A stretch of 64,000 bases of DNA from Polymyxa betae A26-41. Its lineage: Eukaryota; Protista; Endomyxa: Phytomyxea. The translations under genes were made by a program, and so were the position numbers. Positions 1-64,000 of the stretch are shown piece after piece. Under the pieces are notes generated by a model. It made no database searches and was not told the DNA's origin. It saw nothing but the letters and a program-made list of their open reading frames with translations. The stretch covers positions 150,467 through 214,466 of the forward strand of contig RBZT01000267.1 in NCBI GenBank assembly GCA_003693705.1, given 5' to 3'. The first letter of the stretch is position 1, and each line of letters begins with the position of its first letter.

Positions 1-2010
1 TCAGATCTCAATGATGATACCCAGGTCACAATCTATATCTTAATGCATTAGATGACTGAATGTGTTAGATGATTAAGCCGATTACATCATGATATGATTG
101 AATCAGTGACACATCTTGGAATAGGTTCGGGGTTGTCTGTGATATTGCCAATGAACTCGTCATTGGTATTAACACATCCATTAATAACGCCTATCATAGA
201 CTTTGTCAGATCACCTGCTGTATATAGCTGAGTGATGATTAAGTGACCTTGATCACAATTGAGTTCACATGTAGTCCCTGAATCAATCGAATCAAACTGC
301 AACTATCTCCTTCCAGTAAGACGGACGCCCTAATCATTAGAATCAGTATGTAAGGGGCAGGGTCGTATTATCATGAACCTGTTTAAAGACTCGGTACTTG
401 TCATATCCCATTTCGGATCTGTAGACAGAGCAGCAGCTCTTGCTTGCAAACGTCTATTAATGAATAATATTGGGGATAGATTTGGCCCAGGACTGAATCC
501 CATAAAATTCTGTCGATGAACACCAATATCCAACCAGGATAAATGCCGATTCAGATGCGATACGAACAGTTGTGAGACCAACCGTTTCATGGCACCAATC
601 TGCACAATATCAATCAGCGAATGGCATGAATCAGCCGTACTGGCGCCCCCCGTACGAGATGGGCGTGCATGGCGAACTTGGGTCCCAATTTCGTGACAGC
701 TGCTGATAGTCTTGCTTGATGAACCCTTGTCCCTTTATATGCAGTATGAATAGTATATAGATGTGTATTAGCAGCATGTAGTTGATCATGAATACGACTT
801 AATTCACTATATGCAGCACCATGTTCAACATCTATCACATCACCCGCATGTTCAGCATCTATCACATGACGTTCATTGCGATCCTGAACGCCCAAGACGC
901 ATCATCATCAGTTCAAGGTCATGATGATGGGTACAGAGACGGATTACGTTCAGTCGCTGGATCTTGGCGATTCTCCATCGTTGCCAGGCCGATAGTATCC
1001 GACCATGATCTAACAGATGACGACGTCCTTCACTACGACTCAACAGATATCGCTTCAACTTGGTCAATATTCGCTGCGGGACCATGTTAGGGCGTGGTTT
1101 GCGAGTCGCTGGGCCCGTAAGACCGACCTTGTTGCTGTCGACCTGCAGATGCCAGGTCCGGAACACGATCGTAACGATTCGTCGTGCGTATCGACTGGTC
1201 TGATAATTGATGACGAACATCTTGCGGCTCTCAAAATCACGGAACTCGCCTGGTGTGATTTTCACCTATTGATGATAATGAGAAGGTTGTTAAAGGCGTC
1301 TGATAACTCAGACAGACCTGAGAGATACGACGTTGTACAGATTTGAGACGATATGATAGAGCTGGATATCGATTAAAATATGTGCAGGTATCGATCAAAT
1401 CTTGTAAACGAGGACGAACACGATTAATTGGACCTTGATAGATAGATAGAAGCATCTCATTACGAAGTAGATGTAATATCTGTTAATGAATGTGAGATAT
1501 TAATGGTATTGGTCTCTAGAGCAGATCATCACCTGACGTAATGATACAGATCTAACAGAATCACTGATACATTCTAATAGATCGAGACTAATAGCCGTCT
1601 TAATAGCATTAACACGACCCAATCGTAATGTCATGATATCGATCTCACCCATCTATTTGCAATCATCAGACACTCTCATCTCAAGCAATAAACAGCACGA
1701 GCTTGGTTCTGAGACAAATGTTCTCATTCCAATATCACCTTGATCATGCAGAATAATGATGCAGAATGATACGACTTTCTCTCTTGATTATATTTTGTTA
1801 TCCATGATTGCAGCATCATATTAATAATATTCGCATCATCCATATGAGTTAATGTCTCATTAAGAACTATCACATTCTCTATACTATGATGACGTTGATG
1901 ACGTCCACCACCACCCAACATCTAGAAGGCAGATCAAGGAGAATCAGCTCCCCAGATACTACATGAGTACGATGATCGATGAATCTCCTGCATTTCATCA
2001 ATGTCGTCAT
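1..2010 (-). CDS. Multi-exon hypothetical protein, 3' end unresolved or running off the window
   Basis: ORFs 1724-1921, 1237-1455, 873-1265, 614-895 and 330-605 join through GT-AG introns from ATG 2010 (MTTLMKCRRFIDHRTH|MLGGG...IK|MGEIDIMTLRLG...). No family recognised. Confidence 0.55.
820..868. repeat. 27-bp imperfect tandem duplication in coding sequence (VIDAEH/VIDVEH)
   Basis: catgttcaacatctatcacat...catgttcagcatctatcacat. Confidence 0.7.
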
Positions 2011-2851
2011 TTGTTCATTAGCCGAACCTGTAGCCGGTTTCCAGAAACCCTTTTGAAGATCAGACGTGGCAAAATAGGCTTCATTGATTGCTTATAGAGT
2101 AGACTTAATCAACATTCAATATCTGATAATTTGACGTTTTCTGTATTTTTAATATGACAAATGTTGAACAAGTTTGATGATTCTCTTGAAGCACATTCAT
2201 TTCAAGATTCAGCTGCTGCAATAACAGCAGGCCAATTGCTAATGTGTACACCTAAGAAACTCGAACTCAAACAAAGGGTGGGAGTAGAGCTCGCATCCCA
2301 TGTTTTGGGATGCCTTTTATCGTTGCAGGGAGCTGTTGTCCTCAAACAATAAACCCATTCTACTTTTCGCGGGCTTGAGTCAAATGATATCGCGCCCAGG
2401 AATTCATGAAATGAACTTGCTTATGAAGTTCTAAGGAAGGTATTGCAGAGAACAGCTATTACATGACCAATATCATCTTGCACATAACTGCCTCTTATCC
2501 AATTCCAATTGTTACCCAATGCCCCAGCGCTAACTTAGCGCCTTTACATAACGGGAATCGGCTTGTCGATAACCCTGTCATATCAACCTACCAAGAGATC
2601 ACATTGTCTAACTGATTCTAATGAGGCGACAGCCCTTGAAAACAGATGTATAGAGTGATGTTGTCATCCAGACGAATTGGATGTCTAACTACATTGTCAT
2701 TCTCTATCTATTTATACATCAAAGATGAATATTTTTCATAAAATCTGGCTCGAGTGGGTTGCGCCTGTGACTGGATGTTCGCTCTCTCAGTGCGCAGTTT
2801 GTGTGCGGCCTCTCTCTCTTGATCGGACATTGTTATTGATCTTTGACCTTC

Positions 2852-2868
2852 TGTGTGTGTGTGTGTGT
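2852..2868. repeat. (TG)8 microsatellite upstream of the CCCH gene
   Basis: tgtgtgtgtgtgtgtgt. Confidence 0.9.
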
Positions 2869-2913
2869 TGGTTTCGTTTGAGAAAGGATTCCAGTAGATC
2901 TCCCATATTGTCA

Positions 2914-4385
2914 ATGTCTATGATTCAGGATAATGTTGCTGCTGCTAAGCGACTCTCACAGCTTCGACAAGCCATTCAGAACCGACGCTCCGGGGTCGTT
3001 ACGCCACGGTCAACTGCCTCTAGAGTCCCATGCAGATTCTATACTCGTGGGCTCTGTAAGCGGTCGGCCTCGTGTCCATTCGATCATTCTCAACGATTAC
3101 CGAATGCTTCGAAGCCAATTACTTTAGCCGTAGTAAAACGAACGGTATGTTTCATTCAATGATTTGCTCGAATGGATCATAATGTCGGTCAGCGATCATC
3201 GGTTTCTTCTCCTGAGAGCCGTTTAAAGCTACTAAATGATCTTTTAACTTCACATCGTCAGCAACGGATTCAGAAAAAGTCAGCTCTGTCAGTTTGTGAG
3301 CGCCTGCGATCTAATTCTTTCTTAGGGTTGTAATTACCTCGACCGCTGCTGCAGCATTAAATCGCTTGCAAGCGGCAACTAAATCCATGTCCTGGGTTCG
3401 TGCTGGATTCACACCTCAAACTCACATCAAAACCAAATCCGTTCAACGTGAGATAGTCTGCATGAATCGTCTTTCGACTCATTGATTTATCTGTTAGCCG
3501 CTCCCAAACCCAAATCTTTGATCATTAACGGAATTCGATTTCGTTTATCGAAATGCGGTCGTAGTCTGGTTAGATGTCCTGACAGCTCCCAATCTCCTAC
3601 TCCTGTTCAGCCTGTCAAGATTATTCCGAGTCGAGTTCAGTTGAATGGTATCGAGTTCATGAAGACATCCACAGTACGACCATATCAAATTCTGCATCTC
3701 GCTTGTATGCGTATTTTCGCTTTAGGGTGCTCTAGTTCGTTCGTCAGTGCAGGGTACTCGTCGTACTGCGTCGCAGCGTTTAAAACGAAGCTTGCAGCTG
3801 GTACGTAATAAGAAACTGGACAAGAGGAAGCAGCGGCTCTGCATGTTTTTCTGTAGATTCGGTATCTGGCGGTTGTGTAGACGGATCCATTCTCTGAACT
3901 GATCGGAACAGGGTTCTGTAAGCTTGATAACATGTGCCCATTCATTCACGACACATCCAAAGTCGCCATTTGTCGCAGCTTTATCCTGAATGGTGTTTGC
4001 TCATCACCGGAGACGTGCCTACTGTCTCACACTCTCGATCGTAATAAGATGCCCGAATGCAGCCATTTCATCAAGGTCAGTGTCGCTTTGCTAATGTTGG
4101 GCTTCATTTGAAGGAGTACAGGGACTTTGTGCTAAAGGGGATTTCTGCCCTTATCGTCACGTTAAGGTCAGCGAAGACGCTGCTTTCTGTCAAGATTTCA
4201 TCAGGGGTCTGCTAGTTCGCATCGGTTTGTTCTAATATTGATTGTTGTTTTGCATTGAATTAGGGTATTGCTCCAAAGGCGAGCAGTGCAAGCTCAGACA
4301 TGCATACACTTCGAGAAGAGAAAAACCAGCGTCTGCTCAGGTTGATATTGAGAGATCAACTGAATCAGATAGGGAAAACGTTTGA
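2914..4385 (+). CDS. CCCH zinc-finger protein, ZC3H3/Red5-like (one N-terminal finger plus five tandem C-terminal fingers)
   Basis: CRFYTRGLCKRSASCPFDH; spliced CMFFCRFG..CPFIHDTSKVAICRSFILNGVCSSPETCLLSH..KMPECSHFIKGLCAKGDFCPYRHVKV..FCQDFIRGYCSKGEQCKLRH, stop at 4383-4385. Confidence 0.85.
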
Positions 4386-4394
4386 TTATTTCCA

Positions 4395-6318
4395 TTATGG
4401 GGGCAGGCAAAAGTTGTTTTTGACAGGCTCTCCTGTTGACAGCAACTCGTTTTTTGGTCTTGTTTTTTGGTATAGACATGCAACTACCTGCTCTTGCGAT
4501 AATGGAATTCCACGCTGCTCTTTATATCCACTATATATACCACACATACCTAGTAATTTTCCTCATAAATTTATCTGTTCATTTCATTCCAATAAATTCG
4601 TGTCTTTGATTGTGCGACCCTTCCTTAATCGCCCTTTCAGTGTAGCTAGTTCTTGTAAGGCATGAACTAGACTGATCTCCATATCGTAAAATCTGCCTTC
4701 TAACGCCTTGTGCGCTGGCTCGTGACATTCTCCCTGTCCACAAGGTTTCCTCATGAATCTTGAAATCCAGCAGTTAATTTTTAGCCTCAACAGGTAATGA
4801 AACTAAATGACCTCATATAACTATTGTAAGCAGATTGTATGCGCTTCCGGCGCCAATGACTTTGAATGACAGTTGCAGCCACTGTTTTTAGATTGACCCT
4901 CGAAGAAGCAGATACACCAATATCCGGTACTGAAAGTGAATCGTTTAAGAACCTGTTACATTTCAGGTTCTCAAAATTTTCAGTATCGGGTGGTGAAAAT
5001 GTGACGTCAATACCGAATTCTTGACAGAAACCGAAGTCGGATTTCGTCAAAATTAGTAAACCCCTCTGAATGGTTCTTGTTAACCGTGATCAACTCTGAT
5101 GAAGAGCGCTCATCTAAGTTTCCTTGCAACTGCCTGAACTTAGATTCCGATTTCAACTCAATAGGACAGGCTGTTTGAAGATATTCCTGAAGAGATAGTT
5201 CATGACCTGCATCAAGTAGCTGAAGAAGCTTGGATGAAAGGTCATGACAGTTTTCTTCGCAGAACATTTGTTGACCTTCCTGCCTACATCATCCATTGAA
5301 CACCAGAAGACGACCGGAAAAGGCAATCAAACTGTTCAATTGCACTTGGCAGAAATCCATCGACGTTTTTTATCGCAGGAAGAACGAAGCAAATGAAAGA
5401 GCGATAACTGTAATTGTTTCGAACAGCTGTAACAATGAAGGGATTTCCTTCTGCAACGACATCAAAAATGTTGTGGATGGGAAATGCAACAGTGTTACCA
5501 CAGTTAATGGACTGCAAAGAGTTAAGACCAGAGAGAAAGGTTAACGACTGGATATTGTTGAGAGAATTGCTTGAGATGTCAAATGATCGGATCGATTGAG
5601 GTAATAGATCCGATACACCATGTAAGGTGCAGATGAAGTTGGAGGATACGTCCAAATTCTAAGTCAGCACTCAACTGTAAACTTAAAACCGACAATGGCA
5701 ATAGTGGGTACTTCAAGAGCGTGACTGGGAGAAAGGTCTTCAATTTCTTCGAGCTCGTTGTAAGACAGGTTGAGGTCGCGTAGCTGTCGAAGATCGGATA
5801 ATCCTGAAAGCTTACTGATTGAATTATGGGATAGATCAAGATGTTGCAACGAGTGAAGCCCTTGAAACCCTAGCAAACCATGATTACTTCAAACTACTAT
5901 TGAAACAGTAAGATGTACCTTCAACTGTATGTATGGAATTGTGAGATAATATTAATACACGAAGCTCGGTAAGGTTCTGAAATGGGCTGTTATGCAACGT
6001 ATAGATGTTGTTCCTAGACAGATCCAGATGCTGTAAATTACAGAGAATCGAAGGGAAAACATCCAACTGAGAGAGCAAATTCCCATCTATAAACAAGCTC
6101 AGCTGCAAGCTACTAAATAAAACAGTCGCTGTGACCAAGTAAAAGCTGTTGAGTGTGGCTATCAGCAACCTGCTGCAGGATCTGAATCGAATCAAGTCTA
6201 TGAGCTGCAGCAATGTCAAGAGGAGCAGGGAGATACGAGACCTTAACGAACCTGACAGAGATAGCTGTCTAGTATTAGATGAAGATTGTAGCTCACAGAT
6301 CTCATCATATTGAGACAT
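4395..6318 (-). CDS. LRR + LRRcap + IQ-motif protein, CEP97/LRRIQ-like
   Basis: LQHLDLSRNNI, LRVLILSHNSI, LRDLNLSYNEL repeats; GNPF...YRSFICFVLPAIKNVDG cap; AATVIQSHWRRKRI IQ motif. The 3' end is approximate. Confidence 0.75.
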
Positions 6319-6604
6319 AACAATAACTGATCATATAGTAACATAAGCAATCAAGTGATACTGAAACACATGACAACAGCTCTATTTAGATCAAATTCCA
6401 GTTAGCACTTGCAGCTAAGTCGCTGCCAAACAGCAGCAAAAAAACTCGGCCCGTGATAACGAAGGACAGGCATGACCCTATTACATAGCAGCACCAATGA
6501 CGCAATGTACAGCGGATGCAAATGGTTTTATTACATTTGAAAAAGCGTAATAGCTGATATGAACCAAGAAAAGCAGCATGGCACTAAAACGGGGCCTGGA
6601 ATTG

Positions 6605-6730
6605 AAAAACGACTTCTGCTGATAAAAGTCTGACCAGGAATGGAGCTCTTTTAACTCAGATTTGCCCACAATTCGGGAAAGGGTGTCCGCTGCCTGATTA
6701 TTTTTGGAAGGGCGTCGGCGAAGCGCCCCT
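6605..6730 (+). ncRNA. Candidate Sm-class snRNA (identity unresolved)
   Basis: Sm-like site ATTTTTGG followed by the hairpin GGGCGT-CGGCGAA-GCGCCC. Upstream stems GACTT/AAGTC, CAGG/CCTG and CCC/GGG. No exact U1, U2 or U5 signature. Confidence 0.3.
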
Positions 6731-6766
6731 AAACCAAACCAAGCCTTTATTGAGTAGTTCAGGAAT

Positions 6767-7283
6767 TTATTTCAGAGGAATGAATCGGGAGGAGTTGGTA
6801 GCTCCAATACCGGGACGACCATGTTGAACAGGCTTGTAGGTAAGAGAGAATTCACCCAGGTAGTGTCCAACCATATCGGCCTTGATTTCGACATGCCCGA
6901 ACGCCTTGCCGTTGTAGACACCGACGACGCTGCCGACCATCTCGGGAACAACAATCATGTTGCGAAGGTGGGTGTTGACAGCGACAGGCTTCTCGTTGAC
7001 ACCGGCAGCCTTCTTGGCCTTTCGCAGGCGTTTGATCAGACCCATAGGCTGGGCCTTCAAGCCACGGTTCAGACGACGACGAACACGACTGGGGAAGAGC
7101 TCGAGGAGCTCAGATCGCTGGCGACCGATCAGATCCTGAACTTCAATACCACGGTAGAAGAACTTCTTGTTCGACTGGCGCTTAACGAAGCCGGTCTGCT
7201 CGGCAGCGGTGGATTCTTCGACGTCAGACTACGCAGCATGTTAGCGATGAGATCAAGACACAGAACACACAAGGCGATACCAT
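6767..7283 (-). CDS. RPS15: 40S ribosomal protein S15 (uS19)
   Basis: ATG-only first exon (7281-7283), intron 7229-7280, then [10 protein letters not shown]...[60 protein letters not shown] at 6746-6751 (-). Confidence 0.98.
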
Positions 7284-7577
7284 GGTTGGCAGGATTCGGA
7301 ATGATCAAGGAGCGAATCTGAGCGCAATCGGACTCCGTGGCGCCGATTTTCCAATTAGCGCACCCTTCATATATTCGCTCAGGCTGGTCCAGAACATGAT
7401 TGAAAAGATCGAGAACGAGGACTGAAACCATTGCTGGACCGCCCGATATTTGATCATTGAGGTGACGCGCGATTATGATCTGGTCCAGATTTTAGGGAGC
7501 GTGCCGAATATGATTTGTTAGAACCGACCTTGTAAGTTAAACTAATATCGATTTCTTGGAGGCGAACCTGAGAGCGA

Positions 7578-10370
7578 ATGGCACCGAGACATTCATCAGT
7601 ATGTGTTTATGGGTGACTGCTTACAAATATATTGACTGTGATTGTTAGCAAGCGAATACATTGGCAGGGCCCCCTGCCCAGCGGTCACTAGAGTCTCTAC
7701 AGGGACGATTAAGACAATATCTTCGTGATATGGAGATGGCACCTGAGACAACATCTCCACAATATTCGTTGCAGATCCTACATGATGTTATCCAAGAATT
7801 CTCATCATTTGCTTCTTCAGACGATCGCAATCTACTTAGGGTTAGCTTCAAGCTGTCTGGAATCGGATACGTTGTTAATACGATGGTTTACAGCAGGATC
7901 CAATTAGGACAATAGCAATGAGAAGATCAGAAGTTGATGAGAGAAGGCTTAGTGTTGATGATGGTGTACATAAAGAAGGTGGAGCGCTTGGTCTCTTATA
8001 TTGTTGATGGAATCTAATACTGATTCAGATGAAGAAGGGCATGTTAGAGATACATACAGGAATGATGCAGATGAGGATATTGTTGATTACGGGACTGAAG
8101 AATCATGCCTAACCGATGAAGAAGACGACGACGACTTCGATATGCTCATTGACATTGAAAATGAATCTGTATAGAATTCAGCAAATATTGCCTGGCTTTG
8201 TCCGGTCAGATCGTGTAATTCATAAATAATACGAAATGTACAACGACTTTGCAATGCTGTAGAACGGAAGCGACAACAATACAACGCGTCCTTGAGACCC
8301 TTCGTTCATGCAACATCACAGAAGTAATGACTTGGTAGATATTATAGAAACTTCCTGACCTACAGAATCCCGAATGCGACAAACTTGCAGAGAGTAGCCG
8401 CACGTCATGATCAGCCAGTTATAGGTCAATGTCCATTCAATGAGGAATGTTGACACTCAGGTCCGGGACCAGATTCAATCTCTGATAGAATCGCACCATG
8501 ATCTTTACCGGCAACTTTATCAGCAATGCCAGCAGAAAGAGCTTGAAAAGACCCTATGTCGGCAGGTAGAATCACAGATTCAAAAACAGAAAGCAGAGTA
8601 TGAGCGTCAGCAAGAAATTGCCAAGTAGGCCATGATGGATGCCAACGTTATCTGCTTATTCTGACATCATAACGACAGAAATCTGTCAGAAGAATTCAAT
8701 CATTGGAACGAACAGGCAAATAACCTGAGAGCAGGCAATCGAGCTTTATCGGATCGAATCAAACGATTGCGATCGTCAATGGCAATGTCACCAGCACGAT
8801 CACGTCCACCGTTGAAAAAAATACCGAACAGGTCATTGACAGAAGCAATGAAAGCGGCGCCAGCAAAACGCAAGCTGGATGTGATGGTCAGTGACGAGAC
8901 ACCACCTGGAACGAGATCGCAGGCAATTTTCGAAGAGTTTTTTGTAATCAGTAGCGACCTGTCCAATTTGGGTTTGGGCAACTTGCCGGACGAATCGATC
9001 CGATGCTGGCAATCGACGCCCGGAGTGTGGTTCAGATATGGGCTAAGTCCATGTTTGGCGCTGGATCCGGTAACCTTCAGATGCTGATGTTGAATGAACA
9101 CAACTAAAAGGACAAGATTATAGGCGCAGGTCGTAGCGTTTGTTTGTCCTTCAGGGCGAGTAAGCGTTAACTCCTAATCGATTCGGTATCGCAATTGAGA
9201 GATCCCGGGCAGGTTCAACTCCGGGCCGGGACTGAAGGTCCCAAGGCTGCTGAACATGACTTCGTGTTCGCGACACAGCTGACGACAGCTGACCAAGAGC
9301 TCGTCCAGATGTATGGAGTCTGCATAATCCAATCCGAGATTATCACGATTGTGAACGATAAACAACACCTGGTTTACTGTACAGCTGATGTTAGAATTAG
9401 GTGAATCCTCGATCAGGACGTCAAATACGTCTACATGCCGATGTCAGATACTGTCTGACAACTAGATACCCCTTAGTGGATTTCCATATTGCTCTGATCC
9501 ACAACCTTATAGGTTTGCTTCACAAAAAATCATGAAATCGTCATAATCGAATCATAGCCGTTCGACAACGATTTCGACTCGGGGACCATTCCGTCCAGAT
9601 TGTTGGCCCGAACTTGAGCCGTTCGCTGGTAAGCGAATGGGATCAGGGTGGAAGCCTCGATCTCCTCCATCAGATCAGCCGGGCCTCCGTACCGGCCCAC
9701 GACCAGCAGCTTCGCATCGAATCCAGTCTAATTCCGGGACCAGTATTACTGATGCGGCCTGCACACGATTCGATATCGATTGTGACATGGGCGGCCCGGT
9801 TTGTTGCCAGTTCGTGCATCAGAGCGTCGCTGATTTTGCTGCAACAGGAAGGTGCTGGGCAGAATATCAGCCCGAATCCTAATGCAGCTTATTGAGGCCG
9901 TATTAAGGGAAATGAGCATCATCATTGTGGGTCAAGATCTCGGTCAGATATCGGCCTGGGCTCTCTATCTGACAGCTGCCATCCATCCACTGCAATGGGT
10001 TGGAGTATTTCTACCTGTCCTCCCTGATCGATTGGCAGACTTCCTACAATCGCCAGTGCCGATTATTGCAGGTGTCCGATACCTGCCTGATTCAATGCAG
10101 TCCCAAAGCGGTTTTGTCATCTGGAGACCGGAATCGAATCAGGTCTGGACCGAAGACCCATTACCACAGCTGACAGACCCCGGACTGAGATGTGAGGAGT
10201 TGATCAAGCCCCTGATGGAGACAGGTGTAGAGCAGATGATAATGGAGAGGTTGCATGATACCATCTCTCAGTATATTATTGATATGATAGAGAAAAGTAA
10301 GAGTGATCCCGCATATATATATTATCAACAGACACAGATTATGACACATTATATACATACACATCAATAG
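7578..10370 (+). CDS. DENN-domain protein (putative Rab GEF) with N-terminal coiled coil
   Basis: AIFEEFFVI..., VVAFVCPSG, HDFVFATQLTTADQELVQMYGVCI, IEAVLREMSIIIVGQDLGQIS..AAIHPLQWVGVFLPVLPDRLADFLQSPVPIIAGV. Confidence 0.8.
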
Positions 10371-10390
10371 ATATCAGATATCTTCATCAC

Positions 10391-12870
10391 CTAATGTTCA
10401 TCAACTGCTTCACTTAGACGTCGTAGATCATCAAAACATTGTTGTGCGATTGGAGTTCCTGGATCTAATAGCGATAGCGCCGCTTTCAGATCGTCTTGAG
10501 CAGATTCTAGCGATCCCATGGCCGAATATGCAGCAGCACGTCTGGAGAGGGTCGCGGCGTGATGAACTGGATTATGATTGCCAAATTCCATGCTGGATGT
10601 CGAATCTCGGATGCATGCATCGTATTCATGAAGATAGAGCTCGGTAGCAGCACGATTTGACATGATCTGGGCCTGGACCTCAGCAGGCTGTATACGGATC
10701 AGTCATGATTAAAAGCAGGCAGTGCAGATACGAACAGGATTCAGTCGAAGAGCCTCACTATATAATCGCTTAGCGCTACTCGCGTCTTGCTGCTGGAACG
10801 CCGCCGCAGCTGACACAAGTAAAGAATGCAACGGGTCCTTGCCTTGACAGGCTTCTGGATCAGGTTCGGCGGGATCACTGCGATGCTTTGCTAGTTGGCT
10901 TTTGATTGTTGAAAAATGATGTTGGACTAGATCGGGTTGTAGGCCATGTCGAATGGCAGCTGAAAAGTCGTCTCCAGCTTGCCAGAAATGATCCAGCGAT
11001 AGATGAGCCGTTCCTCGTAACTATTACTGATGTTAACACAAAATTGGAGCGGAGAGAGTGAAAATTCGATTTGCCACTTTAATCTGTGTCTGAAGTCGTA
11101 AAATACACCAACCTGATAAATCCGGGCTGTGGTTGTATCAAGGATGTCATCTTGAATCTGACGCCCCAGAACTGGATCGTCTATAACTGCCAGGCATTCG
11201 GTTAAATTATCGATCGCTTCAAGATTTTGACCATGTTCCGAGCAAATCTGGAATCCCGCTTAGATTCAGGCGACAGAACAAAGTTCACACATTAGACCTG
11301 GGCTCGTCGAATTAAATAGGTGATATCGTGAGGATGCATTCGAAGCAGATCCTCGATCTGACTCAACTCCTGAATGTGATTCATGTCGTCAACCTTCTCT
11401 TCATCTTGCCTCCGATTCATTAACGTAATCGCCTGGTCCAGCTTCAGAATCAATTTCTGATCATGTTCGGTAGTTGAGAGATTGATTGCATCCTATGACC
11501 ATGTGAATTGCAGTCTATCAGAAGATGTAATCACCGACCTCGAGATCGGAAATGGCAGTTGGAAAATTGCCAAGAAGTAGATTTGCCTGAGCGCGTGTTC
11601 GAAACAGATCGGAGCGGAGTTGAGGCGGGTGTGAACGTGCTAGAGCGAGATTGCAATCAGCAATGCATTTACGAATTCGCTCAAATTTCTTGATGATAGC
11701 AGCACCACGGAAAGAGGCCAGTTGGAGATAGCAATCGGCACGATTCAGAAGCGCTGATGCGTCCGTCGGTGAAATTTGCAAGACTGAGGTAAATGCACTG
11801 GTGGCAGATAGATAATCGTGAGATCTCTGAAACTTCAACCCTATAACATTTCGTCGTTCAAGGAAAACACGACAGTTTCTGGGTGCAATACCTTTCTCAT
11901 AAAGAAGCTGTGCGTGCCCATCTGTGACATCATCAGTTGTATTAGATAATGCAGGACAGACAGCGAATTCGTCGTCTTCATTAGGGTCGCGTGCTACCGG
12001 CCCAGCCCTCTGATCAATAGCAGTGAACCTAACAAGCACCGCCGGATTCGATCTCACGGCAGGAATTCGACGCCCTTGCCCAGGGCGCTTTCCCTTGGAC
12101 TCCTCGCTTATTTCGAAAAGTTCATTGTCAGATTCTTGGACAACTTCAACAGTCGGCGTCACAGCTGTTTCGGCTTGCTCATCTAATTCGTTAAAAATTG
12201 TTGTGTTCGTTTCTGCACCAGGGTGAGGTCCATGATTCTCACTGGATTCAGCCCAATGCACCAAATCGGCCTGATGTCGTTTTCATTCAGTTGATACTAC
12301 AAAATGGAAGTAATAGGACCTTGGCCTCGTTTTCTTCTTTCTGCTTCAATTGTTGGATTAGAGAACGATGCTGATCTTCATCATTCCAGATTCGCTTCTG
12401 AGCGTTCGACCTCTAACTTCGCTAAGTTGTAACTTCAATTCGAATTGTCAGATGCCTTACAGAATCCGACTTCTGCTGTAAAGCTTGAAGTCGCCGCTCT
12501 TCGGCTCGTTGACGGGAGGTTTTGATTGTTTGGTTACGCCTTGAGCATAAATGCTCGGGATCCGCTTGTAGACAGAGCTCTGGCCATAAGCCCGGATGCG
12601 ATTTAGGAAGTTTAATCTGCAATGCCGAAGACAGAATACGAACTTCACATTGGTCAGACTCTACAGATTGATACAGATCTAAACCCAGATGATAGGGCGG
12701 TGAGCTCAGGCCCAGATATAATTCAGCAACTGTCATCGAGTTAAGTTGACGAATTGGTACCCCAGTATGCCTATACTTTCGAGATGTTCAGGCCTGAACC
12801 CAGTCCCATGGATTTGAATGGAGAGGCTGTTGAATTCCTGAGTCCATTCGTATCGAGGTGTAATGGGCAT
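10391..12870 (-). CDS. DNAAF4: Dynein axonemal assembly factor 4 (DYX1C1/PF23-like): CS domain + coiled coil + TPRs
   Basis: MPITPRYEWTQ..SPPYHLGLDLY..LQIKLPKSHPGLWPEL CS domain; IPAVRS..VRFT motif; TPRs LLNRADCYLQL, RTRAQANLLLG, RRAAAYSAMG. Confidence 0.8.
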
Positions 12871-12901
12871 GACGACGTCTGCTGTGGTATGGAGTTGATG
12901 A

Positions 12902-13279
12902 ATGTCAGGTAACTAGTGACCCAGTCACAGCCTGATAGAGAATCTGCTTAACAAGGGACCAGCTTCTCATTGTCACGTTTCAATACAGATGACACCAGCT
13001 TGGGTGACAGCTATCTATAAGCTATGATCTCTTCTACAGGTCAATTAACCGAAACTGATCCAGATTTAGGGTGAGGTTACGCCCACTTACCAATGGGGCT
13101 GCCTCATCATCAGACACTTTCCTGATTTCAAAAGTTTGGTTTTGGCATCTTCCCTGATCCGAAACGCATTACTTTGTCCAAGATCGTGTAAAGGAGATGG
13201 TTCCTTATCGAAGGATTGGATTGGATTTGTCTAGTTCGTTGATCTGAGTCAACAGGCGGCGCTGTATCGTAAGAGCTAG
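12902..13279 (+). CDS. Predicted six-exon 48-aa microprotein MSGTSFSLSRFNTDDTSLGQLTETDPDLGHFPDFKNRVKEMAALYRKS
   Basis: Exons 12902-12908, 12956-13003, 13040-13070, 13114-13133, 13183-13199, 13256-13279. Five GT-AG introns of 47, 36, 43, 49 and 56 nt with consistent phases. Confidence 0.55.
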
Positions 13280-13386
13280 GCCGATAGTTCCTTATCGAAG
13301 CTTTGGATGATAGCCCTAGTAACCTGAAGCCAGAATGTTGATGTGTATATTAATCAACATATAATGGGCCTATAGGGTAGCCTGGT

Positions 13387-14598
13387 TTAAAGCATGGATA
13401 ACAGAGATGATGCAATCTGGTTCAGATCTGCAAGAGATCCATGTCGAGACCTTGCTCGCCCAACAATCTCGCCAGCTTTCAGCTTTACCATCCGATCGCG
13501 GTTGATGGGGCTCGCCCAGGCCATGCTCATTAAGATATTGCATCCACAGCGTTGCAACATAGCGAAATCTTCAAATCTCTTCATCGAGGCTAGAACCGTT
13601 TCGATTCCGTTTAATGATCGAATCAGATCTCTAGCGTCTCGATTAAGAGACAAATTGATTAAAGCAAAGCACGCCCGGAAATGCAATAGAGGCTCATTCG
13701 GGTATTTGCTCATTGCCATTAAAATGAGATGGACTGCCCTGTGTGAGACCAACCACTCCTTATTGGCATCAATCAGAGCCAGATTAACCATGGCCCAGAA
13801 CGCCTTCGTTAGAACGGATGGCCTTGTGATGTGTCGTTTAGCAGTTGATAACACAGCCATCACCACATCATTTGACATATAGTCTGATATATGATTGACG
13901 GAACTCAGTCGATCACTCAAGAAACGGCTGCCTTCGTTGCATCCTAAAGGACGGCATAGGATTACAAGGGCCCATAATGCATTTCCCACCAGTTCACTGT
14001 TAAACTGGTGCTTTCGCATTGCTTTCAAAAGTAGCTCGACCACGCCGAGCTTCGGAAGAATCTTGCGATTGCTCTCGTTCAGAGCTAGTATGCCGAAAGC
14101 CTTGACAGCCAGATGCTGACAGGAACTGTTGGAAGTCAGGCGCGAAACAGCTGAAATTAGGCTCATCAAGCGTTGCTCGTCAAGAGCTGCTCTGGAAATG
14201 TTATGTTCCTCAGTCTGATCGAAAATTTCCACAATCCAACGGACACCCTCTTCCAAGACGTTGCTGTTCGACGGTCGCTTCGCTATTACTTCAACTATGG
14301 CTCTGATCTTATCCGATGCTGAATCCTCAGCCTCCATCTGCATCTCGATCCATTCACGAGCAAGAGCTGCTCGAAACCAATCGGGACGGTTAAGATCCAA
14401 AGCCAGACCTAAACCAGTTCCACAATCAACGGGAATATAATGCCATCTGGTGGAGCAGGCGCGTTTCCAGAGTTTGTAAATCCACTCTTTTGATTGCGTT
14501 GCCGACCGATTTGTCGACAGTAAAGATACAGTCGACCGCAGATCCAGAAAACCGATTATGTGCTCGACTAGGTCGATGGGGAATGCTGAAATTGTCAT
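13387..14598 (-). CDS. F-box + armadillo-repeat protein (intronless)
   Basis: ISAFPIDLVEHIIGFLDLRSTVSLLSTNR F-box; ARM repeats (GVVELLLKAMRKH..NALWALVIL; GIETVLASMKRF). The ORF extends upstream to 14787. Confidence 0.85.
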   Translation of the reverse strand: MTISAFPIDLVEHIIGFLDLRSTVSLLSTNRSATQSKEWIYKLWKRACSTRWHYIPVDCGTGLGLALDLNRPDWFRAALAREWIEMQMEAEDSASDKIRAIVEVIAKRPSNSNVLEEGVRWIVEIFDQTEEHNISRAALDEQRLMSLISAVSRLTSNSSCQHLAVKAFGILALNESNRKILPKLGVVELLLKAMRKHQFNSELVGNALWALVILCRPLGCNEGSRFLSDRLSSVNHISDYMSNDVVMAVLSTAKRHITRPSVLTKAFWAMVNLALIDANKEWLVSHRAVHLILMAMSKYPNEPLLHFRACFALINLSLNRDARDLIRSLNGIETVLASMKRFEDFAMLQRCGCNILMSMAWASPINRDRMVKLKAGEIVGRARSRHGSLADLNQIASSLLSML

Positions 14599-14974
14599 GG
14601 TCTCCGACTTTACAGGTTTTGATGCTTTAGCTAGTAAAAATGCTTGGTGTCTATGAGCCGCAATCCAGCTTCGGGGGCTCAATTTGCTCCAGATTCTTCC
14701 AGAAATATATCGTGCTCGTTTTCGAGAGGGATTATTACGTAACGATCTCCTCCGTTCTGGATGTCTTGCTATCAAAGACGTTTCCATATTCTTTCACATT
14801 GAAAGAATATTTCCAGTATCTCTTCTACCATGCCGTACCTGTATCTGAGCGATCGTAGATTTTTTCTTCAAAGCGAAATCTTAATTTTCATTTTGAAACG
14901 CAAATCAAAAACATCTCTTGAACATAATAAAAGAATTGTCTGATTTTGATAAAGCTGGACCCTCCATTCAATAA

Positions 14975-16200
14975 TCAAACTGGTTGGTCATTTGTTGCTC
15001 CCGAATCCTGCTTAGTGTTCAATTCTTCAGCGATTCTCTGGAAATAATGTGGGGAAATTTTTCTGGCATTGACAAGCATCGATTCCAATTCTAAATCATG
15101 TGTTAGACGAACAATCACCATGATGCCACGCGACCTACGAACGGATGAAACTCTTATATGTTCTGCAAAGGCAAGCCCTTCGATAAAAGGAATCTCATTG
15201 CCTAAACCAAGTTAATGGTGGGATGTACCACCTGATTGCTTACACTTGGCGCATGCGAGCTCATCAACTTCCTGAGCTAATGAATTTAGTTCATGGCATC
15301 TGGCCATTCCGACTCCATCTTCTCTGTTTTACAATAAGGATCATTGGAATGGATTGTGATCCAATATTGCCTTAAAAAGTTCTCAATCTCTTGCACCGCT
15401 TCTTGCTCAGCTTCGGCTGTAGCTTGTTGATTAATCTGCTCGTTTTGCTTGAGCAAGGTTTTCAACTCTTCAATTTCGCATGCAATCGCCCGACGCTGAT
15501 GCTCTGTTGGGGAAGACATTCCCTGATTGGCAACTTCCGAATTCGAATCCACATTAACATCATTGCAATCTAGGCCATAATTGTGAAACGGGACGGAGAA
15601 AAGTAGAAAATAGGTACCGATATTGTGAAGCGCTCCGAGCTCAATTCGATCACTGATCTCATCCATTCGCGTAACAAAATTCTTCCTAGAACCACTTTAG
15701 CAATGTTCCAGGTGCTCTCAAATACCCAACTGTTCATTTCGTAATGCTTGCAATGCATTATCCGCAGCTTCTTTTTGTTTTAATTCAACATTACTAACGA
15801 AATCCAATTTTCTAGATACTAAGCAGCACAATTTACAGAGGTCTCAAACGATACAAGCAGATAAGGTTACAGGCTTCGCGCTTTTGACACAATCCATGCA
15901 TTTCTTCGTTCGCCGCATGCAGCTTCGTTTGCAACTCCTTCTGCTTCTCCATCAGCTGCTCTCGCTCAGTACGAACTGAAACACTAATCAGAGTTTACGC
16001 CTTTACAAGCACTGGAGCGATTTACTTTGCTGAAGTTCAGCTCGCTGTATCTGTATGTGCTGCTGCAGAACGGCCATCTGCCTTCGATCGTCCAGAACAG
16101 CATGCCTGATGTTATGAGTCTCTGATTCTAAAGACAACAACATAGACCCAGTTGAACGCATCATTGGTTGAATGAGAGACATTGGCAGTAACATCATGAT
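14975..16200 (-). CDS. Multi-exon coiled-coil hypothetical protein
   Basis: Q/E-rich heptad exons (15286-15666, 16003-16197) linked by GT-AG introns. Start uncertain. Confidence 0.45.
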
Positions 16201-16343
16201 GCGTCATTACAAGAGCTAAGAGATCAGAGCACTGACTGGGAAACAGCCCTGGTTCTTTGGTCAATGAAAATAACTGTACACTACAGGATGCGACCCCATG
16301 TAGGGTCATGGGGTCTGCCTATGCTTCGCAAATACCAACTATG

Positions 16344-17386
16344 CTATAGATTACAGTGCAATTTATTGAAGTCGATCCTATGCAGTTGTTTCGGGTTGTC
16401 GATGTCGCAAACGTCCTCCAAATCTAACCCGGCACCACAAACATGATCGGCTTCCTGTATTGGATCAACACCTCTGTGTGCAGAACAGAAGAAACAATAC
16501 GTACTTCAAATGCGGTTCCTGTTAGGACTTGCTTCGAGCTGAAGCTGGCGATTTGCCTGGTGTCGACGAACTCCATCATGGCTTCGATAACAGAGTTTCT
16601 TTCGAAAGATTTGGCGATGTATTCGGATAGGGCTGTGCTGACGTATTTACTAATGATCACTGCAGCTGGGATTCCATCTTTCTGTGCTGCTGTAGGTAAT
16701 ATGATGCCGAACTCTCCAGCAACGTCGGCAATAGCTGTAGCTTGTTGCAATCGCAATACAGATTCATTTGGACAAAGCATTATATCGTCAGCCATCATCA
16801 GTATATGAGAATCTGGATGGAACCGGCTGATAGAAAATAGTAAGTTTGCATATTCGATGCTGCGTTGCGATTGAAGACTTTCTGATGAGGTTGTAAATAA
16901 CTTGGAATAGAGCTTGGAGTTATTGCGATAGAATTCGAAGCATTCCTTCGGCTTATACTGTTTTGACAGAACATTGAATTGATTATTGCCGTTTGGATCC
17001 ATGTCGAATACCATCGTTGAGAGCCGACCGCCTTTAGTGCAATTCTTTGGTCCAGTTTCCTTGAAGATACTGGATAGAACCTTTTCAAGTGGATGTGGCT
17101 GCTGATTTCTCGATGCAATCACAATCTTTATTTGAACTCGTTTTAGCTCGCGTTGGAATGCATCGTCGTCAACAGGTCGTGGATACGTCCAGAGAACTGT
17201 TTCTTCATCAGTTACGTCAATGGCCACTTTCTTCATCTGTCGAGCGATGACTCGACGATGGATTAATGATGGCAAAGCAACTTGAATCAGGGCCAGGGAG
17301 AAGAAGATGGTCATCCAGAAAGCAGCAGTTCGACGACGAGACCCGGATCTGCCAAGCCATGGCGTCCACCAGTCATCATCGCTCAT
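16344..17386 (-). CDS. Type II membrane GT-A fold glycosyltransferase-like protein (MGAT4/GT54-like)
   Basis: N-terminal TM (FWMTIFFSLALIQVALP), IVIASR...PLEKVLSSIF, ILMMADDIMLC DxD-like motif. One intron near 16454-16503 gives the C-terminus ...KLHCNL*. Confidence 0.6.
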
Positions 17387-18250
17387 ATTCGAGTGCAACA
17401 GTTCAAAGGCAATCCAGTACGAATGGACGATTCATCTGTGCTGCTTGTTTTATGAAGTGCAAACTGCAACGGGCAAGTCACAGGCCAATTGCACTCTTTA
17501 TGAATCAGTTGATTTCTGGGCTCGTTTACAAGTTGCATAGCATAGCTGATCGCCTACTAGACAGTGCAATTGACAATCGCCAACTACTGCTGGATGTCTT
17601 CTGCAGTCTAGGGTCATGACTTTTCTAGGTCGATACAAACGACATGGAGTTTGAGACCTGGATCAACCTGATCTAACATTCGTCAGTCCATGCTAGGGCT
17701 TCTTAATAATTCATATTTCGTTTCTTTAAATCGATCGAAATTGTACATGGCTTTCTTCTCAAAAGATAATAAAATCCTGAGGTTTTTCTCTATTATTCTC
17801 TGTCCCAATGGCTCCACATTTTTGTTCGCGCGAAGACAATCGCCTCTGTGTGCCCTGGGCTTCCATACACAAATTCCCAATCCCATACCGAAAGCGGGAA
17901 GATCTGTGGAACAATATCGCCAACGGCTTTAATGGTACTGTTCAGCCCGAGCAAGAAAGTTACCGCAATGCTGAGCAGATGTACAATCGATTCCCGGTGC
18001 GTTCAATCACAATTTGAAACGACCTGATTACATGACGATTTTTATTCGAAAACTTCGAATCACGCAGGACAGCCCGCTGGGAATACCAAAAACACCCCAA
18101 AAGCGTTTAATCTTATGCGTGAACTGTGAGTGAATTTCACGCATTAGAATCACGATTTTGTTTCTTGTGGATCAGTCAAAAGACATCATTGAGACTCAAT
18201 TTCAAATATAGATGTAAATACCTCATGACCTGAGCTCATAATCGTATTAT

Positions 18251-19066
18251 ATGGACAGACATCACTTCATACTTTCACTATTTATTTTGTTAGCGCCTTT
18301 AGGCGTTTATGTCGAATCAGTCAAGTTGATTGCAATTGATGTTCCAGATGAGATCCAGATATCCAATCAGGATATCCAGACATCTAAATCGAATCAATCG
18401 TGGAGATATGCAATCGACTCCTTCTACGTGGCCCTAGGCCCAAAAGTCGCTAATTTCCAGGTCGACGACGCCTTCGCCGGAAAGGTCGTCCACGAGAGCC
18501 TGGTATGCGATTTCGAAATGGTGAAGAATGAGGTTCTTGAAGTTGATTGGGATACTTTACTGTTCACTGCCAGTATCGCATGGCTTGCTGGATATCATTC
18601 ACCAGTTAGATTCAATGCTGATTTCATTATCTGGGTCATCGAACATGATACCGAGCTCTATGGTCTGCTGAGAAACTCCCCCGAATTAGAGTGGAAATTC
18701 ATGATCAATCTGGTTCCGGATCCTCTGGCCATTATCAAGCCATTATCTCAAACACCTTCGGATTCCTCAACAAAGGAGTCCCAAACTATCGAAGATTCTG
18801 ACGAACTTGATGATGACGATGACAATCTGGATGCGATAAGCGATTCCGACGAAGAGGATGACGAATTTGAAGACCGAATTCGACGACGAGTTCGGAAAGG
18901 GATGTGGGAATCGTTATCGGGTCGAATCATGACGACAACCATGTGGGGATTGTTAGTTATTATAGCCCTAACTACATTCGTATATTGTACCTGGAACATA
19001 TCCAGAAAGCATGACATGAACCAGCAAGACCGGCAACAGCCTGATATACCACTGATATATGTTTGA
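18251..19066 (+). CDS. Type I membrane protein: signal peptide, acidic D/E tract, C-terminal TM (intronless)
   Basis: MDRHHFILSLFILLAPLGVYVES; DSDELDDDDDNLDAISDSDEEDDEFED; TM WGLLVIIALTTFVYCTW. Confidence 0.8.
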   Translation: MDRHHFILSLFILLAPLGVYVESVKLIAIDVPDEIQISNQDIQTSKSNQSWRYAIDSFYVALGPKVANFQVDDAFAGKVVHESLVCDFEMVKNEVLEVDWDTLLFTASIAWLAGYHSPVRFNADFIIWVIEHDTELYGLLRNSPELEWKFMINLVPDPLAIIKPLSQTPSDSSTKESQTIEDSDELDDDDDNLDAISDSDEEDDEFEDRIRRRVRKGMWESLSGRIMTTTMWGLLVIIALTTFVYCTWNISRKHDMNQQDRQQPDIPLIYV

Positions 19067-19103
19067 AACAATAAATCTTGCATGTCCTGTTTTAACAAAA
19101 TAT

Positions 19104-21021
19104 TTAATGTTGAAATTCGGCATACTGCCGAAGTCGCAGCGCGTACTTTTGTGGAAACGAAAAGTTTTTCAGATATCGATAAAATCTGAAGATGATCCTG
19201 TAGAGAGCGCGATCCAGTGCACGACTTAAAGCCACTGGTGCCAAGCTGGAATGTTCAGTATTCGGACCATCAACATAAAGGCGTTGCTTGTCAGCCTCCG
19301 ACAACTCGACATTCTCATATGCAGCTTCGATAAAGTCGCCGATGGCGATTGATGCTGCCAGAAGTGAGCTTACGATCTCCTCAAACGAACGTTGGACCGA
19401 TCCCATTTCATCTTCTTCAATAGAATGGACAACGAGAGCTGACAGCGCTGATCGACCATCTTAGACAACATGAAATGTTGTAAAATAAAAGCAACAGACC
19501 TTGAGTGATATTGATGAGATCGTCGGTTTGAGCAAATAATGCATAAGCCTGAGATCTCGCTTTGCGGCTGTTTTCTGTTCAAAAAAAAATTAACACACAG
19601 TATAAAAAAGCAAAAAGAAGTTGAGCGAACCCGGATCACAGGCAGCATATAGCAATTTGGATAAGGCATCCAGACGGCTGATGCAAACCTTCGATACAGA
19701 CGCCCATAAATTGTTGTCTCCCGATCTATAAATGGTGACTCGGGCGTCAGACGATATATTACACATATCACTCAATTCGAGAAACCCTAATGACTAACAG
19801 GCAAATGTTAGAACAGTCCACATAATAACATTGTTTAGGACAGACGCGTGTGTAACGATCTCGATCTTGTTGCAATACTTTCACCAGTACGGATATGGAA
19901 ATCGTGGTTGATTTGTCAGATAGAACAGATTGCATCAAAACGACTTCGAGAATATGTCGCGATAGTTCCCAGGAAATGAACAGTTTCAGACAACTGAAAA
20001 CGATATCAGCCATCAGCGGCTGTAAACTGGAATCTTACATAAGAATACAGTTGAGTTCTGATCCCAGACAGAAATGACACCCAGCAGATGGGCTGAATAA
20101 TGAGGCAAACGCAGCAAAAGGGGTTCGTTGCAAAATGAAATGAATGAGACGAACCGGAACCAAAAACCAAAGCACGGTGAAGACCAAACCATATCGTAAA
20201 CTCGAACGAACGATTGGCAATGTTTTTAACCGGATCTGAGTTTCCAAAGGCAGTTGCAGTGTGGGAAACCGAAACTACAATAGCTCGAATGAGCGCCGAT
20301 AGTTAACAAAACCTAGACGTCTATACCGATGTTTGTGTCATCAGACGCCGAATGAAATAAACCAGAGAGAAGAGCATCATACGACTGGAATAACATTGTA
20401 AGCTGGACGAGACCGATGTCTGGGTTGATATTAGCGTCCATAACGAGGAAACAATCGTTAAGGTTGCACAGCAAAGAGTGGAAGGATTTGTTATGAGACA
20501 GAACAATCTCTGTGGACCCGTCCTTAACTGAGTAACAGCTACACACGACATCAGGGTTAGAAATCAGAGGAAACAGAGCTCGACACCTTTGACATGACGA
20601 ATAAACATGACTAGATACATCTGTTGAAGGAACACAAACACGAGCAGGTAGAGCATATTTGATACAGTGAAAACTCTCCAAACTATCCGATAAATATCAG
20701 CATTTACAGATGAAGGAATGACAATTTACTCATACAGTAAAGCGTTGGACGAAGATTGGCCAAAATAACAAGCAACGATTGGACGATTGCATTGATGAGT
20801 AATGCCATTAATACCCTTCTCCGTTTGATCTGATCAATCCAGATCTGAGCGACATCGTCATCGGCGATTGTCGATCGTGCCGCCTGTTTCGGATCAGGGG
20901 ATTTAGCTAAATTCTTGCTGGAAGATTGTGGTGTGCTCTGAACTTGGCTGGTATTGTGCTGAATCTGTTGAAGTATTGGATTGGATTTAGAAGAGATTGA
21001 TGATGGAATTGACTGCCACAT
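19104..21021 (-). CDS. Multi-exon hypothetical protein (probably alpha-helical)
   Basis: Consecutive minus-strand ORFs from ATG 21021 separated by short GT-AG introns. No family recognised. Confidence 0.55.
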
Positions 21022-21379
21022 TGTAGAAATGACAAACTGCAGAAATATGCGTCACTCAGAAATGACGATCAACAAATAGATGCGCTGTCCAACTTAAAAA
21101 GTAATTTTGATTTTAGAATGATGCGCAGTAGAGAAAAGATCTGAACTCAGCGCAACTCAAGAAGATGGGGATTGCGAGAACAAAAGAAAAGTGATTCGAT
21201 CATCATCGCCATAAAATACTGAAAACAAAAGTATGGGATAAAGCGACGCTGTTGATGATGTCCTGTCCAGCCCTAGATAACAAACTAGGGTTTATAGCAC
21301 TCCAGTACAGTATGAGGAGAGTCACCCAAGATGCCTCAACAAGGTGGCCATCATAGTATCGTTATCACATGTATTGCTC

Positions 21380-22791
21380 ATGTCATCATCGTTATCAATA
21401 GTCTCGTGTCTATTAGAGTTCGATCATACAACCGGGCCTTGCATTCGATGTCATTATCCTGACAACATTCCAGCTGAGTTCCTAGCGATCCTGCCAGTCT
21501 ATGCACTTCCAGATGCCATACATAAGAACAATCTTGTACTTCGTCCTTTCTGCTGTATGACTTTCAATACTGATTTGTACACAGGATTTCGTCTATTTCC
21601 TGGCGTTTCCATCAGAATCCAGTGATGAATATCTATTGGGCATTTCTTGTTTCAAGCAATGTCTAACAGATCAGGCAGATCGCTCGTGTATTCAACGAGC
21701 AATTATGATTGGATTATTACAGAAGTCATCTGATACATTATATGCATCAGCTTATACAATCTTACAATCAGCTTTATCACGTCCAGCTCGATACTTTTTT
21801 GAAAGGGATTCCTATGATCAAGACCCTTTGCCAATTTTAAAAGCTCTGCATGATGATTCACAGATCGCCTTGAATGCATCTCTATCTTCTAGCCGACATT
21901 CTAACATTGCTCTTATGTCATCTTTCAAGAAGCTCATTGCATCTGCTCCTGAACAAACATTTACTGTTATGAAAGCTATCAGTGCTGGCGCTAAGATCGT
22001 TATCTTTTCACAGGCGTCTCTTCACCACTTAACGTCAACTGTTTTAGCATTCTCTAGTTTATCATCTGGACCGATCTCAGTCTTTCCTTATGTTCCAATT
22101 CAGCATTTTGAGCAATTTCAACAGCGAGCAAAACATTCCATAATGGGTATCAATAATCATTTGTTATGGATGAAGGCGTCTGCTAATGTGTTCTTCAATA
22201 TTGATGATCACGAACTTCGAATAGAGCAAGGCGTCTGGGCCGATATTTTACGATTAACTCGGGCTGATAGGCGGTTTGCAGCGGAACTGGCCGTTGCTGA
22301 AAATTCGGATTCTTTCGCCTCGTTATACAAGAATTATGAGAACAGAGCTATCCGAAGTTTAAATGCTCGCTTGAAATCAGAGAAGGAAGTCGGCGGCGGT
22401 GATCTCGCAGTGGATAATCTGCTACGAGATTTCAATACCTCATGGGCCGGTATAATGTTTGGATTTACTAAAAATCAAGCGGATGACACTGCTGAAGATA
22501 TCAACCATGCACATCCATGCCATGATGATGATGATGGTGATGATGTATTTGATGAGGAATCAAGTCTGGGATCGATCTGGGACTCGATTTCGAACCAGAC
22601 GGCAACAATCGGTGGCCAAGCTCAGCGGACGTTATTTGAAGCGTCGTCCAAAGTGTCATCATGGATCGGCTCATTAGCTCAATCGTTATCTTGTAAGAGA
22701 GATGAGTCTTGTATCGAACTGACACTAATTCATTGCAGCGAACGACCAGGATCCTGATATTCCATCAAATCATTCACTCTGGTCCGATTAA
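21380..22791 (+). CDS. AVL9-like DENN-family protein
   Basis: LLEFDHTTGPCIRCHYP..LPVYALPDAIH; GISCFKQ..DRSCIQRAI; VFPYVPIQ. The last intron gives ...SLWSD*. Confidence 0.7.
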
Positions 22792-22933
22792 ACTGTTCTA
22801 TATTTATTTAGCGGAATAAAAACGAGATGTTTCGGAGGAGCTGTATGATTGAGTCACTGAGATTGATCGGTTGATGGAGTCAATACAATGTTCTGCAATG
22901 CTTCTCTCATCACTAATGAGTTTAAGTTAATCC

Positions 22934-24014
22934 ATGATCAGACCGTCGATTATCTGTGCTGTAGCAAATGCCATCACTGTTCTGGTCGCTGCTTTCATAT
23001 TTCTGCATTACATCTTCCATGAGACAACAGGAGCCGATGCTGAAGAGATGGATACCGAACAGGTCGAGAAATTTCGTCATCATAAGAGATTACTTCCTGC
23101 AGCGGAACATTTCTCAACTACTACTTTGATTGAGCAGCATTATTGTCAACCTCAGCAAGGAAATCAATGCTCGTTGAAATCGTATTCGTTCTGTGGAAAC
23201 AGTAGCAGATCCATCTCATTAACGGTAGGCACGCCTGCTCTGTTTATCGTGAAACGTTCTGAGTTGGAATCTTGAAGTTTGATGTCGATCAACAGACGTC
23301 CAAAAAGTCGCTCGATGGAATTATTGAAGAGCTCAAAGGTGTCAAAGTACTTGCGACATTCTTCATTTCTGGGCAAGATTCTATCTATCATGAAGATAGA
23401 TGTGAACAGGCCAAGGCTCTGGTTCAAGCCGGTCATCAGGTTGAGATCATGAACTGGAATGGTGCTGAGCTCCAGCCGGATCAGCCAATCGAGGCGCTAG
23501 AGATTGATCACGCTAAAGCATTCCTTCGTGATTGTCTTGGAAGGAAGTCGTTTGAGTCTCTCCAGTTCCGACCGATTCGAGGTCAGATTACGTTGGATCA
23601 AGCTTGGGCTGTCTCGCAACGTTATCGTAATCGTCATCGATTTATGCAGTCCCATCCTGTATTGATTTGTTGCAGATGCTGTCATTGCAATGTGGTCGCT
23701 GTCATCCGATCCAGATCATGTCGAGCATCTGATCGATCTGGCACAAGATGATATAGGCAGGAATGACTCGATTGTGGTTAGATTGCATGATTTGGTATGA
23801 CCGGTGTTTAAGCAAGATCTGAATCTGCCTGATGCTGCTGTTTAGGAGTATTGGTCACAATCAGGTCCCATATCAAAGCTTGTATCACATTTTCAAGACC
23901 GACATTATCAGTTTATGTCGTCAGAGCGCTGCTACATGCAATGCTCGACCGAAGTGTGTCTTGCTCCGGCGCCTCAATCGTGGAAATGATCCTGACCAGC
24001 AGCTGGTCGGTTAA
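22934..24014 (+). CDS. Membrane-anchored polysaccharide deacetylase (CE4/NodB)-like protein, degenerate active site
   Basis: N-terminal TM; spliced ISLT|FDVDQ, VLATFFISG, GHQVEIMNW, FRPIRG, SIVVRLHD. Confidence 0.7.
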
Positions 24015-24168
24015 CAGCCCTTCTCCCTTGCTCTCGGGGATTACATTATCCACGTTGCTTCGCCAAGCATTGTGCAAATGTCTCAATAATTTATCCAATA
24101 CATCAATAATTTAATCATTATATATCAATTATAGTTACAGTAGAATTTGTATGCTAAGCTCGAATTGA

Positions 24169-26555
24169 TTATTTGGGTTTTAAAACGTTTGTGAAATATG
24201 ACACATGGTCAGATTCTGTCGCTGTCAATGTCCTCTCTATCCTGATTGGATTTAATGCCTTAAAGTATCGGATGCCAAGCTTCAGCATCTTTTTACGAAT
24301 GTGATTCTTCATCTCTGTATCCGCCACTCGAAACGAGCCTCCATCGACGTAGTTGTAGACCGAATCAATACGAATCTCCAGCTCGATCTGATTGCATTGA
24401 GTTGAGTCATTTAGGAATACTCCAACTCTGGGTTTCCAATCTGCATGAAGAATAAGCTGGACAGGTCCAATGCGTCTGAACACTTCTCCTACGATTTGGA
24501 TTATCAACCGTGAACTTCAGAATAGACCGCTTTAAACGCTCGATCGCTTCAACATTGGTATCAAAATTGATTAACATGCATATTCTTGTGACACAACCAA
24601 AGCTGTTTGTTAAGTTAACCTGCCATCATGTCAATAGGTTATTCACACATTGAGAGCGATGTTTTACAATGACACAATCAGCAAGCGTCTGGTTCGGAAA
24701 CCGAACCAACTTGTTCACGCGATCCTTGAACCAAGTATCGAGTAAACCGATTTGATGAACTTGATACCAAGTTCCATCTACGGTTATTGAATCGTTTACC
24801 TGATATGGTTTGCCCCCAAATATGAACTATGATAATATATCAAGTTCACATTTCTAATTGCATGAACACAACATACCACGACGCTTTCTACGAACCGGGT
24901 AATTGTTTTGCTCAAAGCAAAAGCCACACTGAGCATAAGTGCAGAGATAGCTGTCAAAAGCTGATTGAATGCATACCCGAAGATACGATAGACAATCACA
25001 GTTATAAAGACCCAGAATACAGCAGATATAGACGTGTTAATTAAATGAGAAAGGTTTTCGAATCCTTTCAGACGATTTGTCAAAACAGTTTTTGAATTAA
25101 AAACCGACTTGAACGCAGCAGAAAATTGCTCCAGAGAGACAGCTTTATTCTGCAATGCGTTTCCTTGTCGGAAGAACATCATACGAAATGCTTGCACACC
25201 AACCATTGGATTCTAACAAGAACAATTATTAGAGAGTTTTTAACTGATCCAAAGCTGAATGGCTTTACCTCCCAAAAGGAGCACCACGTCTCTAAAGAGA
25301 TTGATGGAGGGATTCCTGCATCAGGTCTATGATCGTTAACAATATTGTTAAAGATGATATTTCCAATCAGGCCCATATCTTTAGTCGTTGATACAATAAT
25401 GCTGGAATCGGTCGAAAACACCCAATCGTCATTTCGATGCTTCAGCGGGAACTGAATCGCACCTCCCCTAAAGCATGCTGTTCAGATAGCATATGCTATA
25501 TAACGGAAAGTCATACCTGATGTATTCAATGTCTGCAAGTATGCTTTTGCCAGTGTTCTTGTTTAATCGGAGCCTTTCGAGATCTTTACGATCTGCAGTA
25601 TTGCGACAGCAAAGATTGATCATTACTTCTTCCAAGAAAAGCAACAATTTGATCCGCTTTCCGAACGATTGGTCAGCTCCCCACATCTCAATAAGTTGAG
25701 TGAATACTGTCTTAATTACAAGACCGATCAAGATTGTATACAGAGACTGAAGCACTTGATGGCCGCGATAGAATTTGATTGAGCCAATATTGGCTAAATC
25801 CAGCCAGGCTTGAAGCACGAGGGTATCGATAGCAACCGCTAGAGAGGAATGTCAGAATTAAAATGGTGCCAGGTTCAGCGTCACAACCGAGTACGATAGC
25901 ACGAAGATAGCCTCGTAGCGACTTGTCTATCATAGGGAACAGCCATGCTGGCGATTTCACCAGAAGCCGGAGGGTTTTGAAGACGGCAACTTCCAAAACA
26001 TAAGCGATGATACAGCAGGCAGCAAGCTAAGCGGGTCGTCAATTGTCTGCATTTGAGACATAATTAGGCGCTTACCATGCCAGGAATTGCTGTCCAAACC
26101 CAGATTCGATTACCATCCTCTTTCAGCAGGGTCATACCAGAGTCAAATATCCAAAGAATGGTAGTAGCGACCAAGCTGGATAAGACAACCGTGACGGTCA
26201 TGCTTCTTTTGGCAATCCATATTGCACAGCGTTGTCTGAAATTTAACATTCGATGATCTTCAGAGAATATGACATCACAATCTTCCATCATATCGATTAT
26301 TTTGGAGATATGCGGTTCTGAGGTTGCCATAACAGGCAATGTGTCGGTTTCTTCCAGCTTGTCGTCGTCACCAAACAGACTCTCCATTTCGATGTCGTTC
26401 ACGTTGAAGGACCTCTGACTCCTCATTGCCTTGCTCCCAACACCCCGCAATCTGGTACGAAGCTCAGCAAAAGACTTCTCATCTCGAATGGATTTGGAAT
26501 GGTAAGAATGCGGTGGATCCTCTGAGTGCTGTGATCTGGCTGGCTCGTCAAGCAT
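24169..26555 (-). CDS. MscS-like mechanosensitive ion channel, copy 1
   Basis: Multi-TM; AFRMMFFRQG..SLEQF; FALSKTITRFVESVV..FGGKPYQVNDSITVDGTWYQVHQIGLLDTWF; NLTNS. Confidence 0.85.
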
Positions 26556-26677
26556 GGCTGCTATCGACGATAGTCCCTTAGTAAGATTATAAGAGCCAGC
26601 AGGGTCGTTACCGATGAATGAACTGTGCAGCAAGTCATGTTGGACATGTGCAGAGGCCGCATATCATCTCTATTATT

Positions 26678-29154
26678 TTATTGTGTATATCCCAGGTATG
26701 TATTGCTAGTAGACGGCGTTTTCTTCACCACGCCACCGCTATCGCGTGATTTCGACGACAACGGGGGCGAAATCGAGTCGGGACCATCGAGCAATTTTAC
26801 AGATTGTGTTGGTTGGATGTATTCGATGCCAAGTTTGACCATCTTTTTACGGATATGGTTCTTGAGCTCAGTGTCTGCTATCCTGAATGAACCACCATCA
26901 ACATAAGAATAGACAGACTCGACTCTGATCTCGAGCTCAACAGCAGATGTGACTGATAAATCGTTCAAGAACACGGTAACTCGAGGTTTCCAATCTATAG
27001 CCAACATTTTGTCGTCTGGCATTATAATACTGAGTATTCTTACGTTCCGAGTTTTGAACGGTGTATTTCAAGATCGACGCTTTCAGTCTTTCAAGAGCTT
27101 CGGCTCTTGTATCCAGTCGGATTTGCATAGCTATTCGGGTTATGCATCCGAAACTATTTGTAAGATTCACCTAAATAAATAATATCATTATAAATCCTAG
27201 AAAATGCTCTATGGACTTACAATTGGCAAATCGGCCAACATCAGATTTGAATATCGTACAAGTTTGTTGACACTATCTTTGAACTTTGTCTCGAGTAAGC
27301 CGATCTGAAAGACTTGATACCAAGTCCCGTTAATATTAACGGCGTCGTTTACTTGATAAGGCTTCGTGCCAAAGACGAACTATAAGAAACGTTCTTCAGA
27401 GCTCAACATTATCCAAAATGTCACATTTACCACAACGCTCTCTACTGCTCTGCTAATTGTTTTGCTTAAAGCAAACGAAACACCAAGAACCAGAGCCGAA
27501 ATTGCGGTTACGAGTTGATTTAGTTCATAGCCAAATATATTGCAAACAATGACGATCATCAGTACCCAGAATATGGTTGATATGAAAGTGTTCATGAGAT
27601 AAGATAAATTTGCGAAACTCTGCAAACGGTTTGCAAGCACAGACCGGGTATTGATGATAGATTTAAATGCAGAAACAAACTGTTCCTTGTTGACGCGTTT
27701 GCTTTGTAAAGCGTTTCCTTGCCTTAAGAACATCAGCCGAAAGCTTTGAACGGCAAGAGCAGGAGTCTAAAGAAGATCAACTTCAAGGGAAAACTTGAGT
27801 CAATAGCTCTTACTTCAAAATAGGAAACAAAAGTTTGTAGATCGACTGTTTGTGCTTGGATTCGATTCGAATCCTCCAATATGTTGTTGAAAATGATCTC
27901 AGCTAAAAGACCCATGTCTTTTGTATTCGCTACTTCAATGGACGACTCGGCCGAAAATAGCCATTGTTCACGATGATGACAAAGTGGAAATAGAAGAGGA
28001 GTCTTACTGTAAGCAAACGCAGACATTCAGAAATCAACTCTTCAAACCCAAACGGTCCTACCGGATTGACTCTACATATGACATCATAAAATCACGATTA
28101 GAGCGTTGCTGAAGAATCTGAACAAAAACAGCTCTATCAGCATCATTGCGACAGCACAACCTGAGCATAATATTCTCCAGAAACACCATTGCTTCGATGC
28201 GTTTACCGAACGATTTCTCGGTTGCCCACATATCAAACAATTCGTTAAACATGTTTCGAATAACTAATAGGATTCCAACAACATAAATGGAGGTCAAGAT
28301 CGAATTCGCATAAAACACTTCAGTCGAATTAAAAGTGGAAGTGTCAAGCCACCAGTTTAGTACAAGGCTTTGCATCAAGATTGCTGCAGCAACGTTTAGT
28401 TGGGAAATGACGTTCAATTGGCAACGAATACCCATTAATACGGCCCTGACATATCCTGACGCCGAATTTTGAATCAGGGGAAATAACCACAACGGAGAGG
28501 AAATAATGAGACCTGCAACACGTAGAAATGCGATTTCCACGAGATACGACACCAATACGGCAATGGCAATCTAAATTTCATATCAACAATCAAACTTCTA
28601 TCAATGAAACCCATACAGACGATGCCAGGTATCGCTGACCAGATCCAAGGTTCGTTTCCAGACGGGTTATTCAAACTGGCGCTATTGGCAAAAAAGAAGA
28701 GACCGGCGGTAATCAAGAAGCTTGCAACGACTAGAAACACAAGCAAAAAACGATGTGAAACCCAGATAACGACGCGATCCCAAGTTTTCAAGTTTCTCCT
28801 TTCTTCGGACAGAATAGAATCGCAATCCTCGAAAATGTCCACGACCATTGCTGTCAAAGGCGCCGTTGTATGGTTGACAGATAAAGTCTGCGTCTCGTCC
28901 CATCGTTCTTCTTCTGCCAAAAGAGCATCGTGCAAATCATTGATATTGCTGGAATGTCGTCTGACTTCCAGGTTTAAACTCTGACCGATCCCGGTAGATT
29001 GGGGTAGAGCTAGAAGCTGATCGAGGTTCGATCGCTTCTCTTCATCTGCCTCATGCTGGGGGGGTTCTGAAGTGATTAACCGATAGTCGCCAGTGACGAC
29101 TCGGATATCGATCTGGTCTGGATGGCGGTCCTTGGGGTCGATACCAGATGACAT
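26678..29154 (-). CDS. MscS-like mechanosensitive ion channel, copy 2 (tandem paralog)
   Basis: SFALSKTISRAVESVV..FGTKPYQVNDAVNINGTWYQVFQIGLLET; C-terminus VELEIRVESVYSYVDGGSFRIADTELKNHIRKKM nearly identical to copy 1. Confidence 0.85.
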
Positions 29155-29304
29155 TAATGTACACAGACTGCTTTTACAGAGACAGCAGTGATTATGCTGC
29201 TTACTGCAGTCATTCACCCAAGGTCGTATGCAATGTTGGGCTGCGCTCAATTTCATGTCTGTATTGGCGAAATAAATACTAGATACAGGCTACTGTCCTG
29301 CTAC

Positions 29305-29731
29305 CTAGTCGCTGGATGCCGCCTTCTGTAAGTCCTGTTAAGTAACCATTGAATATCAGTAAATCCACTGACCGGAGAAACAAGTGGCTCCTGGATTTGG
29401 CTGAGCTTCTCTTCGATTCGGTCCAACCTGCTTTTTAGATCTCGGTTGTCGTCTGCAATGCGGTTCATCAAATCCACTTCAGGCGTTCGCGTTGTCATAT
29501 CGACTGCTTTGCCCATGGTCACGATAGTTTTGCCGAGATCTCCAAGCGACTCCATAGCCTGATTCGCATTCTTTTCGGCCTCGGTTTTCTGTTAAACTTT
29601 CAGCAAAGTAATCCTCACTAGAACGAAAAGATTTCACCAACGGCGGTCATGCGATAGATAAAGTACGACAGACCTACGGCGGAGCAAGCGCCGGCGAAGA
29701 TCAAGAGATCTTTGGGACGAACTGAACCCAT
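29305..29731 (-). CDS. Small protein with N-terminal TM anchor and coiled coil (three exons)
   Basis: MGSVRPKDLLIFAGACSAVGLSYFIYRMTA|FNRKTEAEKNANQAMESLGDLG...DLKSRLDRIEEKLSQIQEPL|DLQKAASSD*. Confidence 0.65.
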
Positions 29732-29926
29732 TTTGAAAGCACTAAATTAGCATTGATTAGATGAAAACCCGTGAATATAATGCCAGTATTGTCTCGATTA
29801 ACGGCATGTGATTTGTGAAATCTTCGTATTTATTCGTCCGTGAGTCTGGACTTTTCCTCTGACTCGAAACTTTCTGCGTTACTCATTTCAAAGTGTGTTT
29901 TTCATTGTGTGTCCTTAACAAGCGAC

Positions 29927-32736
29927 ATGGGCACCAGTGTAATGGGGGCAATTCCAGATATTGGACCGGGTATGTGTTCTGTATATACTTTTTATAATGG
30001 TATCACTTCTGTCGTCTGATGTGCTCTCTCAGACCAAATCCCAAACTCGTTTCCTGTTTATTCGCTGATCACGCCCCTGCTCATCAATCTCGCAATTGGT
30101 ATCTTGACTTTGGTCGGCTTCTGGATCGCTAGCGCTAGTTCGCCCTGGTGCTACAAACCCAGGCAATGTCGTCCAACTGAAAACGGCAGGCGACAGGCAC
30201 CGCCTGCGATCTCGTTCAAAAAGTTATCCTGGATCAAAACCATGTTCAGTTTAAGCGAAGCTGAATTAGCAAGAATCTGTGGGCTTGATGCATTGATGCT
30301 AATAAGGTTTCATCAATTAGGCCTGCGATTCTTCTTGCCTGTGGCCATTGTATGTGATTCTATTAGATCACAATCCCATTGAACTCAATCGTAATTTCTA
30401 GCTAGGATTAACAGTTCTAATACCAGTTAATGTGGTTAGCTCAGAAATAGCTTCTGTGATTACATTTGGTGATCTATCTATTAGTCATGTTCCCGATGGG
30501 TAAACATACCGCCTTGCATTTGTCTCTTCAGTGTCTGATAATGTAACAGATCGTCGTATTTATGGGTCCATTTCATTATGACCTGTGTATTTACTGCTTA
30601 TCTATTCGTGCTATTGGATCACGAAGTGCATGCTTACCTACGTTTACGACACACTTACTATCTTCTGCCAGACCAACATCATGGTCCCCGTCCTGATCAG
30701 TTATCGATCTGTATTCGACGTATTCCAACTTATCTTCGAACTGAAGATAACGTCAACCGATATTTCCGGGAACGATTCAATGATAAGTTGGCAGCAGCTG
30801 TTATCGTCCGCGATCGCAGCGTTGTGATTGCACTTACCAAGCAGCAAGAGCATGCCCGACGACAATTAGAAATTGCATACATGAAATGGTCTCGCAGGTC
30901 TGTCAGCCTGGAAAGTCGGCCGCAGATTCGCATTCCATCCATTATCGGGCAGAAACGAGATGCGATCAATTATTGGAGTTATGAGATCGACCGCATTCAA
31001 GAAGAGATCGACGAACGACTACGAGGACCCTCGAATATGGCTTCTGTTGGTTTTGTGACATTGACATCATTTGAATCGGTTAATCTGGCTACTCGTATAC
31101 CGCTTTCTAACGATCCGAAGGCTATGGTTGCCTATCCAGCAATGGAACCTCGTGATGTGTAATACTCTTGCTCTTGTGCTTTCATTTGCTTGTTTAAAGA
31201 CTCTGTAGGTACTGGCCCAATATTCATTTATCTTCCATGCAAAGGCAAACCCGATCGGTTTTAGCTAAGATAGCGCTTTATATGCTGATAGCATTCTGGA
31301 CGATTCCTGTCGCTGCTGGTCAGTTGTGCTGTCTGCTACTTGTATCGTCTCTGATGTTTGTTTCGCAGTGATCTCTCTCGCTTCACCTGATACTCTCCCG
31401 CAATATATTCCATTCATTGCTCCGATTTTTCGAGTTTCTCCTTTTTTGAAAGCCTTCTGGAATCAGTTTCTGCCTTCAATCTGCATCTTAGTATTTCAGT
31501 TGCTTTTGCCCCCGATTTTGCTCTCTCTCTCTAAAGCGCAGGGATGCACATCGAAGTCTACTTTGCAAATCAGTGTCTTCACCAAATTTTTTTTATTTCA
31601 ATTCTTCAACTTCTTCTTAGTAACGGTGATCTCCGGATCACTGTTTGATACTTTAACCGAAATTATCGAGAATCCAATCAGGACGCCTTTTCTACTGGGT
31701 CGTGCCGTTCCAATGCAAGCAGCTACCTTTATTGCTTATGTGTATGTGCTCACATTATGGCATTATCGATTATATCTGAGTGCTTCGCATTAGGCTCTTA
31801 CAGAGTTTAGCGAGAGTCCCATTACAGCTTCTACGAATTGGTGATCTGCTTCTGGGTTGGTTGCGACTCAAGTTTTTTGTAAAAACACCAGAAGACGTTA
31901 TCAAGGCAACAGCTCCCGGGTCGTTTCAGTTTGCGCGAGAGTGGCCAATGCATATATTTATCTTTATGTTTGGCTTTGCATATGCTGAAATTACACCTTT
32001 AATTTTACCATGCACTGCACTATTCTTTGCTGTTAGTTCGTTCGTTTTCAGGTGTGTCCAGAATTCATTCCTTTCATGCTCTGTTTGCTAAATCGTTCCA
32101 GATATTTATTAGTATTCATTCACGAACCAAAATTTGAAAGCGGAGGTATTTTTTACTTTGATTTTACGATTTAGAGATAAAAGTATTTAGGCCGTATGTT
32201 CCCCTTAATGCTTTCCCGACTAATTGCTGGCGTTATAATCGGTCTCCTGACTTTAATAGGAATGTTTGCTCTAAAGAAGGTCTGGTTGCTTCATTTATGT
32301 GTTCATCTGTTTATCTGATGTTACTTAGGGTTTAGGTCAGTCTGTGTTGCTGGCGATTTTGGTACCTTTGACGCTGCTGTTCCACAATCGATGCCAGAAA
32401 ATAATACAAATCTGGGAGAGCTTGAGTGTTGAAGAGGTTTTCTGGGACTATGTACATTGAATCGTTTGATTTATTTTTCTGTAGGTGCTTGAGTTGGACA
32501 AATGCCCCAGATTTGATGTTGCCAAGTTTACAAAAGAAGCTGCAATCTTTTATCGGCAGCCATGTGCTGTTAGAGCTCCATTACGTAGTGACGACGTTAT
32601 CCGGGATTTGCAAATGTCTGAAAAATCTCTGAGGGAGATACCTCAAGTGCAAGCTATCAAGTCTTTAATAGAGTTAAGAAAACGCCAACTCAGTGAACGC
32701 GATCTGAAGCATTGCTCATTTGATTCATTGGCTTGA
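29927..32736 (+). CDS. OSCA/TMEM63 (CSC1-like) mechanosensitive calcium-permeable channel
   Basis: CGLDALMLIRF; SICIRRIP; GFVTLTS..PAMEPRDV|YWPNI; KFFLFQFFNFFLVTVISGS; FGFAYAEITPLILP; EPKFESGG. Confidence 0.92.
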
Positions 32737-33013
32737 TTTTTCCTTCAAAAAATTCGCTCCGTCCATCTACCTAATGCTAATTTATCCAATACGATGTCAG
32801 TCAATGCTGTTTAGGGTCTGCTGATTGTTTACATAAATTCATCCTGCACGTCAGAAATTGTTTCGATGAGGGCCTAAAGTCAATTATACAATGCCAATTC
32901 GTCGTACAATCAGGACATCGTCGAATAACGTTAAGATGTTCTGCAGAATGGAGGTTAATGATCAATTAATTTTTTAGACTTCGGTTTCTTTCTTCTGAAA
33001 AGCTGGTAAGTGT

Positions 33014-35649
33014 TTAAATGAAATCATTCTGTGATTGCCTGCGTGATTCTTTTGCGAATCTTTTGCACTTTGCCAGCAGAAACATCAACGATGCTGGTGT
33101 AAGACCTTGTATCTTATTGGCTTCGCCAATGGTCTTGGGTTTGAATCGCTTCAATTTTTCAACTTCTTCTTTGCTGAGAAATCCGGTTTGCTCTAACGGA
33201 AAACCCTCAGGAATGACGACCTCTTCGTCATCCCTTAGGCTGTTAATTTCAGCGGATTGCCTACGAAGATATGTCGCATATTTCATTTCAACTTCTAGAG
33301 TCTCTCTAATGTTTTCAGGAACCTAGAGGTCAATTAAAAATTAGAAATTCAACAAACGCTGCCAACTTGTGACTTTAATTCAGGTACAGCATTGAGTAAA
33401 GTTGACATCGTGACATCAGCAAACCCATCAAACATGGTTGCTGCCGATCGCATCCTATCGATTTATCAGTGGCGTCATTTTCACGAAGTTAGGCTGGTAA
33501 CAAACTTTCCGTCTCGTGATATTTGAATATTGAGGATACGGCTCCATTCTTGAGGCGAATGCATATAATCATTGAGGGCGCGTCGAGCTTTATCCAGCTA
33601 GGGGTTGTTAACATCACGTGACAAGATACCACAATGCAATTACTTGATTAAGCTTGTCAGTAAAATGCCGAGTTCTTCTAGAGCTACCACAATTGGCTTG
33701 TATACCAATTGGGGTTAATCTTGTATCTGCATTATCCGACCTGCAGACAAGGTAAGAGAAGATATGATCTATAACACGATTGATACCGCAATGAAAGTCG
33801 ATATTCCGATCGGGAGGTGAATACACGATAGGGCTCATCTGCACCTTTTGTTACAAGATCATCAACTAAAACGCCAATGTAGCTGCTGCAGCTGGAATGT
33901 AACTTTTAAATGTTAACCTGAGCTCAAAGAGAGATATAACTAACCGATCTAAAACAATGGGCGGTAACCCTGCTGCATTCCGACCAGCATTGATACCTGC
34001 GTATACTCCTTGTGCACCAGCTTCCTCATATCCTGTTGTACCATTGATTTGACCAGCGAGAAATAATCCTGAATATTACAAGTTTGATCCTTGACGTACT
34101 ATCTCGAAAAAGATGGTATACCTTTAACAAATCGTGTCTCCAACGTATTGTGCAGCTGACGGGGATCCACAAAATCGTATTCTACCGCATATCCAGGCGT
34201 CGTCATTACGACATTCTCCAGCCCCGGAATAGTACGTAATATTTCAAGCTGGATATCAGCAGGGAATCCTAGAAATCGCATTTGAATGGGGTTTTTTGAG
34301 TCAAAACAATGCTATACCGGTACTAAGGCCATTAGGATAGACCAGATGGGTTTTCACACCTTCAGGTTCCAGCCAAATCTGATGTCGGCTGCGATCAGGA
34401 AAACGACGAATTTTGCCTTCTAAAGAAGGGCAGTATCGAGGTCCTGTTAGTACAATCAGGGATGGTTACACTCTATACATTGGTACGACCTCGTCCAGCA
34501 TGATAAATTGATGGCAACTGATGGATATTGTTGGCAATGATTTCATGACTTGCAGGCACTGTATGAGTCTTGTAGCAATCTATCAATTGGTTTTTTAAGT
34601 GAACGGTCTCATTTAAAAACGAGAAAGGGATTGGCGGGTCGTCACTAGTTTGTACTGTAAAGAGTATTGAATCAAAGCGAATCAAAGAGTGATATTCAGA
34701 TTGAAACCTTCCATCGACGAGTAGTCAATAGTTCTACCATCGAGACGGGGCGGCGTAGCGGTGGTCAATCGGTTCAGTCTAAAACCCAGCCTCTCGAACG
34801 TCTGGCTGAGCTTCGTGCAAGCTGCATCTCCAATTCGTCCACCTGTCACGAATCAATTAAACAGAGCAATCAGCACTACTGAAACAATCTTACCAAGTTC
34901 TTTTTTAACGGGGCCCATATGTAGGACACCTCTTAAAAATGTACCGGTTGTCACGATAACTTGTGAGCAAAATATCGTATCATTTGAGTTCAATACGACA
35001 CCTGTCCAAACATTGTTATTAGATGGCATTGGCTCTCAAAAATTAAACCTTTAATGGCGCCGTTCTCGACAAGAATATCAGCCGCACCGCCTTCCACGAT
35101 TTGTAAATTAGGGAAACTTTCCAGATGTTCGAGCACTGCCTGCCTGATTTCTGAGCTATTAATCACAATGCTTTGCAAATTCACATGATGATTACCTGTA
35201 AAGATCCCGATCAGCTTGAGCTCGGGGTCCTTGAACGGCTTGACCTTTGGATCGGTTTAAGATTCGAAACTGAATTCCAGCACGATCTATAGCCTGGCCC
35301 ATTACTCCATCCAATGCATCAATCTCTCTAGTCAGCACCCCTTTACCGATGCCACCTGATGGATTCCAGATTTTAGATTCCTTCGTGTAAAAAGCTTGTT
35401 AATACCAATTGCAGGATTGCAACTCATGACTCCAATCGTATTGCGTTTGTGAGTGAGCAATACTACTCCAGCGCCAACACGAGCAGCAGCTGCAGCCTAT
35501 CATTACTCAATGAGATGGTGGCAGACAGCAGAACCAGAACGAACAGCTTCTGAGCCTGCATGCCCTCCACCAATGACAACGACATCAGCAAACTTCTCAG
35601 TAAACTTTGATACTGATGACAATGCTCTCTGATAGGTCTGTCCGATCAT
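33014..35649 (-). CDS. MTO1: tRNA uridine 5-carboxymethylaminomethyl modification enzyme MnmG/GidA (mitochondrial MTO1)
   Basis: [14 protein letters not shown]; [13 protein letters not shown]; [10 protein letters not shown]; GPRYCPSLE; PGYAVEYD; [12 protein letters not shown]. Confidence 0.95.
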
Positions 35650-36437
35650 GAATGTAACAGTATCAAGTACTGCTCTGTTCGTATTCAATAATATAGGGAG
35701 AGGACTCCCGCATCTATTCACAACTATATCATTCACATTTCACATATCAATGCAAACGATAACAGACCATTCCCAACTTGCATTGTTCACCACGTGGGTA
35801 TATCAGCCTGCATCTGATTGCAGATTTCGTACTGAAAACTGATTCTCTGACGACATAGCTTGATTTTCTGACGACGTAGTGAATATTTTAAAACTTCCTC
35901 AAAAATGGATCATTAATAATCGTTAGTCGATATAAAATGTGGAAATTCAGCAAATTCAGCCAGAAGACAAACCTCCAGCTATCGCGCTGCATACAGTTGA
36001 CAACGAAACACTTTTTTTGTATTTGAATACACGATACGGTTGTCGGTGGAGAGTTTTCACTGCAATGATGAATATCATGTCCAGGTAAAACCATTGAGTT
36101 TGAACAGGTTAGTGACTGGGGTATTTCTATTACAAAAATGGAAAGTTCCAAGTCCAGAGGAGTATAAATGGCAAAAAAACAAAGAAGAGTATTGATAGAT
36201 AGTGTGGACGATGCGATTGAACTGCTTGAATCACTGATGAAATGAAAAACGAATGTTAACTTGAATATTGCAATGCTCAATGATGCATCAGATTCACACC
36301 ACAATGCTGTTGAGTAATTTTCGTGATGTACTGTTCTAAACCACATTCTATCAACCCTCTCTGAATACTGAACTAAGTCTTGGAGATCTTTTGAGATTTT
36401 GAGGGTTAGCCGTTCGGTGGTGTTTCTGGCGTGTTCC

Positions 36438-36464
36438 ATTGATTGGATTGGATTGGATTGGATT
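36438..36464. repeat. (GATTG)n / (CCAAT)n pentanucleotide array
   Basis: attgattggattggattggattggatt. Confidence 0.85.
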
Positions 36465-37238
36465 ATACTAGTTTTTGATGTTCCATTGAAAACTTTTGCT
36501 AAATATGACCCGGCGTTGGGGAGCTTCCCTAAATATGACGTTTTAAAACGACACCGAGGCGAATGACGAGAGGTTGTCGATATCTGGGTTTAGAATAATT
36601 GGTTTATTGGCTGGGAACTTAATTTGGAAGTTGCCTGCTTCCATTTCAGGTAGCTCTGTTGTTTGTAGCTGATAATGAACCTAAATTACTAAAATGACAT
36701 TCAGTTGATACTAACTCGTTTTGAGATTTCTGATTGTCATTGATAATGACCAAAATCTACCCAAGAGTTGGTATTAGTAACAATTTTGATGAAATTTGTT
36801 ATGGTTGATCATAAACAATGTATTGAAAAGTGAGTGGCCACTAATTTAATGAGATTTATGCTTGATAACGACATAAAACTGAACACAAATTGATACAATC
36901 TTATACGAGTCAGATGGCTAAGTCGTGAATTTTTTGCTACAGAAACGTGGCTTTAGGTCATGCAACTGCAGGAACAGCATCAGGACTGCAGTAGCGGGCA
37001 GGAAGCTGCAGATACAAGGATCTGCGACCGCTGGTTGCTGCCAAGAAGGTGCAGGCCCCCAGGGGGCTCGTGGGGCCAAGCAGATATGTTTGACGGTGTG
37101 TGGCCTGGCCTCGTGCCAAGTCACCAGTCAGTCCGCAGCTTAACATAATCTCCAGATCCTCAACTCCCGGGTAGTTTAGACTGCAAATCATCCGAATCAA
37201 GATACATCACCCTCATCTAGGCAGCAACTACAACGACC

Positions 37239-38264
37239 ATGTCTGAGGAGGGTGGTTTCTCAACTAAAAAGGGGAAGGACTTCAGCATTGTCGCCTTCTT
37301 GAAGGATTTGGCTGCCGGTGGTGTTGCTGGTGGTATTTCCAAGACTGTCGTCGCCCCTATCGAACGTGTCAAACTTCTTTTGCAAGTCCAGGCCGCTTCC
37401 ACTCAGATCAAGCCCGAAGATCAGTACAAGGGTATCGTTGACTGCTTTACTCGTGTCGCTCGTGATCAAGGTGTTCTCTCCCTGTGGAGAGGAAACTTGG
37501 CCAATGTGATCCGGTATTCTATTTAAAAGTTGTACTTTGGAATAATAACTGATTTTTATCAATCAGATACTTCCCCACTCAGGCACTAAACTTTGCTTTT
37601 AAAGACATTTACAAGCAAACGTTCGTCCCAAAATCCCGTCAGGAAATGGGATTCTGGCCGTTCTTCATGGGTAACTTGGCTTCGGGTGGTGCTGCTGGTG
37701 CCACTTCTTTGCTGTTTGTATACCCTCTTGATTTCGCTCGTACTCGTCTTGGTGCCGATGTCGGTAAGGGCAAGACCCGTCAGTTTACTGGTACGTCCAA
37801 TTCCATAATCCAGTTCTCTTTAAGTTAAGATTATTTTAGGTCTTGGTAACTGCATCTGGACCATCTACAAGGCGGATGGTCTCAAGGGTTTGTACACTGG
37901 TTTCGGTGTCTCCATGCAGGGAATTATCGTGTACCGAGCTGCCTTCTTCGGTGGTTATGACACTGCTAAATCTCTGGTTCTCTCTAAGGACAGTGGTATG
38001 TTCCAATCCTGGATGGTTGCCCAGGTTGTCACTACCTTGGCCGGTTTTGCCTCCTATCCATTCGATACGGTTCGTCGTCGAATGATGATGCAGTCTGGAC
38101 GTACCGGTGAACGTCTTTACAACGGCACCTTTGATTGCTGGAAGAAGATTGCTGCCAAAGAAGGTGGTGGTGCCTTCTTCAAGGGCGCCGGATCTAACGT
38201 CCTTCGTGGTACGGGTGGTGCCATTGTCCTGGTTCTTTATGATGAAATCAAAAAGTACCTCTAA
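37239..38264 (+). CDS. AAC: Mitochondrial ADP/ATP translocase (two introns)
   Basis: [24 protein letters not shown]; [10 protein letters not shown]|[13 protein letters not shown]; [15 protein letters not shown]. Confidence 0.98.
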
Positions 38265-38607
38265 GTCAGTGTTGGATTATTGTAAATGAATTAGCGACTT
38301 TTCAAATGTTAACTCAATCAAAATACAATGTGCCAATGTTTAGCCCAAACATCGCGAGATATTGTACCTGCAATTTTTTGTAGCATTCAGAAACATTTCA
38401 ATCTAATCTCGGTAAATACTCCTTGTCCACTTTCTGTTTGCAATCCAAGCCATGATAGAAGGATTATGTTTGTGTATCTCATCTTGATACTGAAATGTAT
38501 TTACTGCATGGAAGAGCCATACATGAGTGCGTAGATATCATTGTCAATGAGATCTCTGTAGACACTATTCAGTATTCATTTGTATATGTGCTTATTGGAA
38601 TATCATC

Positions 38608-39765
38608 ATGAAGAGCAAGGTTCTGCTCATGGGTAAATCTGGCAGTGGCAAGACATCCATGAGATCCATCATATTTGCCAACTATCTCGGTTAGCGTTTA
38701 TCGGTCTCCTGCCATGTCACCACTGAACTCGTCGTTAAGCAATTGGTACACAACGTCTATTACCCACTCTTGATGTCGAACATAATTATGTAATTTGGTG
38801 CTTTCGAAGTTTCTAAGAACTGTTGTCAATTTGTAATCAGGTTCGATTTCTGGGCAGTCTTGTATTAAATTTATGGGATTGTGGTGGTCAAGATCGATTT
38901 ATGGAGAATTACTTCAAATCACAACGTGATCACATCTTTCATAATGTCGAGGTTATCATTCTCAACCTTCAGATGTTAAGTGCTAATTTGACCCTAAACA
39001 GGTCTTAATCTATGTATTCGATGTCACGTCGAAAGAGCTACAGAAAGACCTCGAATACTTTCATGAATGTTTGGACGCCATTCGATCTATGTCGCCTGAT
39101 GCTAAGATCTTCTGTCTAATTCACAAGATGGATTTGATACCTACTCAGGCTGCTCGTAATGAAACATTTGAGCAACGCACATCTGAGCTTAGATCGGTGG
39201 CATCTGATCTTACTATCGATTGCTTTCAGACATCAATATGGGATGAGTCTCTATATAATGCCTGGTCCAGTATCGTCTATTCTCTTGTTCCAAATGTTTC
39301 AGGTCTTGAACGTCGACTTCGCGATTTCTGCCAGGTGACGAGCTTTTCGTTTCTGTCGAATTTGTCTAATACTGTCAATGTCAAGATTTGTGATGCTGAC
39401 GAAGCTGTTCTCTTTGAAAAAGCGACTTTCTTGGTGATCTCCCAACATGTCGTGAAAAATCATTGGGATCGGCACAGATTCGAAAAGATCAGCAACATTG
39501 TTAAACAGTTTAAACTTTCTTGTCGTAATACGCAAACACAATTCGACAATGTTGAAATCAGAAATACAAATTTCAATGCCTTTATCTCGTCATTCACATC
39601 GACGACCTTTATACTGTTGGTAATGAGCGACACCCGAATTCAAGTGAGTTAATCCTATCTGCTCTAAATTGAATTTCTCAATCGTGTTGTTGATTTCAGC
39701 CTGCAGCTACGTTTATCAACATTGAAGCTGCTAAACCTGTCTTCGAATCGCTTTTACAGAATTAA
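38608..39765 (+). CDS. RRAGA: Ras-related GTP-binding protein RagA/Gtr1
   Basis: [23 protein letters not shown]; NLWDCGGQD; LIHKMDL; TSIWDESLY; [16 protein letters not shown]. Confidence 0.96.
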
Positions 39766-39809
39766 ATAAATATTCATGAAGATCGTCATAGTACCGTTTG
39801 TTGATATCG

Positions 39810-41571
39810 ATGAGTAAAAAGTCGAAGAAAGGCGGCGGCAAGAAGGCGGCCGCTGAACCTGAAGCTGCACCAGATCAATATGATATAATGGATAGCGACC
39901 AATTGAAATTGGCGATTGTTGAGATGACAGCTCGACTAAAGGATATCAAACAGCAGAGGATCAGTCAACAAGTTGAACGTGTAAAGATATGGGATGATAT
40001 CAACCTATCTCGTGACTTTCTATGTTCTTAGGACCAATTGCAACAGTTCTTAGATATTGCACATAGTGAAGTGGTGGAGAAAGAAGGTGCCATTGAATTA
40101 ATAGAGTATGAGATGGAGAAGAAGCAGGAGACACAGCAGAATGATATTCGATGGTATATGTCAAAAGTGACACATTTAGAAGTCGATCATCAAGCCAGTA
40201 TTCAAGCTGTAATGCGAAACCATGCTGAAATAGCTGCCACTCATTTCGATTCAGATTGAGCAAGAAAATCAAAATAATCTGCAAGCGGAGATTACGAGAT
40301 CGGAAGCCAGGCGCGAACAGCTTCGTCAGCAACGGTTGGAGCTGGAGAATAAGCTACAGGAGGACAGCTTGGCACACGAACAGGCTATTCGCAACTTGCT
40401 GGTTTTACAGCAGAAAGAGATGCGGAAACTGAATCAGGAATTTGAGCGTCAATCGAATCAGCTGGCGACAAGATATCAGACGAAACTTGCACAACTAAAG
40501 GACGATCTTGAGCTACAACGTAAAGTATGCAGATCCGTATATGAGAGATTTACGAAACAACTTATTGATGATCGGATTAGATGGAGATTCATGAGATCCA
40601 GGAGCGTAAAAATCTTCATATCAACGACTTGATGAGAAATCACGAGAAGTCGTTCAACGAGATGAGGGATTATTATAATTCCATCACTCGCGATAATCTC
40701 GCATTGATTAATTCGTTGAAGGATGAACTCGCTGAACTGAAAGCCAAAGCTGTTGTTAATCAGAGAATCATTGAAGAGATTCAGCAAGAGAATAAGTTTG
40801 TTAATGCGTCTTCATATGATGCTGATTCTGAACTTGATTTTAGGAAGCTCACGGAGCCTTTGTCACAAACTGAAAATGAGCTGAAAGAACTGAAATCGAA
40901 ACTGTCGAACTACATGAAAGAAAAACGTTCCCTGAAGCTAGCTAAAACCAGAGCAGCGCAATTCGAAGCTCAGCTAAAGCGCGAGCAGGCAACTGTATGT
41001 GATTGATCATTCGGGGGTTTAGGCTGACTGATTTCGATTCGTGTAGATGGACGCCTTGAGAGACACATTTAAAGAAGTGGAATCAGATCGAGATCGACTT
41101 TATAATCAGTTCGAATCGGTAGTTCGGGAGATGCAGACGAAATCGGGAGAGAAAGCAGCCGAATTAGAAAAGAAGGTCGATCAACTGATTGAACGGTGCA
41201 ACTGGTTATATTCGGCGCGTATCATTACAGTTCTGATTGATGCTTAGTTATGCCCGCAAATCGAATCAGTTTGGAGAAGTGTTATCAGCCGCTAATCTTG
41301 ATACTCAAGTGGTTCGTGAACTGACGACAAAACTCGATGCGGTCCTGGATTCAAAGAACACCCAGATTAAGCATCTTTATGCTGAGATCGCCAAAGCCTC
41401 CAGAGTAAGCCTTGAGACTCTTAGTGCGGTCCAAAAACTGATTATGGAACTGATCAGGCCCATGACGATCTGATTCACGTCTACAATGCAAAACTTCCTG
41501 AACTTGGCGTTCCTGTCAAAGACATATCAATGCCATTGCTATTAGACCCTCCTGGATCTTCTTCATTCTGA
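39810..41571 (+). CDS. GAS8: Growth arrest-specific 8 / dynein regulatory complex subunit 4
   Basis: EIHEIQERKNLHINDLMRNHEKSFNEMRDYYNSITRDNLALINSLK; KAHDDLIHVYNAKLPELGVP. Confidence 0.93.
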
Positions 41572-41627
41572 TCTTTAATTAATAATCACAAACTAATACC
41601 TGTATAACATTTATAAGTATATTACAT

Positions 41628-43712
41628 TTATCTTATATATTTAACATCAAAAGATCGCCTGGCTCCAGGACTTACGACGTGGATTGTATCATACCCAACA
41701 TCATGACTTGAAGGAATCTGCATGCTCGCGAACATTTCGTTGACAGCTAGCCTTTTCTGTCTTTGTCTATAACGAATGGACAACACGATGAGAATCAAGG
41801 CGAAAGCTATTGAAACGGTTATGATGATGGGGAGTTTCCAAGCAGAGAGGAGACGAATCAGAGAAAATCCGGAAATGTCCTTTGTGGATTCTGATGTTGT
41901 AATTCCCAGTTCAGAATCAGCCACAGCCATCATTTGAGGATTCCTGCCGGAAATGTTCTGTGTGGATTCTGATGTTGTAGTTCCCAGTTCATCAACAGCC
42001 CCAGCCATCATTTGAGAATTCCTGCCGCTTGCATCGTATCCAATAACTTGAACCAAATTAACTTTCTGTCAAAGACAGCTACGTGGCTTACATGAATTTT
42101 TCGAGTTATTGGCATTCTCCTCCGGTAAGCCATCGGCCTTCTGGACTGACGGTTGAGGATGATTACGAGATAGATCTGGATGATCAAAGGCTGCATCGAA
42201 GTCGTCTCCGAATTGGTAAGATCCTTCAAATCCATCTTGGAATGAAGGTTTAGAGGTAGGAGATGGATCTGGTTGACCAGATGGTGAATCGCGCCCGTCG
42301 CTCGGTTGGTCAAATTCTTCTAAGCACGGTTGGTTATTCCCATTGGCAACGATACAAGTTTCGAATTATACTGTTGGCGTAGTTGACCGAGTGCAGAATG
42401 TCTGCCGAGAGGGAGCCCTTGCCATCAGAATGTTTAAGTTGAGAGAGTTGTGAATCGAAAGATTCCACAGTGCGTTCTACAGCAACGAGCTGGTCGACAG
42501 CTGCGATCTCGCCAACACCGGCAGCTGTTAAGAGCGACCCAGGCTCTGAACTCTCGGGTAATTCATCAGAATAGATGGCAGCCCCATTTTTATCTGAAAC
42601 TGCCACTTTTGGGATGGAGTCAGCTCGAGAAGATTCTTGTAATTCGTCGAAATCCTCAGCAACGATCTCTTTGTCGGAAAGAGTGCCGTCATTGGTCAGA
42701 GATTCGGAGTTTTCAAGCTGATTGAAAAATTCCAAATCATTTGAATCACTATGTAACTTTGCTGCAGGATCTTCGAGGGTGACATTATCATCATACTCAT
42801 ATCGAACTGATTGGGACAAATCGAATTCACTTTCAGATAAGCGTGAAGATGAATCAAATTCTTGAGGAACAGGTTCTTGACAAAAAGCAGGACCTGCTGA
42901 AGCATCTAGTTGTTCTTCAGTGTGTTCCTCTTCAGAAAACAGAGAAGCCAGATCTAAAGATATTTCTGATTCGTTTTCAGAAACAGCGGCCTTATCATTA
43001 GATGGAATGTTATCTTTCGATGGTTTGTCTGACATTCCTTCAATGATAGTCGTGTCATCAAGAATGGGATTGGTATTATTCACAGGCAATGGATGCATGT
43101 CCGAATCCAGCAATGGAACCACTGGCTCTATGACGTTAGGTTGTTCTGATACTGATTCGTTAAAGCTAGCAGGAGCATTGAAGAAATGAGGTTCCAGAAC
43201 AGGGCGGCGTTCTGTAACAAAGTCGTGAGCGATATACAGCTAAAACTACAGCAAGCACACCTTCCAGGTCATGATCGTTTTTAAGATCGAAGAATGATTG
43301 ACCATTATCAACTGTAGACGGAGAATTGCTTTGCGTTGACTCCAAAATCTGGCTTCGTTGTGACGAGGCCTTGGGATCAACATCTATCACAACATCTTCG
43401 CTTTAAAAAAATTGCAACAGAATTTCAACGCTTTACCACTATTGGTTTTCGCATCAAGGCCTTGGCTACTGTTGTCATCTGCTGTGGTTTGAGTCGAAGC
43501 AGAGGAATTACTGGTCGTTGATCGTTCAGCAGGGTTCGCCTGTGCGTATCATATTTAGATTCGACTTATGAGAACAGCAGCAAAACAACAACCGCATTTA
43601 TGAAATCGTACACGTTCGAGAACAGTTTAATGATATCTTTGGCATCGGGATTAGAAGCTTGGATAACATTAACAGCCAGAGCTGTTGCCAGCAATATCGC
43701 AGCAAATTTCAT
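41628..43712 (-). CDS. Acidic low-complexity type I membrane/surface protein A
   Basis: Signal peptide MKFAAILLATALAVNVIQAS; D/E/S-rich ectodomain; TM IIITVSIAFALILIVLSI followed by RYRQRQKR. Confidence 0.75.
41869..42026. repeat. 78-bp (26-aa) tandem duplication in the juxtamembrane stalk
   Basis: SGRNSQMMAGAVDELGTTTSESTQNI / SGRNPQMMAVADSELGITTSESTKDI. Confidence 0.9.
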
Positions 43713-44271
43713 GATTGCAAGTTTGCAGTTACTAATGAATATGATTATGAAGATGTGAAGGGAAAAGGTGTTGGAAATAATGAGTGATTAGGTAGAAGAT
43801 ATGAGAGGGACAGTCCCTATTCACTGTCATTGTGTTACATTAAATGGACAGTCACAGAGTCTATAGAGATTGCATCTTCTATACCAGGTAGCAGTGCATT
43901 AATATGAAGAGGTAGCCTCCAACAGTCACAGGACTCAAACAGTATCCATGCAACACTGACGAGCACAGAAACACCTGCTAGGCTCCTAGAGAACCGTGAT
44001 CGTGCTGTAACTTGGAGTCCAAGGCGTTTATTGTCGATTGGTTAGGGATGAATATAGCTGTGGGTATAATAAATAAGGGTACTACTGTACATTGAAATGA
44101 GACATGAGAGTAGTGAGAGCGCGGAGTTGTTAGGGGAAGAGAGAAGAGGCTGCGCTCCTGTCGTTCATGTGACATTGCATTGTGATAGAAGAGACCCCTC
44201 TCGCCCTACTTCTTACTTGTTCTGTCTATCGCCTAACAACTTCCATTCTTGATCGTCTGGTCGTCGATATC

Positions 44272-45627
44272 ATGTCTCCCGTTATGGATTGGGAAGCACA
44301 AGATTCACAGACCCAGGCCTATTTTCATGTATGGTCTTTTGATCCAATGCTATTGTCAATTTGGTCATGAATTCGTCCAGGTCCAGATACTCGACATGCA
44401 TTCCGGCAAAGTTCTTTGTCAGTTCGATGATAACTGGAAGACATGTTGGATTGAAGCAGCACACGTCAGACCAACGGTGCCTTCCAAAGAGTCAAATCCT
44501 GGTCAATTTCACCCGGGACAGACCGTAGAAGTTCATACTCGTAGAAATAATGAACAGCCACTGGGATGGTGGAAAGCTACTGTCAAGAATATCAAACAAA
44601 ATGTACGTTTTATTTGATTTTAAATAAGACGGTTTTTAGTCAACCCCGAGTCCAAATAGTGTTATTTAAACTTATATCTCCCAGGTAGCTTGCGTCCAGT
44701 TTCTAAACGCTGGTGAATGCGATTTAGTGGAGCTTCAAGAGATGCGGAGGCTTGATCCTCAACTCAGTATTGATCTGAGTCGCTACAAGAAGATGGAAAT
44801 GACATTGCCTGAAAATCTTAGTTTTAAGGTGTCCTCAGGCTCTTGTAGGGTCTTTTGTCGTCGAGTCGTTTGAAGTTGATCTGATTTTGATTAGTGGATA
44901 ATGATGCTGATTTTATCGCGATCCTACCTTCGGTTAGGCAGCGATGCTCGTTAGTTGCTATCAGCTATCGTCCAGCTAAGCACCAAATTGTTGTAATCGG
45001 AGAAGACTATGCATTAGAGTTATCACGCCCAGTGATTGATATGGCTGTAGCTCAACGAGGGCAATTACAGCAAATGCGTCGAACTACTGAGGATTTAAAA
45101 CGGGAACTGTCCAGGATTACGTCGAGAGAGCATACTCGAGAGAAGAATAACGATTCCCAGCCTGATGGGGTTTGAAGTCTCTATGTGAACTTATCAAACG
45201 TCTCTAAATTATTTGTTGACAGAGAAATAATGCTGTTGAAGAATTTAAGCTGGATCCCGCTTTGATTGGAGCTGTGATCGGCCGGGGCGGCAAGCGAATC
45301 AATAAGATTCAATCTGCGCCTGGAATAGTGAAGATCAACATTGATGCAGAGTCCGCTACAGTTACTATCGTTGGAGATTCCAAGGTCAGCGTACGTCGTG
45401 CTCGAGATGCTCTTGAACTGGTCGAATCTCGAGTGTCAATCCCTTCCGAATCGATAGAGACTGCTAATGAAATTGTCAAAGACGTTGAATCAAGGAGTAA
45501 CCTGCAGCGAATACGTGTTGATCAGACGGGTGAAGGCAAAGACTGTTCCTTATCTATTGTAATCACTGGAAAGAAAGCTGCCGTTAATTGGGCCATCCAT
45601 CACATTAGACGTCAAATTGGCATTTAA
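44272..45627 (+). CDS. FMR1/FXR-like protein A (tandem Agenet + KH0/KH1 + degenerate KH2)
   Basis: CQFDDNWK..VRP..VEVHTRRNNEQPLGWWKATVKNIK; EEFKLDPALIGAVIGRGGKRINKIQSAPGIVKINID..VRRARDALE. Confidence 0.85.
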
Positions 45628-45820
45628 ACGCAAATATCTTTTTGTTGTCTACTTTTTCTGTGCAATGTTGTTTCTTAAGAGTGGCAATAATATCATCTAT
45701 AAGTTGTGGGAACCCAATTTTGAATATGACGATATTCTGTAGCAACGTTTTTTTATACGAACAGAGCTGATGATAGAGACCTGAAAAGATCATTTGTTGT
45801 TGCGCATCTACTTCGATATC

Positions 45821-46273
45821 ATGAGCTGTCTCCGTCGCGTTCCTTCGGTTCGTTTGATCTTCGGCACTCGCTCGCTTGCGACAGGCACCGTCAAAGTGCT
45901 TATACTTGTACTCGATCAACTTTGTGTTAACCTGTTGTAGTGGTTTAATCGCCCCAAAGGATTTGGGTTCATCATCTGTGATGATAGCAAGAGCGACGTC
46001 TTCGTACATCATACCGCCATCAAATCGGACGGATATCGCTATCTGAACGATGGTGAGCGTGTCGAATTTGATGTTGCTGGTCCAGAAGATCGTCGTCATG
46101 CAGCAAATGTCACTGCAGGTCAGTTTGCTTCTCTTCAATCCGTCTCGCTCGGTGTATTAACTTTAAACTTAGAGGGAGGAGGCCCCTTTATTCGTGAAAA
46201 TACTTACCGACCAGATTTGGACTTGTCATCATTCACCAAGAATATGGATTTTGATAAACTGAAAGAATACTAG
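45821..46273 (+). CDS. Cold-shock-domain protein with mitochondrial-type presequence
   Basis: MSCLRRVPSVRLIFGTRSLATGTVK|WFNRPKGFGFIICDDSKSDVFVHHTAIKSDGYRYLNDGERVEFDV..AANVT; two introns. Confidence 0.9.
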
Positions 46274-46320
46274 ATGGGCTGGTTATTACTATGAGTCTTT
46301 ACATTGCTGAGCCTAATTTG

Positions 46321-47221
46321 TTACTGCTCCTGCAGATATTTTGTGGTAGTATCTTTGGCAAGACTGAGAAACCAATAATTGGGATGTTCAGGATTGTGCT
46401 CGTCGATCCAGACGATCCCGAGCTCCAAAAGCAAATTCAGAACTTTCTCGAGACGGTGAATTGGCCATTGAAGTCGCTGGCAGAAATCTGATTTGGTTCC
46501 ATGGCCTGACATAGCTTGTGCATTAGCTAGAAGATCGGTATGATCGGTGTTGAATTCCGCTGGAACTGACAATATCATTGGTTGATTATTGACAAATACC
46601 ATCCCGAACCCCTGACCCAGAATTTTCACCTACACCGATCAATTGCTTTCAAATCTGGAACAATAAATTACCTTATCGATGGCTCGGCGAACATCATCAA
46701 TGGAGATTGGTTGTGCAGAAGAGCCTCTCTTCTTTTGAAGACGCCGCATTAACTCATTCAACGATATCAGCCCCCCTTGGAGCCGATTAGTTTTGAGCAT
46801 TGCAGATTCTATTGATTAGTACCATTTTGCATACGAGTTGACAAACATACATCTATTATCTGAATACTAAGCTCATAATAGAATTCTCCGACGCCAAGCA
46901 GTTCAGCCCAGAATCCTTTGTTAGACGCTAGAGGATCTACACCAATACGATTGCACATTTTGGTAAAATGTGCACGAAATTGTGGATTTGATCGGATATC
47001 TTTCTTATATTTGATTGCGAAAGCTTCCAAGTTCGTCTTGAATGTTTCAAGGCAGCCCCTGATCTGAATGAAGACGAGATAGAGCTCTTAACTATGGTGA
47101 ACTATCACAAGACACTCACATGCGTTATCTGGGTCTGCTCGAGCTCTTTACCAGCAGATTTGAATTTCTCTGCTGCTGCCTTCCTCTTCTGCACAGCGCT
47201 TACACCGATACCACGACGCAT
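46321..47221 (-). CDS. SNF8: ESCRT-II subunit SNF8/VPS22
   Basis: [10 protein letters not shown]; [37 protein letters not shown]; [12 protein letters not shown]; WIDEH..YWF. Confidence 0.95.
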
Positions 47222-47335
47222 CTCTCTAATTAACACCGATTGGCTCTATGATAATCCGTACTGCAGAAATGCTCCAATCTAATGACAAATGCATTATCTT
47301 GAATAAGGCGATCAAATACGAGCAGAGTAATAATT

Positions 47336-48514
47336 TTATTGGTGCTGGCCTGCTGAAAGGAAAGAGCCAAACGAGTCTTCATCTTCATCGTCAGTTTCCC
47401 GATATAGAAACTGTTGCTGTGGAGGTGATAGCACAGGAGGGATCTGATTACTGTCTAATGTTGGTAAATTAGGCAGTACAAATGTATTTGACGCTACATA
47501 ATCGATTATGCTAAAATCAACATCTGTTTCAGCTCTCCCGGCTTCATTATTGTTGCTACTAATGCTGGGGTCATTTCTGATAGGTTTGCTATCATCGATT
47601 TTGGACTCCTCATGTTGGAGATATCGCTCACATTTGGATAATTGGTCAAGGATGGATGCATTGAAATCAAATGCACTAGAACGGTGACGAAATCCGATGC
47701 CAAGAAAGGCGACCTGTCCAGAAATCGAGTTCTTAAATCGAACCACGAAATATCGTGATGTATCGAGAGTTGGTTCAATACAAAGTCGAATTGCTTTCAA
47801 CCGAGCTGACTTGCTGGGTTCAGACTGCCGACAGATTCGCTGTAGATCAATCAGGTCGCTATTAGCGAATACATTCCCTGTACGGGGGTCGTACAGCCTC
47901 AGGAAGACGATATAATCATCTGATGATAAAATACGTAAAGCACCAGACCAGAGTGGGTTCTCCAATTTCCAACTTTGTGCATAATGTCCTTGTGCATCAC
48001 GACGAGGTGGAATCTGATAAACAAATACTTCGGGGATTGTTAGAAGTGATATCTCAGTTTTAGGGACAGCTGATACAGACACCTCCCTTTCAGATCTTTG
48101 CACTTTCGATAATGAAACTGTATGCGGATCTGGGTAGCTGTCTATTTGCGGCTCGCTTTGATTTGGTGAAAAATCAGCATTATATCGAGATGCGAATTCA
48201 TCGAATCTGATAAGAAACTGGGTCCAGAAATGCGATTCTGATGTATGACCAGGCACTAGACGATACCTCAGTTCTGCTAAACGAGGCTCGTATCGAATTG
48301 CTGCTTCACAGATTGATGATCTCTCATCAAGGTCGGGAATCTGATTGGCATCCAGTAAATCTGATATCGGGGCTGTGAATGCTCCAGATATATCGTCACC
48401 AAACTGCGCTTGGAGATCGTCGTAGAACTCCATAAACATCTGCTGTTGCTGGCTGAGCTCAGAGTCTTCCGCCAACCCATAATCAGGGTCAATGACTGAC
48501 GTCGTGTTTCCCAT
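47336..48514 (-). CDS. BSD-domain + NECAP PHear-domain protein (intronless)
   Basis: MGNTTS; PRLAELRYRLVPGHTSESHFWTQF (BSD); IPEVFVYQIPPR..GHYAQSW..LWSGALR..IEPTLDTSRYFVVR..AFLGIGFRHRSSAFDFNASILD (NECAP). Confidence 0.88.
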   Translation of the reverse strand: MGNTTSVIDPDYGLAEDSELSQQQQMFMEFYDDLQAQFGDDISGAFTAPISDLLDANQIPDLDERSSICEAAIRYEPRLAELRYRLVPGHTSESHFWTQFLIRFDEFASRYNADFSPNQSEPQIDSYPDPHTVSLSKVQRSEREVSVSAVPKTEISLLTIPEVFVYQIPPRRDAQGHYAQSWKLENPLWSGALRILSSDDYIVFLRLYDPRTGNVFANSDLIDLQRICRQSEPSKSARLKAIRLCIEPTLDTSRYFVVRFKNSISGQVAFLGIGFRHRSSAFDFNASILDQLSKCERYLQHEESKIDDSKPIRNDPSISSNNNEAGRAETDVDFSIIDYVASNTFVLPNLPTLDSNQIPPVLSPPQQQFLYRETDDEDEDSFGSFLSAGQHQ

Positions 48515-48736
48515 AATAACCCGTGCCGACACAATTACTAAGTTCAGATGAGCATTACGTTTGGATTTTGACTTCACTTCCGAAGATCAGATGGAATATG
48601 AAAGTGAATGATATTTACTGTAATATGAATGAATGAATGCTGTATAGGAAGTTGCAGCCTTTAGTTATGTTACATATCAATAAGATCACTCTATATTATG
48701 CATGATCATCTGTAGATAGTTGTATATTTATATGAT

Positions 48737-48915
48737 NNNNNNNNNNNNNNNNNNNNNNNNNNNNNNNNNNNNNNNNNNNNNNNNNNNNNNNNNNNNNNNN
48801 NNNNNNNNNNNNNNNNNNNNNNNNNNNNNNNNNNNNNNNNNNNNNNNNNNNNNNNNNNNNNNNNNNNNNNNNNNNNNNNNNNNNNNNNNNNNNNNNNNNN
48901 NNNNNNNNNNNNNNN
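48737..48915. other. Scaffold gap (179 N)
   Basis: Run of N flanked on both sides by tgtatatttatatgat. Confidence 0.99.
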
Positions 48916-49234
48916 TGTATATTTATATGATCATACAGCTTATCGTACAAGTGCAATTATTGCATGTATATGGGACTGTTCTCCCATCTCATATGTCTAA
49001 AGCATGCTAGCCATTTAATATTGGGGTTGATGATGGTTAGCTAAAAGACAAGCAGCAGACAACACCTGGACATAGGAATGAATGTTATCTGCTTCATGTA
49101 TTAATAATTTGTTAGGGTTAGGGGTACGACTGTATGGGGGGGAGGGGTCCCCTTTACCACAGGGTTATGTATGTCATACTGGACCATGGTCGACTATATG
49201 CAGGGCCCGCCTTTATCAATCAGATTAATTGACC

Positions 49235-50785
49235 ATGATCTTATCCATCTATCTTGCTGCTCTGGTTTTTATACATTTTGATCATATCGATGCACAGCCT
49301 ATCAAAGGGGATTCACAGCGTCAGCCATGGGCTTGCAACGAGAGCTCCTTCTGGCAATCGATTCTGTCTGATGAGAATGAGGGCCCTCGGTGGATTTGCC
49401 TAAGCTTGTTAGTCTCGAGTGCTTATTAGAACTACAGAGTTGTACATAAAGCTAATACGTTCACAAATCGCAATGAACCAGATTCTGATAAGGTGGCGTT
49501 CTGGCGTTGGGCAGCTTGATAAATCTGACTTGGTGACTTACAGGATATTAGTAGCAATGAAATGGTTAGCAATACGGAATCTGATCTTGAGTCCGCTACC
49601 ATTTCCAGTAATATTAACGAGAAAACGTCCAGTGAACTCAACGACTTGGATGCCGATGCATTCCCCCCCGAGGAATCGCTAAATTCTGCCAAAAACTCTC
49701 ATTCTGCAACCATAGCTTATCAAGCCGATGAATGCGATGCTGACGATGACAGTCTTGTCGAATTGTTGGCTGAATCTCTTTATTCTTTCATAATAGAGTT
49801 AGTAACTGTAAGCTAGCGATACTCCATTTGTGTTGGTGAACTAACATGGTTGACTACAGGAAGAGCTAAAAGCCACTACTGTACAAACAGATTTACAAAG
49901 TGATCGGAGCGAAGCAGAAGATTTTGAAGTAATTCATGCCTTATTGCTTTTTTGTGTTGAAATGCGAATTTCATTCAGGTGGTCACTGCGGATCATCAAT
50001 ATAAATATCCAGAAAAAGCTGATCGAAAACCAAATCTAATTGAACGCCTGGGAATTGCGTCATTTGGTAAATGGAAGCAATAAACACAGTTGAACTATCT
50101 GAAGCCCATCGCAGGAACAAATAACCATGAAGCTCCTTGTGAAGTTGAAGAAATGATCAGGAAGATTGAAAACACAGTTCCTTTTGCTCAGGTAATGATG
50201 TCTCCTTAGATATGCCAAAATCCCTTGACAGCTTAGCAATCATGTCACATTTAGCTCATTTTTAAATGCTAGGCGGAAGAGCCCTCTTGTGATATCATCC
50301 GCAATGAAGATGGAAGCGAAAGGCAGGACGTGGCCCTTGAAAAAGATGTTTATCAAAATTCGGGTCAGGGCGCAGACGATGAAAACGGTCGAGATCCTGC
50401 TCATGATCAAAAGAGCTGTGAGAAGTTGGACGAAAGGAAGGAAGTCCAGTACAAGATATCAGCAATTCCGTCTACAATCCCACATGATAGGCAAAACTCT
50501 GGTACCAAGAAACATCTGATACCAGTAATGTATGTATCAGGCCTGATGGGAATCGTCATTGCTTTCATTGCATTTTACCTATATTATCTGCATTATCGCC
50601 GACGCTTACAGGCGAATTGGATTGCGTCTGAAGAAAAAGCGATGTCTGTAGCTGAAGAAGATTCTGATACGGAAAGGCCTTTTTCAACCTTCGTCCAAAT
50701 GCAATCGCCAGGGAATGTGGACACAGTTAAAACCAATCGTTGGAACTTTTACTCTGTGATCACCTGGTGCAAATCGCGATTATAA
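49235..50785 (+). CDS. Acidic low-complexity type I membrane/surface protein B
   Basis: Signal peptide MILSIYLAALVFIHFDHIDA; acidic exons; TM LIPVMYVSGLMGIVIAFIAFYLYYL followed by HYRRR. Confidence 0.72.
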
Positions 50786-51051
50786 TCAAGTGTAATTCAG
50801 AGTGTACAGTTGAATAACTTAGCGTCTGGTTAAAGGCTCAAGTGATAATATATCTTGCCAGTGCAAACAATACATGTTCCACAAATATCAACCATAAAAG
50901 TAAAGCTATTATAAAACCTGTTATTACATTTTTACACAAAAACTGGCTACAGACAATCACTGATGAATCTTTATAAAGATTATGGACCGTTGTAATGAGG
51001 AACACCGGGGAAATGTGTCTGTCGTTAGTTGAAGCCATGGTATCGATATCA

Positions 51052-52746
51052 TCATTGGGTGCTCTCTTGCGTACCGACATTAGCGACAACGCCATCCTGA
51101 GACTCTTGTTTCGAAGGTACACAGTTAGATTCTCCAGAGCTCCCAGGGACCTCATCCTCAGAACGCTCTTTACGATCATTAGATCGCGGAGGAGTCTTCT
51201 GTCCCTCCTTCTTCTTACTGACCCATTTCGGCTTACGGTTTCGCCTCTTTTCTGTTTGCTTCTCTTGAGTGGGTGTTGTTAAGGTAGGTTGTTGTTGCGG
51301 CTCAGATAATTCGCCCTCTGGTTTTGTCTCTTCCTTTGGCGGCGACTCCGAACTCCTTTGTTGACCCCTGCGAACTTCATACAATTGTTGTAGAACTTGT
51401 TTCTGCTCTTGATCTGCTTTGTCCCATTCTGATCTGTACTCGATATGCTGTTCAATTAGCAGCTGTGCACTTTGGACAGCGTCCTTGGTTCCAGCAATAT
51501 GCACAACGCAGGTGCCATTCTCAGCGTTATCCACAATGCGAAGGTGATGAGCCTTGCTCATCTGCTCCAGCTGCTGAATGGTTTTGTTGGCCTTACCACG
51601 GATCCATCCAGCTAATTCGGGGGCAATCGGTACGTCAGCTTCAACAAACTCGAGGGCTGCACGAGCAATGCGGACAGCTTCAGGAGTTTCACCAACGATG
51701 CGAACGATTCCGGTTTTCGTGTCAATGTTAGCGGATGATACACCAGGCATATTCTGAACAGAATTGATGCGTGTGCCATTCTGTCCAATGACCAAACCGA
51801 ACAGCGACGGGGATACAGAAAATTCTTCTACAAAAGAATGATCGGCCTGAGACAGCGTCAACTTTGGCCAATTAACGACGAAATAGAATAAAGGCTACCT
51901 TCTCCTTGGCAATACGAAGCTGCTGTTTGGCCATCTCAGTGCGGTTCTGCATCTGATGTAGCTGAGTCTGATGGGAGACAGCCATCTCGATCAAAGGACG
52001 GGCAACATTCAGCGACGAATCAGTTCCAACAACGACGATCTTGTGTTCGGCAACATTGTAGCTCACAGACATGACTCCAGACTTCTGCAACACAGAGTCG
52101 AAAATTGGAACATGGGTCATATCAGGCGACTCTAAAGCATTATTAGCCAATGACGAAAGCGGAATAAGAAGTATAAGATACCAGGCAGGGGCAGAGAGGG
52201 GGAGTTCTTCAAAACAGGTGTCAAGGTTAGATCGACTCGCTTTATGTAAGTCAAATCAATGCTCTTTTCGGTAGATTCTTGACGAATGTGGGGAAATTCG
52301 AAGATATCATCGAAAGAATCCTCAAATCCAGTAAAATGCACCAAAGCACACTAACAAACAAACCGTCAAAAGATCTGATGACAAAAAACATTAAGACCGA
52401 CATTGTTTTTAACGGATTTGATGACACCCTTAAACCAGCCGCATGGCTGATTTTCCTTCGCCTGTGCCTTGACTTCAACATGTTGCCCGACAGAGAATGT
52501 TGGATTGGCATCGACGTCGGTTGGGCTTCGCCTGACATGGGAGCTCGCAACCCAACAAAACTTCCAATTGGGTTGGAAATTGCACAGAACCTGCCCCATT
52601 TTGATATCCAGAATGGAAACCTGATAAAACATGAGCACAGATTGATGATCAGATTCGCGTCTTACATTATAGAAGCCGGAGGTCGTGGGATCAAACGCTT
52701 CCCATGCAGTTACTGAAGGTAATGGCTGCTGCGATGAGAATGGCAT
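51052..52746 (-). CDS. FMR1/FXR-like protein B (tandem Agenet + KH0/KH1/KH2 + coiled coil + basic tail)
   Basis: CNFQPNWK..VEVKAQAKENQPCGWFKGVIKSVK; EEFSVSPSLFGLVIGQNGTRI..PGVSSANID..GETPEAVRIARAALEFVE..GWIRGKANKTIQQL..GTKDAVQSAQLLIEQHIEY. Confidence 0.9.
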
Positions 52747-53167
52747 GGTCGATGGATCGCCGCACCGGCAGACTGTGTCGTGATGGAGAGAGGACGAGAT
52801 GAAATGAAAGAGACAGGTTCTGAGGTTCCAAGCTCGTTGGGAGACAAACAGAACAAGCGCGACCAATGGAGTCCGCGCCGCGCACTCATCTTCGCTACCA
52901 TTCTCAGGAAGACTACTTGGAATGTACTTGATCACAACCCAATCTTACAATCCAAAATACTGACACAATTCTCTGCAATACAACAGACTGTTCCAATTGT
53001 CTGCAGTACAACAGACTATTGTTCCTAAAACGGTAGTGCCATCACTTCTATCGTGGATGTCAAACTGTTCAGATTGACACTCGGTCGTTCCATTTAATTA
53101 TGATTTAATCATTATATTTATTATACACGTTGCAAATTTAAACAGTTTGTAAATGCGTTATTAAAAC

Positions 53168-55705
53168 TTAATAGTTGATGCGAATCCCACCTCGCCGGAG
53201 CATGTTGGTTGAGGTCGAGAACAGATTGTCTTCGCTGTCTGACTCCATGTTAATTGAATCAGATTTTGGCTGATTGGTGAACACAAGGTTGCTATCTAGT
53301 AATGAAAGCCGTCGTTGACGAATAAGATGACGGCGAGTGTAAAAGAGCAGCAATGACAGAATGACTAAGGCAGGAATAAGGGCAGCAATCCATTTGAACC
53401 ACCCTTGTGACCACAATGGTACAAATTTTAGTTGCTGAGGTTCGCTAGCTATGGGAACATCTTCCGGTTGCATTTCTACGACGAGCTCCTAGGAAAAACA
53501 ATTAATTGCCCCAGACCACTCGAAAGTAATGAAATTTACCGATTTGGATTCAATCACTGACAAAGGCTGAGCTTGCCTAGATTCTTGAGCCACCTCCTGA
53601 CTAGACGGGTGAACAGCGTTTTGAATAGGTGTGTCCTCATGGAACTTCCAGCGCTTCCCAGTGACCCGCTTATCCTAACAGATACTTTGATTACAATCCT
53701 TGATGGCACCATTCATGGGCTTACCTCAAGCGCTAATTCAGCAGCCTTCCTTTTCCTGGGTTGCCGTTTCGGCTGCTGATGCATGACACCAGCGCCCTGA
53801 GAGTCATTTTGTTGGAGGCCTTCGACAAAGAGAGGCAGACTGTGCTCGCTGTATGGCTTGTTAACAGAAAAGTCATCGGAAGATGGTAACTGGTCGCCGG
53901 AACCATTATCGTGCTCAAGTTTATCAATGCGGATGCCATCAGAGACAGTAATTTTGCCATCGAAATGAACGTCGCGATCGGGCTTGGCTTGAGAGGAGTC
54001 AGACAAGCAAGAATCGTCATCCAAAGGAGGTTTGTGAATTTCATCTGAAAGCGATTGCGATATGCCAGCTTCACTATCAAAACGTGAATAAGATTCGTCA
54101 GTGTCATCAGCAAGGAGCGAATGTAATATGTCGATTTCATCATCTGAAGTCGAATATGATTGGCCAGCTTCATCACCAGAGAGTGATTTTGGTATGCTGG
54201 CTTCATCATCAGGGTGTTCGCTGTATGGCTTGTTAACAGAAAAGTCATCGGGAGATGGTAACTGGTCGCCGGAACCAATATCGTGCTCAAGTTTATCAAT
54301 GCGGATGCCATCAGAGACAGTAATTTCGCCATCGAGATGAACGTCGCGATCGGTCTTGGCTTGAGAGGAGTCAGACAACGAAGATTTGTCATCCAAAGGA
54401 GGTCTGTGAACCTCATCTGAAAGCGATTGCGATATGCCAGCTTCATTATCAAAAAGCGAAGAAGATTCGTCAGTGTCATCAGCAAGGAGCGAATGTAACA
54501 TGTCGATTTCATCATCTGAAGTCGAATCTGATTGGCCAGCTTCATCACCAGAGAGTGATTTTGGTATGCTGGCTTCATCATCAGGAAACGAGTATGTGTC
54601 AGTGTTATCATCAGAAGGAGAATTCGAGGGCGATGATGAACCATAACGATGGAATGCCGTCGAAGTAAGCATCTGAATGAGCGCAGGGCGTAATAATGAA
54701 TGTTGTGGTTCATCCTCTAACCAGCCTATGATGGTGTTTGGCTTCACAGTACTATGTTAGCAGTTTCTAATGTTTACAAAATGGTTCCTTACCAGCTGAT
54801 CTTTCTTTTGTTGCCGCTGCTCTCGCTTCTTTTTATTTCGTTTAGCTTTCTGTTTATATGGTCAGTTGAAGAATTAAACACGCCTCATACTTAGGTTATA
54901 CCCTCACAGCAACATTCACGCTCTGCTGCTGATCCTGCACATAATCAATAGATTGAGAGAGTGAATTATCCTCTAAACTGATTTGTTCTTTCTCTTGCGG
55001 TCGGTTGTTTTGCAGTCGGGTCCGCCTCCTCTTACTTCTTGTCGATTTCCTTTTGCTCTGTTTCTGGGCCTAGAAACCTCTCAATCAGAACCTTTTTATG
55101 TAAAGTCATCTCTAATAATACCGCTTCATCGCAAACTGAATTGGTAGCAGTATCGGTCTCTGTGTTCTGCTGTGTAGGTGTAGGCTGAATGGACTCAACA
55201 TTCAGCTGTACATTATCCTCTTCACCCTTCAAATCTATGACAGTGTCTTCTTCATCTGAGGAATCTAAATCCACCCATGAGCTCAACAAAATACAACCTG
55301 ACAACGAGCAATCAAACCTCGATGGCTTTCCTTGGTAATTTCAAGTAACTTAGCAGCAGAACGTTCACGTTCTTCCCTGCGTTCCTCCTGACGACGGCGT
55401 TTTTGTGATAGATTTTTGTGCTTCTGTGAACGTAAGCATCCCAGTCGACCAAAAAAAGAATGACCTTTTTGACAACAACAATTTGATTATCTTCTGTAGA
55501 TGGATCGTAACTGTCCGCACCTTCTGGCTCTAATAGTTGAAATCTATTATATAGACCAACCTAAAAACGAAATTGGCGAACAATTTCAGCAGTGTTCTTG
55601 CAAGTGGCCCACCTGTTTCGTATGACCACGGTTAATGACATCTTCAAGATAAGCGAATGCTGTTGAGCTACAGAACAGGATAGTGAAGAACAGGCTGATA
55701 TTCAT
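53168..55705 (-). CDS. Acidic low-complexity type I membrane/surface protein C with internal repeat
   Basis: Signal peptide MNISLFFTILFCSSTAFA; D/S-rich exon 53713-54747; TM WIAALIPALVILSLLLFY followed by TRR. Confidence 0.72.
53842..54585. repeat. Two-copy 372-bp (124-aa) in-frame tandem duplication
   Basis: ctgtatggcttgttaacagaaaag at 53849 and 54221; ggtatgctggcttcatcatcagg at 54191 and 54563 (offset 372). Confidence 0.95.
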
Positions 55706-57845
55706 GATGTACAAAGTATAAAATGGAGTGGGAATAGAATATGATGAGTGCCGGCCTCAGAAGGCAGGGCGCTATATCCCAATATACAGGTGACAAAAGG
55801 GATGTACTGAATTGAAAGGCCCGCCTGGCCTATCGGTATGGTCAGAAGCCGGATAAAGTTATTATTGCGGGGTCCATCGACCTGGATGCGTCAACGGTGA
55901 CACAGGGCCATGCCAATATGCCACTTGAGGATAAAGTGCGCTATGCCGCTCTCTGTTATGATCTAAAGTCAAGTGTCCACATACCTGACGTGGTCTTCTG
56001 TAATCGGTTTGCCATTTTGGGCTCATCTCAAGGTCATGTGGTTCCGTATGTGGGTAAACCGCTCTTAGACCCAATTCCACTATCCTGCTTGCAACATCAA
56101 ATTTCAAACAAAGAACAAATAAATTCGAGCTTTTCGTTTCAATTAGTCACAAGAATCGGTTGTGCAGATTCCAGTTTTAACCAGCACTGTTGCTGTAAAA
56201 CGAAAAGCTTCAAAACTTGGTTTCGTATCGAGACAATGTCAACAGTATAAAAAACAATGCTTAGACGATCAGGTGGATGTTTATCATGGTAAAGAGACGC
56301 AAGCTGGAACTTATCAACAGAAAATTCTCAAGTCATTATCATCCAGGTTTCGTCCAACGAAAATATAAAACTTTCTGTTCCTAGAATTTGTAAAATGTGT
56401 CATATCCGAAAGAGGATTCTCGGTGACAATTGCTCAATGTAAAGATATAAGTGTATGTAAGCGTCATCATAAAGTCGATGGACGATGATAACTCATAGAG
56501 AATTTACAATGATGATTGTCCACTTACCACCTTATCAGAGAATTGACAATTATTGTTAAAGTTAGCTTAAGATCCAGTTTCATTGACCATTGTAAAAGCT
56601 ACAATAAACAAATTGGCAAGGTTTAGCACATCATAACTCTTAGTTTCACTTAACGACTTACGAGAGTTTGCAGAATGGGCGACGTTAGCATATTGTTTGG
56701 AACAGGTATTACTATAATGACATGAGGAGAAAGAATCTCGAATTGTGTAAGAGGCAACGTCCTTTACTTTGCTGTCGAAAGGTTGTGAAATTTGCTAGAT
56801 AGAATATAGACATGTCAAGCGTTTTTTTCTGGGGAATAATTCGGCATGCTTATGCTTGGAATTATGAAATCTGTGCATTATATGCGATTGCGATGAGGTA
56901 GAGACGGGCATACATTCATAAAAGAGGCGAGAAGGTCGAAATCGGTTATAAGCGTTCCTGATCCTTATTAAAATCAGGTTATATGGTGGAAGGCTCTGCA
57001 CCGCCGGTAGAAATACGAACCATAGGACAGCCCAATCCATGCATCCATAGTCTGGACTTGTATTGAACCAATTGGAAAGGCAGTTGGTTAAATACTGATG
57101 GACTAACAAAGGCACTAGCAAAGTCACAACCGATGTTACTATATCAATCCCGAATTACTTGTGGTCCAAGCTTAACATTAAAGTTAACGCTTAGTGTATT
57201 AGTTTCAGAAGCGTTCGTGAATTTTGTTCCTGAATGATAGCAATTTCAGACCATATTTACAGGAGAGGGGATTCTGAAGGAGCGCAAACATCTGAATTTG
57301 TTGTAGCTTCGTTCATTCTCAATCGACATGGACCGAAGCCCGTAAAGTGGTTTGACCAAACACAGCCACGATAGCAATCCAGGGCTGTCAGGAGCTGATG
57401 AAGTCAAGCTAATGCAAATATTATGACGAGTTTGTGAATTCACAAACCTTGCTGCAGAGGATGATTCGACGTCCTTATAAAAATGGATATAACCCAGATA
57501 CTATTTATCTATAATTCCCGTCTAAATGTTCCCGTTCCGAGAATAGACTCGGACAAGTGTTCCACGTACAGCCAGACAGGTCGTCATGATACTGAGCAAC
57601 ATAAATGCAAGTGAGCAGTATGCAAGTCAATGACTTCCATGACGGATAGATACCCCTGTCTACGTCCGTGTACAATTTCGCCACGTTATCTCTGTTACTG
57701 ATGTTGTGGTTTGTGTGGAGCGGCCACGCATACGGTTGAAATAACCACCTAAAGTACTGTTACTCATATTCTCGAACTTCGATTCGCTACTTTAAACAGC
57801 ACGTTGTCTCCGTATTGATCCACTGTCACTTTTATCTTATTGAAC

Positions 57846-60800
57846 ATGGCCAACGGAGACGTTGCTGCTACTGCTTTGAATAATGGACATCCATCATCTG
57901 TTGACCATAAGTATCATGTGTCCTGGACATCTGCAACCAGACTCGTTATTGATTGGTGGTTGTAGGCTAACGGATCCACTCTGGCAAACATACGATATTC
58001 AAAAATTGAAATCAACCCAATCTGTGGAGGTCTCCCAGCTTATTATCGATGAAGGCTTAGTTCACACATCACTTGTACTCAAAGAGGTGGACTGGTTCTT
58101 TAACAAGCTAGGCATTGATGATGAATATTTTTATTCAACTCCTATTAGCAACATTGCTAAGCATATCTCTTGCATATATGCTGGAAAAATTCTGGCAATG
58201 GCAGGTGGAAGTGATCAGCATGATTTCAATCTCCGGCAAGAAGAGAATGATCAAGCCTTCTTCGCTGTGCGCTCTGTTCCCGGATCAAGACTGTCTCAAG
58301 TTTATGATCTCGAAAGGATGATTGATAGAGACTACTTACTGGAAGGTTATTCAGGAAGCGACCAAGTTTCTACTGCAAGTCGAACACTTCCATACCGTCT
58401 AAAGGTGTTCAGATCGGCTGGCCCTATCTCCAGCGATCTCGATATTCAGCTTCGATTCTACTTGTTGCAGCGCCCTATCTTCTCTAGCGAGATTCGTCGT
58501 CCTTCTTATGTCCAAGGTGTCTGTGAACCAGCCGATACCGATCTGATTAAGATTTCGGATAAAAGGTTTTTTTTGCAAATACTTTGACAAGATCATCCTA
58601 ACTGCTATTTAGAATGATCGCCCGGTCATCTCCGACAACCCATGCAATCTACAAGTCTGTTATCGACAAAGTTGTTCAACAGCTATATCCGGTTGTGGAA
58701 ATTTTGTCATCCGCAACCCTTGGCCAACGCCGCTTGGTAGTTGCCTATCATCATGGCAGTGTCCATTCCTTCTTCTCAGCTTTAACCGATCTGTATCATC
58801 AGCGGGGATTATACTCCACTAAGAAATTCGTCGAGCAATTCTCTAACGGTTGTTTGTCGCTGCAATGCCAACCTGATTACTAATTGGATTTAGGCGTTAC
58901 TGTTGTAGCTGTTTACCTGAAACCTCTGCCAGTTTCTGACGATCATGCTTTCAATGAATCGGTTGTTGATGAACGTGTTTTACGGGTCAGTCCCTGCTCA
59001 CATGCTTTAAAGTCAATGCTAACGCAGAGATAGGTCAAGAGCGATATCTCGTTAATCTATGTCCTTCCTCGACATGCTTTGACGCCGATGTTTTCAGAAG
59101 GACGGTTAACTGCAGAAGAAGCGACCTTTGCTTACGTTGGATGGAAGTTTTCGCACCAGTTTCTTTCAAGATATCGCCGAGAGGTAAAAATACTACACTG
59201 TTAGGTGAGCGAAATTTAATGTTTAAACAGTACGGAGCACTGCTATCGTCGATTGAAAAACACGAGCCAAGCTTGATTGGGCATTTGTTACGATTGAAGC
59301 AAAATCTACGAAAAGATACATTTACAGGTTTGCAACTTCATCTTCTGGAAATTTCATGCTGAGCAAATCTTAGAGGAGCGACTTCTAGAATGCATCCGTT
59401 CATATCCGGTTATTATTAAAGCCCTTTACGCCGATTTTGCCCAACGCCATTCTGGTGGTGCGCAACCGAATACGCCATCAACACCACGTCATACCGATCA
59501 CGATACGGAAGCCCTTGGTATGGTTGTCTCTCAGTATTATATCAACGAATCTAAACAGTTTCAGAATCGCTTATCAAGCTTCATGCGACCTCGGAATTTG
59601 ATACCCAAATTTTGTTAGCTTTGCTGTATGTAACTTGATGTGTCAACACATTACATTGTCACTCAGATTCTCGTACAGATGCTTCAATCGACACATCTTG
59701 CGAACCAATTTCTTTAAGCAACAAAAGATCGCCTTGTCGTTCCGTTTATCCCCTGGATTCCTTGTCCCCGACGAGTAAGATTAGGGCCATGATGAATTGT
59801 TTACGTGCTCAGATGCTCTGCAGATACCCTATTATACCTCATGGTGTCTTCTTCGTTGTTGGCTCCGAATTTCGCGGATTTCATGTTCGTTTCACTGATG
59901 TTGCTCGCGGTGGTATTCGTATAATCAAGTCCCGAAATGCCCAAGCGTATGCTCATAATGTGGGAAGCGTCTTCGATGAGAACTACAATCTGGCGTTAAC
60001 GCAGATGAGAAAGGTTTGCTTACAAAATGTGAACCTTTCATGTACTCATATTCTTGCAGAATAAGGATATTCCTGAAGGAGGCTCCAAAGGAACAATCTT
60101 CCTTTCGCAATCCCATCAGGACAAGGATGACGTAGCTTTCCGCAAATACGTTGACTCTATGCTTGACATATTACTTCCAAATCATGAAATCCGAGATTAT
60201 CTACAACTGGTATCTTACTTTAAACGCCAACTCGTTTTAGTCTCAATGATCTCAAAGGAAGAAATATTATTTTTTGGGCCTGACGAGGGCACTGCCAATT
60301 TGATGGACTGGGCTTCCCAGCATGCTCGCGGTAAGCCAAGGGTTTCTTTCGTTATGTCTGTGCTGAGAAATGCTCAGCGCGTGGGGCCCATTTCTGGAAA
60401 GCTTTCACTACAGGAAAATCGATGTCCTTAGGTGGAATTCCGTAAGCTCTTACAATCTGTTATCAAATTGCTTATAATCTGTAGTCATGACATGTTTGGA
60501 ATGACCACCCGCTCTGTTCATCAGTATGTCGTTGGTGTTTTGGATAAGCTGGGCTTAAAAGAAGAAAATGTGACCAAATTCCAAGTAAGTCTCGCCACTT
60601 GGCATCCCTCATTTGCCAACTTATTGATTTGTATTAGACTGGAGGCCCAGACGGTGATTTGGGAAGCAATGAAATCTTAATCTCTAATGATAAGACAATA
60701 AGGTTCATATAGGAATATTAGTTCAAATTCTTACGGTGCTGTTCAGTGTTGTCGATGGCAGTGGTGTATTGCATGATCCTAACGGTATTAACCGCCAGGA

Positions 60801-62074
60801 GCTTCGCCGGCTCGCTAAAGGCAGGAAAATGGTCGAGAATTTTGATAAATCCAAAGTCTGTGGTGCTTCTCCGGAATCTATCTTCTCTTATTCTTCTTAG
60901 CTATCACCTGCCGGATACTTCCTCAGTATCGATTCGCGTATGATTTCGTTGCCTGGCTTTTCGTCACCTATCGAGTCTGGTCTGGTGTTCCGTAATACTT
61001 ACCATCTTCTTCCTCAAGCAAAAGCGGACCTTTTTGTTCCATGCGGCGGAAGACCTGAGGCTGTTAATCTTAATAACTATCAAGTTAGTTACGCTAATGT
61101 TGCAATTAGATATTCTTAATGGAAACTAGGAAATGCTCGATGAAAACGGAAAGTGTCGCTATAAAGTTATAGTTGAGGGCGCTAATTTGTTCTTAACGCA
61201 AGAGGTTTGATAAGCGTTGTGCCGAAGTGCGCTTTTCTCAAATGTTTTAGGCCCGACTTCAGTTGGAGAAACTAGGAACGATTATATACAAGGATGCAAG
61301 CGCTAATAAAGGAGGTACGTGCTTTCCATCCTCACCATGTTTTTCAAACATTATCTACAGGTGTGACATCATCCTCACTTGAAGTTCTTGCCGCTCTTGC
61401 TTTGACCGATGATGAGTTTGCAGAACATATGATGGTTATTGATTCAAAAACGCCTCCAGCGTTCTATACGGCATATGTCAAGCAAGTTCAAACGATCATT
61501 GAACAGAATGCCAGAATGGAATTTGAGTGCATTTGGCGTAATTTCGGATTTTTCGTTTTTGCATGCCATTTGATTACCTCTTTAGGTGAACATGAACGCA
61601 CTGGAACTCCTCGCTGTGTCATCACTGATTTGATATCGAATAAGGTTCTTCCGAATTGCTGTAACCGAGAGTTTGCTGAATTTACGTTTTAGATTAATGC
61701 TCTCAATGCCTCATTGTCGAGTTCGTCGCTATGGCAGAACAAGATGCTCCGCTTCAAAGTAGTGTTCACGAACTCTTGTTCACATTGTATTAATATTTGC
61801 GGCAGGTCCTTCAAGATGCTTGTCCGCCCCCGTTGACAGATTTACTTGGTGTCGAGGTCTTGGCCTCTAGACTGCCTGAAAGCTACATTCAGGCTATCTT
61901 TGGAGCATACCTTGCGTCACATTTCGTGTATCAGCATGGACTGAGCGCTCCCGAGTTTGCTTTCTTTGACTTCAGTAAGTCCATTGGAAGAGCGAAGTTA
62001 CCTAGATGACTGATTTCTATCAAGTGGAGAATTATATGCATGGAAGCTCTGGATTAGCAAACGAAGAATTTTAA
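57846..62074 (+). CDS. GDH2: NAD-specific glutamate dehydrogenase (large eukaryotic GDH2 type), many introns
   Basis: FRGFHVRFTDVARGGIRII; KNKDIPEGGSKG; FFGPDEGTA; GGIPHDMFGMT; TGGPDGDLGSNEI; FVPCGGRPE; VEGANLF; KDASANKGGVTSSSLEV. Confidence 0.96.
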
Positions 62075-62179
62075 GTGAATCTATATTCATTGATATGATT
62101 GTTATCTAGTCGCTATAAATGTATTAGTATGGATTGCTATAGAAATTGAAGATTGTAAGGATGTGAACAATATTAGAAT

Positions 62180-63742
62180 TTATACTTGCATTTCATCATC
62201 AGTAATTTTCAATTTCTTGTTGGCCTGCTCCGATGGTTCCGGCTGGCTACTAACCTGGCGAGATTTGGCTCTGGACCCAGGCCCCCAGTTTTCTTCTGGA
62301 TTCGGCAGATATCTTGCCTGTTTCGGCCCTGACCTCACCAAAGATTGAACAATTGTGAAATCTGCTTTCAAGGTCGGCTGCTTGCTGAGTATCATGTAGG
62401 AAGGAGAGCGTTCGCTGAGATCGGCCTTAACAGGGTTCTCTTGAACCCAACACCGTAAAACATCCCAAATAGCATGAGAAGGTGCATTAGTCTTCAAAGA
62501 ACTTGGAAGTGTATGGGATTGTGATACTCGATAGCCAGCATTGATAAGAGCAGAACGAACATTGATTGATCGAGGCATGACACAATGTAATGTGTGACAC
62601 ATTGATGCCAAACAATAAAATAGAGGAACATCTGGCAGCTCATCTTTCAAAGTCGTAATCAGAGCCTGAAGTCGAGTACGTGATGCAAATATGTGCTGAT
62701 CGTTATCAATTTGCTTCTGGACTCTTTCAAGAAACGAGTGATCATTAATAGGAGCTGACCACCATGGACCCCCCATCTTCAGAAACGAACCACAATCAGG
62801 GCAAACACCAGATGTTGGAGCAACAGCCGAGGTTAGATTATCACCCTTTCCAGTTGGTCTCATAAGTGGAATCAGATGATGGTAATCACATTGAGTACAT
62901 TGCCAAACATGTGACAGATGCTTAGCAGCATTCGTGGCTTTTGCTTGTGATTTACGAACACGAACGAAGATGCGAACGTAAAAGTCAATATGAGCACTAA
63001 GTAAGGGCTCGATAATAAGACCTAGACGTGCAGCTTCCTGACTAGCAAATGCAAGAACAATACGTAGAGCCATCTCATGGCAGTATTTCCCACGATGTGG
63101 TACTGCCCCATATTTTGCTGCACAGGCAGCTGGACGACTACCAGCCAATACAGCCAGATCAGTACAGGTAATACAGAGAAGACCACCAGATCGTACAGCA
63201 CGTAATGCACCAGATATGAAGATATTCGCTGAACCATACGGATCCAGGTCCACGACATCGACCCGGCCGTACTGGCTCATGCACTGGTTGGCGTCCAAGC
63301 AGGTGGGTTCCAGACGTTCTGGGCGTTGAAGATGGGTATTAGCTGCAATATTATCACGAATAGTTTGAACGGCAGCTGGATCGATATCATTAACAATGAT
63401 ACGAGATACATCTGATATTTCATGTAGATAACGCATTGAACGTAATCCTGTAGCTGATAATGCCTCAATGATAGATAGACCTGGGTATGGTGACGACGAT
63501 TTAGCTGATCTTGCATGCTCTTCCTTTTTCAGCTCATTAAAAGCTGATAGAACAGCTATAGATAGATCACGATTCACTACTTGAACTTTATTGTAGAAGA
63601 CATCCTATAGAACAGGAATACATATCAGCTGTATTGCTCGGCAGATGATAATCCAGGGACCAGTACGTACCTGACGTCCTTGTGGAACAAATATAGACGC
63701 GGATCCTTCCGTGACTCTATTGAGATCAACAGTAGCCCTCAT
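62180..63742 (-). CDS. TRM1: tRNA (guanine26-N2,N2)-dimethyltransferase
   Basis: VTEGSA..|DVFYNKVQVVNRDLS; EALSATGLRSMRY; VDLDPYGS; GGLLCITCTDLAVL; HEMALR; YLPNPEENWGP. Confidence 0.96.
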
Positions 63743-64000
63743 GATGGTTGTTGCAATGAATGCCCGTCCTCGTGATACAATAAGATTGGCCAGATTCAAT
63801 CTGATATAATGACAGATTACTATATTGACAAATTGGGAGATTTGTTTTAAGGAAATTGGGTCACGGACTCCGAACTACCTGATTTGTCTCAATAGTATTA
63901 TGAATACAACATGTTTATTAATATATTTTTGTATGCTGTTAATCACTTGACATTGTCATTACTGTTGTTTTTTAACAACTACAGTTGCGGCAATCTTAAA

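Follow-up and report, generated by a model that had tools for sequence, protein, structure and literature searches.

Two FMR1-family genes in Polymyxa betae and the ancestry of the fragile X proteins

FMRP is commonly regarded as a protein of animals. Fragile X syndrome can be caused by mutations in its KH domains, such as I304N and G266E. Why these mutations are pathogenic when repression in vitro does not need the KH domains is a standing puzzle; in human FMRP, the RGG box plus C-terminal domain is essential for repression, which can dispense with KH1-KH2 (PMC9712993). GxxG-loop changes in other KH domains impair RNA binding (PMC3413153), and the second Tudor domain of FXR binds trimethyl-lysine peptides weakly, with affinities of 0.4-1 mM (PMC2970552). 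A survey of 88 taxa, including 14 SAR species, recorded FMRP in Metazoa only (PMC8868631).

Two genes, here termed A and B, lie in a 64,000-nucleotide stretch of DNA from Polymyxa betae A26-41, a protist of the Rhizaria that lives in roots (the window; contig RBZT01000267.1, positions 150,467 to 214,466). Both encode FMR1-family members with the complete Agenet-Agenet-KH0-KH1-KH2 core, confirming the place and layout given in a preliminary description of this DNA. The best overall explanation, with a probability of roughly 0.7, is that they are native genes, inherited vertically and co-orthologous to animal FMR1/FXR1/FXR2, with a putative mRNP role.

Structure and splicing of the two genes

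Gene A (44272..45627, forward strand) is a short FMR1-family paralogue of 372 aa, arranged Agenet1-Agenet2-KH0-KH1-KH2 and encoded by five exons (44272-44328, 44381-44602, 44685-44844, 44895-45169 and 45223-45627); its stop directly follows KH2, leaving no tail. Gene B (51052..52746, reverse strand), the longer paralogue, has five exons (52746-52666, 52620-52402, 52350-52182, 52131-51899 and 51846-51052) and 498 aa, with the full core followed by a post-KH2 helix and a disordered tail that carries a basic patch. The two proteins are 37% identical. All introns are GT-AG and 45-82 nt long, with phases 0,0,1,0 in each gene, and the position of B intron 4 is common to L003. Splicing of A is demonstrated by contigs from two studies, with one contig of run X11 skipping all four introns and X2 skipping two of them. 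For B, removal of all four introns is inferred from X11, which holds 0.81 of the gene's words, the share expected with the introns out (1347/1665).

The brevity of A, the loss of its KH2 loop and tail, and its long stem branch in the tree (1.1) would suit a decaying copy beside a solely functional B. This is highly unlikely given that the frame of A is intact, its transcripts are spliced in both studies and its KH2 still models at a pLDDT of 94. Moreover, an orthologue from another sample (P0127; 75% identical) has the same deletion and the same stop.

An assembly gap (48737..48915, unstranded) with a 16-nt direct repeat at both edges is intergenic, in the spacer that separates a BSD-NECAP gene from a gene for a membrane protein, and thus interrupts the reading frame of neither A nor B. 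The flanking 16-mer has no other copy in the 27 Mb genome, which suggests that the gap probably represents two overlapping contig ends. It is bridged by none of the reads or contigs examined, and the distance of 5.4 kb between A and B is accordingly a likely value. Apart from the gene itself, the locus has no synteny with that of Plasmodiophora brassicae.

Family membership and conserved residues

Assignment to the FMR1/FXR family, as the preliminary description had made it, is upheld at the level of sequence, profile, fold, tree and introns. A and B are reciprocal best matches of animal FMR1/FXR, with FMR1, FXR1 and FXR2 ranking above generic Agenet or KH proteins; identity to hamster FMR1 is 23-24%. 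In an exon-wise PDB search, the best matches were FMR1/FXR only; B exon 5 matched FMR1 KH1-KH2 (2QND) at E=2e-17, against 3e-4 for the next unrelated KH protein. Only FMR1/FXR chains matched both halves of the B orthologue P0002 (56% identical to B). With all animal and other known holozoan rows left out, a family profile placed nine FMR1/FXR chains on top, down to E=5e-40, and aligned with an animal-only profile across 369 columns (E=2e-78). Fold comparison agrees: FMR1/FXR are within the top 12 fold matches of the P0002 model, and the best match of A KH1-KH2 is FMRP KH1-KH2 (2QND; TM 0.73). Relatives were collected by exhaustive protein search, a word-index search having returned only one, and an Atlas search with the B KH exon gave only generic matches, under 0.9.

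Among Pfam profiles, KH_1 matches A KH1 (E=5e-12), Agenet falls under the cut-off in both A (E=2e-5) and B (1e-4), and KH_9, Tudor_FRX1 and FXMRP1_C_core have no match in the exons of either gene. The silence of these FMRP-specific models, together with an assembly binned from a mixed root sample, could point to animal contamination, or to generic Agenet and KH domains brought together by chance. Such an origin is refuted by the nearest kin (Plasmodiophora and other phytomyxid-type proteins), by intron sizes and GC3 resembling those of neighbouring genes, and by an FMRP match collinear across the whole core. The earlier argument against contamination, drawn from local intron style, is reinforced by spliced RNA, shared introns and orthologues in other phytomyxids.

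The tandem N-terminal Agenet/Tudor pair is recognized in B exon 2, whose best matches are the Tudor chains of FXR2, FXR1 and FMR1 (E from 1.5e-5 to 1e-3), and is also backed by the P0002 fold model. KH0, between Agenet2 and KH1, is detected in B exon 4 with an animal profile (E=4.8e-5); the corresponding exon of A alone is insignificant (E=0.11) but collinear with B. The P0002 model matches 4OVA/4QVZ. The Agenet2 pocket remains aromatic or acidic, with FMRP W80/Y96/E105 corresponding to F90/F106/D115 in B and W83/F99/D106 in A.

KH1 retains its GxxG loop in A (45238..45417, forward; GRGG), B (51649..51834, reverse; GQNG) and all aligned kin, and Gly286 of B aligns with FMRP Gly266. KH2 of A (45424..45624, forward) keeps its fold, while a four-residue deletion in the alignment takes out the GxxG loop. 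In KH2 of B (51448..51633, reverse), Ile324 aligns with FMRP Ile304 and the loop reads GKAN, of the GxxN form that the orthologue P0001 also has; P0002 and P. brassicae have an intact GxxG. The B motifs quoted in the preliminary description align with FMRP as it had proposed, namely ENQPCGWF (52455-52432), GLVIGQNG (51798-51775), RAALEFVE (51663-51640), GKANKTIQ (51597-51574), whose isoleucine is Ile324, and GTKDAV (51492-51475). The break in the KH2 loop (GKAN for GKNG), which occurs in the same motif as the Ile304 equivalent, had been overlooked there. A Lys/Arg-rich patch in the B tail (51199..51249, reverse), ending in KKKEGQ, is kept in both B orthologues. Neither gene encodes an RGG box, the B tail lacking one and A having no tail; RG-rich tails are present in many other protist kin.

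Shared introns and ancestry

Two phase 0 intron positions are shared beyond Polymyxa. Intron 1, which lies in Agenet1 (A, 44329..44380, forward; B, 52621..52665, reverse), is common to A and B and recurs in P. brassicae and, among animals, in an aphid and in a vertebrate FXR gene. Intron 2, in Agenet2 (A, 44603..44684, forward; B, 52351..52401, reverse), is common to A, B and P. brassicae and corresponds to the fourth intron of that vertebrate gene. Both match the vertebrate gene in codon and phase, with a chance probability of 5e-4, or 0.013 if only one-fifth of sites are intron-capable. Amoebophrya introns fit only if non-canonical ends are allowed, and none coincides in position; the core of Hondaea is intronless.

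In a tree constructed without an outgroup of other KH/Agenet families, and hence read as unrooted, the phytomyxids group together (100/100), as do animals, Pigoraptor and one further row (99/95). A- and B-type proteins cluster with Plasmodiophora outside (98/93), and the deep branching order of the protist groups has weak support (78/92). A grouping of phytomyxids with animals alone is rejected (p-AU 0.0006). This rejection and the shared introns make inheritance from a common ancestor of animals and SAR the best-fitting explanation, and the family would already have been present in that ancestor. The A/B duplication appears to have occurred within plasmodiophorids and to postdate the divergence of Plasmodiophora.

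An ancient gene transfer between eukaryotes, in which plasmodiophorids acquired the genes with their introns from an animal or another holozoan, would accommodate the patchy distribution, the Metazoa-only survey result (PMC8868631) and a quick tree that weakly (78) placed phytomyxids beside Holozoa. It is, however, very unlikely: besides the rejected animals-only grouping, Holozoa form their own clade, the gene also occurs in dinoflagellate, labyrinthulid and several further protist clades, and identity to mammalian FMR1 is low. Native family membership is supported jointly by reciprocal hits, fold, tree, introns, spliced RNA and phytomyxid orthologues, and the identity and vertical ancestry of A and B can be regarded as very likely.

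Kin in Plasmodiophora, dinoflagellates, a labyrinthulid and a filasterean extend the family to Rhizaria, Alveolata, Stramenopiles and Filasterea. Combined with the two introns common to Rhizaria and a vertebrate, these orthologues date its origin to at least the animal-SAR ancestor, long before neurons. The Polymyxa pair is one member of a wider protist set, a few of which are already automatically labelled FXR1 or Fmr1 in databases. No published description of protist FMR1 proteins was found in the open literature, and targeted reading of PMC3361156, PMC4634149, PMC5862402, PMC9282427, PMC4105795 and the LECA interactome preprint gave none. The novelty is consequently smaller than first implied for Polymyxa and larger for the FMR1 family as a whole, what is new being the two introns shared with a vertebrate FXR gene and the rejection of the animals-only grouping.

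Putative function and comparison with known systems

By analogy with the animal proteins, A and B are probably cytoplasmic mRNP components, in which Agenet-Agenet-KH0 would mediate oligomerization and partner docking and KH1 would bind RNA. The conserved basic tail of B probably stands in for an RGG box through low-specificity RNA or ribosome contacts, and B may so tune mRNA translation, storage or transport. Without tail or KH2 loop, A would most likely partner or modulate B, or else be an adaptor that uses KH1 only; modulation of B is a tentative assignment. Known FMRP partners are encoded in the genome, namely CYFIP, ataxin-2 and Argonaute (four matches), all common in eukaryotes, such that presence proves no interaction; the Caprin search, which gave no match in the genome, was uninformative. 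The FMRP-type translational control first proposed is only partly supported: the family core is present, but both proteins lack the RGG/C-terminal repression part and have an altered KH2 loop, leaving FMRP-like repression somewhat short of an even chance. The example first offered, mRNA storage in spores, is speculative.

The same losses, together with the retained Agenet2 pocket and the weak binding of trimethyl-lysine peptides by FXR Tudor 2 (PMC2970552), would also suit true orthologues whose main work is protein docking or methyl-lysine reading, with reduced RNA binding, for example through a KH0-CYFIP link to the WAVE/actin system, CYFIP being present in the genome. This reading is unlikely in view of the intact KH1 GxxG in both genes and all aligned kin, the conserved basic tail of B and the peptide affinities of only 0.4-1 mM.

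A broader and doubtful extension of the putative mRNP role is that the fragile X family regulated mRNPs in ancestral eukaryotes, persisted in many protists with flagella or spores, and disappeared from plants and from the microbes usually taken as models. In plasmodiophorids it would have evolved into a two-subunit form free of RGG, with A, lacking a tail and blind in KH2, modulating B. If this form is real, it would provide a natural split for testing what the Agenet-KH0-KH1-KH2 core and the I304 position do when the RGG repression domain is missing. More generally, single-celled systems with natural variants lacking the RGG box or KH2 loop offer an approach to the KH-mutation puzzle.

Plant Agenet proteins and multi-KH proteins (FUBP/KSRP, hnRNP K, IMP and vigilin) share single domains with A and B; their scores are lower by tens of orders of magnitude, and none of their matches spans both halves. 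Same-family KH0-KH1-KH2 cores occur under automatic names in Hondaea fermentalgiana (GBG23865.1, a record without the Agenet pair) and in an ESM Atlas cluster ('Fmr1-b protein'; Perkinsozoa commonest). P. brassicae PBRA_000718 (CEO97373.1, 'K Homology domain-containing protein') has the same core and is 39% identical to B and 33% to A; it shares introns 1 and 2, lacks introns 3 and 4, has both GxxG loops intact, lies in a different gene neighbourhood and is the one match among the best 150 rather than one of a pair. Unlike animal FMR1/FXR, A and B lack the RGG box and FXMRP1_C_core, their KH2 loop is GxxN (B) or deleted (A), and A stops at KH2; their duplication is independent of the vertebrate FMR1/FXR duplication. 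They share with animal FMR1/FXR1/FXR2 (PDB 4QVZ, 4OVA, 2QND, 3KUF and 3H8Z) the order and spacing of Agenet1-Agenet2-KH0-KH1-KH2, the fold, the KH1 GxxG, the Agenet2 pocket aromatics, two intron positions and, in B, the post-KH2 helix, and they contain equivalents of FMRP G266, I241 and I304, the last being Val in A.

Gene structure, expression and genomic setting

Gene A lies on the forward strand at 44272-45627 (five exons, 372 codons) and gene B on the reverse strand at 52746-51052 (five exons, 498 codons); the two proteins share 37% identity across 377 columns. Introns of both are GT-AG, 45-82 nt long and in phases 0,0,1,0 in either gene, and their sizes, like the GC3 of the two genes, are in line with those of neighbouring genes. 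These are the only two copies of the family in the genome. All four introns of A are absent from one contig of sequencing run X11, with joints exactly as modelled; this run represents RNA, as introns of neighbouring genes are likewise skipped in it. A is also expressed in another strain or a closely related species, according to a spliced contig from another study (run X2) that is ~97% identical to A over 44235-44796 and lacks two of its introns. For B, a fraction of 0.81 of its 31-letter words is present in X11 and five other runs, matching the fraction that a fully spliced B transcript would retain (1347 of 1665). Splicing of B is thus inferred from this word share, with the joints taken from the model, and an orthologue from a metagenome shares the position of intron 4.

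An assembly gap (a run of N, 48737-48915) separates A from B, falling in the spacer between the reverse-strand BSD-NECAP gene and a forward-strand membrane-protein gene, and is crossed by no reading frame of A or B. The same 16 letters flank it on either side and are absent elsewhere in the genome, a pattern typical of contig ends that overlap. No bridging sequence was found among run reads or contigs, which leaves the proximity of A and B likely rather than shown; all other findings are independent of their spacing.

A second RNA-binding gene, encoding a cold-shock domain (45821-46273, forward; Pfam CSD, E=6e-21), starts ~200 nt past the stop of A, and a spliced contig supports one intron in it. 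It is followed on the reverse strand by an ESCRT-II SNF8/VPS22-type gene (46324-47230; Pfam EAP30, introns confirmed by contig) and a single-exon BSD and NECAP (DUF1681) fusion identified by Pfam (47336-48514). One X11 contig spans all three, as overlapping UTRs would give. Three acidic genes with C-terminal membrane-like segments (41628-43122, reverse; ~49330-50785, forward, spliced; 53168-55300, reverse) matched no Pfam family in their scanned exons and carry internal repeats 78 and 372 nt long; A and B each stand head to head with one of them, and B tail to tail with another. Domain scans identified ordinary neighbours on the forward strand: an ADP/ATP-carrier-like gene (37239-38264), a RagA/Gtr1 gene (39071-39652) and a GAS8/DRC4 flagellar gene (40336-41006), the last backing the description of the organism as a flagellated protist.

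Family identity and ancestry

Searches, domain scans and fold predictions of A and B were run per exon, with full-length tests made through the orthologues P0002 and P0152; joined translations were used only in local alignments, in trees and in profile scoring done locally against fetched proteins. P0022, which looks like mammalian, perhaps human, FXR2, was part of the first screen and first tree only. Exon 5 of B best matches KH1-KH2 of FMR1 (E=2e-17; next KH family 3e-4), exon 2 matches only Tudor chains of FXR2, FXR1 and FMR1, and exon 4 aligns to KH0 in a profile built from animals only, to which the KH0 exon of A is a weak match. P0002 (56% identity with B across 470 columns) matches only FMR1/FXR chains in sequence; its model (pLDDT 79, core >90), built from an input alignment that included animal rows, has FMR1/FXR as its top twelve fold matches. 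A profile without animal or known holozoan rows ranked nine FMR1/FXR chains first, and the non-holozoan and animal profiles aligned over 369 columns (E=2e-78). The preliminary description of two FMRP/FXR-like proteins is borne out by these exon, orthologue and profile comparisons; its FMRP-like motifs are all present in B, where Ile324 aligns with Ile304 of FMRP. A and B are real members of the known fragile X family, A being a derived short paralogue.

In an unrooted tree of 36 rows, picked from the first tree so that each clade is represented, the phytomyxid genes form a single group (support 100/100), animals group with Pigoraptor and one further row (99/95), and dinoflagellate-type rows form a third group (100/100). 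A grouping of phytomyxids with animals alone was rejected (p-AU 0.0006). The split of A from B postdates the branching-off of Plasmodiophora (98/93), with orthologues elsewhere for A (P0127) and B (P0001 and P0002). The first two introns of A, of B and of the Plasmodiophora brassicae gene share codon and phase with introns 1 and 4 of one vertebrate FXR gene, the first position being common also to an aphid gene. Two such matches among four introns have a chance probability of ~5e-4, which rises to 0.013 under the assumption that no more than a fifth of sites accept introns. None of these positions is shared by the genes of Amoebophrya and Hondaea; the Amoebophrya locus has ~11 introns, most not placeable with GT-AG ends. 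The simplest reading is that the family was inherited from an ancestor shared by animals and SAR and then lost many times. The notable point is the age of the fragile X family, which the shared introns support.

Distribution beyond animals

An exhaustive protein search recovered the same core in many proteins from outside animals, including those of P. brassicae (PBRA_000718), the nearest named relative of both A and B proteins, the filasterean Pigoraptor chileana and the dinoflagellates Yihiella yeosuensis and Amoebophrya. The labyrinthulid Hondaea fermentalgiana has a relative already recorded as FXR1 that lacks the Agenet pair; with P0023 and similar proteins (P0013, P0019, P0042, P0046, P0048, P0053) it starts at KH0, and this group forms a second architectural variant of the family. 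Among Atlas clusters with few named members, Perkinsozoa are commonest in one automatically named Fmr1-b and Chlorophyta in another. Several further clades of the family comprise environmental sequences. Hemipteran FXR proteins (P0003, P0005, P0006) carry repeated KH1-KH2 or KH0-KH1-KH2 blocks.

Some protist members have thus been named by automatic annotation. Literature searches, which covered openly accessible papers, yielded no description of protist members of the FMR1 family, and a survey of 88 taxa counts FMRP among metazoan features (PMC8868631). In the exons of A and B, Pfam detects KH_1 and, below threshold, Agenet, and nothing else, which would explain why surveys miss these genes.

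Comparison with animal FMRP

With structure, orthology and the transcription of A established, family resemblance suggests that an A/B-type protein would be a cytoplasmic mRNP protein, oligomerising via its N-terminal half and contacting RNA via KH1. CYFIP, ataxin-2 and Argonautes are encoded in the genome, and these genes would permit an animal-type network. Four Argonaute/Piwi matches (contigs C351, C355 and C776 of assembly G000) are each one open frame of ~840 codons, apparently intronless in an intron-rich genome; two are inverted on C776.

Relative to animal FMRP, both proteins keep the KH1 GxxG loop, and their Agenet2 pocket positions are still aromatic or acidic. In KH2 the loop reads GxxN in B, as in the orthologue closest to it; A and P0127, which stop at the same residue, have lost it through a four-residue deletion. 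A good model was nonetheless obtained for the KH pair of A, with FMRP as best fold match, and A is a transcribed and conserved gene rather than one in decay. Both lack the RGG box. The tail of B carries a Lys/Arg patch ending in KKKEGQ, kept in both B orthologues, and RG-rich tails occur in many of the other protist kin. In human FMRP the KH domains are dispensable for repression, which depends on the RGG box together with its C-terminal domain (PMC9712993); alterations of the GxxG loop weaken binding by KH domains (PMC3413153). The basic tail of B may stand in for the RGG box in repression; for A, which could not use such a tail, a role as modulator or adaptor is the best reading. With no RGG box and an altered KH2 loop, the FMRP-type translational control proposed initially is therefore not simply transferable to A and B.
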